Assembly (NCBI RefSeq): GCF_009914755.1 | Contig: NC_060926.1 | Strand: one strand, 5' to 3' | Origin: the human T2T-CHM13v2.0 reference genome, Homo sapiens | DNA: 64,000 nucleotides | Part shown: positions 1-64,000 of the stretch, piece after piece | How positions within the stretch are numbered: position 1 is the stretch's first letter | Layout: each line of letters begins with the position of its first letter | The notes under the pieces: generated by a model | What the model saw: the letters and a program-made list of their open reading frames with translations, nothing else | Told to the model about the DNA's origin: nothing | Database searches by the model: none | Position numbers and translations under genes: made by a program

Positions 1-921
1 AATTCTTCCTATCTAGAAATAGACTAGCTAAAGTAAGTAATGCAGTGTTGACTCTATGGTTCCCATGGGGACCCTTCCGGCCAGCACCTACAATCTAACT
101 GCCTCACACAAAAAGTTTTAAACTTTTCTTAAAGTGGCATCAATTAAAATAAAAGACTCCAAACTTCCAGGGACACAAACAAATGCTGTCTTCAGATTTT
201 CCAGATGGTAGAACTTGAGCCTTCCTACTAAATTTTTTTCTTGGCATTCTTCCAAATTAAATTTAGCATCCAATGTTTTCTGTGTTTGCAATTAAATAGA
301 TACATAAGAAAAATAATGTCCACATTTACAAATGAGCAACTTTAGTTATCATTTGCTCAAGCTCACAGACCAAAAGAAAGCATGAACTTTAAAATTTCAT
401 TGCTTTGTGACTTCATTGCTATACGCATGTTACTTATAATCTCTCTGAACCTGTTTCTTCTTGTTTAAAAAGTGGATAATATACAAAATATCTGTTCAGT
501 TTCAAAAACTAGAAGTTATTATGTAATATATGAGGACCTTCTCCCCTTCCTCATTTTGTTTGGATACAGAATCAAAAGTAGCACAATGGACCTAAAGTGC
601 CAAATGAGTCCATACAGAGAGGAGAGACGCTCAGAAAATTCTGGGGTCATGCCTCCTGGCATCCGCTATAATCTATGAAACTTCACAGTACCTACTGACC
701 CAGCTATGACTGCTCCAAGAACCTTTCCTGCTTCCCTCTAATTCTAAGAAGAACCCTAGGAGGATCCTAGGGTATGAGAAGAGCCATGCAGGATCCAGCC
801 ATCCGGCTGGGTAACTTTTTAGTTTCTAAGCTTCCTTGGTATGTGGGGAAGAGAAAATTAGGAAGAGAATCAGATGCAGCTGAAAAGCCCTAACGACCTG
901 AGATGAGAGGTCTCAGTTTCA

Positions 922-1275
<354 letters not shown>

Positions 1276-1758
1276 TTAACCGCCACCGACGGTGACGAGG
1301 GAGGCGCCGAGTTCCCCGGAGGCCAGGGCCAGAGCTGGCGAGGCTGGGGCGCACCTGTCTTCCGGCCCCGCTGCGGCAGTCACTCCGCAGGAGCAGGCGG
1401 GGTGAGCGAGGTCTTTAGAGAGAGCACTTGAATGCGGGTAGGAGAGATTCTCAACAGAACAGGGCTGGCAGCAGCGCCGCAGCCTCTCAGGGAAAACCTG
1501 ACGATCCCTTCCCGGGCGCGCCGACCGAGCGTCACCTCCGCCCGCCCCGCGCGCCGCCAGGGACCACGAGAGGGGCGGGGCCCGGCCGCAGACCCCAACC
1601 CTCGCCGCCGAGAGGGCGGGGCCGAGCACCCACAGCCGCGGAGGCGTGGGCGCCGGGCACGGCTTTACCCAGAATGCCTCTGGAGGGCCGGCTCCCCGCG
1701 CCCCGGCCCTGCCGCCCAACGCTCCCGGCCCTGGGGCCCTGACTGCCCGCACGCTGAC

Positions 1759-1823
1759 CTGAAGGTCCCACTGTCCTCGCGCTCCAGCGGCGGGGCCTCG
1801 GCGCGGTGCCTGCTCTGGGACAT
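1759..1823 (-). CDS. PRKRA: PRKRA coding exon 1 (MSQSRHRAEAPPLEREDSGTF)
   Basis: gccATG at 1823, AG|gtcagc donor at 1759; recognised PACT N-terminus. Confidence 0.95.
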
Positions 1824-2199
1824 GGCGAGAAGGGACGGCTCAGCGGCTGGAGGAAGAGCGGTGCGGAGCGACGTGCTCGCTCCCCGGGTCGCTGGTCCCC
1901 GGGAGGAGCTCCAGCGCCGCCACCTCCTCCGACTCCCCCGCCTCCTGCTTGCGTTGCTCCAGCGAGGGGGCAGGCAGGGTGGGGGCGGAGCCTTGGTGCC
2001 GTAGCTCCGGCTACGCCCCCTCGCTGCTCCTCTGCGGGCCTCCGTCCCGGCCCAACTCCGCCCCTGTCCCTTCCAGGGTCCGCCCCCTTCCCGCCCGGCT
2101 CCGCCCCGCTCCCGCGTGGGCACAGGCATTGGGCTCCCGGGGGTTCTCCGCGCCCGCCCCTGCCGGCCCTGACCAGCCTGTAGTAACTGGCCCCTAGGC

Positions 2200-2562
2200 C
2201 GCAGTTCTTTGTCCTTAGCAGGAGGCCGTTTCTTGCCGGGAGAGAGGGATTAGAGGGATTGTCCGGCGTGGGTCTAGGGTCGTTGAGGCCTAAAGTTAAG
2301 CCTTTGTGGGGAGGACGGATTGGGGGCTGGGTCACTTTAAGAAAAAGATTCTAAAATTACGAAGGCAGAATTCCAGGGAGTCTCCCGGGCCTGGTCCTGA
2401 AGCTTGAGACCCCGGATATATACGCTCCAGGGGGCTGCGGTGCGCTCTTCGGGTCCCCGAGCCCTGTGTTTAGGAACACGCGGGGACGTCCAAACACCCG
2501 CTCCTCTCCCGCCGGGCGGGCTCCTTTGTCTTCTGGGCTTTCGTCGCGAGATGGAACGCTGG
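2200..2562 (+). other. PJVK: Probable non-coding first exon of PJVK (start approximate)
   Basis: TGG|gtcagt donor at 2562/2563 on the PJVK side of the CpG island; exon 2 has an acceptor at 4180 that needs an upstream exon. Confidence 0.55.
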
Positions 2563-2791
2563 GTCAGTGCATCCCAGCAAAACACGTTAGGAGTAAACGA
2601 AGGCCTTTCCGGGGACCTGGGTAGTCGGTTGTAATGGCGTTTGCCTGGGATGCAGCACCTTTGGTGGGCCATTAGATGACGTGTCGCTTCTCCAGGGGCT
2701 TGCTAGGCACTAGCAGAAATGCTCCCCTGTGCTTACTCGGTGTTATGGAAGATTGCTTGCACAATGCTATTCGTACGAAAGGATATTATTA

Positions 2792-3172
<381 letters not shown>

Positions 3173-4202
3173 CTAATCAAATTATATCATCTGATGCTTT
3201 AATTAGAGCCTATTCTCTCTTCCTCTCCGTCTATATATGTATGTATATAGATTACTATCCATCACTGTTTTAATGGATATCTTATTGGAAGGGCTACATA
3301 GTCAGTATTTCACAATATATGAACTCCGCATAACACCTATGGCAAAACATTTCAGCACTCAGGTAAAATTCATTTTTTGCCACAAAATTACTTAAAAACA
3401 GGCCAGAACTTTATATAGCTCTTGTTAAAGGTTAAGTAGCTGGGATAATAATGAAACAAAAAGATGCAGCAGGACTCCATTTCAAAGAGAGAGAGTCTGT
3501 GTGCCCAACTTCAGAGTAAGAAACCACTAGGTAATAGTTTATATAGTTACTTATATGTAATGTGGCTTTATTTTTTAAATAAAGATTTGCATATAATTGT
3601 TTATATCTGTGAATTTATATTTAATATTAAACACAGTTTTGTAAGCATATAAGATGGAAAATGAATGAAATGCTCAATCAATGAGCTGTATGCCATGAGG
3701 ATTCAAAACAGCACTTTGGTGTTGCCAAAATTCCGGTGGTGGACTTGTGAAGGAATTCCCTTTGGACTAGGTCCACTGTAGATTGTATCCGGGACTATCG
3801 TTAGTGCCTAAATTGCATTGCTTCCCACAGCACTATATGCTTCCCTTAAAATTGGCCCATTGCCAGTGGCAAATCACTATCTACTGTGATCCTTATCATA
3901 GACATTGGTCATATTTTTACGTTATTAGTTTTCTGTGTATATTTTAGTGCTATAGCCTGCCATTCCAAGTTAAACATGCTCTTAGCATATCATTTTACAC
4001 CGTTGATCTATAATTCATTACCTGAGCACATGAGCAGAGGCAGGGAATTATACAGTGGTAAACTACTTGGTGAAACCATGCTTTGTATTTTTAAGATGTA
4101 TAATTATATTTAAAAACAAGCAATGCTTAATTTTGTGCCTGATTTTCCTCTTTAAAAATGGATTTATCTGGGGGTTGCAGTTGATGACGTTTTGATTTTA
4201 AT

Positions 4203-4413
4203 ATGTTTGCTGCTGCTACCAAGAGCTTTGTCAAGCAAGTTGGAGATGGAGGGAGATTAGTTCCTGTTCCAAGCCTCAGTGAAGCTGACAAATATCAACC
4301 TCTAAGTCTGGTGGTAAAAAAGAAGCGATGCTTTCTGTTTCCTAGATATAAATTTACTTCAACACCTTTTACACTGAAAGATATTCTCCTAGGAGACAGA
4401 GAAATTTCAGCTG
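4203..4413 (+). CDS. PJVK: PJVK (pejvakin, gasdermin family) first coding exon
   Basis: [42 protein letters not shown] gasdermin N-terminus; acceptor ttgcag| at 4180; donor G|gtaagt; 211 nt. Confidence 0.96.
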
Positions 4414-5108
4414 GTAAGTTTAAATGTTTGGGAGTGCCAACTCATTCATCTGTATTATTGGCAACCTAAACATAGGTCATATATGCTACTTATGTTAGTA
4501 ATACACATTTTCAATGATTAAAGCAACTTTTATTATGATGTTAGTGTAATAACATTATTAAGATTAACAATGCCAAAAGTTTGTATAATATCAAATCTCT
4601 TATTGGTCAAATAATTTTCAAATCTATCAATTATTTTATAAATTGTTTTAACCAAATCAACTTAGAATATGACATATTTCTTCATCTATAAAATGGGATA
4701 TTATTTGGGCTTACCTATGTTACATGGTCAAATGAGATGAAAATAATTTGTATTTATTTTTTACAATTCAATTATTACAATTGGTAAACTGAAATGTATT
4801 GAAGGGTAGGTTATATAATAAGCTGATATTTTGATGAGTTACTACTTATAAACGCTTATTTTTTCTTTTAATTGCCCGGTGGATCTTGATGCTTAAGAAG
4901 TTCTGTTGGCTGAATAGAAAATTTGAGTTCCTTTTAAGAATTCTGGCTATGTGTTTCTTTTTGTTGTAAGATTAATTGAATTACTACTTTAAGTCTTGGT
5001 GAGTCATGTTGCCTTTCTCTAACATTTGGGTATTTGAGTCTTCAATTGTTAATTTAACATGTTACTATATATAATCTACATAAGATAAAGATGTTTAAAA
5101 AATACTGA

Positions 5109-5327
<219 letters not shown>

Positions 5328-5507
5328 TAATAATCCTAATATATTTCAGTGTTTTCATTAAATACTTTAGGTATATAAACTTCATTACAAAGAATGCTTA
5401 AAACATTGAGGTTGTATTTTACTAGTGTAATTTGCTAGATATGTTTGAAATACATTGGTAGTATATCCAAACTTTGAATAAGGATAGATATCAAAAATCA
5501 CTTGGCT

Positions 5508-6446
5508 GAAGTCAGAGACCTCAGGGCCCCAGATCAAGGAGCTAACTGATGAAGAGGCAGAGAGGCTGCAGCTAGAGATTGACCAGAAATAGGATGCAGA
5601 GAATCATGAGGCCCAGATCAAGAATGGCAGCCTTGACTCCCCAGGGAAGCAGAAGACTGAGGAAGATGAGGAGGAGGAAGATGAGAAGGACAAAGGAAAA
5701 CTGAAGCCCAACCTAGGCAACAGGGCAGACCTGCCTGATTACCGCTGGACCAAGACCCTGTCGGAGCTGGACCTGGCGGTCCCTTTCTGTGTGGACTTCC
5801 AGCTGAAAGGGAAGGACGTGGTGGTGGCATCCAACGGCGGCACCTCCAGGTGGGGCTCAAGGGGCAGCCAGCGATCATCGATGGGGAGCTCTACAACGAA
5901 GTGAAGGCGGAGGAGAGCTCGTGGCTCATTGAGGACGGCAAGGTGGTGACTGTGCATCTGGAGAAGATCAAGAAGATGGAGTGGTGGAGCCGCTTGGTGT
6001 CCAGTGACCCTGAGATCAATACCAAGAAGATTAACCCTGAGAATTCCAAGCTGTCAGACCTGGACAGTGAGACTCACATCATGGTGGAAAAGACAATCTA
6101 TGACCAGTAACAGAAGTCCATGGGGCTGCCAACCTCAGACGAACAGAAGAAACAGGAGATTCTGAAGAAGTTCATGGATCAGCATCCGGAGATGGATTTT
6201 TCCAAGGCTAAATTCAACTAGCCCCTGTTTTTCCCTCCCTGAACTCTTGGGGCTGAGCTGCAACCACCCAACTTTCTTTCCCACTCTTCTCTGGGACTTG
6301 TGGGCCTCAGGGCTTGGGGCAGGCATGGGACTGGCCCAGGCACACAGGTCCCAGGGCATCAGGAGAAAGGCTGGGGCTTGGGGTCTTGTCCTCCCCAGTT
6401 GGCCTACTGTTACACATTAAAATGATTTGCCCAGCTAAAAAAAAAA
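5508..6446 (+). pseudogene. NUDCP2: 5'-truncated processed pseudogene of NUDC (probably NUDCP2) in PJVK intron 3
   Basis: Intronless NUDC-like sequence (GPQIKELTDEEAERLQLEID...[18 protein letters not shown]...MDFSKAKFN*), 3'UTR, ATTAAA 6416, poly(A); TSD aaaaatcacttggct 5493-5507 / aaaaaccacttggct 6447-6461; in-frame stops (~5590, 6108) and a frameshift (~5828). Confidence 0.93.
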
Positions 6447-6782
6447 AAAAACCACTTGGCTTAAACAAAACTTTTAATTGTTCCACAAAATTACTTTGGC
6501 TCTACACACATTTGCTTAATTATTAGATTTAAATAATACAGCAATCTGTCTGCAACAAATAGAGTCCCCTTCAACAGACTTTCAACAGACAGAGTGAAAC
6601 ATTCTGCATAAGCATGTTTTAAGAAAATAGAGAGGAGAGACAAATTATTACATTTCTTTTGGGTGTATTTTCTGACTATTAGGATTGCCTTGATTTACTA
6701 TTAGGTGAACTATGAATGAATAACACATGATAGCAAAAAATGTATTTGATTATGTGTAATTAGATGTTATAGAGTCTTGTGA

Positions 6783-7001
<219 letters not shown>

Positions 7002-7136
7002 TAAGTATTGAATTTCTAGTCAGGCTTGTGTATTTTGTGAAATGTTCTGATGAAAGAGCTGCAGTTGTATAGGATTTTGCACAGCAATGTCTGTTCTAGA
7101 ATATGAAAAAAAAAAACAAATCTTGGGATTCTAAAC

Positions 7137-8024
<888 letters not shown>

Positions 8025-8125
8025 TGAATTTATATTTTTATATTCAAATAGTTTTTCAAAGTTAATATTATCAATGGCCATACATGCTTTATTCAAGGTT
8101 AGTTAAATCCTTTAAAAAATATTAG

Positions 8126-8662
8126 CGGCAAGGTGCAGTGGATCATGCCTGTAATCCCAGTGCTTAGGAAGACTGAGATAGGAAGACAGCTTGGGACCAG
8201 GAGTTCAAGACCAACTTGAGCAAAATAATGAGACCTTGTCTCTACAAAAAATAAAAGAATTAGCTGGTTGTGGTGGCACATGCCTATAGTCCCAGCTACT
8301 CGGAAGGCTGAGGCAGGGGGCTGCCTGCGGGGTTTGGGTCATTGTCTTTTAGAATTTGGGAGGCTTTGAAAAGCCGTGCTTTTGTGCTGGGGAAGATGTA
8401 GCAGTCTCTTCTCCAAACCACCCATTTGCCTTCGGACTTCTCTGGGGCCAGCAGCCATCCAACTAGGGGCCCGGGGCCACGGGCTCAGCTGACGACCATG
8501 GGCTTCGCGTCCAACCAGCAGTTTGCAGGTTCGAGCTCAGGACTTGGCGGGGACACCTTAGGATGCAGGAGTGGCCAGGAGTTCAAGGTTACAGTAGGCT
8601 ATGATTGTGCCACTGCTCTCCAGCCTGGGTGACAGAGAGAGACCCTGTCTCTGAAAAAAAAA
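8126..8662 (+). mobile_element. AluJ interrupted by a ~250 bp foreign insert
   Basis: Alu up to ggctgaggcagg (8317), resuming at gccaggagttcaagg (~8574) and ending in poly(A). Confidence 0.88.
8320..8572 (+). pseudogene. Unprocessed LIN28A-like fragment (proximal promoter, exon 1 and start of intron 1)
   Basis: gggcccggggccacgggctcagctgacgaccATGGGCTTCGCGTCCAACCAGCAGTTTGCAG|gttcga encodes MGFASNQQFA, compared with LIN28A MGSVSNQQFA; upstream sequence matches the LIN28A 5'UTR as I recall it. Confidence 0.85.
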
Positions 8663-9301
8663 TTGGAAAAGTATCTGTGTTTAATTTTCAGCTCAATTAT
8701 GATATTGTTTATCTTTGTCATTCAGTGACACCTAATAATGACTTGATTGGATTAAAACCAATTGTTAGAAAGATAGGGTTCAAGGATAATCTTTTCAAGT
8801 CTTTGCAAATAAAAGTTATTTTCGCATATTCAGCTGCCTGTCAAATTCTGATTAACATTGGATCATTTTTGAGGCACAAACTGAAACATTTACTTGATTG
8901 TTAGCGATTGCTTTAGAAAGCTACTAAAAGCTCTGGAGGGCTTTGGAATGGTAGACAGGCTAGGCTGAAAACTTTAACTCTGGCACTGCTTTCTAAGATT
9001 TCCTGTTAAAAAAAAAAAAAGGCTTCTGCTCCAGAGCATTATGGTTGTGGTAGCACTAATCATGGGCTGTAATACCAAAGTAAGTGAAAAGTGCAGAGGT
9101 ATTTCCTAATATAGACCAGGAGTTTCTGTTGGACCAATTGGATCTCTGCTATAAAAAATGGTTTAATTCAAGCAGAATAATCCTTTACTTGGGAATTTTT
9201 TGTTTTGTTTTTGGTAGGATTATAGGAAATGTTTCATTTCTCCAAAAAGCTATCCTTACATGTTATGATCCTTAATTATGTTATTTATTTATTCAATATA
9301 G

Positions 9302-9448
<147 letters not shown>

Positions 9449-10169
9449 TGATTATATTTTTAAGGAGCATTCATTAGGGCATGTGCTCTCTCTCTCTCTT
9501 TTCTCTCATTTCTCGTGTCTAACAATTATAGAAGATGCTCTCAGCACTGTCAATCTTATGCTTTGGCAAAATAGCTGAGAAAGACCCTCCGTTCGCTGCT
9601 TCCCCATTCCACTTTTCTGCTTCTTGGTGAAGGTTGTAAACTCTCCACTACCCCATTTAAAATTATAAATAAGAGCTAAAATGCCATCTACTGACAAAGT
9701 ATTCCTTAGCTTACATGGGGAGATAATAAATGACCTTCTTATAGGTAGTTTTTGATGGTGGCAAACAGAGGAGTAGGTAGATAGTAGGATGCCTGAAGTG
9801 TTAGGATGCCCAAACCAGGGCCTCTAAAGACAGCTTTTCTTACTTCAGTTTTACTTATCATAGACCCAGCTTCCCCTTGCACTCTTCCTAAAAAATAACT
9901 TTAAAAAGTGAAAATACTTCCTCCAAAATTGTCACCTTGTATAATACCTAAGTGCAGCTCACTTTAGGTCTCTACATTTCACAGGTCTTTAAGGTCTGTT
10001 GGCCAACTGGAACAAGTCCAGGTGTAGCCCAAGGGATCAGGAAAGGCAGCCCCTAGCCATGGTAATTTACAAATGTTTTTAGACCTGTTCTTGTTCATTT
10101 CTGCAATTTTGTAGGAGGAGGGAATAGGGAGTCCAGAAACAAAACAAAACTACATGTTAAGTAAATTGT

Positions 10170-10462
10170 CTTTTTAAAAAATATTTTTAATTTTTGTGGC
10201 TATATAGTAGATTATATATATATTTATGTATGGGATACATGAGGTATTTTGATACGGGCATACAGTGCATAATAATCACATCATGGAAAATGGGGTATCC
10301 ATCCCCTCAAGCATTTATCCTTTGTGTTACAAACAATCCAATTATACTCTTTTAGTTATTTAAAAATGTACAAATTCTCAGTCTAAGATGGAGAAAAAAC
10401 TGTACAATTACATTATTTTGACTGTAGTCACCCTATTATGCTTCCAAATACTAGGTCTTATT
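10170..10462 (-). mobile_element. L1MA-type 3' end fragment
   Basis: ggggtatccatcccctcaagcatttatcctttgtgttacaaacaatccaattatactc, typical of the L1MA 3'UTR. Confidence 0.75.
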
Positions 10463-11114
10463 AAGTAAATTCTAATTGGATAACTTTAGGTTTTTACAGT
10501 TTTATTGATGGTTGGGAGGAATGTAAATGGACTGATATATCCACAAGAATTTAAAATATATATATAATTTGGACTTCCACTTCTAGGAATTTATCCTACA
10601 GATATATTTACACATATATGAAATGATATGAGTGCAAGTATATTCAGTCCTCAATAACAAGAGATTGGAAACAACATTAAGGAGACTAAATAATGGTGCA
10701 TCCTTGCAAGAGAATACTATGAAGCCAATAAGAATATAATACTTTTAATAGATATTTTTCAAGAGCTGAGTATAATATGTAACTATTTGGGCATAAATAA
10801 TTTTATACACATACATGTATATATGCATCTTTCTTTATGCTTATAAAATATATGGAGTATTTCTGGAAGCAAACATAAGAAACTTAAACCACGGGTGCCC
10901 CTAAGCCCCTGAGGTAGAAGACTGTGGCTGGATACAGGGTGGGCCAGAGACCTATTTGTCACTGTATCTCCTTTCTGTATGAATTTTGTACCATGTGAAT
11001 GTTACCTTTTCCAAAAGTATGTAAAAGTCAACTTTTAAAAACAATACAATGAATGATTTGTACTAGAATTCATCACCCCATCAAACAATAAAATATGAAT
11101 TATTCAAGTTATAA

Positions 11115-11664
<550 letters not shown>

Positions 11665-11773
11665 GCCAAATTATTTCATGACTAGTGGATTCACATATTT
11701 ATTAATGCTGTTTGCATTATGTATTTTTCATTTTCACTTCTAACACATTTCTTTTCTGTTTTTGTCCTTTTAG

Positions 11774-12066
11774 ATAGAAGAGTGATGGATGTCATTTCTC
11801 GTTCACAGCTTTACTTGGATGATCTTTTTTCTGACTACTATGACAAACCTCTCAGCATGACTGATATTTCACTCAAAGAAGGGACCCATATCCGAGTTAA
11901 CTTACTTAATCACAACATTCCCAAAGGGCCTTGCATACTCTGTGGAATGGGGAACTTCAAAAGGGAGACAGTTTATGGGTGCTTTCAGTGTTCTGTTGAT
12001 GGTCAGAAGTATGTGAGACTTCATGCAGTTCCTTGTTTTGATATTTGGCACAAGAGGATGAAATAA
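11774..12066 (+). CDS. PJVK: PJVK last coding exon (exon 7), Cys/His-rich zinc-binding C-terminus
   Basis: ttttag|AT AGA ... ATG AAA TAA; the six coding exons sum to 1059 nt = 352 aa + stop. Confidence 0.96.
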
Positions 12067-12163
12067 AATGAAAAATGAATACACCGTGTTGGTGTTTTAG
12101 GTGCAGTTGTGCCACAAACCTTCCCTAAATTATCTAGGTTTGCTTTGATGAATTAAATTAAAA
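12062..12163 (+). terminator. PJVK polyadenylation signals
   Basis: AATAAA at 12062-12067 overlapping the stop codon; ATTAAA twice at ~12152-12162. Confidence 0.6.
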
Positions 12164-12370
12164 TGAGAAAAGCAAAAAGAAATTAACCTGTCTGGGTATC
12201 ATATTCCCTATCTATAAAGTAGCAATTATAACAGTAGTGTCTATTTCTTAAGTTGTCATGAAAATTAATAACATTGTTTATATCAAAAAAGATTTACATA
12301 TAAAATTCAGAGATTATGAATCATGCCAGTCACTTTAGAATCATTTTTGGGATGTAGTCTATCATTTTAG

Positions 12371-12674
<304 letters not shown>

Positions 12675-13202
12675 TAGATAACTTTTTATATAATTAAGAG
12701 ATTTTTGTAAATACCAATTTTATTTTCAATCAACTTTCAGTTCAATATGTAAGGATGACAAGACTGCACAAGTAGCAACTTTTGGTGTTTCAACTATTGC
12801 CTTTGGTCTGGTAAAATGAGAAAAATGTGTTAATAATTTAATGCAATCTTAAATGTTTAATTGCAGTATCAAATTAAAAGCACACTGAACTCAACATGGG
12901 GTTTTGTGTACACAGTTAACAAGGTGACTGATAGTAGTAATGGGCTGCCATTCTATGATGTGGATATGCTCACGAGTTTTGTCTTCATAAAACGCAATAC
13001 GGTCATTGTGAAGTTAAGACAGGTAAGACACATCTGTTTCTTTGAAAATGTTTAAAACATTTAACATATTCAATTCTGAAAGATCTTTTTAATCTACTCT
13101 GCTGAGAAATCTGAATTTTTCATACACAAACAACCTAAATTACTATTTACCTTTATTAAAATAATTATAAAATGAATAAAATGTTAAAATTCTAGAACTC
13201 AA

Positions 13203-14353
13203 GGCAACCCCCTTTGGGTCCCTCCTTGAATGGGAGCTCTGTTTTCACTTTATTTCACTGTCTTAAATCTTGCAACTGCACTCTTCTGGTCCATGTTTGT
13301 TAAGGCTCGAGCTGAGCTTTTGCTCGCCGTCCACCACTGCTGTTTGCCACCGTCACAGACCCGCTGCTGACTCCCATCCCTCTGAATCTGGCAGGGTGTC
13401 CGCTGTGCTCCTGATCCAGTGAGGCGCCCATTGCCGCTCCTGATCAGGCTAAAGGCTTGCCATTGTTCCTGCACGGCTAAGTGCCTGGGTTCGTCCTAAT
13501 TGAGCTGAACACTAGTCACTGGGTTCCACGGTTCTTTTCTGTGACCCATGACTTCTAATAGAGCTGTAACACTCACTGCATGGCCCAAGATTCCATTCCT
13601 TGGAATCCGTGAGGCCAACAACCCCAGGTCAGAGAACACGGGGCTTGCCACCATCTTGGAAGTGGCCTGCCGCCATTTTGGAAGTCGCCCACCACCTTCT
13701 TGGGAGCTCTGGGAGCAAGGACCCCCGGTAACACTTTGGCGACCACGAAGGGACCTCCAAGGTGAATTGAAACTGTAAAACTACAAATGGTTCATCAAAT
13801 GGAGCCCCAGATGCAGTCCATGACTAAGATCCACCGTAGACCCCCGGACCGGTCTCCCAGCCCATGCTCTGGTGTTAATGACATCGAAGGCACCCCTCCC
13901 AAGGAAATCTCAGCTGCACAACCCCTCCTATGCCCCAGTTCAGCAGGAAGCAGTTAGAGCAGTCATCGGCCAACCTCCCCAATAGCACTTGGGTTTTCCT
14001 GTTGAGAGTGGGGACTGAGAGGACTAGCTGGATTTCCTAGGCCGACTAAGAATCCCTAAGCCTAGCTGGGAAGGTAACTACATCCATCTTTAAACATGGG
14101 GCTTGCAACTTAGCTCACACCCAACCAATCAGAGAGCTCACTAAAATGCTAATTAGGCAAAAACAGGAGGTAAAGAAATAGCCAATCATCTATTGCCTGA
14201 GAGCACAGCGGGAGGGACAAGGATCAGGATATAAATCCAGGCATTCCAGCCAGCAATGGCAACCCCCTTTGGGTCGCCTCCTTGTATGGGAGCTCTGTTT
14301 TCACTCTATTTCACTCTATTAAATCTTGCACCTGCAAAAAAAAAAAAAAAAAA
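13203..14353 (+). mobile_element. HERV-W (LTR17) processed retrocopy of a spliced RNA: R-U5-PBS / env tail-PPT-U3-R-poly(A)
   Basis: R repeated at both ends (ggcaaccccctttgggtc); PBS 13737-13754; syncytin-like tail KLQMVHQMEPQMQS...SSAGSS*; U3 from 14016; ATTAAA 14318; poly(A); perfect 17-bp TSD aaaattctagaactcaa. Confidence 0.93.
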
Positions 14354-14478
14354 AAAATTCTAGAACTCAAAATGTAGTCACAGCACTCAATGCCACATAT
14401 ATGCATATGAAGGCATAAGGCAATCATGCAGATATATGAAATACTTGTACACTGTATTGTATGTAGAATGATTATAAA

Positions 14479-14484
14479 TTTATT
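14479..14484 (-). terminator. Distal FKBP7 poly(A) signal (a proximal AATAAA lies at 16416-16421)
   Basis: tttatt on + = AATAAA on -, about 2.1 kb past the FKBP7 stop. Confidence 0.55.
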
Positions 14485-15109
14485 TTTAATTATGTAAATA
14501 CAAGTTTTAGAATGAATCATCTTCCTATTCATGTGGCATTATCTGTCATTTTTTAAAAACAAGTTTAAAAGCACTTTGTATGATAATGGGACAAAAAAAT
14601 TAGAATTACAAAGTTTAGATTATAGGGTGACTTCTTAATATGGATACAAAAAATTGAGACAGGTTCCAAACCAAAATAAAGAATATTGAGTTACTTAGTT
14701 TACTTCAACGGAGCAGGTTTTTTTGAGGGAAGGCGATGAAAGAGTAAATGATTAAGCATGTGAAAAAGTATTAGAAAATTGAGCATAGAAATGAAGAAAT
14801 ATTGGGAGGAAGGAAAAGATAGTACAGATTCTTGTTTTATAAGGTGTCAAATTATGTGCTAGCCATATGTATTATTTACTAATCTCATGGTTGTGTTACC
14901 CCTATGTATACTTTTGTTTGTTTTTGTATGTACTCATCTGAAAGCCCTCTATTTTTAAATAGAATTTTTGATAGTGTAAAGAAGTTAAAGGATGAACAAT
15001 GGTTTGGAAAGAGCAAGTTTCAGAAGGTAGAAAAAACTTTACTTGTTTGGAACTCAATTATTTTGAACAGAGCTATTTACTGTCTGACCATACTTTCCTA
15101 TATATGCAG

Positions 15110-15474
15110 TGTAGTAGTCCATTTTCACACTGCTATAAAGAACTGCCCCAGACTGGGTAATTTGTAAAGGAAAGAGGTTAAATTGACTCATGGTTCCCCA
15201 TGGCTGGGGAGGCCTCAGGAAGCTTACAATCATGGTGGAAGGCGGGGAAGCAAGGACTTTCTTCACAAGGTGGCGGGTGGGAGAATGAATGCAAGAGGAA
15301 CTACCAAACACTTATAAAACCATCAGATTGCATGAGAACAGCACGGGGAAAACCACCCCCATGATTCAGTTACCTCCACCTGGTCTCTCCATTGACATGT
15401 GGGGATTATGGAAATTATGGGGATTATAATTTCAAGATGAGATTTGGGTGTGGACACAAAGCCTGACCATACCA
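15110..15474. mobile_element. MaLR solo LTR (MSTA/THE1-like) in the FKBP7 3' region
   Basis: TG...CA ends; tagtccattttcacactgctataaagaac; 5-bp TSD tgcag at 15105-15109 / 15475-15479. Confidence 0.88.
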
Positions 15475-16562
15475 TGCAGTATGCAAAATCTATGTTCCGA
15501 TAGACATGTGCCCTTTCTTTGGTACCAACGTGATCTTCTACAGCATCTCTTACATACTATTCTCAAGTCATATGATATCATAACTTGACCATGACACAAA
15601 ATTGCCATGGCACTGTATATCCTCCTTTGTTTGGCACATTTATCAAAATTTGACAGCATACCAATTTGTAATGATCATTCATCATTAGTGACAAGAATGA
15701 TGGGAAATGAGGTGACATAAGGAAAGAGATAACTAGAGAAAGGGAACGAAAACTAAGAAATTTCATGGCATCAATTTAAAACTATCAAGACAAAAGCTTG
15801 GGGTGGCAGACATCTTATAAAGGTTTACAAGAGGGAAGAGGAGTTGCACATTTACAATAATGTCTGAAGGAATACAAAAGCCAGGCAGTACAGTCTTTAT
15901 GCTTGCTATAAGAGGCAAAAAGTCTTTGGTTTGGTCAAATATTTTTAAACATTCCCCACTGGAAAATACCCAAGGCTAGAAGCTTACACCAAAAAGTTTA
16001 GAGACTGTGTTGCGTTCTTTGTGGAACAGAGATATACAACTATCTTCCTGCACATATACCAAAGGAAGACTCTTCAGTTCTAGGATTTTTATATCGTCTT
16101 CATAATGTTATAAAAATGTATAAACAAGTGAAATGCTAATTCCTGGGTCCTTAATGGATATTTTCAAAATATGAGGCACTTTAACTTTTAAACTATAAAA
16201 AAACTGGATATTAACATGCTGGTAAGGTTAAAGTTGGGAAAAGCTTGCAGTTTTTGACATACTATACATGTCCTCCTACATCCTGAAAGGGGAAAAAATG
16301 CCCACTGGGACCCAGAGGTCTGTTTCATGGTGCTACAATTCTTGTTTACAGAATAAAGCAGTAGGAAACACAGTCATACCATTCCTGCAAGTTAAGTTTG
16401 CAAAACAGCCTCACATTTATTATACCAAAATCAATGTATTGGGGAGATCAAAATATCTTCTCATAGGGGAAAAATAGCAAATACAACTTGGAGAAAAGTG
16501 ACTTTGTTTTATACATAAAGTACAGTAAATAGCTAAAAAAAAAAAGTAGAAATACAAATATG

Positions 16563-16724
16563 CTATAGTTCATCGTGTTGGTATACATTGTATTCCTTGG
16601 GAGAAATGAAGCCATCACCATCATGGTCATTCTTCTTAAAAATATCTTCTAAAACTGCATCCTGATATGACTTGTCACGTGGCTTCTCATCTTTTTCAAA
16701 TTCCCTTTGCAAGTAGAGGTTTAT
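16563..16724 (-). CDS. FKBP7: FKBP7 exon 4: second EF-hand and ER-retention HDEL
   Basis: ttccag|INLYLQREFEKDEKPRDKSYQDAVLEDIFKKNDHDGDGFISPKEYNVYQHDEL*. Confidence 0.96.
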   Translation of the reverse strand: MNLYLQREFEKDEKPRDKSYQDAVLEDIFKKNDHDGDGFISPKEYNVYQHDEL

Positions 16725-17296
16725 CTGGAAGGCCAAAATAACATTCCTTTAATTAAAAGGTATCACAGTGAATTTCCAGTAACTTTAAGGAATAGTTATA
16801 ATAATGAAACTCATGTGCAAGATTACTTACAGTAAATGATACAACAGTATGAAAAGCTATTTGAGGTTTTATTTTTCTTATTCTTTGAAGCAATGTTTTG
16901 GAGAGAAACAGGTCTTCAAATTAGTTTTCCCTAAGATGATAGATGGTTAGTGGTACATACTCGAAGATTAATATTTAAACTGAATTTTGTTGAAACTAAA
17001 TGCTTTCTAATAATCCATGCTGTTCCTATTATCAAAGGAAAATCACGCATGACTGCCATTAGTGAAAGAAACCCAATTGGCATTTCTATAATCTCTAAAA
17101 CTAATGAATATGTTGTATAATCAATAAAACACAACCATGGGGTTTGAAATAAAATTTAGTATTTTAAGTTTTTCTATGCTTCTATAGCTCTCCTCCAAGT
17201 CTACATAACTATAATAATCTCTTTAATAATGTCAAATAAAGAATCCTGAAGTATTCACTAATTATATAAAATTTCTATATGCAAACACACATTAAA

Positions 17297-17597
17297 AGTA
17301 TTGTCCAATATAGTAGCCACTAGCCACATGTGACTAATGAGCACTTGAAACATGGCTAGATCAAAATGAGATATGTTACTATAAATATAAAATATATAAC
17401 AGATTTTGAAGACTTCAAAAAGTTATCTCATTGATAATTTTACATCGATCTCATATTGAAATGGCAATATTATAGATATATTGAGTGAAGATATAACATT
17501 AAAATTAATTTCACCTGTATCTTTTTACTTTTTAAGATGTGACTATAAAAATTTTAAAATTATATGTGTAACAATTGTATTTCCTTTGGAAAGCACT
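17297..17597. mobile_element. hAT-Charlie MITE (MER33-like)
   Basis: tgtccaatatagtagccactagccacatgtg ... attaatttcacctg. Confidence 0.75.
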
Positions 17598-19111
17598 AAT
17601 CCTTATAATAACTAAAGAAAGCAATGCACAATCATCTGGAGGTAATGTTCAGTAAGGCTGGCATTATAGAGGCAAGAGTATTTTTGAAAGCTAGAGTTTG
17701 AGAGGTTTTTAGCAATACATATCCCAGGGTCAACCCATTGCAAGTTGACTTTATTTTAGAGCAATCAGTGGACCTTAATGAAGGATACATCAACTGTTCT
17801 CAAATGGGACTTTGGTCCTACATGAGGCAGACACATTTTTTTCTTCCAGCCAAAGCTTAGCAATCCTATGTAGGGGTAAACAATTTTTAATACCTTCAAA
17901 TATTTCTCAGTTTCTAAGTAAGTCAAATTATTTTTACATAACCAATATTGCTGATGCTTAAACTTGACTCCTTTTCCAGTAAACTACAGTACAGAGGTAC
18001 AAAAAGACAGTGGGTAAGAACATGACCTTAATTTTGCTAGTAATGGGTTCCACACTATTTCCACTTTTTAATTTAATAAAATACTGTATTTCCCCCGTCC
18101 TTTCCGTCTTTATTAATATTAAAGAAAGTTTTTCTTTTTCTTTTTTAAATGTTCCTTCCTGTACACTGATGAAATAGTTTACTTAATCTTTCTGACAATG
18201 AATAAAGTTTTTTGTTTGTTTGTTTTTGTTTTTGTTTTTTTAGTTCGTGTTTCTACTTCAGGCTTTGTCTTGGATTTGCTGTGTGGTCTTCTGCAAATTA
18301 ACCTCTCTGAACCTCAGTTTTGTCATCTGTAAAAGGAGATAAGTAAGTATCTATATTGTAGGATTGATATGAGGATTAGAATAATGATTATGGCCATCAA
18401 TAAAAGACAGCTATTGTTATTCAAGTTAGTGAAAATCACTCTCATCCATCTGGCAATAAAGCAGCTGATATCACATAGACATCTGGGGAAATTGTAGATA
18501 AGTAGATTACTATTTTGGATTTTCTCTATTTTTATTTTCCAGAAAAGAACTTAAGATCATCTAATGTCTTACTGAGGAGTATTCATACTGCAGAACGTGG
18601 CTCTTGGTGTGCCTGTGATAATGAGTGGTCTGTGTGCATAGGCTGAGCTCTTGGGTACTATGCGAATTCATCTGCAGCTGCTATTCACTCTAAAAAAGGG
18701 TGATAAGGAGTCAATAGAGAAGTACACTTTGGGAACCATTTGCCACCCCGGTAACTGCCCTTCTTCTTAAGAACAGGACATGTTCCCTTCTCCTTCTTCC
18801 ACTGTTGGCCAACCAAGATGCCTGAAGGGAAAGTCATTACTAATATCCTGGTGTAAGAAGTTGAACTGGGTGGGGAAAGGATTGGAGAGGGAGATGAAAA
18901 AGAAACAGAGAAAAAGACTTATTTTTATTACTTGAAATCAACCTAGTTAGCTTTTACTACTTACTTATGTGGTAGAGTTACACATTTTTAAATGTCTCCT
19001 AACTAGTTAAGAGGGGAGACAGCTGGTTTACTAATTTTAAGCAGGAGTATCGTCAGTGGGACTAAGTAAGACATTAGAATTCAATAAATAGTATTAGACT
19101 TGAAACATTCA

Positions 19112-19423
<312 letters not shown>

Positions 19424-19644
19424 TTTAAAAAATTGAAATGTAAGAACAGTCATGAAGCCAGATTGCCCAGGTTTTGCCCCTTACTACTGTGTGATTTTTG
19501 GCTGATTAACCTGATTATTATTTTCCCCATCTAAAAGCGAAGATGATGACAATAGTGTCTGCCCCATAAACTATCATGAAGATTACATAAGTTCACATAC
19601 TTATGTGCTTATAAATAGTACCTGGTACTAAAAGTATAAAATAA

Positions 19645-19962
<318 letters not shown>

Positions 19963-20444
19963 CAATTATCATTATTATTACAAGATCTTTATTACAAGGC
20001 TGAGATACAGACGCTAGCTGGCTGAACTTCTGGCTCCTGTTTACCAACTTTCTAGCCCACTCAATTCAGACCCTTGCTAGCTCTTTTCATCATCCTATGA
20101 GGCGTGAATTATTTGCCCTGTTGCAAATTCTTACAGTGCTGTCTGAAAAAGAGATATGCTAGTGTAATCTAGAAACTGGAAGAGCACTGTAGAGACAAAT
20201 AATTCGGGATTTTAATGACTCTCTTGCAGGGAGAAAGGCAATTGAACAGGATGACTCACAAGGTTTATACTGAAAAAGCTTAGAGCTTTTTCTAAGCGCT
20301 TAGATTATTTTTTAGTGACCAGCTCTATAAAAGCAGTGATCAGAGCCCATGCTAGCTAGACCTAAAAAGTAATAGTTGTAACACAGATGTATTTAAACTG
20401 TGATAAAAAAATTAGACTATACACATGAAATTGGTTTGAATTAC

Positions 20445-20578
20445 CTCGGCTTTAGAGAGCTGCCTGTCATTGTCCATGTCTATTTGTTTAAATGTCTCAA
20501 TGCTCCGTGGTCCTTTGGTCACAGCATAAAGTTCAATCTCAAAAATCAATGTAGCATCCGGTGGAATCTTGCCTTCTG
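20445..20578 (-). CDS. FKBP7: FKBP7 exon 3: end of the PPIase domain and first EF-hand
   Basis: ttag|CAG AAG ... AEGKIPPDATLIFEIELYAVTKGPRSIETFKQIDMDNDRQLSKAE|gtaatt; 134 nt. Confidence 0.95.
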
Positions 20579-20907
20579 CTAAGGGTATAAATTTTAACAG
20601 TTTAACTTATGTAAAGATATAGTTCAAATATCTATTCATGAACTGCCATAACCATATTATATTATTTCATGTTGATAAGAATTGCTATCTGAATACTCAC
20701 AATTTTTAATTTTTTCTCATCTTTTATAACTTTTTTCGGCTTTTCAATAGTTTTCTTTTTTGTTTTTTTTTCTCTTTTTTTTATAAATACTTTTTTAGGA
20801 ATATTTTTTCCATATGTTTCCAAACCAAGTCAATTCAAAGGACCTATGGGACCACTATTTCTTGATTAATTTAAGTAAAAATCATAAACTTTTTATTAAT
20901 GCATGGA

Positions 20908-21251
20908 TATGACCCTCTATATCTGTGGGTTCTGCATCTGTGGATTCAACCAGTCTCGGCTTGAAAATATTCATACAAAAAAAGGATAGTTGTGTCTGTA
21001 ATAAACATGTACAGACTTTTGTCTTGTCATTATTCCCTAACCAATACAATATAACAATCTTTTACATAACATTTACATTGTATTAGATATTATAAGTAAT
21101 CTAGAGATAATTTAAAGTACACCGGAAGATGTCCAGAGGTTATGTGCAAATGTGATGCCATTTTGTATCAGGGGCTTGAGCTTCTGTGGATTTTGGAATC
21201 CATGAGAAGGTCTTGGAACCAATCTCTAACAGGTACTGAGAGACAACTGTA
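20908..21251. mobile_element. MER2-like TcMar-Tigger MITE
   Basis: ccctctatatctgtgggttctgcatctgtggattcaacc ... tactgagagacaactgta. Confidence 0.8.
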
Positions 21252-21459
21252 CTCTCCTATCATCAACACAGAAGAGAGGTGGCACAGAGAAGAAATGCAT
21301 GGGCAGAAAAATTGCAAAGCATAGATGAGTCATCTTTTAGAAAGTGATTTTGTGTAGTTATTTGGAAGCATAAATAAAACATAAGTATTAATATATTTGT
21401 CTTTCAAATTTTTTATAGACATTAAAAAATAAGTGCAATGATAGAAAAATCCAGTAACA

Positions 21460-23665
<2,206 letters not shown>

Positions 23666-23822
23666 GGATATATTGCCAATTACCTCTTTTTCTTGTTTTT
23701 TTTTTTTTTTTAAAAAAAACTAAAGTATAAAAATGAGGAAAATATGCATTTGCTACGGAATTACTTATATTTAGAGAAGCAGATCAAAGAAGTAGGAATT
23801 AAGGTAAAGAATATATACATAC

Positions 23823-23936
23823 CGCATGTATTGTTATTTAAGCACTAACAAGTCACATGCATTTCAAGACATGCAGGGTTGTTCTGTGACATGAGACAAG
23901 GATATTTTGCAGAAGAAAGACTTCTTCAAGTACTAC
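23823..23936 (-). other. FKBP7: Candidate FKBP7 cassette (poison) exon
   Basis: ctttattttag|G acceptor; GCG|gtatgt donor; 114 nt; in-frame TGA at codon 4. Confidence 0.55.
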
Positions 23937-25349
23937 CTAAAATAAAGTTATAGCTAATGTTAGGTCTTAATAACAACTTACTTTTAAATGCTTATTTAAT
24001 CAAGAGGTTGTTTGTTAAACAGTTACTTAAGGTCTACACTGCAACTTTTAAAATAATGTAATCCAAGGTATTGGATTACAATGCCTAATGTAACGCAGGC
24101 AAGGTCAGTATTAACTATGGTCCAATTAACACTTTTTTTGGGCCTCAGTTTCTTACTCTGTAAAATGAGGGTGCTGGTGGTATTACTAGTGAGATTAATC
24201 ACTTTAATGTTTGTTAGAGATACCTCCAATTGAATATGAACTTGTTTCACATCAAACTTCTATATCTCTGCAGCAAGTTTCTGATTTATTAAGAGCTTAG
24301 GCAGCCTGGGTAGTCATTCATATCTAAGCATAAATTAGTTTATGAAAAAGATAAGCTAAGTGGTCCTTTGCCTGATGGCGGTGAACCCTGGATGAGCACC
24401 TGATGATGACAGATGTGTGTGCTCTAGGCAGATAGGAGAGTGGGTGCTCTAGTGGTAGGCAGAATGTGGAGGCATCTGAAGACACAACGCAAGACAGAAA
24501 GGAAAACTTTGAAAATGAGAAAGAGACTGAAAGGCAAACTCTGCCTCCAACATTTTGCCTAGAAGTGGCCTCAACTTTTGACAACATTTTTAGCACAAGT
24601 ATTGCATTTGACTTAATTTATTTTCAATTTTCCTTCTCTTTCTCCTAGGTTCCTATACAAATAAAAACAGGATATATGAATTATGGTACCATGGGAGCTG
24701 TTCTGATGGGATCAAATTATTGGCAAAAAGCATTAAAAATAAAGCTGAAGTTATCTGGAAATTGTCTCTTTAGGAGTTTTAAGCCTGACTGGGTCTGACT
24801 CAAAGCACTGACACCCCCCCACCACCCGCCAATCCAGTGTGGGGCACTGATGCCCCGATTTTGCTGGAAAGAACTCTTAATGACTAAGACAACTGCCTCA
24901 AAGAAGGCATGCCACTTCCATGAAATATTTGGGAGCAATGCCAATATCTCATTGTGGAAAATTAATCTTTACTATTTCAAACCGGTGGAGTCAGCAGTGG
25001 CTCTAAATAGGGTAAGGAGGCAAAGATTCTTTCTGTATAGCCTTCAAGCAGCAACACGGAGCAAGAACCTAACTAAGGATGCAAGGTACAGCCTATCAGG
25101 CTGCCCATCCTCCTGCCTGCTTTAAAAATTTTCTTCTCTGTTCTGCTACATGCAATTTTTGTAATTTAAAATTTTAATTTTGGAAAAATTAATACATGCC
25201 TTATAAAACTTTCAAATGGTACAAAATGTTAGAGTGAAAAGAAATCTTCTCATCCTTGACCCTGAGGCCTCCTTCCCAGGAACACTTAATGTCATCAGAT
25301 GACTGCATATTCTTCCAGATGTATTCTGTGTAGATACATGCATATGTGA

Positions 25350-26325
<976 letters not shown>

Positions 26326-27129
26326 GCATTTTCACTTTTGATAACAGTTGATAGAGAAGTTGAATGATTTCCATTCCCAGCAATAATGCTGGTTTTTCCA
26401 TGCTTTTGCCAAGTTGTTTTGTGTTTGCTAATCTGATGAGTGAAATATGATGTCTCATTTTTAATTTCTCTTTATGAATAAAATTAAGTATTCTCATAGA
26501 CTTAAAGGCCATTTGTAGTTTTTTGTTAGTGGGTGCTTATTTATGAATTTGGCCCATTTCTAGGGATATGTCATTTTCATTATTGGTTAGCAAGTCTTCA
26601 TACATGTTACAAACATTTTTCCCGCTTATTTGCTTTACCTAGGTTTTCAGATCTTTTTGCTGTAGGATTTTTAAAATGACAAGATATTGAAAGAATAAGA
26701 TCATTTCTTGCACATTTGAAGGCTTGTCCTGTATTGGGGTAATAATGACTGACAGCCCATTATATCTCAGCTGTTCCTTTTACAATGTGCCCGTCCTGTC
26801 CTTTTACTCTAAACCTACATGTTCCAGTTTCTGAGTTTTATGAATTTAACTTTGGTACTGCTTACCAAAGATCTGTGTTATAAATATTTATGTAATAATA
26901 ACATATGCTGAAAACAAATAAAAATGCTTAAGGTAGAGCTTATAGAATATATATAATCATCATGAGTGTTGCCACAATGTAGAAGAAAGAACTCTGGCCA
27001 GAGATCTATATTCAAACAATGTCATATTATCCTTATAAGCAAAAAGAAGGGACTGGACTGAACTAGATAGAGCTTAAGGTCATTGGGCTTTACTGTTCTC
27101 TTTATTTCATCTATCATTTTTTATTTCAC

Positions 27130-27800
<671 letters not shown>

Positions 27801-27855
27801 TATTAATCATTTTTTAAATATAACTAAAACAAGAAATTAAAATTAAACATCTTAC

Positions 27856-28007
27856 CATAGCCTTCCTTTCCGTATGCAAATGAAGGGGGTATAACTACTT
27901 TTCGCTTTTCTCCAGGGCACATATCTGTCATAGCAATGTCTAGGCCTTTTATGACTTGCCCAACACCAAGAACAAACCATTTGGGGTGGCCTTCATTTTG
28001 TGTCCGG
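27856..28007 (-). CDS. FKBP7: FKBP7 exon 2 (FKBP-type PPIase)
   Basis: tag|C CGG ... RTQNEGHPKWFVLGVGQVIKGLDIAMTDMCPGEKRKVVIPPSFAYGKEGY G|gtaaga; 152 nt. Confidence 0.96.
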
Positions 28008-29072
28008 CTATAACAAAAAGCAATACTTAAGTAAACTGATTTCAAGAAATCAAACTTGAAAATACAGCTGGGCATTTAAAATTGGAGTCCTCTCTAACCA
28101 TCATTCCCATATAATCACTCTTTCTAAAACCCTTAATGGGGTGTTTGACTCAAACTTCCCTATAATCACCAGAAAGAAGTATGATTTGCCCAAAGTTAAT
28201 CATTAACAGCCATCTCATTTTTTAAAATTGTTATCTTTACAAAAACTATTCAACAGTTAACTTTTTAATGGGTCTCCAGCCCCTAACTAGGTGCATGGCT
28301 TGTACAAAGAACTCATTTAACTCCCTGGGTTTGTTGTAAAAAAATGATAGGGCAGTTTTAGCCTCAAAAAGTCATTTTAATAGTAATTTAAAATGGTATA
28401 TTTTCTTATTAAATTCTAATGATATAATTTATTAAATTCTTATTAAATTATAAAATTGTATAAATTCTTATTAAATTTCTCTATTTTATTCTAAATGGAT
28501 GGAACTGTTTTTCCCAGTCCTATCTTTACAGGGTAAAGAAAAGATTCTCCCTCTGAGTAATAAGCCATCAATTAAATCAGAGTAGGCACCAGGTGGAATG
28601 AGGGAGCAGGGCCCACCAGAAGTCACCAGGGAAGTAACTGTTTTTCTTGATAGAAAGTGGCCACAACCTATAAAAATCGTGCTTCTGAAGGCCAGAATTA
28701 AATCTCTTTATTCCATGTATTCCTCCGTAAAGACTCAATACTTCTGGCAAGGGAAAAATGTGAACATCCTTATAGGCAGAACCTTGATTTAATTCTGGAG
28801 GTCCCAAGGGTAATGGTGGTGGTTGATGTGTGTGTGGATGTATCGTATTTTTGATAATTTATTGCCACAACATTTTCAATACTTTAAATAAAAATATTCA
28901 GTTTATTAGAGAAACACTGCCATATAATGTGATTTTTTTTAATGAATAAAGGGCTCAACTTTTACCGTTAAAAAATAAAACCCCAACCAACCAACCAATG
29001 AGGCTTCCGCTTGGTGGAGGCAGGCAAGATTTTGTGCAACTGGACGCACGGGCAGCTCGCAGCATTTCCTAC

Positions 29073-29293
29073 CTGCAGTAGAATTTCGAGCCGTCTTTAG
29101 CCAGGTAGCCGTCATAATGGGCATTTAGTAGGTCTCCCTTCTTGCTTGTCTTAGAGCAGTTTTCTGGACGATGCAAAACTTCTATTTTCACTTCTTCGGT
29201 GCTCTCCTCTTTCTTTTGTCTCTGAGCAGTAAAAAGGCCCCACAGATAAAAGAAAACAATGAATCTGAATAAGAAATGCATGGTTTTTGGCAT
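29073..29293 (-). CDS. FKBP7: FKBP7 exon 1 CDS: signal peptide and PPIase start
   Basis: MPKTMHFLFRFIVFFYLWGLFTA...GDLLNAHYDGYLAKDGSKFYC AG|gtagga; the four exons sum to 669 nt = 222 aa + stop. Confidence 0.96.
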
Positions 29294-30010
29294 CGGCTCC
29301 AGCAGAACACTGCTCTCCCTCCCGCGTGTCACTCGCGCCCCGTGGATGTCCCGCGGCCGAGTTCCGACGCGTGGCAGGCGTTGTCCTGCGTCACAAAGGG
29401 CCGGGGCGGGGCCATAGATGCGGCCCCGCCCTCTCATGGCCCCAACCCCTCCGCCTCCCGCAGCGGGCTCAGCGCGGTTAACGCTGTTTCTAGGCCCTCG
29501 GGCTGGCTGTCCTCAGTCTTTAAGATCGCAACGCACACTCGCTCCGCTTCTTCTCGCTAAACCCGCGTATTTTACAGCAGGTTTCCTCAGGGTTCGGTGA
29601 CAACATTCGCATTTTCTAAAATGAAACTGGCATAAGACGAAATAAACAGCCTGGGATGTCGTAGAGTCAGGGAATATGGTTGTCATTTCTGGAAGCAAAA
29701 GGCTTCTAAGACCCCTAGGGAACGAGCAGATAGATACTGGGGGGAGGGAGAGGCATGCTGGAAAAGGAGCGTAAAAAATAGGCTGGCGGTGGCTTTCTGG
29801 GTGCTTCGGAGGTGTCCTTGAAGCGCATTCTCAGGTCGGAATCTTGCATTCAGAGGTTCCAGGCTGAGTCGCACAACCTGAAGGCCAGCCCGATGCAACG
29901 AAACTGCGGTACCGCAACTCCTCTGCCTGGCTGCAGGCGTTTCCGAGAGCCGACCTCCACAATTCAGCATCCTCCGCTGGCTTGCATTTCTTTTCCCCGC
30001 CACTCGGGGC
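29290..30010. promoter_or_regulatory. FKBP7 promoter CpG-rich region
   Basis: CpG-rich; GC boxes ggggcgggg (~29403) and ccccgccc (~29424). Confidence 0.8.
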
Positions 30011-30929
30011 CGCCCTTGATTCGAGGGCCTCTGGTAGTGCGGGGAATGTTCTTTTGACTTTTTTGTACCATCCCATGGGATACGTAATTGTCCACATCAG
30101 TCAAGAAAACTTGAGTATTGGGCATGTTGTCCCAATCTCACAGCTAATACGCAGCAGGGATTTGGTCAAATCTGTGTGACAACACCACTTCACCACCAAT
30201 TTTAGTATGAAAACCTTTAAAATACACAGAAAGTTGAATTCTACAGTAAACTCTCCTACACCCACCATCTGGATCCTGTCATTGAACTATATTATATTTA
30301 TTACATATCCATCCATCACTCTATCCATCCATCAATTCGCCTTGTTTCCAAGTGAATACCCAAAGACTACCCAAACCAGAAAACCAGCAAAGGCCTTCTG
30401 CATTCGCCTGGATTAAGTTCTGGGAGTAGAGGTGCTATTCTACCTCGGTGATGCGAAGAAAAGCCGCAGCACTGAGCCTGATTGATGTGCTTTGCTTAAA
30501 GTTTGCAAAATTCCATAAACCTGAAAATTACTGTCGATTATGCAAGATGACAATTGCGTCCAAGCAGGAGTTTCAAAAATCATAAAAGCTAGGGGGAAGT
30601 CCCCATTTCTAGACTAAAATTCCGAAGTCGAGTTCCATGTTTTATATTCTAAATAAAATTGTGGCTATCCAAGGTTATCGGCGTGATGACAGTTCCTTGG
30701 GGGCCCTCGCCATTCCTTGTCAGAGGACCCCGTCTGCTGCACATTGCCTTCCTAGGAGATAATTTCAGACCCCTTGAATATGAGGAAAATACGAAGCAAA
30801 CAGAAATAGGAAGGCTTTTATGTATTTTTGAAGAAAAAACAGGATTTTATGTAAAATAAAAACAGGATTTCATGAAGAAACAGGATATTATGTATTTCTG
30901 AAGAAAACCCAGGAAAACCCGAGAGAACT

Positions 30930-31810
30930 AAGTGCCCGCGGGATGAGTGTGCGGGCAGCTCCTCCTTAGGTAGGCACCGGGGCTGCGCGCGCAGCGGAGC
31001 TCGAAGGTCTTGTCCCCCGGGGGCGGTCAGCCTGGGCCTTGGCGGCCAAGGGGAAACTTGGGAGCCTCGGGACTGTTGGCCACCGGCCCGTGGGAGGAGT
31101 AAAGGCGGCCCTGGCTGGCAGGCCGAGGGTGTGACGCGCCGGCCCGCCCTCCTCGCGCAGCCTCCGGCTAGGCGGCGAGGCCGCAGGCCGCGCCCGCTCC
31201 TTCAGCCCCGCCGCCGGGGAGGGGTTTCCCGGGACGATCCGGCCCCTTTTATCCAGGAAGTGAAATCGACGTCGGGGTCAATGAAAACAAACGGGGAGCC
31301 CAGGGGGAAGGAAGGCAGGCGAGGAAGAGGCAGCGCCGGGGCGCCGGAGGGAGCAGCCGGGCTGCGGAAGCGCGAGCAGGAGGCCGGTCGCGGGCGCATT
31401 TTTGCCGTTGTCGCGGCCGCCGCCGCCGAGGCTTACCCGGGAATGTCTGGGCCCGCGCCTCGCGGCCCCCAAGCTCCACGCTGCGCCCGCTGTCCCGGCC
31501 TCTAAAGGCCGCCACGTCCCTGCGGCGCGCGCAGGCAGAAAGCGGCTTCGTGCCGGCGGAGGGGGCCCGGGCGGGCCGGGAGGGGCTGCCCCAGGCCCTG
31601 CGCCTACCCCATCACCGCGGCCGGCGCCGGGCCGGGAGGATGCGCGGTGTGGGGCTCTGAAGCATGGAGGGGGTGTTGTACAAGTGGACCAACTATCTCA
31701 CAGGTATGGGGGCTCGTGTGATGAGGGAAGAGGGGAGAGGCGGGGGGCTGCTGAGAAGGCGGGTCGGGGCTCCTCTTCCTCCGTCTGGCCTCCGCGGACC
31801 CTCAGAGCGA
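30930..31810. promoter_or_regulatory. PLEKHA3 promoter CpG island and 5'UTR
   Basis: Dense CpG; ETS-like caggaagtg at ~31254; precedes the ATG at 31664. Confidence 0.85.
31664..31703 (+). CDS. PLEKHA3: PLEKHA3 (FAPP1) coding exon 1, PH domain start
   Basis: agcATGG; MEGVLYKWTNYLT G|gtatgg. Confidence 0.96.
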
Positions 31811-33059
31811 ATTCGCTCTACTCGATTCCAGGGCTTGTTGAGTCCTTCTGGCCTCTTCAGGGGAGGGTTTGAGGCTGCGCACCTTCTAGAGGGTGGGAAG
31901 TGCACCTGCCACTTCTTTGCTAGTGTAATAATACTAATCCTTGCCTCCTGTAGCCTCAGGAACAATTCTCAGTCACCCTACATGTGTTGTTGCGATCTCC
32001 GTCCTTATTCACACTTAGTATTCATACTTTAAGAGCATTTTGTTAATAACTGAGTTGTCGGAGTATTGGACTGGAATGGACCCTTTAATTGTTTCAACTA
32101 CAAGATTTAATTTTAATTCTTTTTTGTATTTCTTTTAATTTCCTTAACATTTTATTTAAAACGTTGTCTTGTTGAGGTTGTTCAAGCTTAGCGAGCATGA
32201 TTTTGGAAGCTGTCCCCAGATAATATTCTCTTAGGGATTGTCATTGAAGTATCCTTACGTTGGGGAATTCTGTTAACTGAGAAATAGTGGAAGAAAGTGT
32301 CAATACACAGAAGGGGAACAGGCAAGTCACTTTCACCTGTGAAGTGGGTTGGAAGGAAAAACTTTGAAGAAATGAGAGACCAGCAGGAAAGGGCCCCTTA
32401 CCATGACATTGGCAGCCTGTAGGCTTATTTAAAAGCTCCTTAAATTTGAGTTGTAGTCCAATCTCTGCCATCAACCAACAATGAAGGCAAGTCAGTTATT
32501 CTTTCAGGACCTCAGTCTGATAAGGCCAGGGTGATTAGTTATTTTGCCCCGGGATGCCTTCCAACTCCAGAATTCCATGACCTCACTAAGTGAGAAGATG
32601 GTTTTAACATAAATTTGAACAGTAAACAGATTTTTTGGGGGGGGGGGGTCTAGCATAATAGGCAAATCATGACTTGCTGCCCACTTCTTCGCTCTGCCAA
32701 AAGTATCACATCCCTCAGTAATTGTGTGGTACTCTCGACTTGTGTCCACCTGATCTTGTGCAAAATGTGCAGGTAAACTTTTTAAGGCATAAGCACTGAG
32801 CTACAGTTATACCTGCTTTTTGATTTATTAGAATGCTAAAGCCAGATTTGTAGCAGCAAATGCTTTTAACATTTATGATACACAGATGTTTTATTTTGTT
32901 CAAACTAAAAACTCAATTTATTTCTATAAGTGACATGTTTTAACGGGAAACATTTAAAAGTTAGATAAATATTTTTTATTGGGCATTTTCATTTTGGCCA
33001 TTGTGAGAGCAGTTATACTGTTTGGTTGAGGTATAGTGTTAACTGTTAAAGACAGTAGA

Positions 33060-34930
<1,871 letters not shown>

Positions 34931-36434
34931 TCATTCATTTATTTATTCAGTCACTTGAGAAATAGATTTTTTTGGTACCTCTTATGTGCCAGGCACCATT
35001 CTAGTTGCTGGGAATGCAGTGATGAACAAGATAAAGTCCATGTACCAAAATAACTTACCTTCTAATTTGTTTAGGTCTCACTAGGGAATACTCTGTTGTT
35101 TCATAAAAAGGAATCTTCCAGGAACCTGAAAGTTGCTGGTTTTTAGTTGCTTTAGATATCTCTCTTTCTGAACTGTATTACTGCATTCCCTGCCTTCCTA
35201 AACAGGGTTACAAAGTAAAATTTAATCTTTTTGATGACTCAGTGTTGTCATTTCAAAAGTGTTACAGATAAATCCTTTTGGGGAATTAAGTCCTGGATCT
35301 GTATTAAAGTGTAAGGATGACTGACCCATCTCCCCTCTCGGCACTATCTGACCCTGGAAAGATCAAATTGATCATGTGGCAGGCTATGGCAAAAGTGACC
35401 GGGATACGAACATCCATGGTTTAAAATGTACATTTTAGCCATGAATATTTGTGCTGAATTGTTATTTAATAGTCATGGAAAGAACAAGGACAGTCACACT
35501 GCTCCCAGCATGGTCACCATGTTAATAGTCAGTGAACTGTTGTAAATTAGTAGCATGCTTGATAAGACTCCGGGGAACACCAAGTTTGGCTTCAAAGAGG
35601 AGTGGGAATTGGGTGCCAAGGAAAGTCATCATCCTTGTCGTCAGCTTTGGCATGGAGCCAAGTCTGTGATAGATGTGAGCTCTAGTCACTGAATAAATAT
35701 CAATCGAACAATTGCAGTTTCTAGGATTTCAACCCTAGCTGTGCAACTGCAGACAAGGGAAGAGGGGGTCATATGGGGAATCTGTGTTCTCACCATAGGG
35801 TATGTAGCTTCTATTTAAGAGACTGGAATTCATTTAGCACTCATTGTGTTTAAGGGAGTTTGCTTAGAAATATGTATTTTATAAGAGGCACATTGCAGAA
35901 TTAGAGGGCTAGGTGGCACCTGAGAGGTCATCTTGTTCAACCTACACATTTTAGGGACTGGGAATTTTAGAGATTTATTGAAATGAAAAGATTTGTCCCC
36001 AGGGTATGATTATCCATTAAAGAATGATACTATAGGTAAGGCTAGAACCCTTGTCTTCTGTGGCTTTTCCCATAATATCGTAACCCCAACTCTGTTCCTT
36101 TTTAGGAAAAGAGGGCAGTTATGCTATACCCGGTTTAGGGCTATTACTGAGGATGGGCCTTATGGGTTGTTAATGAGAACACTGTGAGCTAGAATTAGAA
36201 GTATTACTCCCCGTGTTTTTGCTGCTCTGGAGCTTGCTCCAGAAACCTCTCCCAATAAAGTGGAGACTGATGCAAAAACATTTTTGGTAAGGCTTGGTGA
36301 TTGAAAATTTCATTATCGGAATGTTATTTGAGAGCCAAGAAATAATGTGGATGGCAGGTTTTGAAATCACAGTTTTCTATGTGGTGAAAGTAATGTGTTT
36401 CCAATTGACCTTTTGTTATTTATGGTCTTTTTAG

Positions 36435-36551
36435 GCTGGCAGCCTCGTTGGTTTGTTTTAGATAATGGAATCTTATCCTACTATGATTCACAAGATGATG
36501 TTTGCAAAGGGAGCAAAGGAAGCATAAAGATGGCAGTTTGTGAAATTAAAG
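36435..36551 (+). CDS. PLEKHA3: PLEKHA3 exon 2
   Basis: tttag|GC TGG CAG CCT CGT; [39 protein letters not shown]|gtaagt; 117 nt. Confidence 0.96.
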
Positions 36552-37731
36552 GTAAGTGAATATACAGAATTAGAGGAATTGGAGGTTAGATAGTCAAGGG
36601 TTCTTCAGCATACTCCAGACGAGGAAAAAAAGCATTTCTAACCACGTAGGGATCATCTAATACCATTTATATCCTTAGCAGTCAGGAGTGGCATTTCATC
36701 ACAGTTAACACAATTAAACACAGTTTTTGATAATTCTCCCTCTACAAATGTATTTTTGAATGGAAATAACTTTTGCTAGTCTTCCAATTTGGATTTGACA
36801 AACAATTTCTTGTGGATACTACTTTAGTGTCCACCTTCAGTCTATAAGCATTCTATTTCATTATTGTTGTAATTAATAGAAAGATATTGTAAAAGTTGGA
36901 GGCTGAACTCTAAAGATGATGGGGCCAGCTCTGTAGGGTTTTGATAAGGTATGAAGTTGGAGTCATAAACTCTGGTTCTTTGCTGAATTTGGAGGTAAGT
37001 TCCTCTGGGTGATAGAGATGGTTTCCTTTTCTTCCAAAAGGGGAGAAATAAAGCAATAGGTCCTGCTGTAATTTTCGTGAAGGAAGATTTTATGGACCAT
37101 TGATTCATTTGTGTGTGTGGTTGGAGTGTGTGGGGTGGAGGCGAAATCAGATAAAATGGCAGTGAAAAGGACTGAATTCTTCAAAGAGAGTGAAGGAAAA
37201 ACTAGAGCACCAGGGGAGTGACTGTTAAACTCCTTCCTGGTCGTTTTCATTTCTCCACTCTAGCTTGAATACTTGTCCTTCATGAAGTGTGTTTCCTTTG
37301 ACGTGGTGAGCTCTGGGTCATAGCTATCAAACAGTCTTCCTGAAAGGTAGCGATTAATCTGACTTTAATTGCCATACATAAGTGTTGTCTTTTAATGTTT
37401 TATAAATGGAATAATTCAGTATTTTCTTTTGTGTCTGGCTTCTTTTACTCAACATCATGTTTGTAAAATTTATCTATATTGTTCTGTGTAACAGTAGTTC
37501 AGTCATTCTCATTGTACAGTATTCCATTGTGTGAATATCTCACAATTTTGGTATCCATTCTAGTACTGAAGGATTTTTGGGTTATTTCCGTTTTGGGACT
37601 ACAGTGACTAAAGCTGCCATAAACATTCTTACACATTTATTGAACATATGTGTGCATTTCTGTTTAGTGTATCTCTAGAAGTGGAGTGGAATGCTAAGGC
37701 ACTGAATATTCATACTTTCAGCTTTAATAGA

Positions 37732-38553
<822 letters not shown>

Positions 38554-38789
38554 GATAATGCCAGATGTTTTCCAAAGTGATTATATAAATTTTTTCTGCA
38601 ATCGATCAGAGTATTAGGGTTCCAGTTGTTCTGCATCTTTGCCAAAACTTGGTATTATCCATTTAAAAAATTCGGAATATTTCTGGTGTTTGTAGTGGTA
38701 TCTCATGGTGGTTTTTTACTTGCATTTCTTCAATAACTAATGATGTTGAATACTTTTTTAGATGTTAGCCATTTGAATGTCCTCTTGTC

Positions 38790-38922
38790 GGGAGTGTTAG
38801 CTCATGTCTGTAATCCCAGCAGTTTGGGAGGCCAAGGCAGGCAGATCGCTTGTGCTCAGGAGTTCGAGACCAGCCTGGGCAACAAAATGAGACTCCTGTC
38901 TCCACAAAAAGGAAAAAAAAAA
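38790..38922 (+). mobile_element. Alu monomer
   Basis: Left-arm similarity plus A tail. Confidence 0.82.
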
Positions 38923-40229
38923 AGGGTTGAATGTTGTCTTCTTTTGAAGTCCTCTTTCAAGTCTTTGGCCCATTTTCTAACTTTGGCTATCTTTCATGTT
39001 GATATGTAGGAGTTCTTTGTATAGTCTGGTTGAGTCTTTGTGTTGCAGATGTTTTCTTCCACTGTGTAGTTTATGTTTTCATTTTGTTCATGATACCTTT
39101 TGAGGAACAGAAGTTCTTCATTTCAGTGAAATCCAATTTGTTAATTTCTTTTATTGGATCCTTTTATGACCCACTGAAGACATCTTCTGTGTTACTTTCT
39201 TGAATGTTTATTGTTTTACCTTTTATATTTAGGTCTATAGTAGGTCTGTACTTGACTTAATAGCAACCTTTCCCCCATGGGGATACCTTTGTCACAAAGC
39301 AAGTGACCATGTATATGTGAGTCTTTTTCTAGACTGTCTATTCTGTTCTGTGGCCCTGTTTTTGTTGTTGTTGTTGTTGTTGTTAATCCTTGTGCAGATA
39401 TTACATTGTGTTAATTTCTTTAGCTTTATTCTCTTTGTATCTGATAGCCAAAGTCTCCTAACTTTAGTTCTTTTTCAGTACTGTCTTGGCTATTGTAAGC
39501 CCTTTGCATTTCCTTACAGATTTTAGAACTTGCTTATAAATTTCCACAGCTATCTGCTGGAATGTTTGGAATTGTGTTGAATCTACAGATCAATTTGAGG
39601 AGAATTATATTCTTGATGATATTGAGTCTTCTGTTCCATTAACTCTGTTTAATTAGATATTTAATTTCTCTCAGTAATGTTTTGTAGTTTTGTGTTTAGA
39701 GGTCTTGTCCATCTTTTCTGATGTTTTGGAAGCATCATTTTTAAGTTTGTTGCCTTTTCAGGTGACAACTTTGGAGGGGACCACCCTTGATTGGATGCAT
39801 AAATTCTGGTATGTTTAAAAATGAGTCATCTTATTTTAGTTTCATCTTGTAGCAACATCATTAGAAATTAGAGCATTGCTTTCTTTTAAAGTAGGTATTG
39901 GTGCTTTCACTAGTATTGGCAAGTAGCAAGGAAGAGTTACTCTTATAGCTTTAGGAGTTCAGTAGTTTTACCCTAGCCTAGAAATCTTTTGCATTCATAA
40001 TTGATTGTTGCATGGTTGTATGTTTCAGTGTCTGCAACTAAGAATGACCCATATAAGTAGAATAATAAGATAGCAACATTTCTGTGGCACTTACTTGCCA
40101 TAATACACTAAACATCTGGTCAATATTTATAGCAATTAATTATTTAAGTTGGGGCTTCTGCCAGATTTTGCTGGGACCCTCATAATTTGGCTCCTCCCAG
40201 CTTGTCCATTCATGAATATGAATTTGTTT

Positions 40230-40432
40230 TCTTTTCTTTTCCTTCTTTTTTTTTTTTTTTTTTTTTTTGAGACAGGGTCTTGCTCTGTTGCCCAGTCTGG
40301 AGTGCAGTGGTATGATTGTAGCTCACTGCAGCCTGTACTGGGCTCCAGCGATCCTCTTGCCTCAGCCTTCCGCCTCCCAAGTTGCTGGGTCTACAGGTGC
40401 TGGGAGTACATGCTTGCACCACTATACTGGCT
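40230..40432 (-). mobile_element. Truncated AluJ
   Basis: poly(T) plus right-arm similarity. Confidence 0.8.
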
Positions 40433-41451
40433 AAACGAGTATGAATATTACTTTGCATTACAATGGAAGCCTCTATTTATGCTTGTTTCCTAATATTCTC
40501 AGTACATTCTGTGTTTATTTTCTCATTTAAGCTTCTTCTCATTCATTTTCTTAACCAAATCCCGCTTTCATCAAACCCTTCTTCTTGAAGCCTTTTTAAA
40601 TTACTTTCTCTCATAATTACACAAGAAATCTCTGCACCAAAGAGTTAAACATATGTGTATTCTGATTGTTTTTGGTGTGTCAGTTTGTTTCTTGGTTAAA
40701 TTGTCAACTGTATAGAAGCAAAGACACCTTTTTTCTTCCCCTCTATCTTCTCTTCTACTAGCACTGCTCTGAGCTGAGTAAATATTTGTTGATGAATGAC
40801 AGCTTAACACAAATTTTGTTTTACAACAAAGACTTGGGATTGGCTCATCATAATTCCTGATTAGCTCTCTTTTCTCAGAGCATCAAAGGAGGTGTGTGTG
40901 TGCAGGAGAAGAGGTAGAAAGAGGGGAAGAGATGAATGTCTTCAAAATATACATGCCTTCCATGTGTTATGCTATGATCCATAATTAAGGGCATATCATA
41001 GAGTTACTTTTCTGACAGAAGGTGGCTGTAGTTGTCATTTATTACATTCCTTCTATGTGTCAGGCACTATATATGAAAACAAAGACTTTGTTTTCAAGGA
41101 AATCAGTAAAAAATATGTGATAGTGTAACATTCATTGCAGTTGTATTTAATAGGATAAGTGGCCCCAAGGTGGGGGAGGGCTGTCACTTCTCAGTAGTTA
41201 GTATGTCCCTGTTTTCTTTTTCATACTCTGTCATCGCTTTGGCACCATTGTTACCCCGGGTCTATATGAGAATGTTGATTTGGGGAGTGCCACTGGGTGG
41301 CCCCTCAGGGAGCAGCACTGCCTGCATCATGAATGATAGTTCAATGTTTTTGGTATATGAAGCATCTGATACTGTGTGATTAGATGATTATTTGATTACC
41401 CTTAAATTACTTAAGTCTATAACTGTATTTCCCCTTTGTTTATCATCATAG

Positions 41452-41607
41452 TTCATTCAGCAGACAACACAAGAATGGAATTAATCATTCCTGGAGAGCA
41501 GCATTTCTACATGAAGGCAGTGAATGCAGCTGAAAGACAGAGGTGGCTGGTCGCTCTGGGGAGCTCCAAAGCATGTTTGACTGATACAAGGACTAAAAAA
41601 GAAAAAG
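41452..41607 (+). CDS. PLEKHA3: PLEKHA3 exon 3, end of the PH domain
   Basis: catag|TT CAT TCA; [39 protein letters not shown]; G|gtaact; 156 nt. Confidence 0.96.
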
Positions 41608-41723
41608 GTAACTATAAACTTTTCCCTTGTGGTGAGAGTACTTTCTTAAATATAAATATAAATGTAACTAAATTAGCCTGTCCACTTTTAGTATCTATCC
41701 CAAGGAAATAATTAGAAATGTAG

Positions 41724-42131
<408 letters not shown>

Positions 42132-42484
42132 TAGACAGTAAGATGTTGAAAAGGAATTTCAATGTGAGAAAATGCCCAGGGTTAAATGATCATTGAAAAA
42201 AGCAGGATTCAGAATTATGTGTATTGTTAGTATTCATTGGCTGGCTTAGGAAAGGTATGTAAGAATTGGTCAGATTGTTACCTTTGGAAGTGGAATTTGT
42301 GGGAAGGAGACTCAGTTGTCACTGTATATACCCTTTGGTATCTTTTGACTTTACCATGTACGCATATTGCCAATTCAAAAAGATTTTTAGAAACTGAAAG
42401 CAAAGCAAATGATTTATGTTATTAGTTCAACTATATACAGATATAATGTGAAAATGACAATTTCTTGATAGTGAGATTATAGTT

Positions 42485-42880
42485 TGTCTTAGTTCATTTT
42501 CTGTTGCTTTGACACAATACTTGAGACTGTAATTTATAAAGAAAAGAGGTATGACTCATGGCCCTAGAGGCTGGAAGTTCAAGATTGGGCAGCTGTATCT
42601 AGTTGGCTTCTGGTGAGGGCCTCATGCTGCATCATAGCATGGCGGAGGAAGCAAGGGAAAGCGGGTGTGTGCGGAAAGAGATCAAACCCAAGAGGCAGCC
42701 TCGATTTATAACAACCCGCTCTCATAGTAACTAATCTAGTCCCAAGAGGTTGAGAACTCACTCACTCCTTTGACGACCTAATCACTTGTTAAAAGTACTA
42801 CTTTCCTAACACTGCCACACTGGGGACCCAGACTCAACATGAGTTTTGCTGGAAACAAACGATATTCAAACCATAGTACA
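42485..42880. mobile_element. MaLR LTR (MST/MLT1-like)
   Basis: tgtcttagttcattttctgttgct...aatttataaagaaaagagg...caaaccatag. Confidence 0.75.
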
Positions 42881-43262
42881 GTTATTTGATTTTTCTTTTC
42901 TATATTTTTTCTATTTTTCAAAATTTTTTATTAAGTATGTATTACTTATATAATTAAATGCAAATTAATTACATTAGTGAAAGCAAGTAAATTATAGGTA
43001 TTGAGAAATGAAGGCTGAGGATTGAATTTATAACAATTTTGAAATATATGAAAACATTACAGAATATAGCTACAGGTAGGATAAGAAGGAATGAATATTC
43101 ACAATAGCTAAAAGATGGAAATAACCCAAATGTTCATTGGTAGAGGAATGGATAAACAAAATATACAATAGAATATTACTCAGCTTTAAAAAGCAAATTG
43201 TGACACATGCTACACTGTGGATGAACCTTATAGACATTACAATAAGTAAAAAAAGCTAATCA

Positions 43263-43429
43263 TGTGGGGTGGGGGGAGGGGGGAGGGATAGCATTGGTAG
43301 ATATACCTAATGCTAGATGACAAGTTAGTAGGTGCAGCGCACCAGCATGGCACATGTATACATATGTAACTAACCTGCACATTGTGCACATGTACCCTAA
43401 AACTTAAAGTATAATAATGATTAAAAAAA
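43263..43429 (+). mobile_element. Very short 5'-truncated young L1PA 3' end nested in an older L1 (~43085-43740)
   Basis: ggggtggggggaggggggagggatagcatt...ccctaaaacttaaagtataataa plus poly(A); 15-bp TSD aaaaaaagctaatca. Confidence 0.92.
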
Positions 43430-44645
43430 AAAAAAAGCTAATCACAGAAGGACATATAGTCTATGATTCCACTTATATGAAATACCCAGGGCAGTCATAC
43501 TTATACAGACAGAAAATAGAATGTTGGTTTCCAGGGCCCAGGGGGAGGTGGAAACAGGGTTAGTGTTTAGTGGGTACAGACCTTCAGCTGGGGAAGATGA
43601 AGACGTTCTGGAGATGGATGGTGGTGATGATTTTACAAATACGAATGTACTTAATGGCACATTTTGAAGTGAATACTTAAAAGTGGTTAAAATAGTAAAT
43701 TTTATGTTTATGTATACTTTACCACAGTTTTTTTTAAAAAGGAGAAAGAATAGGCTTAAATATGAGCAGGAATTGATTTAGGTTAGATTAAATGCGCAGA
43801 TAGAGCTGCTTTGTCCATTCTGGCAAAAGTGGCTTTGTGGCTAGGACCAGAGAGCAAGACCACTGGGGCCTGGCCCAGGGAGTGTGGAGAAGCACCAGAA
43901 ATTTACTCTATGAATTTTCCTCCTCTGTAGCTTATACTTCTAGTTTAAAAGGTATTGGCTTGTGAGTGGCTGAGATTATGGCTGGATGTTTAGTTTGTCT
44001 GGACATACTAAGGAAGAAAGTATGCTCTTAATAAAAAATTTTGAAAATAGTATAATGTGAGAATGAAACTGAAAGAAACAGAAGAAAATAAATGAATGTT
44101 TATAAACAATAGTTTTAATTACATAAAAATTTAAAACTTCTGTAAGCCAAAATAAAGAAAACTGAAAGGAAGCTAACAGATCTGGATAAGGTATTTGCAG
44201 TATATAAGATAGAGGAAAGATTACTATCTTTAATTTGTAAGAACTTTTACAAACTATCAGTTTATATTGTTAAGAGAAAAACCAACATCAGAACTGGAAA
44301 AAATGTATAAAGGACAAAATAAAAAAGCAATTCACAAAAGAAAACCAAGCACTTTTTAAATGGAAGATGAGTAATGGAATGGAAATATCCTGTATAAAAC
44401 ATCCAGTGGTCATCATCCTATCTCTGGAAATCACCTAAACATGGCAGGCATATAACTGTCAGCTTTTTCCCAATTATCTGAAGAGAAGATGTTTCCTTAG
44501 GGCTCTTGTATCCTGTTTCCAAGGTCTCACATTTCTTGAGCTATAGGTATTTATATTCATTGCTTTTTTAAATGATTACATTTTGTTACATTGCTCAAAG
44601 AATATGAAAATGATCTAACTGTATATTTATGTATATTCTTTTCAG

Positions 44646-44782
44646 AAATAAGTGAAACCAGTGAATCGCTGAAAACCAAAATGTCTGAACTTCGCCTCTA
44701 CTGTGACCTCTTAATGCAGCAAGTTCATACAATACAGGAATTTGTTCACCATGATGAGAATCATTCATCTCCTAGTGCAGAG
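44646..44782 (+). CDS. PLEKHA3: PLEKHA3 exon 4
   Basis: ttcag|AA ATA AGT; [25 protein letters not shown]; GAG|gtagag; 137 nt. Confidence 0.94.
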
Positions 44783-46289
44783 GTAGAGCGAAGAGGATCT
44801 CTTCACGTGTGGTTATGCTTTGGAGTACTCTGGGGGGATCCTCAGTCATTCCATAAGATGACAGGCATTTTCACATTGAGTTATTTTCAGCTTTTCTGGG
44901 TTCTGCCTACTGTATACTATCTGGAAATCTGTAGCATCTTCTCGATTGTGTCTGTGTGGCCAGAGAAGAACATGAAGTAGCATATTTCTCCAGGGGTCAA
45001 GGCTTGTCTTTGCAGCCAGTCTGATAATTTGGAGGTTGGAGTGGGGAAGAAGCATTCCAGGCTTTGTTCTCCAGGCTAGCGGCATAAATTCACTGGACAG
45101 CTGCTATTCTCTTTTTTTGGTAATAAGGTCCCTGCTTCAACTATGAGAGTTGATAACTTATCTTTATGAAATAACTTAAAACAAATCCTTCTCAGAACAG
45201 TGACTTAGGAATCAAAACTCAGATTAGTAGGATCGGGCTATAATAGGCTCATTCTTCATGGTAAAATAGGACCAGTGAGCTATACCACTCTCTGGGTGAA
45301 AGGCCAGCATGTTGCCTGTCCCTTTTTGCCTAACTTGGTAGAAGTGGGGCAAGAAATCTTCCTATTTCTTCTGTGGCCTTCTCCTGTTGGGGAGGAATCT
45401 TGTGTAAGAAGCCCAAGGACAAACTGACCACAAGCTCCCTGGAGGTAGTTGACCTCACACTTGCTACAGCAGCTCAGTGACAGTATTAGGGACCCAGGCT
45501 TGTTCCATCCTTCCACTCTGCCATTCTTGGTGTGTTGAGTTTTTCTCCTAATGCCCCAGGTGTCAAGATGACTGTCAAGCTCACAAAGAGGCAGGAGGCA
45601 GTGGGGTTGCCAGGGTAGAGAGAGTCCTTCTCAACTTGCTGTGCTTGGTTTTGAATCGGGAAACAAAAATCCCAGAAATTCCCTAGCCAACTTCTCATCT
45701 TTTTTTTTTTTTTTTTTTTTCCGGCTCAAAGGAAACTAGGAAAAAATGAGCATTTAGTAAAGAGTGTTGGAATAGCCATGACTAGGTTAGATCAGTCTCT
45801 ATTCATCCCCCAGGATCAGGGCACTTTGCGATCCTGAACAAAATTGGGCTTTTTACTCTATCAAGGAAGAAGTGGGAGAATGGATAGAGGGTAGGCATGA
45901 ATTGTACTGCCACTAATTAACTCTAAGGGTATTCCATGTCTGTGTCCACTTTTGGGAAAGTGAAAATTACTGTTTAGGTTAGATTTCTCTAAGATAAACT
46001 TTTGTACACAGTTTTTCAATATGATAATTAAATGCAAAGCTTATTTTTTCTTAGAATCTAGTTTCATACATTGTTTAGGAGACAGGCATTTCTTATACAT
46101 AGATGTTTTAATGTTTTCTTTTTTCTTTTTTTGCCCCAGCTTAATTTTCTAAGGTACTGTATTTTAAATAAATTTGAACATAACATAGTAATGTGTCTGT
46201 TGGAGATGTCTTATTATTTAATGATAAGGTTGTATATGATTCCATGTAGTTGTATGCAAATCTGTTCAAGTCTTTGTGTAATTTTTCAG

Positions 46290-46454
46290 AACATGAATGA
46301 AGCCTCTTCTCTGCTTAGTGCCACGTGTAACACATTCATCACAACGCTTGAGGAATGTGTGAAGATAGCCAATGCCAAGTTTAAACCTGAGATGTTTCAA
46401 CTGCACCATCCGGATCCCTTAGTTTCTCCTGTGTCACCTTCTCCTGTTCAAATG
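46290..46454 (+). CDS. PLEKHA3: PLEKHA3 exon 5
   Basis: ttcag|[27 protein letters not shown]...PVSPSPVQM|gtttga; 165 nt. Confidence 0.92.
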
Positions 46455-47499
46455 GTTTGAACTTCTTGTTTTGGTTTTTTCCCTCAGTAGTAATGTTGCA
46501 TGTGGTTTTCGTTTCATTTTGGTATTTATTTTTAAGGGTGGAAGCAGGCAGTTGGGGGGCGGGGAACAGCTAACAAGTTGAATTTTTTTGTTTGTACTGT
46601 TTCATATTCGAGCTTCTTAGCTGATGAGCTGAGCACTTGTGCTAGTGTCCTCATTCCCTTCTCCTTGGAGGGGCTGTGCATGGCCTGCCCACAGGCTGCT
46701 TCATCCATTTTCCCCAGTGTCTAGGAAAATATTACAAAGTGCTGTGACAAAGAAAAAGTTGGGGAGCTCTATTCTGCTTGGTAAGAATTACACAATGGAA
46801 TGAGATTTTAGTCACAATGGGGTACAATTACGTATATCTTTAAAGGAGTTAGAAGGAATTTGAAACATATTCCGGTGGGAACGGTATTCTCTACTAAGCA
46901 TTTGGATCTGAACCCTCAGAGTAGCTGATCTTCAGTTTCTTCATGTGTAAAAATACAGTGTATATCAGAGAGTCACTGCAAACGATCTGACCTGCTTACT
47001 GTTAGGTGCTCAGTGTTAGTTTCTTACTTCCTTATTGCTCAGAACAAGTCCTCTTTTTGCCAGGGGTGGCAGATTCGTTGTCCTTTCTGAGCTAATAAAT
47101 TTGCTCTAGCATGCTGTTAGAAATTTGTAGGTGAGATAAGCTTTAATGAGACTTCAAGTTTATTGCATCAAAGTGTTTTTAGGAGTCCATTTATAGGAGT
47201 AAGAATGCCACCTTGTTGCTGTTTCAGCAATTACCTGAAGATCTATTTGTTAGGAGAATAGGGTCTAACTTCTTCCTAGGTTCTCTTACCTATCCCAGCA
47301 AATTTAGTTATGAGATTTAGTAAAGATTATTGCCTAGATTTATTTAGAGAATTGTTTTCTAATCAGTATTTGATGGGCTAATAGTTTCCTCTGAGGCAAG
47401 CGTACCATGAAAATGAGTTTTATGGCCAGATTAATTTGGGAATTGCTAGGTTAACTTAAATGATATGAATTGGGTTTGATGGGACTTGTCACAGCCTTT

Positions 47500-48324
<825 letters not shown>

Positions 48325-50005
48325 ATTTTATGTATTTTTTAATACCATCTTACAGGACTGTGGTGTGGTGTTGAGTAAAACATAGTTTGACAATGTTGCT
48401 TTTTAGGACAATTGTAGATATGCTATAAACTGTTAATTAACAAGTATGTGTGAACAAAGAAACCAGTGTTTTGAGATGGATGTGTAGTGCTGTGTTCCTG
48501 AGGTTGATAGACAAAGGGTACACTTTTTTTTTTTAAGCTGTACTTTTTAGAGTCAAATGCAGTAAAACACCTCAGAGTTGCCTTGCTTCTGCATTGAACT
48601 TCTCAGGAAATCCCTTATGTTACAAATGCTCTGTAGTCCAGAGAAGTCAATGCGTATTTTACATATAAGAAACTAAAATAATTATTAGTTCTAGAGACAA
48701 ATAGCATGGAAAGTAAGGTCAGACAATCTTCATGTTTTTTTTTTAAATAACATTGTTTATTTATTTATATGAAAAACTTACATTTATTTATATGAAAAAT
48801 AAAGCTGAAAATTTGAGTATTCCAAAACAATTTAATCTGATCTTTGTAAGTGCTTTAATCTGATCTTTATAAGCACTTTATATAGTTAATCTCAATGAAT
48901 TCATCTTAGAGTAAACTTGCATTTAACTTTATTTCAAGTTGTCATAAAAGTTCAGACAACCATCACTGGACCTACAGATTGAGTGATTATTATAGTGGGG
49001 ATGTCCTTGGGTTAGTAAGCCTAAAGGAAGTAATTTCTGTTAAAGGAGATGTTAGTGGCCATTTGCATCTTAATGTCAATCTTATCAGATGTTCCCAGAC
49101 TACAAACTGGGTGGGTCATATCTCTTAGCATTTCAACTGGTATTTCTCAGAGCAACTAGTGGCTCATGTTCCAAATATAGAAGGCATTTGCATAACATCA
49201 ATGTTAGACCTGGGCTTGTTAGACTCTTGGGCTCATGTATACAAAAGCAACCACCCTAAACCTTTAGTATAATCTTTGTTTTTCTGCTACCATGTTAAAC
49301 TTTGAAATAATCAGTTTTACTTGGCTGCCTCCCTTTATATTTTGATGGAGTAGTTGGATCTTCCAAATTATGTTTAGTATTTATCATATTTTTTAAATGT
49401 TCTGCTTAATTAGGTATTCTTTATTTTTTTAAATATATGTTTTGGAAATCCACTGAGACTTAGGGTTCTTCTTCTGAGTTCTTTAAAGTCTTGAATTATT
49501 AATGCTGTTTTCCATGAAAACCACACTTTAGAACATTTGTATATCAGCTACCTAAATAATTAATGATAAAGAGAAGCTTTGCTGCCAGACTCTACTACTG
49601 TCCTTTAAAAAAGAGATATTTATTAGAATATTTTGTGGCTTGCTAGATACTCCTTTTTTATCACATTTATATCTTATTTATAGTTATATACCCTGTTTTT
49701 TATATTTGTATACACACACATATATATGTATTATGTATAAAATTTGGTTTTTACTTTTGAAAAAAGAATCCAGCATGTTTTTGGTGTGTGTTGAAAAAGA
49801 TTCCAATTAATGGTTATTAGGGAGAAAGCTTGATGTTGTACTAATTATGTTGCTTGAGTCTGTGAAAGATTAAATTTTTTTTTTGCCAGTTATCTTTTTC
49901 TCTGAGTAAATTTATGTTTATTATGATAATAGTAAATTAGAGCTGCATGATTCTACTTGACATATGGATTATGCTAATTTTTTTTTTTTTTTCCAAAATT
50001 TCTAG

Positions 50006-50049
50006 ATGAAGCGTTCTGTCAGCCACCCTGGTTCTTGCAGTTCAGAGAG
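50006..50049 (+). CDS. PLEKHA3: PLEKHA3 exon 6 (44 nt)
   Basis: Long poly(T) tract, tctag|ATG AAG CGT TCT GTC AGC CAC CCT ... AG|gtaaaa; needed to keep phase between exons 5 and 7. Confidence 0.9.
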
Positions 50050-50317
50050 GTAAAAGAACCTTTTCTTCTGACTAAGTTCTCTCAAATTATATCCATCTAG
50101 GGAAGTTCTTTGGGCCTTTAACAAGTGGTGTGGAATGTAAACTCTGTATGGGTTAGGTCTGGTTCAAAACCAGCATTTTATCTCTCAGTATTTATCTCCT
50201 AGTATTTAGTATAAGGGCCTGGCCTCAGTAGGTAGTCAGTAAAGAAAAAAATGAATGAATTAACCAGCAAGGTAAGCACGTTGCCAGCCATTTTACCTTT
50301 TTTAGATGTTTGAAATG

Positions 50318-50659
50318 CAGTCATATATTGAAGAATGACTTTTCCATCAATGATAGACTGCATATGTGACAGTGGCCTCATAAGATTATAATACCATATT
50401 TTTACTGTACTTTTTCCATGTTTAGGTATGTTTAGATACACAAATACCATTGTTACAGTCACCCACAACATTCAGTACAGTAACATGCAGTAGAAGTTTG
50501 TAGCCTAAGAACAATAGGCTATACCACATAGCCTACATGTGTAGTAGGCTATACTAGCTAGTTTTGTGTAAGCACGCTCTGTGATGTTTGCACAGTGACA
50601 GAATCACCTAGCGATGGATTTCTCAGAATGCATCCTTGTCATTAAGAGACGCATGACTG
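50318..50659. mobile_element. Tigger3a/MER7-like DNA transposon
   Basis: Terminal inverted repeats cagtcat...atgactg; internal gcctaagaacaataggctataccac. Confidence 0.82.
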
Positions 50660-51855
50660 TATATCAAGTGATGGTTAGACAGAAGTACATTTTTGATGTG
50701 TTGAGACTCCACAGCTAGGGCTCATTTTACCTCAGCTGTTTATAGCATCATCTATTCATGCTGAGCTGTTGTTTCATTAAGAGAGAAAGATCTTGCTGAA
50801 GAGAGAAAACCACTTGATATTTTAAAGTACATATTCATATCAATACGTTTAAAAATTTTACCTTCTGGATAGATCTTACCAAAATGCTAAGTTGTTAAAC
50901 TATTATTTTGTTAGGTAATAGTCCTTTAAGTTGCTATGGTTGTCTTATTTAGTTCTTTGGAAAGTGATTTAATTATAGTGACATTGGCATTTATTTCTCT
51001 ATATTTGGACTGTTAAATGCTGTTTTGTCATGTTTTAATTTTTTCCCCTGATGATTGTATAATCTTTGATTAAACTGTCAAATACTCAGAGGAATCCAAT
51101 GATGTATATATCCAACCTTGTCAGGGAATCAAGAGTCCCACCAACTGAATTTTCCAGAAAAATGGAAGCTTAATCAATTTTTGACCAACTTTTATTTTTA
51201 TGAAAGAAATTTTTCTATCCTTTCTACCTCATAAAATAATAATTTTAAAATCTTATTTGTTTCCTGATGAATCAAGGTTGTCATTAAGTACAGTAAAGTT
51301 GGGCTGTTACAAAAATAGTAGCTGAGATGCTGTTAGGTGGTGGTGATTTGCTTCTCTGTTTAAATTTTTCAGACAGATTTTTAAAAGAGTTTTTCTAGGC
51401 CCCTTTTTGCCATCTTTATCTTCTCTTGCTGTTGTCAGTGAGTCTACCTCTAGCTCTATGAACTCCTTGCCCATCTCTTTCAGTCTGCTGGTTTTGATCA
51501 GATATGGATTGACTTAAAATACATGCATTCATGAAACCTATGACTTCTAGTTTTCAAACATTTGTAAACCGACTGATATGTCTGCTCTCTGGAGTCTCCC
51601 CTACAGAAGTCACTACTTCTTCATTGTACCCCTCTTCCTTTTAGTTCAGCTCAGAAGCCATATTCTCCAGGTTACCAGCTGTCTTCTAAATGGGTTCACT
51701 TGTTTTTGACTTCTGAGTAGAATGTTGCTAACACGGGACGTTGAGCATAAAAATAATTCTTTTTTCACTTAAAGAGAAGTCATTTAAAATTCCAGTTGAG
51801 TGTGTTTTTGTTTATGTAAGGCCTTACAATTTAATGCTTTTTACTTAATTTGCAG

Positions 51856-51971
51856 GAGTAGCCACTCTATAAAAGAACCAGTATCTACACTTCACCGACT
51901 CTCCCAGCGACGCCGAAGAACCTACTCAGATACAGATTCTTGTAGTGATATTCCTCTTGAAGACCCAGATA
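51856..51971 (+). CDS. PLEKHA3: PLEKHA3 exon 7
   Basis: tgcag|G AGT AGC; [38 protein letters not shown]; A|gtaagt; 116 nt. Confidence 0.93.
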
Positions 51972-53587
51972 GTAAGTGACATAGATTCTGTCTCTTTCTT
52001 TGGCATATTCAGCAAAATTACTGTGGGGCTCTGTAATTTCTGGAAATGAAGTATACTGACTGAACATTGTACTTTGTTTCTTTGATTCCTTAATTCAGAG
52101 GTAAGCAAACAGCGCTCAATCAATGAAAGCTCATATATCCCCTTACAAACAGGTTTGTTACTAACTAAGGAGTGCTGAGGATTGCTTTGTAAATATCGTA
52201 TCTCAGATATATATTTATAGAATATCATGATCTTTTACCACCACTAGGACTTAAAAAACATTTTAGAAGAAGGCATGAATTGTTAGCAGGATTCTAGGGG
52301 AAAATAAAGGCAAGTTCCAAGTTCATATAAAAGTCAGCATTGTTACTTTACTAAAATACCTAGAAATGGCTAAGGAAAAGAATTTTGTCTGGTAGTCACA
52401 GTGAATTATAGTAGCATTCATTCCTCTACCTTTTTCTTCCTTATTAAAGAGGCAGCATACTGTGATTGAATGTTTTTAGGAAAGGTTTTGTGATTTATGT
52501 TAAAATTTTTAAATTTTTCTCTTCAGAGAAGAAGCTTTGAAAGTGTGTCAGAATATCTAGTAAGATAGTAGTGACCATGATTTGCAGTGAACACAAATAT
52601 AGTCTTATTATTACATCTCCATTAATAGACTTATACTCTCCAAGTCTCTACTATTTCTCAGGAAGCATGTGGGATAGAAACTATGTACAATTTCCAATTA
52701 AGGAACAGGTCGTGTTCCAATAGTTAGTTCATTTGTAAGTCAGTTGTTTGGAAAACAGATTTTATTTTTCTTGTGGAAATGACATGATAAGTGGTGGTTA
52801 GCTCTTTGGATAGCTAACCATTCTTTGGAAGAGCCCAGTGAATTCATAGTATGGCTGAAATGGGACAAAACAATGGTGTATTTCTAGCATTTGAGTGTAT
52901 TGAAAACACTGATTAAGCTGGAGTTGTTTTATGTAACCAGAAAGTTAAACAGGTTTAGTTCATACATATGGCAATTTTAAAAAGGATTGCTGGTCATTTT
53001 TGGATTTTTAGGAGTTGATAGAATCTTTTTTTTTTTTTAATGCCCACTTTTTTTTTAAACTGAATTAATCATCTATTTATTAATATATGGCACTATTCTA
53101 TGCTCATTAACATTTTGAATTTAAATTGAGATGTGGGTGGAGAAATGAAGGAAAGAAACCGGGAAGGGGAAGGGAGAAAGAAACTTTCTTGGGCCAATCA
53201 AGCAAGACCTGGAAGAGAAGAGGAGGAGAGGAGGAGGGTTAAAGAGGTTGAGTATGTGAAAAAAGTTATCTGAGGCAGGTAAGATAGACTCTGATTCTCT
53301 TTATTCTTTATGCCTTTTACACATGACTCTTAATCCAGAGTTCATGAAGGAGTTCTGTATGCTACCTTGTAGTTTTAAGTGCGACATCTTTTTTTTTTTT
53401 TAAGGGGATCATTTGTGATTACTAAAATAATTTTTTTAAAGCCATCCATTTTTCTTTAGAATTCTTTTCTTCTAGTTACTCTAGTCCTGAATATTTGAAA
53501 ACAATTTTCAAAAGATCTAGGTGTACATGCTCTATTATATTTAGCATCCCCCAGTTTAACTGTTATGGACTGTAACAAAACTAGTCT

Positions 53588-53632
53588 CACACACACACAC
53601 ACGCACGCACACACACACACGCGCATATATAT
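53588..53632. repeat. (CA)n/(CG)/(TA) compound microsatellite
   Basis: cacacacacacacacgcacgcacacacacacacgcgcatatatat. Confidence 0.85.
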
Positions 53633-54554
53633 AGTTCACTTCTCTAGAACATCTTTAAATTAGCAAGTATAGACTAGGTCAGAAATTTTATCCTTAGATT
53701 TTTTCCTGTTTATACTAGTTTAGTGTTTCAATTAGCTGACAAAGCAAAGATTGAATTAGTGCTCTTTCCAGAAAGTATATATTTTGCAATTGGCAGTCTT
53801 AGTTGAAAGTTGTTACTCAAAAATATTCTTCTTGTGAGATGCAACTGCTTCTATTTTCTTTAACAAGCTTTTTCAAAAAGTATGAAAGTAATAAATGATG
53901 ATGGTAAACTCAAACTATATATATAAAGGTACAACTGCCTTAGAACAGGACTATGCCAGTGTAGTCAGCTGTGTTAACATGGAGTTGCAGTGATAGTTCT
54001 GTGAGCTGCATTACAAATGGAGAAATGGGATCTTTCAGTATGAGGTACCTTGTCAGCTTTGCTCAGAAAGTCTTAGAATGAAAAGAGGAATACCTGAATT
54101 TAGTCCTCGTTCTGTTACCAATTGTGTGATCTTGGGTAAGGCATGTATCCTTTTATGGGTCTTGGTTTCTTTGCCTAGGAACAAGGAGGATATTAACAGC
54201 ATTAAAATAGGCTGAAAAAGCAATAGTTAATTAATAAAGATTAAATTCAATTCAGCAAATATTTATTGACTACCTATTATGTGCCAACCATGATTCTAGC
54301 AGTGAACAAAACAAAAATCTCTACTTCAGGCAATTTCATCATTTATCTTATGAATTCTGATGTTTCTCCTTGTGGCTGTTGATACTCTAGTCTAAAAGTT
54401 AAGTTTTCCTGCATGAAACAAACAAGGAAATACAAAATTAGCCAGAAGCTAAAGGAATTTCATGTCCCTGAACAGGAAATTTAAAATGTTCTTTCACAGA
54501 GGACTGGAGTTAATATTGACAGGATGTTTAACGTTTTTATCAATGTCTTCATAG

Positions 54555-54682
54555 GACCTGTTCACTGTTCAAAAAATACACTTAATGGAGATTTGGCATC
54601 AGCAACCATTCCTGAAGAAAGCAGACTTATGGCCAAAAAACAATCTGAATCAGAAGATACTCTTCCATCCTTCTCTTCCTGA
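54555..54682 (+). CDS. PLEKHA3: PLEKHA3 last coding exon
   Basis: catag|GA CCT GTT ... TTC TCT TCC TGA; the eight exons sum to 903 nt = 300 aa + stop. Confidence 0.94.
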
Positions 54683-55464
54683 AGAAACTGAAGTGTCCAA
54701 CTTCCTCTAAGTATTGCTATGCAAAAGCTGCTGTAATTAAACTATTGTTATAGGGAGTAGTTTTTTCCCTTAGGACTCTGCACTTTATAGAATGTTGTAA
54801 AACAGACAAACAAGAAAACAAACCACATACTTTTGAAGTGTATTTTATCTTTATATAGTTTGTTTGCAAGAGTATTTTCCTAATAACTTCACAGTATGAA
54901 TGTGCATCTTTTTTTTTTGAACAAATGATGGTGTAACATTTTGACATCCATAAGGACAAATGTAGATATTTTTCTTAAAAACTCTGAGGGGACTGACAGC
55001 ATGGTCAGGGTGTATTGTAGCTTATAAACATGAAATCTTATAAGGTTTCCGTTTGACAGAAGTGTGATATATGTAACTTGTGCCATGGACCAAATGGTCA
55101 CTTTACCACAGCTAAAAATGAGTTACGATAGCAGCTTGATGGTGATTGTATTGTATTCCTTTAATCAAAAAGGAAACACAATATTCTAAGTATCTTTAGC
55201 CCAAATACCATGACATATTGAGCATCTTTAAATAACCAGACTGTATTGTCCTTCATATGTGAAGTTGACACTACTGATTTGTCAATACCAAATTTTGGGT
55301 TAAAGTGTTTAATTTTTATGTATTTATTTTCTTGTTGCCTCAAAAGATGATTGCATTCTAACTTTTGTGACCTACCAAATTTAAGATGTGTATACGTTGT
55401 TCTTTACGTTGTTCTAGAAAAGAGATTTTAATGCTGTAGTGACTTTGCTCACTTACACTAGAGA

Positions 55465-55830
55465 AATAAACAACTTTCAATGGAAGAGAATTTTAGTGCT
55501 TTTTTTTTCCTAAAATAGATATTAAGCTGCTGTTGTAAAGTATTGTTTGCAGCTCTTTCCAATATCTAGAGACATTTTTATTTATGAATATTTATACAAA
55601 AAGGAATTCTGTCAAGATGACTGCTCTATATCACTTGAGAATGGCATTATTTAATTAAAGAACAAATAGCATTTTTTGGTAGTGCCTGTCCATACCTATT
55701 GTCATTGTTTGCCTTGTAATCTGTTTTTTTGAATTCATTTTGGGCTGATAGTTTTGTTTAAGGTTTTGGATAAGGAGCACTTTAAAACAAACTGGTGTGT
55801 TGTTTTTAAGTTAATCATATGTTTAATAAA
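55465..55830 (+). terminator. Candidate PLEKHA3 proximal poly(A) signals
   Basis: AATAAA at 55465-55470 and 55825-55830 in an AU-rich, repeat-free 3'UTR. Confidence 0.55.
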
Positions 55831-58450
55831 TGCGTGGTTTTTGCATTCAAACACATCATATAATACATTGTATTTTTTACATTCATTGATATTCTGTCTA
55901 ATCTTTATTAGGCACTAATATAATTCTAATGGATTTGAGTTTGTTTGTATATTTAGGCCTGCTGGTGAAGACACAAATGAAGCATAATTTTTGTTGCCTG
56001 TGAGCTTAGAATGGTGTGACCTATTTCATTTTATTTCAATTTATCTTGTAAGTTTATGTGGGATATTTTAAAATAATTAATATTTGGTATTTGTTTAAAA
56101 AACTGTAATTATAGGCCTTCCATCTTAAGTTTAAGATGGACATAAACAGTCTATACATTAATATGTGTTTGGGTAAACTGTATGCTACTTGAAGTGTTTG
56201 TAATTTTAAATAACACACAGGTCATCAGACTACTCTATATTCAGTGGAGTCTTTGCCTGCTCATAAGTTGTACTTCATATGTCTAATTTGAAAAAAAAAG
56301 TTTGATAATGTAGTAAGTTATGACGTTGAGCAGGTAATCAGGTTTTTCTTGTTTTTTTTTTTTTTTTAAATTTTGTAGTAAGAACTTGCACAGTATTAAG
56401 ACCATGAAGGTCAGGGTGCTATTGATTGGGAGTTTTTTCTGGTAGTGAGTTTTTTTGCAGTAATAGGTTTATAAGGAAAACACCGTAACAAGCTTTTGAA
56501 CTTATAGAAAATAATCACATCCATTTTCTATTGCTTTACCCAAATAGATGGGTTCGTGAAGAGTTTTCTGTGAATATTTTAAAAATACAATGCAATTATT
56601 TCTGGTTTGTATCATTTTTTCCCCCTTAAAACAGGTCCTTGAACAGGTTTGCGGTATCCCTAAGTATGTCTTTTGTTATGACTTGGAGCCACTTTTTGTT
56701 GTTATTGTTAGGAACCAAACACATCTGTGAAATCATTTTTTTTGTGGGAGTATAAATATATCTTGAATTATATCCAGGTTTTGATCAGTGAATTAGTAGC
56801 ATGAAGAAACCTATAAAGCTTAAGGGAACCTTGCATTTTGAGGAGTCCTTTATTTTCAAGTGTGCCTGACTTTTTTGAATTTTAAGAAAAAGATGAACCA
56901 TATAACAATTCTGTAAGAATTTTAGCTTGTCAAGTTGTTCTATACTTTATAGAAAAATTATTGGTTATTATTAGTTATTAGTAGTCCCTTTTTTTTGCTT
57001 TGTCTAGGTCATGGGGTTATTGAGAAACATGAAAAGTTATTGAGAAATTTGGAGGTTCTCTTGGCAGCCTATCAGTGATCTTCTAAGCAAAAGCAGTGCT
57101 TGTTTTTCATTTCAAGTGCTTGCTCACTATTCTTTGGGAATCGCAGGCCTCCATGACTAAAGGGATTTTGATACAATTCTTTTATAAATGAGCTGAATTT
57201 GAATTTTCTTACATCATATGGGATTATTGCATGATCTTCAGTCAGGAAAAATCCAGAAATGGATGCTATTGCTTAAACTTAAATTCCAAGGCAGAAGATA
57301 GAGTATCTTCATTTCCACAGATGCCCTAGAACCTTTGACCTTGAATTGTAGTTTTTCAGTATGTATTATCACATTTAGAAATGTAAAAATCACAAGATCT
57401 CAGGAAATGCGCCCTTGTGATATGTTAATACCAGATTGCTGTTTACACTAATTCCATATACATGATAATACCACTAATTTGGACTCTGCTAGTTCTTTTA
57501 TTTAATAAGGCACCTCTAGGTCTGTACTTTGAGCCTTGATCTGGGTACTTGGTACAGAGGGAGTGTCCTGGCCTGAAAGAAAGCCAGATTAGGCTGCAGG
57601 AGTTCCTTTGAGGAGGTCTGTCTTTTAATAACCCTGGCGGGTAAATGAATGGTAGGTAGCTGGTAGGTAGGCCTTCTTGTTCATGTCTTTCTGTCTCCCC
57701 AATCCACTCTTTGAATTCATGTTGAATTCTTAACTTGAAATTCTGTTGTTTTTTTTTTAATTTTAGCTTTCTTTTTATTAAACTAGTTAATGTACATAGT
57801 TTGAAAAAATCAAATAGAACTAAAAGGTTTATAGTGAAAAAGTGTAGTTCCCTCTTCCCCAGTTTAGCATTCCAAAGACAAACACTTGGAACTCTTAGTG
57901 GTTTGTGTTAGTATTTACCTTCCTGTTTGAAAATGTTATACTACTTTTTGTTGACTTATCAATTTCAGAAACAGTTTCTCGAATACCTTTTATGGTAGAC
58001 AGGATTTACTTTACTTAAACTCTCCACCTCCCACATTTTTCTTCCCCCACCCCTCCCAAAATAGATTTATATTCACACAACTTTTAGTTAGAACAAACTT
58101 TTTGTGAAATAGATAGACATAAATGTAGTTCACTGATGTACCACATGGTTAACTATCATTATTTCCTTTTTACTAGAATGTTATTTTTTCTGGGGTTGGT
58201 ATTGCCTGATTTTCAAATTTGCTTAGTTTTTAATGTACCTGTCACAATGACTATCCAAAGGCTTAAATGCTGAAAAACATCAGATAATCGTATCAATTCT
58301 CTTAAAAAAGTTTTTAAAAATATTTTGTCATCCTTTAGGGACATTTCTTCCACAGTCCTTCATCTTCTGCCATTTGTACTGTTGCCCTCCAGGCCTGTTC
58401 TATGGTTCAGCAGTCATTCTGAAACTCCCTTTAGTTTTTAGTCTCACATT

Positions 58451-58453
<3 letters not shown>

Positions 58454-58493
<40 letters not shown>
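58454..58493. repeat. poly(T) run of about 40 nt
   Basis: Directly visible. Confidence 0.9.
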
Positions 58494-58494
<1 letters not shown>

Positions 58495-58847
58495 GCAAAG
58501 CTCCTCCACCAGTAACTTCCTAAGAAAAGGTGCATAGAAAGTAAAGATTTTAAGGCTTTACAGGTCTGAAAATGTCTCTACTCTTGATTGGTAGTTTGGA
58601 GTCTGGAAAATAACATGCCTTCAGAATTTTAAGGGCAACATTTCATTGTCTTAAGGCATTTAGTTTTTCTGTGAGAATTCTGATACCGTTCCTTTACCTG
58701 GGATCTGTTTTTACACTCTGTAAGCTTTTAGGAACTTCTCATTACTTCTGATGTTTCATAATAATATGTGGGTCTTTATTCATTCATCTTGATGGCTACT
58801 TGACTTGGTGGAATCTTTCAATTTAGAGATTTGTCTGCTTCAGTTCT

Positions 58848-58849
<2 letters not shown>

Positions 58850-58882
<33 letters not shown>
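58850..58882. repeat. (TG)16 microsatellite
   Basis: Directly visible. Confidence 0.92.
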
Positions 58883-58883
<1 letters not shown>

Positions 58884-60270
58884 TCTTTTTGACAGTTTTC
58901 TCTCTTCCATTTTCTTTGTTCTATCTTTCTAGAATTTCTGTTATTTGAATGTTGGACCTCCCAGAGTTGGACCGCCTCTAAATTTAAAAAGCTTTTTCTC
59001 TCTAGTTGTTCCTTAAGTTATATTATCTTTGTTCTTTTTGTTATCCTCCAGCTCTTCTGTTGAATTTTCTTTATATATATATTTTAATTTCTAAGAGGTC
59101 TTTTTTTTCTGTTTCATTTCATAAAAACCTATTTTTATTTTATAGATTAACTGTTTCCCCATATCTCCCTGAGGATAAAATTAAGATTTTTTTCTTACAT
59201 CTTTCCTGTTTCTTGAATGGTTCTCCCCCTCCCCCACCATGTTTCTGCTTTCTATTTATTTGTTTTGGGCTCTTTCATTCTGAAGCCTTTCTTAGAAATC
59301 ATCTATTCATATTAGTCATGTATTAAAAAGCTAATGTCATAGGTCTTTATATGTGGGCAGGGTTTATAAGTTGTCTAAAGGGCCATCAGGTAGAGTTGGC
59401 CTTTTCTGTTGAGGTCCCCTAAATTTCAGTGGAGGTCTTCTCTTTGGGGCCAGTTTCTCTAGAAAACTGGGTCCTGATAGTAGGGTAAGAAAAGACAGCT
59501 GAGGACCCCAAGATTTGTATGATGACTTTTACTTAATCCCTCTATCTTCATCCTCTCTCATGCCCATCCGGCCCCACCCCCCAAATCCTCCTCTGGCTGC
59601 TGACCCTCAGGTTCAGTTTTTCCTGTCAGTGGAGGTTGAGGGTGGGGCGTAGGCTGGCTGTGGAGAGTAGGGGAGAGGACCTGGGTTCCAGTTGCTCTTT
59701 ATACAGACTTCTAGTCCTGATTTCAGCCCTATACCTCACTCTCATCTTCTACAATACCTAGTGCTTCCAAGTCCTGAACTTAGTAGAGGTTTGGTGGGGT
59801 GTGTTTTTGGGCTTCTCCCTTTTGGGTACTTAGGCTTTAACTTCCTCCACTCTGCTAGGTTAGGTATTGCACTTCCTCCTGGTTTTTATCTGTATAAACT
59901 TTGTTAAAATCTCATGGCTTTGTCGTCTGTGCTTTTTTGTGGATTAATACTATTTATATTCCTTTAATATCTTTTGGTGGTTTGGAGGTAGAGGAAATAA
60001 ATTCATGTGGTTGGTTTGTATGTTTCACTGAAAGTCTAGATTTAAATTCTAATAGTGTATAAAAAATAAAAATTCTTTAGTATTAATTTGTAATTCATTC
60101 TAGTGATTTTTAATTCATATGGTTTTACTGTACTACCTACCTCATAGGGTTGTGAGGATTAGAAGAATCAATTCATAAAAAGCAGTTAGAAAAGTGCTGG
60201 GCACGTAGTGTGTTGAATAAGTGTTAGTTATTAATATTGTTTACTATCATTATTATTATTACTACTATCA

Positions 60271-60968
60271 GTTTTTTTTTTTTTTTCTGAGACAGGGTCT
60301 CACTCTTTCACCCAGTCTTGAGTATAGTGGAGTGATCTCAGCTCACTGCAGTCTCGACCTCCCAGGCTCAAATGATCCTTTTACCTCAGCCTCCCGAATA
60401 ACTAGGACTACAGGCATGCACCACTACTCCTGGCTAATTTTTGTATTTTTTTGTAGCAGCAGGGTTTTGCCATGCTGTTCAGACTGATCTCAAACTCCTG
60501 GGCTCAAGGGATCTGCCTGCCTTGACTTTCCAAAATTCTCGGATTACAGGCATGAGCCACACTGCACTCTCCTATCTCTCTCAATTCAGTAACCTGTTTA
60601 TTCTTGAGTGAAAATGTTTCACCATAGGAAGAATTACTAATATATGGGAAAATCTAGTGTTTGATAATGTTGACCCTACATTTTTTTTGGACAGTCTCTG
60701 TCGCCCAGGCCGGAGTGCAGTGGCGCGATCTTGGCTCACTGCAACTTCCACTTCCTGGGTTCAAGCAATTCTCTTGTCTCAGCCTCCTAGGCTACAGGCT
60801 AGGACTACAGGTGCTCGCCACCATGCCCAGCTAATTTTTGTATTTTTAATAGAGATGGGGTTTCATCATATTAGTCAGGCTGGTCTTGAACTCCTGACCT
60901 CAGGTCATCTACCTGCCTTGGCCTCCCAAAGTGTCGGGATTACAGATGTGAGCCACCGTGCCCAGCCG
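60271..60968 (-). mobile_element. Two antisense Alus (~60271-60570, ~60680-60968)
   Basis: Alu consensus similarity. Confidence 0.88.
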
Positions 60969-61259
60969 ACCCTGCATTTAACTAGACTTCATATGAAATG
61001 TTCAGGTGTTAGGTGTTATCTTTCTAAGAAACATTCAAGCCTTAAGAAATCCAATCAGTTATAGTTACTTTAAAAGTTTTAAAAAGAGTATAACAATTTT
61101 GATGTGCTTTTAAGCTTTATTGGTATTATATTTTGTTTTTATCATATAAATATGAAGTATAGGAGATAAGATAATGCAGATGATGTTTGTTATGCCTTAC
61201 CTACCGCCAGTAGATGTAATACTCTTAATACATGGAGTACAGAAATAGTAGATTCCCTT

Positions 61260-61540
61260 CATTCCCAGTGCAACAGTGTTGGGAGGTGGGGCCTACCAGG
61301 AGGTGTTTAGGTCATGTGGGTACCACCCTCATGAATAGATTAATGCCGCCGTGTAAAGGGCTTGTGGGCGTGGGTGAACACTCTCCTGCTCTTCTGCCAA
61401 ATGTCTCTCCCTTCCAAAGGACGTAGTGCTCTACATAGTGTTGGAAGCGAGAGACTGAGCCCTAACATGCCAGTGCCTTATCTTGGATTTCTCAGCCTCC
61501 AAAACTGTGAAAAAATAAATTTTCATTCTTTATGGTAAAT
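61260..61540. mobile_element. Partial MaLR (MST-like) LTR
   Basis: caacagtgttgggaggtggggcct...ctcagcctccaaaactgtgaaaaaataaattt. Confidence 0.72.
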
Positions 61541-62166
61541 TCCCATCACTGTATCCATAACCTCTTGTAAATAGTTGTACACCTTTCAGAAAATGTTGTG
61601 GACTTACATAAGCAAAATGCCTGCATTTATTTCATAGGTAAAATTTTAATCTATTTTCTAATCAAAGTGTTTTGGGGAACATTTAATTTAAATACTATGT
61701 TCAATTTTTTTAATGGTCTGCTTCAGATTTTTTTTATAAGTTAATGTTTTAAAACAAAATAATTGTGTTCTAGGTAGAAGCTACTCTGAGTTTAGGTTTT
61801 TAAATCTCTTTCAGATATTTTAAGTATCTTTTTTGTGTCTGGATTCAGAGAGGTATGATAATGAGATTCTCTTCTAGAGGGGAAGTGGGAGTAGGTAACC
61901 ATACTACTCTTTCTACGGCTACAGAGCCGCATACTCGAAGGAGGGAGATTTTTATTTGTAAGGACATTTGTATTATCTTTCATTAAAGTAGAGTCCCATG
62001 GGCGTGGCAAATGGCTGTAAATAAAGTAAAAGTGGCTAAAGAAAACAGTGCCTGCTATTAGCTTGATGCTGGCATTTTCTTCTTTCCCTGGATGTGACTG
62101 TTATTGTCTTTATTGGGTCCCCTTATTATCTGCTTTGATATCCATCTCTGGAACTTTGATCTCTAA

Positions 62167-62465
62167 TTTTTTTTTTTTTTTTTTTGAGACAGAGTCTCAC
62201 TCTGTAGCCCAAGTTAGAGTGCAGTGACACGATCTTGGCTCACTGCAACCTCCACCTCCGGGGCTCAAGCAATTCTCGTGACTCAACATCCCAAATAGCT
62301 GGGACTGTAGGCACGCACCACCATGCCCAGCTGATGTTTTGTATTTTTACAAAAATTTTTCACCATGTTGGCCAGGGTGGTCTCAAACTCCTAAGCTCAG
62401 GAGATCCGCCTGCCTCAGCCTTTGAAAGTGCTGGGATTACAGGCGGGAGCCACCGTGCCCGACCT
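62167..62465 (-). mobile_element. Alu whose left arm is tandemly duplicated
   Basis: Antisense dimer. Confidence 0.88.
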
Positions 62466-62657
62466 GACCTCTCCATCTTTGGCGTCCTTATGCTGCCTCT
62501 TCTCCAAATACATGTTGGCCAGGGTGGTCTCAAACTCCTAAGCTCAGGAGATCCGCCTGCCTCAGCCTCTGAAAGTGCTGGGATTACAGGCGGGAGCCAC
62601 CGTGCCTGACCTGACCTCTCCATCTTTGGCGTCCTTATGCTGCCTCTTCTCCAAATA
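62364..62657. repeat. 147-bp tandem duplication
   Basis: 62364-62510 versus 62511-62657, two mismatches seen. Confidence 0.95.
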
Positions 62658-63766
62658 CAGTAACTAATCTAGTATATTTTCATAGGATAGAATTTGCCCT
62701 TTCTGTCCCATAATATGTTCCTCTTCCCCAAAAAGTTTTTTGTTGGTCTCTTTGGTAATAAAACATTTAGAGCATTTACTGTGGGCCAGGTGCTTTACCT
62801 CATGTTAGCCTTATAACAGAGATGCGGAAGTACAGGACTACCAGTGCAGCCAAGATGCACAGCACCAGGATTAACTCATGAGACTGATTAGAATGATGAA
62901 TATCTTATTGTATCCTGAAACATTAAGCCTTTAAGTTATCCCTTTATTTAGTATTTAAATTCACATGCTTCTTGATTTTTTTGGACTAGCATTAGTTGTT
63001 GAATAAATAAATAATTCAGAATGTATCCACAAAACCTAGAATATATGACAGGGTGGATTCAGTTTTGCTTAGTTACTGTAGATAAACCAAATAAATTAAT
63101 GTAAAGGGATATTAATGCATTAAGCAATTTTTTTTGACATAAATGAAGGGTTGTTTCCATGGGTAATATATTCAGAATATTAAAGATGAGTAAAATGTAT
63201 GACTATAATGAATTCCTTCTTCACTTTTACTCTGGCAAGGTGGGAGGAGGGTGCTGTTGATAATCTCTGTGCTTTTGCAAGTTTGGCACAAAGACTTTTA
63301 CTCACTTAAATCTCAATATAAAGTATATTGCCAGATCTGGCAGCATGGGGACAATTAGGAACAAAGGAGAGAGAATAGAATCAGCCATCAGGAGCTATAA
63401 CCACACTCTTCTTTCTCAACCTTTTCTGGTATTAGTAGGCAGAACTCCTTTTGGATGCGGTGAAGCATTTTATGAGTGAACAATGGTGAGTCATGTAATG
63501 AAAGGAGATGTTCTAGGAAAACTTTTCAGTCCCGCTCAGTGCTGCCATCTTTTTCTCCCAGCACTCTGGACTTAAAATTCTGAGAGAACAGGGTATTTCC
63601 CACCCTTCCTCTTACTTTTTGAAAGCAATACCTGAGTTATTAAGCAATCATTTAGACAGTATGAATAAACCAAAATTCACCTTGACACTCCATCCCCTAG
63701 AGGTAACCATTCTTTTCTAGTATATATTCTTCCAGACCTTTTTCCTGTGTATTGACTTTTAAATAG

Positions 63767-64000
<234 letters not shown>

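What the first reader, a model, noticed from the sequence alone, without database searches (positions are those of the whole stretch)
8320..8572. Unspliced LIN28A promoter-exon 1-intron 1 fragment captured inside an Alu in PJVK intron 4
Seen: an AluJ right arm is split by ~250 bp of non-Alu, GC-rich DNA. About 9 bp of Alu are lost and there is no poly(A) or TSD. The insert has gaccATGG at 8498 encoding MGFASNQQFA, then G|gttcga. From memory, LIN28A begins MGSVSNQQFAG, has a 31-nt first coding exon, and its 5'UTR matches 8384-8497 with mostly CpG-decay changes. After the donor the sequence does not continue as LIN28A exon 2 (GCAKAAEE), and ~60 bp precede the UTR, including a SOX-type CATTGTC at 8340. 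Inference: not a processed pseudogene but a templated insertion (DNA or nascent RNA) used to patch a break, which moved a pluripotency/germline core promoter into a deafness gene in sense orientation.
Basis: partly seen in the sequence, partly recalled or inferred. Interest (0 to 1): 0.8.

Follow-up and report, generated by a model that had tools for sequence, protein, structure and literature searches.

The report
Old LIN28A promoter-exon patch in Alu
A 257-base unspliced copy of the start of the LIN28A gene (promoter, first exon, start of first intron) was pasted long ago into a broken Alu repeat inside an intron of the deafness gene PJVK; it is a clean old example of a known kind of DNA-break patch and shows no sign of being active today.

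Summary
Window 8312-8581 aligns in one block to chr1 (G000:C1:26248727-26249010; E 2e-91; 245 of 270 aligned bases identical). That locus is LIN28A: a retrocopy maps to it as four exons, and its exon 2 translates to residues 11-76 of PDB 'Protein lin-28 homolog A'.

The copy holds 66 bp upstream of the (recalled) RefSeq start, the 5'UTR, the 31-nt coding part of exon 1 and the first 46-53 nt of intron 1. The four LIN28A retrocopy loci whose 5' ends were aligned switch to exon 2 at the same point.

The insert (8318-8574) replaces 14 nt (11-14) of an old Alu right arm. It has no poly(A), no target-site duplication and no filler. Microhomology is 3 nt (AGG) on the left and 7 nt (CCAGGAG) on the right.

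It is much less diverged than its host Alu (about 6% against about 19% at non-CpG sites), so it arrived later.

This fits the published 'class 2 templated sequence insertion' at a double-strand break. I favour a DNA template (about 60%) over RNA. CpG decay (19 to 10) and a 13-bp gap in the core promoter suggest an inert relic. It is a new member of a known kind.

The parts
8127..8317 (+). Host Alu, 5' part: left arm, A-rich linker, and right arm up to GAGGCAGG.
   Evidence: BLAST to other Alus of the window ends at 8315-8320. MAFFT alignment with 10 Alus. 32 of 163 non-CpG columns differ from the window-Alu majority consensus. One CpG is left. The J-type assignment rests on recalled diagnostic bases.
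8315..8317 (+). Left junction microhomology AGG. It is shared by the Alu and LIN28A. An imperfect match extends over 8312-8320.
   Evidence: C at 8314 is the Alu base and G at 8318 is the LIN28A base. Chance of 3 or more matching bases is 0.06.
8318..8574 (+). Insert of 257 bp. It is a copy of chr1 G000:C1:26248733-26249003 (271 bp, L002:1507-1777), which is LIN28A promoter, exon 1 and intron 1, unspliced.
   Evidence: 24 mismatches in 257 aligned bases, and two gaps (13 bp and 1 bp) in the copy.
8318..8383 (+). Core-promoter part. 66 bp here correspond to 80 bp in LIN28A. It holds CATTGTC at 8340-8346 and lacks 13 bp (GGGCCCTCCCACC in the source) between 8378 and 8379.
   Evidence: The RefSeq start site at the equivalent of 8384 is recalled, not taken from a tool.
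8384..8497 (+). 5'UTR-equivalent. Three independent LIN28A retrocopies begin at the equivalent of 8426-8430.
8498..8528 (+). Coding part of exon 1, 31 nt, MGFASNQQFA+G. Aligned against chr1 MGSVSNQQFA+G: two amino-acid changes.
   Evidence: 8505 C>T, 8508 T>C. PDB LIN28A chains start exon 2 at residue 11.
8529..8574 (+). First 46 nt of LIN28A intron 1 (463 bp in the source). The donor GTTCGA is unchanged.
8575..8581 (+). Right junction microhomology CCAGGAG, 7 nt, shared by LIN28A intron 1 and the Alu.
   Evidence: Chance of 7 or more matching bases is 0.0005.
8575..8662 (+). Host Alu, 3' part, with the A-tail at 8654-8662.
   Evidence: 14 of 73 non-CpG columns differ from the consensus. No CpG is left.

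Best explanation
This is an ancient germline 'patch' of a chromosome break. An old Alu in PJVK intron 4 suffered a double-strand break in its right arm and lost 11-14 nt.

The gap was filled with a 257-bp copy (271 bp in today's source) of the 5' end of LIN28A on chr1. The copy runs from about 80 bp upstream of the start site, through exon 1, into the first about 50 nt of intron 1. The donor locus stayed intact.

The most likely course (inferred) has four steps.
1. The resected right-hand end annealed by 7 nt (CCAGGAG) to the LIN28A sense strand in intron 1.
2. A DNA polymerase copied leftwards through exon 1 and the promoter.
3. Synthesis stopped at a G-quadruplex-type polypurine tract.
4. 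The new strand was released and joined to the left end by a 3-nt microhomology (AGG).

LIN28A is strongly transcribed in early embryo and germ cells (recalled), the only cells where such an event is heritable. This fits the published bias of donors towards active promoters and R-loops. The copy has since decayed as neutral intronic DNA and most probably does nothing now.

Shown: source, colinearity, unspliced state, junction anatomy, and relative age against the Alu. Inferred: break repair, direction of synthesis, DNA rather than RNA template, and inertness.
For: 1. There is a single contiguous hit to chr1 across promoter, exon 1 and intron 1: E 2.1e-91, 245 of 270 aligned bases identical.

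2. The chr1 locus is LIN28A.
- Retrocopy L004 maps to it in four blocks.
- Exon 2 translates to residues 11-76 of PDB 8ops_B 'Protein lin-28 homolog A', E 4e-41.
- Pfam CSD matches the exon-3 translation (E 2.6e-8, 34 bits, cut-off 27). The exon-2 half scores below the cut-off (20.4 bits).

3. The four retrocopy loci aligned at the exon 1 end switch to exon 2 after GCAGGT, while the window copy follows the intron.

4. The insert ends lack poly(A), target-site duplication and filler. All 10 comparison Alus carry 14 nt that the host lacks.

5. Microhomology is 3 nt on the left and 7 nt on the right. Chance of 7 or more is 0.0005 and of 3 or more is 0.06, in 200,000 random donor-by-Alu junctions.

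6. Only this one promoter-bearing copy was found in the 3.1-Gb genome. So the fragment was not carried by a spreading Alu.

7. The insert is younger than the host.
- Non-CpG mismatch is 14 of 230 (6.1%) against its source, or 15 of 231 if 8314 is counted.
- The host Alu shows 46 of 236 (19.5%) against the majority consensus of 18 window Alus.
- CpG is 10 in the copy against 19 in the source; the host Alu has 1 left.

8. The donor's left boundary (L002:1504-1507) lies in the last G-run of a four-run G4 motif (1491-1509). That motif ends the longest purine-only run (44 nt) of the 3,284-bp locus. Three sense-strand G4 motifs cover 88 of 3,284 bp.

9. The copy starts 110 bp (124 bp in the source) upstream of the point where three independent retrocopies begin. 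This argues against ordinary LIN28A pre-mRNA as template.

10. Published parallels:
- Class 2 templated sequence insertions have no TSD or poly(A) and show microdeletion and microhomology. Experimental inserts were 73-414 bp (PMC5110952, parts 1-2 read).
- More than 70% of donors came from promoters and gene bodies and span start sites. The process depends on R-loops and BLM/POLD3 and starts by microhomology (bioRxiv 10.1101/2022.09.30.509517, passages).
- Genomic exon-plus-intron inserts from highly transcribed genes occur in antibody switch regions (PMC9457163, passages).
Against: - DNA and RNA templates are not resolved. Onozawa and Aplan argue that most experimental inserts come from reverse-transcribed RNA. 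An upstream-starting or antisense transcript over the LIN28A promoter cannot be excluded here.
- A G-rich block would stop a reverse transcriptase as well as a DNA polymerase.
- The G4 coincidence has roughly a 3% chance on one strand and rests on one event.
- The 3-nt left microhomology alone is not beyond chance (0.06).
- The age is only relative. No other primate genome could be searched, and the Alu yardstick mixes subfamilies.
- Inertness is inferred from sequence decay and lack of annotation. No expression, chromatin or methylation data were available.
- ATG, Kozak-like context, splice donor and the CATTGTC motif are all still intact.
Confidence: 0.85

Rival explanations
1. The patch is the same but RNA-templated. 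An unspliced sense transcript, starting upstream of the usual LIN28A start, or an antisense one, was reverse-transcribed at the break. The enzyme could be L1 ORF2 acting without its endonuclease, or another reverse transcriptase. Priming used the 7-nt microhomology, and synthesis ended at the RNA 5' end or at an RNA G-quadruplex.
For: - The published view is that many templated insertions come from RNA. Reverse-transcriptase inhibitors cut their frequency more than three-fold, and transfected mouse RNA was captured (PMC5110952).
- The insert is in a transcribed region and ends in an intron, as nascent RNA would.
- Microhomology priming fits equally well.
Against: - 80 bp of the source lie upstream of the recalled RefSeq start.
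- 124 bp lie upstream of the common 5' end of three independent retrocopies, and none of the four retrocopy loci with 5' ends reaches further.
Confidence: 0.33
2. The fragment went in together with the Alu. L1 reverse transcriptase copying Alu RNA jumped to LIN28A RNA and back again during one retrotransposition event, giving a chimeric retrocopy.
For: - The insert has the same orientation as the Alu.
- Microhomology at both switch points is typical of template jumps.
Against: - Non-CpG divergence of the insert from its source is 6.1% (14 of 230). The host Alu's is 19.5% (46 of 236) from the window consensus, even allowing about 5% for subfamily differences.
- About half of the source's CpGs remain in the insert (10 against 19), against 1 CpG left in the Alu.
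- It needs promoter sequence in RNA.
- It needs two precise jumps that lose only 14 nt.
Confidence: 0.03
3. The copy still works. It acts as a SOX/OCT-responsive mini-promoter, alternative first exon or cryptic exon of PJVK in pluripotent or germ cells.
For: - CATTGTC, the ATG context and the native splice donor are unchanged.
- It lies in sense orientation in PJVK intron 4.
- An acceptor-like tcttttag|A at 8345-8353, together with the donor after 8528, would frame a 176-nt exon.
Against: - CpG observed/expected fell from 0.66 to 0.43, with 9 of 19 source CpGs hit by a mismatch.
- 13 bp are missing just upstream of the recalled start site.
- A splice from 8528 to PJVK exon 5 is out of frame and hits a stop at codon 16 of 180.
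- The hub's table lists no RefSeq exon or functional element there.
Confidence: 0.07
4. It is a processed pseudogene fragment or an assembly artefact.
For: LIN28A has several retrocopies in this genome.
Against: - It contains promoter and intron sequence, and has no exon 2 and no poly(A).
- About 9% divergence from the source rules out a chimeric assembly of present-day chr1 reads.
Confidence: 0.01

Closest known systems
Class 2 templated sequence insertions (TSI/TSIP; Onozawa and Aplan, PMC5110952)
   Same: A stretch templated from a distant chromosome with the donor intact. No TSD, no poly(A) and no L1 cleavage site. Microdeletion and microhomology at the junctions. The size lies within the experimental 73-414 bp range. 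It must have arisen in germ line or early embryo.
   Different: Those are recent polymorphisms or cell-line events, and the polymorphic class was reported as rich in mitochondrial donors. This one is tens of millions of years old by divergence and presumably fixed. Its donor spans a promoter, which argues for a DNA template, whereas the authors favour RNA.
Transcription-coupled templated insertions at Cas9/AsiSI breaks (Min et al., bioRxiv 10.1101/2022.09.30.509517)
   Same: Donors are enriched at promoters and span start sites. A microhomology-initiated copy is then released and end-joined. R-loop-prone active genes serve as donors.
   Different: That is somatic cell culture with a median insert of 120 bp. 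Here it is a single natural germline event, so dependence on RAD51, BLM or POLD3 cannot be tested.
Genomic inserts in antibody switch regions (LAIR1-type; PMC9457163)
   Same: Pieces of a few hundred bp of unspliced genomic DNA (exon plus flanking intron) from highly transcribed genes, captured at breaks.
   Different: Those are B-cell specific, depend on programmed breaks, are somatic, and are selected for function.
LIN28A processed pseudogenes (loci on C20, C2:183.7 Mb, C5, CX, C13 and others in this genome)
   Same: The same parent gene, and they overlap in the 5'UTR and exon 1.
   Different: Retrocopies are spliced and start at the equivalent of 8426-8430. The window copy carries promoter and intron and stops 46-53 nt into intron 1.
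NUMTs and endonuclease-independent L1/Alu insertions (recalled literature)
   Same: Fixed filler DNA at ancient breaks, without TSD and with microhomology.
   Different: The filler here is a single-copy nuclear promoter-exon fragment, not organellar or retroelement sequence.

Membership tests
Class 2 templated sequence insertion (break patch) | The insert is templated from a distant locus that remains intact. | tested here: met
   chr1 donor is present and colinear: one block, E 2.1e-91.
Class 2 templated sequence insertion (break patch) | No target-site duplication; a microdeletion instead. | tested here: met
   14 nt (11-14) of the Alu are missing and nothing is duplicated. All 10 comparison Alus carry the stretch.
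Class 2 templated sequence insertion (break patch) | No poly(A) tract or polyadenylation signal at the insert end, and not at a TTTT/A site. | tested here: met
   The insert ends ...GGAGTGG|CCAGGAG. The target is GGCAGG/AGGATC within the Alu.
Class 2 templated sequence insertion (break patch) | End-joining marks (microhomology or non-templated bases) at the junctions. | tested here: met
   3-nt and 7-nt microhomology and no filler. P(7 or more) = 0.0005.
Class 2 templated sequence insertion (break patch) | Polymorphic in humans (the 'P' of TSIP). | not testable with these tools
   About 9% divergence from the source implies an old, probably fixed event. No population or primate data were available.
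Processed pseudogene / L1-mediated retrocopy | Introns removed. | tested here: not met
   It continues into intron 1, whereas the four aligned retrocopy loci go on to exon 2.
Processed pseudogene / L1-mediated retrocopy | 3' poly(A) and flanking TSD. | tested here: not met
   Neither is present at the insert edges.
Chimeric retrocopy by RT template switching during Alu insertion | Both parts are of the same age. | tested here: not met
   6.1% against 19.5% non-CpG divergence. CpG 10 against 19 in the source, against 1 left in the Alu. The yardstick is rough.
Active CpG-island-type promoter | CpG observed/expected kept high (commonly above 0.6; the threshold is recalled). | tested here: not met
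   Copy 0.43 against source 0.66.
Active CpG-island-type promoter | Transcription initiation and open chromatin at the site. | not testable with these tools
   No CAGE, ATAC or ChIP data. No exon or functional element in the hub's RefSeq table.

The most novel reading that the evidence does not exclude
The relic is not silent. With its SOX-type motif, ATG context and native donor intact, it may fire as a pluripotent- or germ-cell-specific start site or cryptic exon inside PJVK.

Separately, its anatomy may be a fossil record that heritable break patches in primates are copied from R-loop-prone promoters of germline-active genes. That anatomy is a 7-nt entry microhomology in intron 1 and an exit at a promoter G-quadruplex tract.
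Probability: 0.1. Interest if true: 0.55.

Novelty: new member of a known kind. Interest (0 to 1): 0.3.

Why it matters
- It is a clean, datable natural example of a templated break patch whose donor spans a promoter, a first exon and an intron start.
- Such cases bear on a still open question: whether heritable templated insertions are copied from DNA or from RNA, and whether active germline promoters are favoured donors.
- In practice, a 91%-identical copy of the LIN28A promoter and exon 1 could attract mis-mapped short reads or cross-priming in LIN28A promoter, methylation or ChIP assays.
- The intact donor and an acceptor-like site define a possible 176-nt pseudoexon. This is worth knowing when deep-intronic PJVK variants are interpreted.
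- Nothing found here suggests an effect on hearing or on PJVK expression.

Tried and rejected
- Processed pseudogene: rejected.
- Co-insertion with the Alu by RT template switching: rejected on relative divergence.
- A spreading Alu-plus-insert family: rejected. The own-genome search gave only the window itself, the chr1 source and exon-1-only retrocopy hits (7 matches in all).
- Reverse direction (chr2 to chr1): rejected. The chr1 stretch is an integral part of a four-exon gene and its flanks are not Alu, while the chr2 site is an interrupted Alu.
- LIN28A-PJVK fusion protein: rejected. The exon-1-like piece ends in phase 1 and PJVK exon 5 starts in phase 0. There is a stop at codon 16.
- Trigger by the head-to-head neighbour Alu (7771-8024, minus strand, 102-bp spacer): not resolved. 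That Alu shows 18 of 218 non-CpG mismatches and keeps 9 of 15 CpGs. The insert shows 14 of 230 and has 10 CpGs against 19 in the source. The order of the two events cannot be told.
- Slippage signature for the 13-bp gap: none found beyond 1 nt, judged by eye. Whether it is a deletion in the copy or an insertion in LIN28A needs an outgroup.
- Dating in primates: impossible, because no primate genome is held by the tools.
- Literature on this locus: LIN28A + PJVK gave 4 papers, none about an insertion by title or abstract. PJVK + deep intronic/pseudoexon: none of the 8 listed papers (of 642 that held at least two of the three terms) contains 'PJVK'. Templated insertion + primate + microhomology + fixed + unspliced gave 13 papers, of which 10 were listed and none is about this. 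LIN28A promoter + G-quadruplex gave nothing usable in the 10 listed.

Full report
**What is in the sequence**

Window 8127-8662 is one Alu in + orientation: left arm, A-rich linker, right arm, and a 9-A tail at 8654-8662.

BLAST of 8120-8660 against the whole window shows Alu homology stopping at 8315-8320 and resuming at 8575-8586. In a MAFFT alignment with 10 other Alus of the window, all 10 run ...GAGGCAGG-AG(A/G)ATCGCTTGA(A/G)C-CCAGGAG... across this point. The host has GAGGCAGG, then foreign DNA, then CCAGGAGTTC.

So 14 nt of Alu are replaced. The figure is 11 if the ambiguous 8318-8320 are counted as Alu. The net insert is 8318-8574, 257 bp. The stretch 8312-8581 has 59% GC. There is no A-run, no duplicated target and no untemplated filler at either edge. 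Calling the host a J-type Alu rests on diagnostic bases that I recall (CCAGGAGTTC..., GCTATGAT), not on a tool.

**Where the insert comes from**

A search of the window's own 3.1-Gb genome with 8300-8600 gave 7 matches:
- the window itself;
- one contiguous match of window 8312-8581 to G000:C1:26248727-26249010, + strand, E 2.1e-91;
- five short matches, covering only about 8426-8530, at four places on C20, C2:183.7 Mb, C5 and CX.

The pairwise alignment with chr1 has 245 identities in 284 columns. That is 25 mismatches in 270 aligned bases, plus a 13-bp and a 1-bp gap in the copy.

The chr1 locus is LIN28A.
- The retrocopy on C2:183.7 Mb maps back to chr1 in four blocks: 26248859-959, 26249418-617, 26263317-509 and 26264260-265333.
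- The second block translates to GGCAKAAEE...VDVFVHQ.
- That peptide is residues 11-76 of PDB 8ops_B 'Protein lin-28 homolog A', E 4e-41.
- The exon-3 translation matches Pfam CSD (E 2.6e-8, 34 bits, cut-off 27). The exon-2 half scores 20.4 bits, below the cut-off.

In locus L002, ATG is at 1701, exon 1 ends at 1731, and exon 2 starts at 2195. Intron 1 is therefore 463 bp.

**Unspliced, and reaching into the promoter**

I aligned the window, chr1 and four retrocopy loci. All four retrocopies leave the chr1 sequence right after GCAG|GT and go on as GGCTGCGCCAAGG... (exon 2). The window copy goes on as chr1 intron 1 for 46 nt, plus 7 nt shared with the Alu.

On the other side, the copy begins at L002:1507.

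The retrocopies on C20, C2 and CX have unrelated flanks. The C5 locus shares its 5' flank with C20 and is a DNA-level partial duplicate of it. All begin at the equivalent of window 8426-8430. This is best read as the germline cap site. The copy starts 110 bp (124 bp in the source) upstream of it.

**Junctions**

Left junction: C at 8314 is the Alu base and G at 8318 is the LIN28A base. AGG at 8315-8317 is common to both, inside an imperfect 7-of-9 match.

Right junction: CCAGGAG at 8575-8581 is common to LIN28A intron 1 and the Alu.

In 200,000 random pairings of a donor end (L002:1300-2000) with a point in another old Alu of the window, microhomology of 7 or more occurred at frequency 0.0005. 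Microhomology of 3 or more occurred at 0.06. The right junction is thus clearly homology-guided. The left one alone is not beyond chance.

**Relative age**

Mismatches between copy and source:
- 25 in all, 10 of them at CpG sites.
- 15 lie in 231 non-CpG columns. This becomes 14 of 230 (6.1%) without 8314, which belongs to the Alu.
- The source stretch has 19 CpGs and the copy has 10. Nine were hit and one is new.
- In the exon-1 part, the retrocopies carry the chr1 base at the non-CpG differences (for example 8505, 8508, 8464). This is by eye. Most change is therefore on the copy's side.

The host Alu differs from the majority consensus of 18 full-length Alus of the window at 46 of 236 non-CpG columns, 19.5%. 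Those 18 Alus range from 5.8% to 19.0%. The host Alu keeps one CpG.

The yardstick is rough because it mixes subfamilies. I recall that J and S consensus sequences differ by up to about 5%. Even so, the insert is clearly far younger than its host. It is about as diverged as the least diverged Alus of the window. From recalled Alu ages and primate neutral rates, I infer roughly 20-50 million years. No primate genome was available to test this.

**Mechanism**

The anatomy is this: a distant donor left intact, a microdeletion, no TSD, no poly(A), no TTTT/A site, and microhomology.

It is the published definition of a class 2 templated sequence insertion at a double-strand break (Onozawa and Aplan, PMC5110952; I read parts 1-2 of 4). 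The size lies within their experimental range of 73-414 bp.

Min et al. (bioRxiv 10.1101/2022.09.30.509517; passages only) report the following:
- more than 70% of donors come from promoters and gene bodies, and donors span start sites;
- the process needs transcription, R-loops and BLM/POLD3;
- it begins by microhomology-mediated annealing and ends by end joining.

Lebedin et al. (PMC9457163; passages only) describe exon-plus-intron genomic inserts from highly transcribed genes in antibody switch regions.

LIN28A is highly expressed in pluripotent and germ cells. This is recalled; the listing abstract of PMC13519115 calls it essential for pluripotency. Those are the cells where a heritable event must occur.

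One further detail fits a copying model. The donor's upstream boundary (L002:1504-1507) lies in the last G-run of GGGAGGGGAGGGGAGGGGG (1491-1509). That motif ends a 44-nt purine-only run, the longest in the 3,284-bp locus. Sense-strand G4 motifs cover 88 of 3,284 bp.

I infer this sequence of events:
1. The resected right end annealed by CCAGGAG to the sense strand, which is the strand displaced in an R-loop.
2. The end was extended leftwards.
3. Extension stalled at the G-rich block.
4. The new strand was released and joined by AGG.

None of these steps is shown directly.

**DNA or RNA**

The promoter content argues for DNA. An ordinary LIN28A transcript would not contain 80-124 nt of the copied stretch, and none of the four retrocopy loci with 5' ends reaches upstream of about 8426.

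An upstream or antisense transcript cannot be excluded, and a G-rich block would also stop a reverse transcriptase. I put DNA at about 60% and RNA at about a third.

**Function**

I found nothing that suggests present activity.
- CpG observed/expected fell from 0.66 to 0.43. This is what germline methylation does to neutral DNA.
- 13 bp (GGGCCCTCCCACC in the source) are missing just upstream of the recalled start.
- Two of the ten codons are changed (aligned differences at 8505 and 8508).
- The ATG opens only a 44-codon read-through frame.
- A splice from 8528 to PJVK exon 5 would be out of frame, with a stop at codon 16 of 180.
- The hub's table shows no exon or functional element there.

Against this, CATTGTC, the ATG context and the donor GTTCGA are intact. 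Activity was also not testable here, so I leave about 7%.

**Novelty**

No paper on this locus was found (listings only). The kind of event is well described.

This is a new, old and unusually legible member of that kind. Interest is modest.

Noticed in passing
window 7771-8024 (minus strand) against 8127-8662: A younger Alu lies head-to-head with the host Alu across a 102-bp spacer. It keeps 16 CpGs, has an internal deletion of the linker region, and shows 18 of 218 non-CpG mismatches. The arms are 75-87% complementary. Closely spaced inverted Alus are recalled to be break-prone, so the pair might have provoked the break. The ages of this Alu and of the insert are too similar to order the two events.
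   Followed up: partly
L003 (C20), L004 (C2:183.7 Mb), L007 (CX); equivalent to window 8426-8430: Three independent LIN28A retrocopies begin at the same base (GCCTTCGGACTTCT). That is about 44 nt downstream of the recalled RefSeq start. It suggests that this was the main germline cap site when they formed.
   Followed up: partly
L005/L006 (G000:C5:90116525-90116656): The C5 LIN28A retrocopy fragment shares its 5' flank (about 58 bp) and diagnostic changes with the C20 copy. It also carries an internal tandem repeat of the first about 40 nt. It is a DNA-level partial duplicate, not a separate retrotransposition.
   Followed up: partly
L002:1466-1509 (chr1, LIN28A promoter): A 44-nt purine-only GGA/GGGA tract holds a four-run G4 motif with 1-nt loops, about 80 bp upstream of the recalled start site. 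A (TG)n microsatellite lies at about L002:1200-1226.
   Followed up: partly
window 8353-8528: The acceptor-like tcttttag|A (from the LIN28A promoter) and the native LIN28A donor CAG|gttcga frame a possible 176-nt pseudoexon in PJVK intron 4. Its length is not a multiple of three. No transcript evidence was available.
   Followed up: no
window 8378/8379 against L002:1568-1580: A 13-bp indel (GGGCCCTCCCACC, a CACCC/GC-box-like element) is present in LIN28A and absent from the copy. Whether it was lost in the copy or gained in LIN28A needs an outgroup.
   Followed up: no

What the first reader, a model, noticed from the sequence alone, without database searches (positions are those of the whole stretch)
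11774..12066. Pejvakin's C-terminal domain looks like a piggyBac-transposase cysteine-rich domain
Seen: one terminal exon encodes LKEGTH294[15 protein letters not shown]309ILC312[13 protein letters not shown]325FQC328[11 protein letters not shown]339AVPC343FDIWH348KRMK*, giving eight potential Zn ligands at the extreme C-terminus. Established: PJVK lacks the gasdermin autoinhibitory domain. Many piggyBac-family transposases end in a cross-brace finger of pattern H..CxxC..RxETxYxCxxC..L(C/H)xxxCFxxYH (Pfam zf-Tnp_2). As I recall, PGBD4 reads RLSGRHF...TGRCKIC...[25 protein letters not shown]. Non-ligand residues also match (ETxYxC, VxL, VPCF[DE]I[WY]H, upstream GxH). Inference: a gasdermin duplicate may have swapped its inhibitory domain for a captured transposase 3' end, a gasdermin-transposase fusion I am not aware of being described. 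It would give a structural rationale for deafness variants at these cysteines.
Basis: partly seen in the sequence, partly recalled or inferred. Interest (0 to 1): 0.88.

Follow-up and report, generated by a model that had tools for sequence, protein, structure and literature searches.

The report
Pejvakin's zinc finger resembles piggyBac transposase domain
The last exon of the human deafness gene PJVK encodes a two-zinc domain that looks like the C-terminal cysteine-rich domain of piggyBat/PGBD4-type transposases, which suggests that this gasdermin replaced its lost inhibitory domain with a piece of a transposon.

Summary
Window 11774-12066 encodes PJVK residues 256-352, with H294, C309, C312, C325, C328, H339, C343 and H348. 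All eight are invariant in 35 full-length vertebrate pejvakins.

- **Pfam:** the only hit for the human exon is zf-Tnp_2, and it is sub-threshold (16.4 bits against a cut-off of 24).
- **BLASTP:** against human PGBD4, E = 1e-5.
- **Profile-profile comparison:** PJVK against PGBD4-like CRDs gives 96% probability (score 46-51). Human PHD, C1 and FYVE controls give 1-5% (score 14-17). In 150 shuffles that kept the ligand columns fixed, none scored above 23.4.
- **Ligand pattern:** the solved piggyBat CRD (PDB 9C0F) has the same ligand order as PJVK (H,C,C,C,C,H,C,H; Cys3His + Cys2His2).

The fold is the C1-like piggyBat type, not the T. ni piggyBac type. The deafness variants H294D and C343S each hit one predicted zinc site.

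Capture of a transposase 3' end by a GSDME duplicate in early vertebrates is inferred, not shown. My searches found no paper making this link.

The parts
11772..11773 (+). AG splice acceptor of the terminal exon (exon 7)
   Evidence: Sequence read; the exon start at 11774 comes from the supplied annotation.
11774..12066 (+). Coding part of PJVK exon 7, residues 256-352 plus the TAA stop at 12064-12066
   Evidence: the spliced frame is open and gives 352 aa.
11776..11886 (+). Linker, residues 257-293. No detectable likeness to piggyBac transposases.
   Evidence: In an extended hhalign (115-aa PJVK segments against 170-aa piggyBac segments) only residues about 305-350 align with confidence.
11887..12051 (+). 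Two-zinc domain, H294 to H348: H-x14-CxxC-x12-CxxC-x10-H-x3-C-x4-H
   Evidence: All eight ligands are invariant in 35 of 35 pejvakins.
11917..12057 (+). Residues 304-350, the stretch that aligns to piggyBac CRDs with confidence (IPKGPC...WHKR)
   Evidence: hhalign query positions 20-66 of the 68-aa segment starting at T285. The Pfam zf-Tnp_2 match covers residues 301-348.
11887..11889 (+). H294 codon. Predicted ligand of the Cys2His2 site, together with C325 (11980-11982), C328 (11989-11991) and H348 (12049-12051).
   Evidence: Assigned from ligand order in the solved PiggyMac CRD (H701, C723, C726, H749; PMC8086355) and the piggyBat composition. Global hhalign pairs H294 with the RHF histidine. 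H294D is reported as likely pathogenic (PMC8775161).
11932..11943 (+). C309-x2-C312. Predicted ligands of the Cys3His site, together with H339 (12022-12024) and C343 (12034-12036).
   Evidence: Same reasoning as for H294. C343S is reported as pathogenic.
11959..11979 (+). K318-R-E-T-V-Y-G324, the loop that matches the piggyBac R-K-E-T-R-Y motif
   Evidence: R319, T321, V322, Y323 and G324 are invariant, and E320 is conserved in at least 90% of 35 pejvakins. E320 is nearly invariant across 61 PJVK plus piggyBac rows. piggyBat R543 and E545 in this loop contact DNA bases (PMC11707139). G324W is a reported deafness variant.
4203..11238 (+). Coding exons 2-6, gasdermin pore-forming domain (context for the fusion)
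   Evidence: PF04598 was found in 20 of 21 rows of A1; the 21st row is the C-terminal exon alone. No gasdermin C-terminal family was reported.

Best explanation
PJVK residues about 294-350 form a two-zinc, cross-braced domain. It is homologous to the C-terminal cysteine-rich DNA-binding domain (CRD) of piggyBat/PGBD4-type piggyBac transposases (Pfam zf-Tnp_2).

Most likely origin (inferred): a duplicate of GSDME in an early vertebrate lost the exons for the autoinhibitory domain. It then gained a new terminal exon carrying the 3' end of a piggyBac-like transposase gene.

Predicted zinc sites (inferred from ligand order in solved relatives):
- Cys2His2 site: H294, C325, C328, H348.
- Cys3His site: C309, C312, H339, C343.

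Most likely working (inferred): the domain is a folded zinc module that packs against the N-terminal gasdermin domain and is needed for pejvakin to work. Losing any ligand unfolds it and gives loss of function. Because C328 and C343 lie in different zinc sites, the published 'redox-sensor cysteines' are better read as zinc ligands, possibly forming a zinc-thiolate redox switch.
For: Sequence evidence:
- Pfam reports only zf-Tnp_2 for the human exon, covering nearly the whole profile. It is seen in 15 of 21 pejvakins.
- BLASTP against human PGBD4 gives E 1e-5.
- hhalign gives 96.6% probability, E 6.5e-10. Against 119 CRDs it gives 95.9%.
- An HMM built from piggyBac CRDs alone hits 25 of 25 PJVK domains at 10.3-21.1 bits, E 1.6e-8 to 3.8e-5 per comparison.
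- Shuffle controls: 150 shuffles that kept ligand columns fixed scored mean 13.2, maximum 23.4, against 49.9 for the real alignment.
- Family controls: PHD 3.7%, C1_1 1.0%, FYVE 5.1%.
- Across 61 aligned PJVK plus piggyBac rows, C309, C312, C325, C328, C343, F344 and H348 are invariant. R/K290, E320, V336, L338 and P342 are at least 90% conserved.
- The nearest ESM Atlas clusters (score 0.94) carry PF13842 in 18% and 29% of their members.

Solved relatives:
- The piggyBat CRD in PDB 9C0F reads H-x17-CxxC-x12-CxxC-x4-H-x3-C-x4-H. Its authors report Cys3His1 plus Cys2His2 sites (PMC11707139). This is the same ligand identity and order as PJVK.

Fold:
- AF2 with a 61-row alignment gives pLDDT 80.9.
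- ESMFold2, run without my alignment, folded the domain with zinc at pLDDT 80-88.

Genetics (PMC8775161 Table 3):
- 8 of 23 reported pathogenic variants lie in exon 7, including H294D, G324W, C343S and V330Lfs*7.

Origin:
- 106 of the 120 listed proteins carrying this type of CRD also carry the piggyBac core domain PF13843. The other 14 are fragments of 174 aa or fewer.

Docking on the N-terminal domain:
- Complex prediction gives score 0.63 with best control 0.00.
- That mark was reached by 51 of 78 solved complexes and 2 of 108 mismatched pairs. On eukaryotes it was reached by 39 of 65 solved pairs with no like complex among older structures and by 2 of 126 unrelated pairs.
- The three runs agree in at least 91% of contacts, and the partner's pLDDT is at least 80.
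- The job differs from the calibration because zinc rode along and the two chains are parts of one protein.
- Interface residues are 12-19, 77-79, 81, 121 and 163 on the N-domain, and 296, 298, 309, 312, 319, 321-323 and 339-343 on the zinc domain.
Against: - The Pfam match is below the curated cut-off (16.4 against 24 bits). It is weaker in other species (7.8-13.8 bits) and absent in 6 of 21.
- C1_2 reaches similar E-values (best 0.012) in 8 of 21, though over only about 26 residues. Two divergent unnamed PJVK-like proteins (P0139, P0140) hit C1_2 and not zf-Tnp_2.
- A scan of the human genome with PF13842 did not list the PJVK exon among its 12 matches. Matches at 19-24 bits in that scan were noise.
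- A full phmmer pass over 1.84 billion proteins found no piggyBac protein at E<=0.001. It found 16 hits: 15 PJVK-like and 1 spurious.
- The PJVK profile against PDB sequences found only a 25-residue likeness to the ribosomal eL37e zinc knuckle (E 0.0095), not piggyBat.
- AF2 with PJVK rows only failed (pLDDT 40.8). The confident model used 45 piggyBac rows, so its fold match is partly circular.
- In a tree of 61 CRDs, PJVK sits on a branch of 5.6 changes per column and is not nested within the sampled piggyBac CRDs, so no donor lineage is shown.
- PJVK differs by a 6-residue insert between C328 and H339 and a 3-residue shorter H-to-C spacer.
- No likeness extends upstream of about residue 304, apart from a weak LRxxxH.
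- No transposon ends were looked for.
Confidence: 0.78

Rival explanations
1. The PJVK finger is an independently evolved C1-like or treble-clef zinc domain. Its likeness to piggyBac CRDs is convergence on a common Cys/His scaffold.
For: - Both Pfam hits are sub-threshold, and C1_2 reaches E 0.012-0.13 in 8 of 21 pejvakins.
- PJVK sits on a long branch in the tree.
- The ligand order H,C,C,C,C,H,C,x is also that of C1 domains (my recollection of the C1 motif). The C1-like topology of this CRD type is stated in PMC11707139 and PMC8086355.
Against: - The C1_2 match covers only CxxC...CxxC (profile 17-42 of 48), whereas zf-Tnp_2 covers 11-59 of 60.
- hhalign against human C1_1 gives 1.0% against 96% for piggyBac CRDs.
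- With ligand columns fixed and the rest shuffled, the score falls from 49.9 to a mean of 13.2. Non-ligand residues therefore carry the match (RET.Y, V.L, PCF[DE].[WY]H).
- C1 domains are structural neighbours of the whole piggyBat CRD class, not of PJVK in particular.
Confidence: 0.12
2. The domains are homologous, but the source was not a transposon insertion. PJVK took the exon from another host gene, possibly an already domesticated PGBD gene, or piggyBac elements took the domain from a host gene.
For: - The tree does not nest PJVK inside the sampled transposase CRDs.
- No transposon ends were examined.
- Only the CRD core is recognisable.
Against: - 106 of 120 listed carriers of this CRD type also have the piggyBac catalytic core, and the rest are short fragments.
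- The full-library search with the PJVK exon found no other cellular family.
- PJVK is reported only from vertebrates (PMC10155998), while the listed piggyBac CRDs come from arthropods and vertebrates among others.
Confidence: 0.07
3. Chance resemblance of a short cysteine-rich sequence, with no common origin and no shared fold.
For: - The domain is short, with about 46 aligned residues.
- PF13842 matches of 19-24 bits occur by chance in the six-frame genome.
- HH-suite can overrate Cys-rich motifs (general knowledge).
Against: - 0 of 150 ligand-fixed shuffles and 0 of 150 full shuffles reach the real score.
- Three real zinc-finger families score 13.6-17.1 against 46-51.
- Several separate lines point to the same family: HMM, BLASTP, protein language model, and fold.
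Confidence: 0.03

Closest known systems
piggyBat transposase CRD (Myotis lucifugus; PDB 9C0F; PMC11707139)
   Same: - Same ligand identity and order (H,C,C,C,C,H,C,H), giving Cys3His plus Cys2His2.
- Same 12-residue CxxC-to-CxxC spacing and the same terminal H-x3-C-x4-H.
- Lies at the very C-terminus.
- Basic (PJVK domain pI about 9.3).
   Different: - In piggyBat the CRD follows a DDD transposase core and binds a palindrome in the transposon end as a dimer. In PJVK it follows a gasdermin pore-forming domain, and DNA binding is untested.
- PJVK has a 6-residue insert after C328 and a 3-residue shorter spacer after the first His.
Human PGBD4 and PGBD4-like piggyBac CRDs (Pfam zf-Tnp_2, PF13842)
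   Same: - BLASTP E 1e-5 and hhalign 96%.
- Shared motifs: K/R-E-T-x-Y-x-C-x-x-C, V-x-L and V-P-C-F-[DE]-x-[WY]-H.
   Different: - PGBD4-like CRDs have Cys at the sixth ligand in 109 of 109 that fit the pattern, and mostly 17-18-residue spacers.
- PJVK does not reach the Pfam cut-off.
PiggyMac CRD (Paramecium; PDB 6ZOP; PMC8086355)
   Same: - An upstream His plus seven Cys/His ligands.
- Cross-brace with C1-like topology, with experimentally assigned pairing H1,C4,C5,H8 and C2,C3,C6,C7. I used this pairing to assign the PJVK sites.
- A domesticated CRD for which its authors report no detectable DNA binding.
Host-transposase fusion genes such as PGBD3-CSB, SETMAR and GTF2IRD2
   Same: A transposase-derived domain is joined to host exons, here as a separate terminal exon with its own acceptor. 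The general model of capture by splicing is taken from passages of the Cosby et al. preprint.
   Different: - Only the small zinc domain is recognisable, not the catalytic core.
- The host partner is a pore-forming domain, not a transcription-factor module.
- The event would date to early vertebrates, so no transposon ends are expected to survive.
GSDME and other canonical gasdermins
   Same: The N-terminal pore-forming domain (PF04598, E down to 2e-46 in pejvakins).
   Different: PJVK has no cleavable linker and no autoinhibitory domain (PMC8775161). The zinc domain stands in its place.
Protein kinase C-type C1 domains
   Different: - hhalign probability 1.0%.
- C1 domains have two Cys3His sites (PMC11707139).
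- The spacing differs.

Membership tests
Pfam zf-Tnp_2 (PF13842), piggyBat/PGBD4-type CRD | Score at or above the curated gathering cut-off (24 bits) | tested here: not met
   Human exon: 16.4 bits, E 0.013. 15 of 21 pejvakins match, all below the cut-off.
Pfam zf-Tnp_2 (PF13842), piggyBat/PGBD4-type CRD | Eight zinc ligands in the order H, CxxC, CxxC, C/H-x3-C, x4-H | tested here: met
   The PJVK pattern is compared with 109 of 119 PGBD4-like CRDs and with piggyBat. The ligands are invariant in 35 of 35 pejvakins.
Pfam zf-Tnp_2 (PF13842), piggyBat/PGBD4-type CRD | Family-specific non-ligand residues (E-T-x-Y before the second CxxC; V-x-L; P-C-F-[DE]-x-[YW]-H) | tested here: met
   F344 is invariant, and E320, V336, L338 and P342 are at least 90% conserved across 61 rows. 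The ligand-fixed shuffle control reached the real score 0 of 150 times.
Pfam zf-Tnp_2 (PF13842), piggyBat/PGBD4-type CRD | Significant profile-profile similarity, specific against other zinc fingers | tested here: met
   96.6% and 95.9% probability, against 1.0-5.1% for C1_1, PHD and FYVE. RING and MYND controls could not be built.
Pfam zf-Tnp_2 (PF13842), piggyBat/PGBD4-type CRD | Fold of the solved piggyBat CRD (small three-stranded sheet, two cross-braced zinc ions) | tested here: inconclusive
Pfam zf-Tnp_2 (PF13842), piggyBat/PGBD4-type CRD | Binds two zinc ions; binds DNA of transposon ends | not testable with these tools
   Needs metal analysis and binding assays.
piggyBac transposase or PGBD protein | DDE_Tnp_1_7 catalytic core (PF13843) upstream of the CRD | tested here: not met
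   Pejvakins carry PF04598 upstream and no PF13843. PJVK is not a PGBD protein; only its last domain is related.
C1 domain (PF00130 C1_1 / PF03107 C1_2) | Pfam cut-off and profile similarity | tested here: not met
   C1_2 scores 13-15 bits against a cut-off of 26, over about 26 residues. C1_1 was not reported. hhalign gives 1.0%.
PHD finger (PF00628) | Pfam match or profile similarity | tested here: not met
   No Pfam hit at E<=10. hhalign gives 3.7% against 25 human PHD fingers.
Host-transposase fusion gene | Transposase-derived domain on its own exon, spliced to host exons in one frame | tested here: met
   The whole domain lies in terminal exon 7, which has an AG acceptor, and the spliced frame is open. 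This depends on accepting the homology.
Host-transposase fusion gene | Remnants of the transposon (inverted repeats, TTAA duplication, core-domain relics) around the captured exon | not tested
   Not looked for, and not expected to survive from early vertebrates. The upstream part of the exon shows no likeness.

The most novel reading that the evidence does not exclude
Pejvakin is a vertebrate-stem chimera of a gasdermin and a piggyBac transposase. The captured CRD took over the job of the lost autoinhibitory domain: it clamps the pore-forming domain through its Cys3His face. Oxidation of the zinc thiolates by peroxisomal ROS would release zinc and unclamp the protein. That would be a protease-independent, zinc-redox way of switching a gasdermin.
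Probability: 0.2. Interest if true: 0.85.

Novelty: new member of a known kind. Interest (0 to 1): 0.66.

Why it matters
- **A structural template.** The zinc finger of a human deafness protein is described in print as a domain 'whose function is unknown' (PMC8775161). This reading gives it a family, a solved template (9C0F) and a testable two-site ligand map.
- **It widens the annotated motif.** The published zinc-binding motif spans residues 305-331 (PMC12605547). The domain proposed here spans 294-348.
- **It explains deafness variants.** H294D, G324W, C343S and the late truncation V330Lfs*7 all become understandable as disruptions of the zinc domain.
- **It reframes the redox-sensor result.** C328 and C343 have been described as redox-sensor cysteines. 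Here they are ligands of two different zinc sites.
- **It matters for gasdermin biology.** It suggests how a gasdermin without an inhibitory domain is kept in check.
- **It matters for transposon biology.** It would be an old capture of a piggyBac domain by a non-nuclear effector protein.

Tried and rejected
- **PDB sequence searches.** The exon alone gave only eL37, E 0.32. The PJVK profile gave only a 25-residue eL37e zinc-knuckle likeness, E 0.0095. I treat this as a local CxxCG motif and did not pursue it.
- **Full-library phmmer.** It found no piggyBac protein at E<=0.001. One hit, P0142, is a bacterial Big_13 repeat protein matching 'FQCS.DG' and is spurious.
- **Human genome search with the 68-aa segment.** Only 4 candidates passed the first look. 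The 3 non-self ones are non-coding noise. PGBD4 was not picked up, so this was not an unbiased genome-wide test.
- **AF2 with PJVK rows only.** pLDDT was 40.8, so the model was unusable and was not searched.
- **Alignment A4 (full-length piggyBac rows).** It scattered the first 18 PJVK residues. It was not folded, and A5 replaced it.
- **RING and MYND controls.** I left these out.
- **FYVE control.** It rests on only 5 sequences, one of which (L087) runs past an exon end.
- **Rows dropped from controls.** Control rows with a stop, or with fewer than 40 residues (52 for FYVE), were dropped. This kept 25 of 30 PHD, 15 of 30 C1_1 and 5 of 20 FYVE loci.
- **Tree of 61 CRDs.** PJVK and piggyBac rows fall on two sides of one long branch, so the tree gives no donor and no direction.
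- **Extended alignment upstream of the CRD.** Nothing was found.
- **Model coordinates.** They are not available in the script box, so zinc geometry was not measured.
- **Papers not held.** Defourny et al. 2019 and Cosby et al. 2021 are not held. I used a review (PMC8147788) and the preprint's main text instead.

Full report
**1. The observation.**
Joining the annotated coding exons of PJVK gives an open 1059-nt frame and a 352-aa protein. The last exon follows an AG at 11772-11773 and ends in TAA at 12064-12066. From 11776 it encodes residues 257-352 (stored as P0001).

A word-indexed search gave 169 proteins at E<=0.01 among 185 candidates. The 120 listed that carry a name are pejvakins, from mammals to teleosts, lungfish and coelacanth. 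Their C-termini are nearly identical. The eight proposed ligands are invariant in 21 of 21 diverse sequences and in 35 of 35 full-length ones. H302 is N in many tetrapods and is therefore not a ligand. One frog 'pejvakin-like' protein (P0064) has Ser in place of C325.

**2. Sequence tests of the piggyBac idea.**
Against Pfam, the human exon reports one family only at E<=10. This is zf-Tnp_2 (PF13842), E 0.013, 16.4 bits, below the cut-off of 24. The match covers residues 301-348 against profile positions 11-59 of 60.

Among the 21 rows of A1, 15 match zf-Tnp_2 (best E 0.013). Eight match C1_2 (best E 0.012), but only over the CxxC...CxxC stretch. Eight match DUF4663, which lies in the N-terminal part.

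I took human PGBD4 from the genome itself. BLASTP of the exon against it gives 29.3 bits, E 1e-5, 17 of 52 identities, aligning C309-H348 with the PGBD4 CRD.

A profile of 16 PJVK domains (A2) against 8 PGBD4-like CRDs (A3) gives hhalign probability 96.6%, E 6.5e-10, score 50.7, over 41 columns. A search with A3 then returned 706 proteins at E<=0.001 among 8000 scored, of which 120 were listed. Of those 120, 106 carry the piggyBac core domain PF13843, and the other 14 are fragments of 174 aa or fewer. Against 119 non-redundant CRDs from that set, the PJVK profile still gives 95.9%, score 45.8. An HMM of those CRDs alone hits 25 of 25 PJVK domains at 10.3-21.1 bits. By my arithmetic, the human value (E 9e-8 per comparison) would still be about 2e-3 over some 20,000 human proteins.

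**3. Controls.**
I permuted the non-ligand columns of the piggyBac alignment while keeping the Cys/His columns fixed. This gave scores of mean 13.2, sd 3.1, maximum 23.4, against 49.9 for the real alignment. None of 150 shuffles reached it. Full permutation gave a mean of 11.3.

I also built profiles of real human zinc fingers from genome matches:
- PHD (25 of 30 loci kept): 3.7%, score 15.2.
- C1_1 (15 of 30 loci kept): 1.0%, score 13.6.
- FYVE (5 of 20 loci kept): 5.1%, score 17.1.

RING and MYND controls could not be built.

The protein language model search placed the domain nearest to clusters in which 18% and 29% of members carry PF13842 (score 0.94). The tool warns that the query's recognition value was below its mark, so I count this as weak support.

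**4. Results that go against the idea.**
- PF13842 scanned over the human genome lists 12 matches, and the PJVK exon is not among them. Only PGBD4 and a chrX relic are real, and the matches at 19-24 bits are noise.
- A full phmmer pass over 1.84 billion proteins gave 16 hits at E<=0.001, of which 15 are PJVK-like and one spurious. No piggyBac protein was among them.
- The PJVK profile against PDB sequences found only an eL37e zinc knuckle.
- Two divergent unnamed PJVK-like proteins (P0139, P0140) hit C1_2 but not zf-Tnp_2 in Pfam. The piggyBac-only HMMs nevertheless score them 13.9-21.6 bits.

**5. Structure.**
AF2 with PJVK rows only failed (pLDDT 40.8). With a 61-row alignment of 16 PJVK and 45 piggyBac CRD segments (A5) it gave pLDDT 80.9 and pTM 0.63. 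This is partly circular.

Foldseek against 350,542 PDB chains returned five rows. The top two are chains of 9C0F, the piggyBat transposase-DNA complex (probability 0.87 and 0.38; the second has rmsd 1.6 Å over 44 columns). The other three have probability 0.01.

9C0F was released in 2025. ESMFold2, which did not use my alignment, folded the domain with zinc at pLDDT 80-88.

**6. What the solved relatives say.**

From passages of PMC11707139:
- The piggyBat CRD is not homologous in fold to the T. ni CRD.
- It has a three-stranded sheet and two cross-braced zinc ions, with Cys3His1 and Cys2His2 ligands. That is five Cys and three His, as in PJVK.
- It resembles C1, ZNHIT2 and MetAP1 fingers.
- PGBD2, PGBD3 and PGBD4 probably share the fold.
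- R543 and E545 in the loop before the second CxxC contact DNA bases. By alignment these correspond to PJVK K318 and E320.

PMC8086355 (passages) gives the ligand pairing in the PiggyMac CRD as H701, C723, C726, H749 and C712, C715, C737, C745. Carried over by ligand order, PJVK would bind one zinc through H294, C325, C328 and H348, and the other through C309, C312, H339 and C343. This assignment is an inference.

Neither paper mentions pejvakin or gasdermin.

**7. Genetics and function.**
[quoted passage not shown] It lists 23 pathogenic variants, 8 of them in exon 7: H294Ifs*43, H294D, N303del, C312Wfs*19, F317Sfs*20, G324W, V330Lfs*7 and C343S. Of the four that keep the frame, two hit predicted ligands, one in each site.

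[quoted passage not shown] 2019, which I could not read. In my reading these two cysteines sit in different zinc sites. Mutating them would therefore unfold the domain.

The older annotation gives a zinc-binding motif at residues 305-331 (PMC12605547, passage).

**8. Contact with the gasdermin domain.**
Complex prediction was run on residues 1-250 and 285-352 of a 352-aa pejvakin (P0009) with two zinc ions. It gave score 0.63 with best control 0.00.

That mark was reached by 51 of 78 solved complexes and 2 of 108 mismatched pairs. On eukaryotes it was reached by 39 of 65 solved pairs with no like complex among older structures, and by 2 of 126 unrelated pairs. The three runs agree in at least 91% of contacts, and the partner's pLDDT is at least 80.

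The job differs from the calibration, because zinc rode along and the two chains are parts of one protein. The model supports binding but does not show it.

The interface uses residues 12-19, 77-79, 81, 121 and 163 of the N-domain. On the zinc domain it uses 296, 298, 309, 312, 319, 321-323 and 339-343. Of the N-domain residues, eleven (12, 13, 19, 77-79, 81, 121, 163 invariant; 14, 15, 17, 18 at least 90% conserved) are listed, though the whole protein is highly conserved. Whether this contact restrains the N-domain is my inference.

**9. Origin.**
[quoted passage not shown] It does not say where the new last exon came from.

The whole zinc domain lies in that terminal exon. The CRD type is otherwise found behind piggyBac cores. 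Capture of a transposase 3' end is therefore the simplest account.

It is not shown, for three reasons:
- The part of the exon before residue 304 has no likeness to piggyBac.
- The tree gives no donor lineage.
- Transposon ends were not sought.

**10. Novelty.**
The following searches found no paper linking the two:
- 'pejvakin' + 'piggyBac': 2 papers, both unrelated.
- 'PJVK' + 'transposase': 7 papers. I read passages of two, and the others I judged from the search listing only.
- 'pejvakin' + 'zinc finger' + 'gasdermin': 24 papers, of which I opened one.
- 'zf-Tnp_2'/'PF13842': 3 papers.
- A broad transposon search.

The main text of the Cosby et al. preprint does not mention PJVK, and its supplements are closed.

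The zinc finger itself is known. Its family, fold template, full extent and likely origin appear to be new.

Noticed in passing
L002 (G000:C23:141652214-141655345), ORF 1282-1650: A 122-aa open frame on chrX keeps a PGBD4-like CRD with all Cys ligands. The upstream RHF histidine is replaced (RYF) and no transposase core is in frame. It looks like a relic copy of a PGBD4-like element.
   Followed up: partly
L003-L008 (human genome matches to PF13842): Matches of 19.5-24 bits to zf-Tnp_2 in the six-frame human genome are non-coding noise, including one at the curated cut-off of 24 bits. One lies in a low-complexity repeat (L004).
   Followed up: yes
P0064 (frog 'pejvakin-like', 226 aa): A second pejvakin-like protein in Hyla has Ser in place of the ligand C325, along with other changes. 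It may be a decaying paralogue.
   Followed up: no
P0074 (1169 aa) and P0137 (233 aa): These are gene models in which the pejvakin C-terminus is joined to unrelated parts. P0074 carries extra Pfam families and runs past the normal stop. P0137 has a cysteine-rich secreted-looking N-terminus. Both are probably annotation fusions.
   Followed up: no
window 11917-11961 (residues 304-318): The first zinc knuckle (N-I-P-K-G-P-C-x-L-C-G-M-G) resembles the zinc knuckle of archaeal ribosomal protein eL37e (K-G-Y-C-A-A-C-G-F-G). The profile search gave E 0.0095 over 25 residues. I treat it as a local motif likeness.
   Followed up: partly
P0142 (1756 aa, bacterial): A bacterial Ig-like (Big_13) repeat protein reaches E 7.6e-6 against the PJVK exon through a repeated 'FQCSLDG' motif. 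This is a spurious repeat-driven hit.
   Followed up: yes
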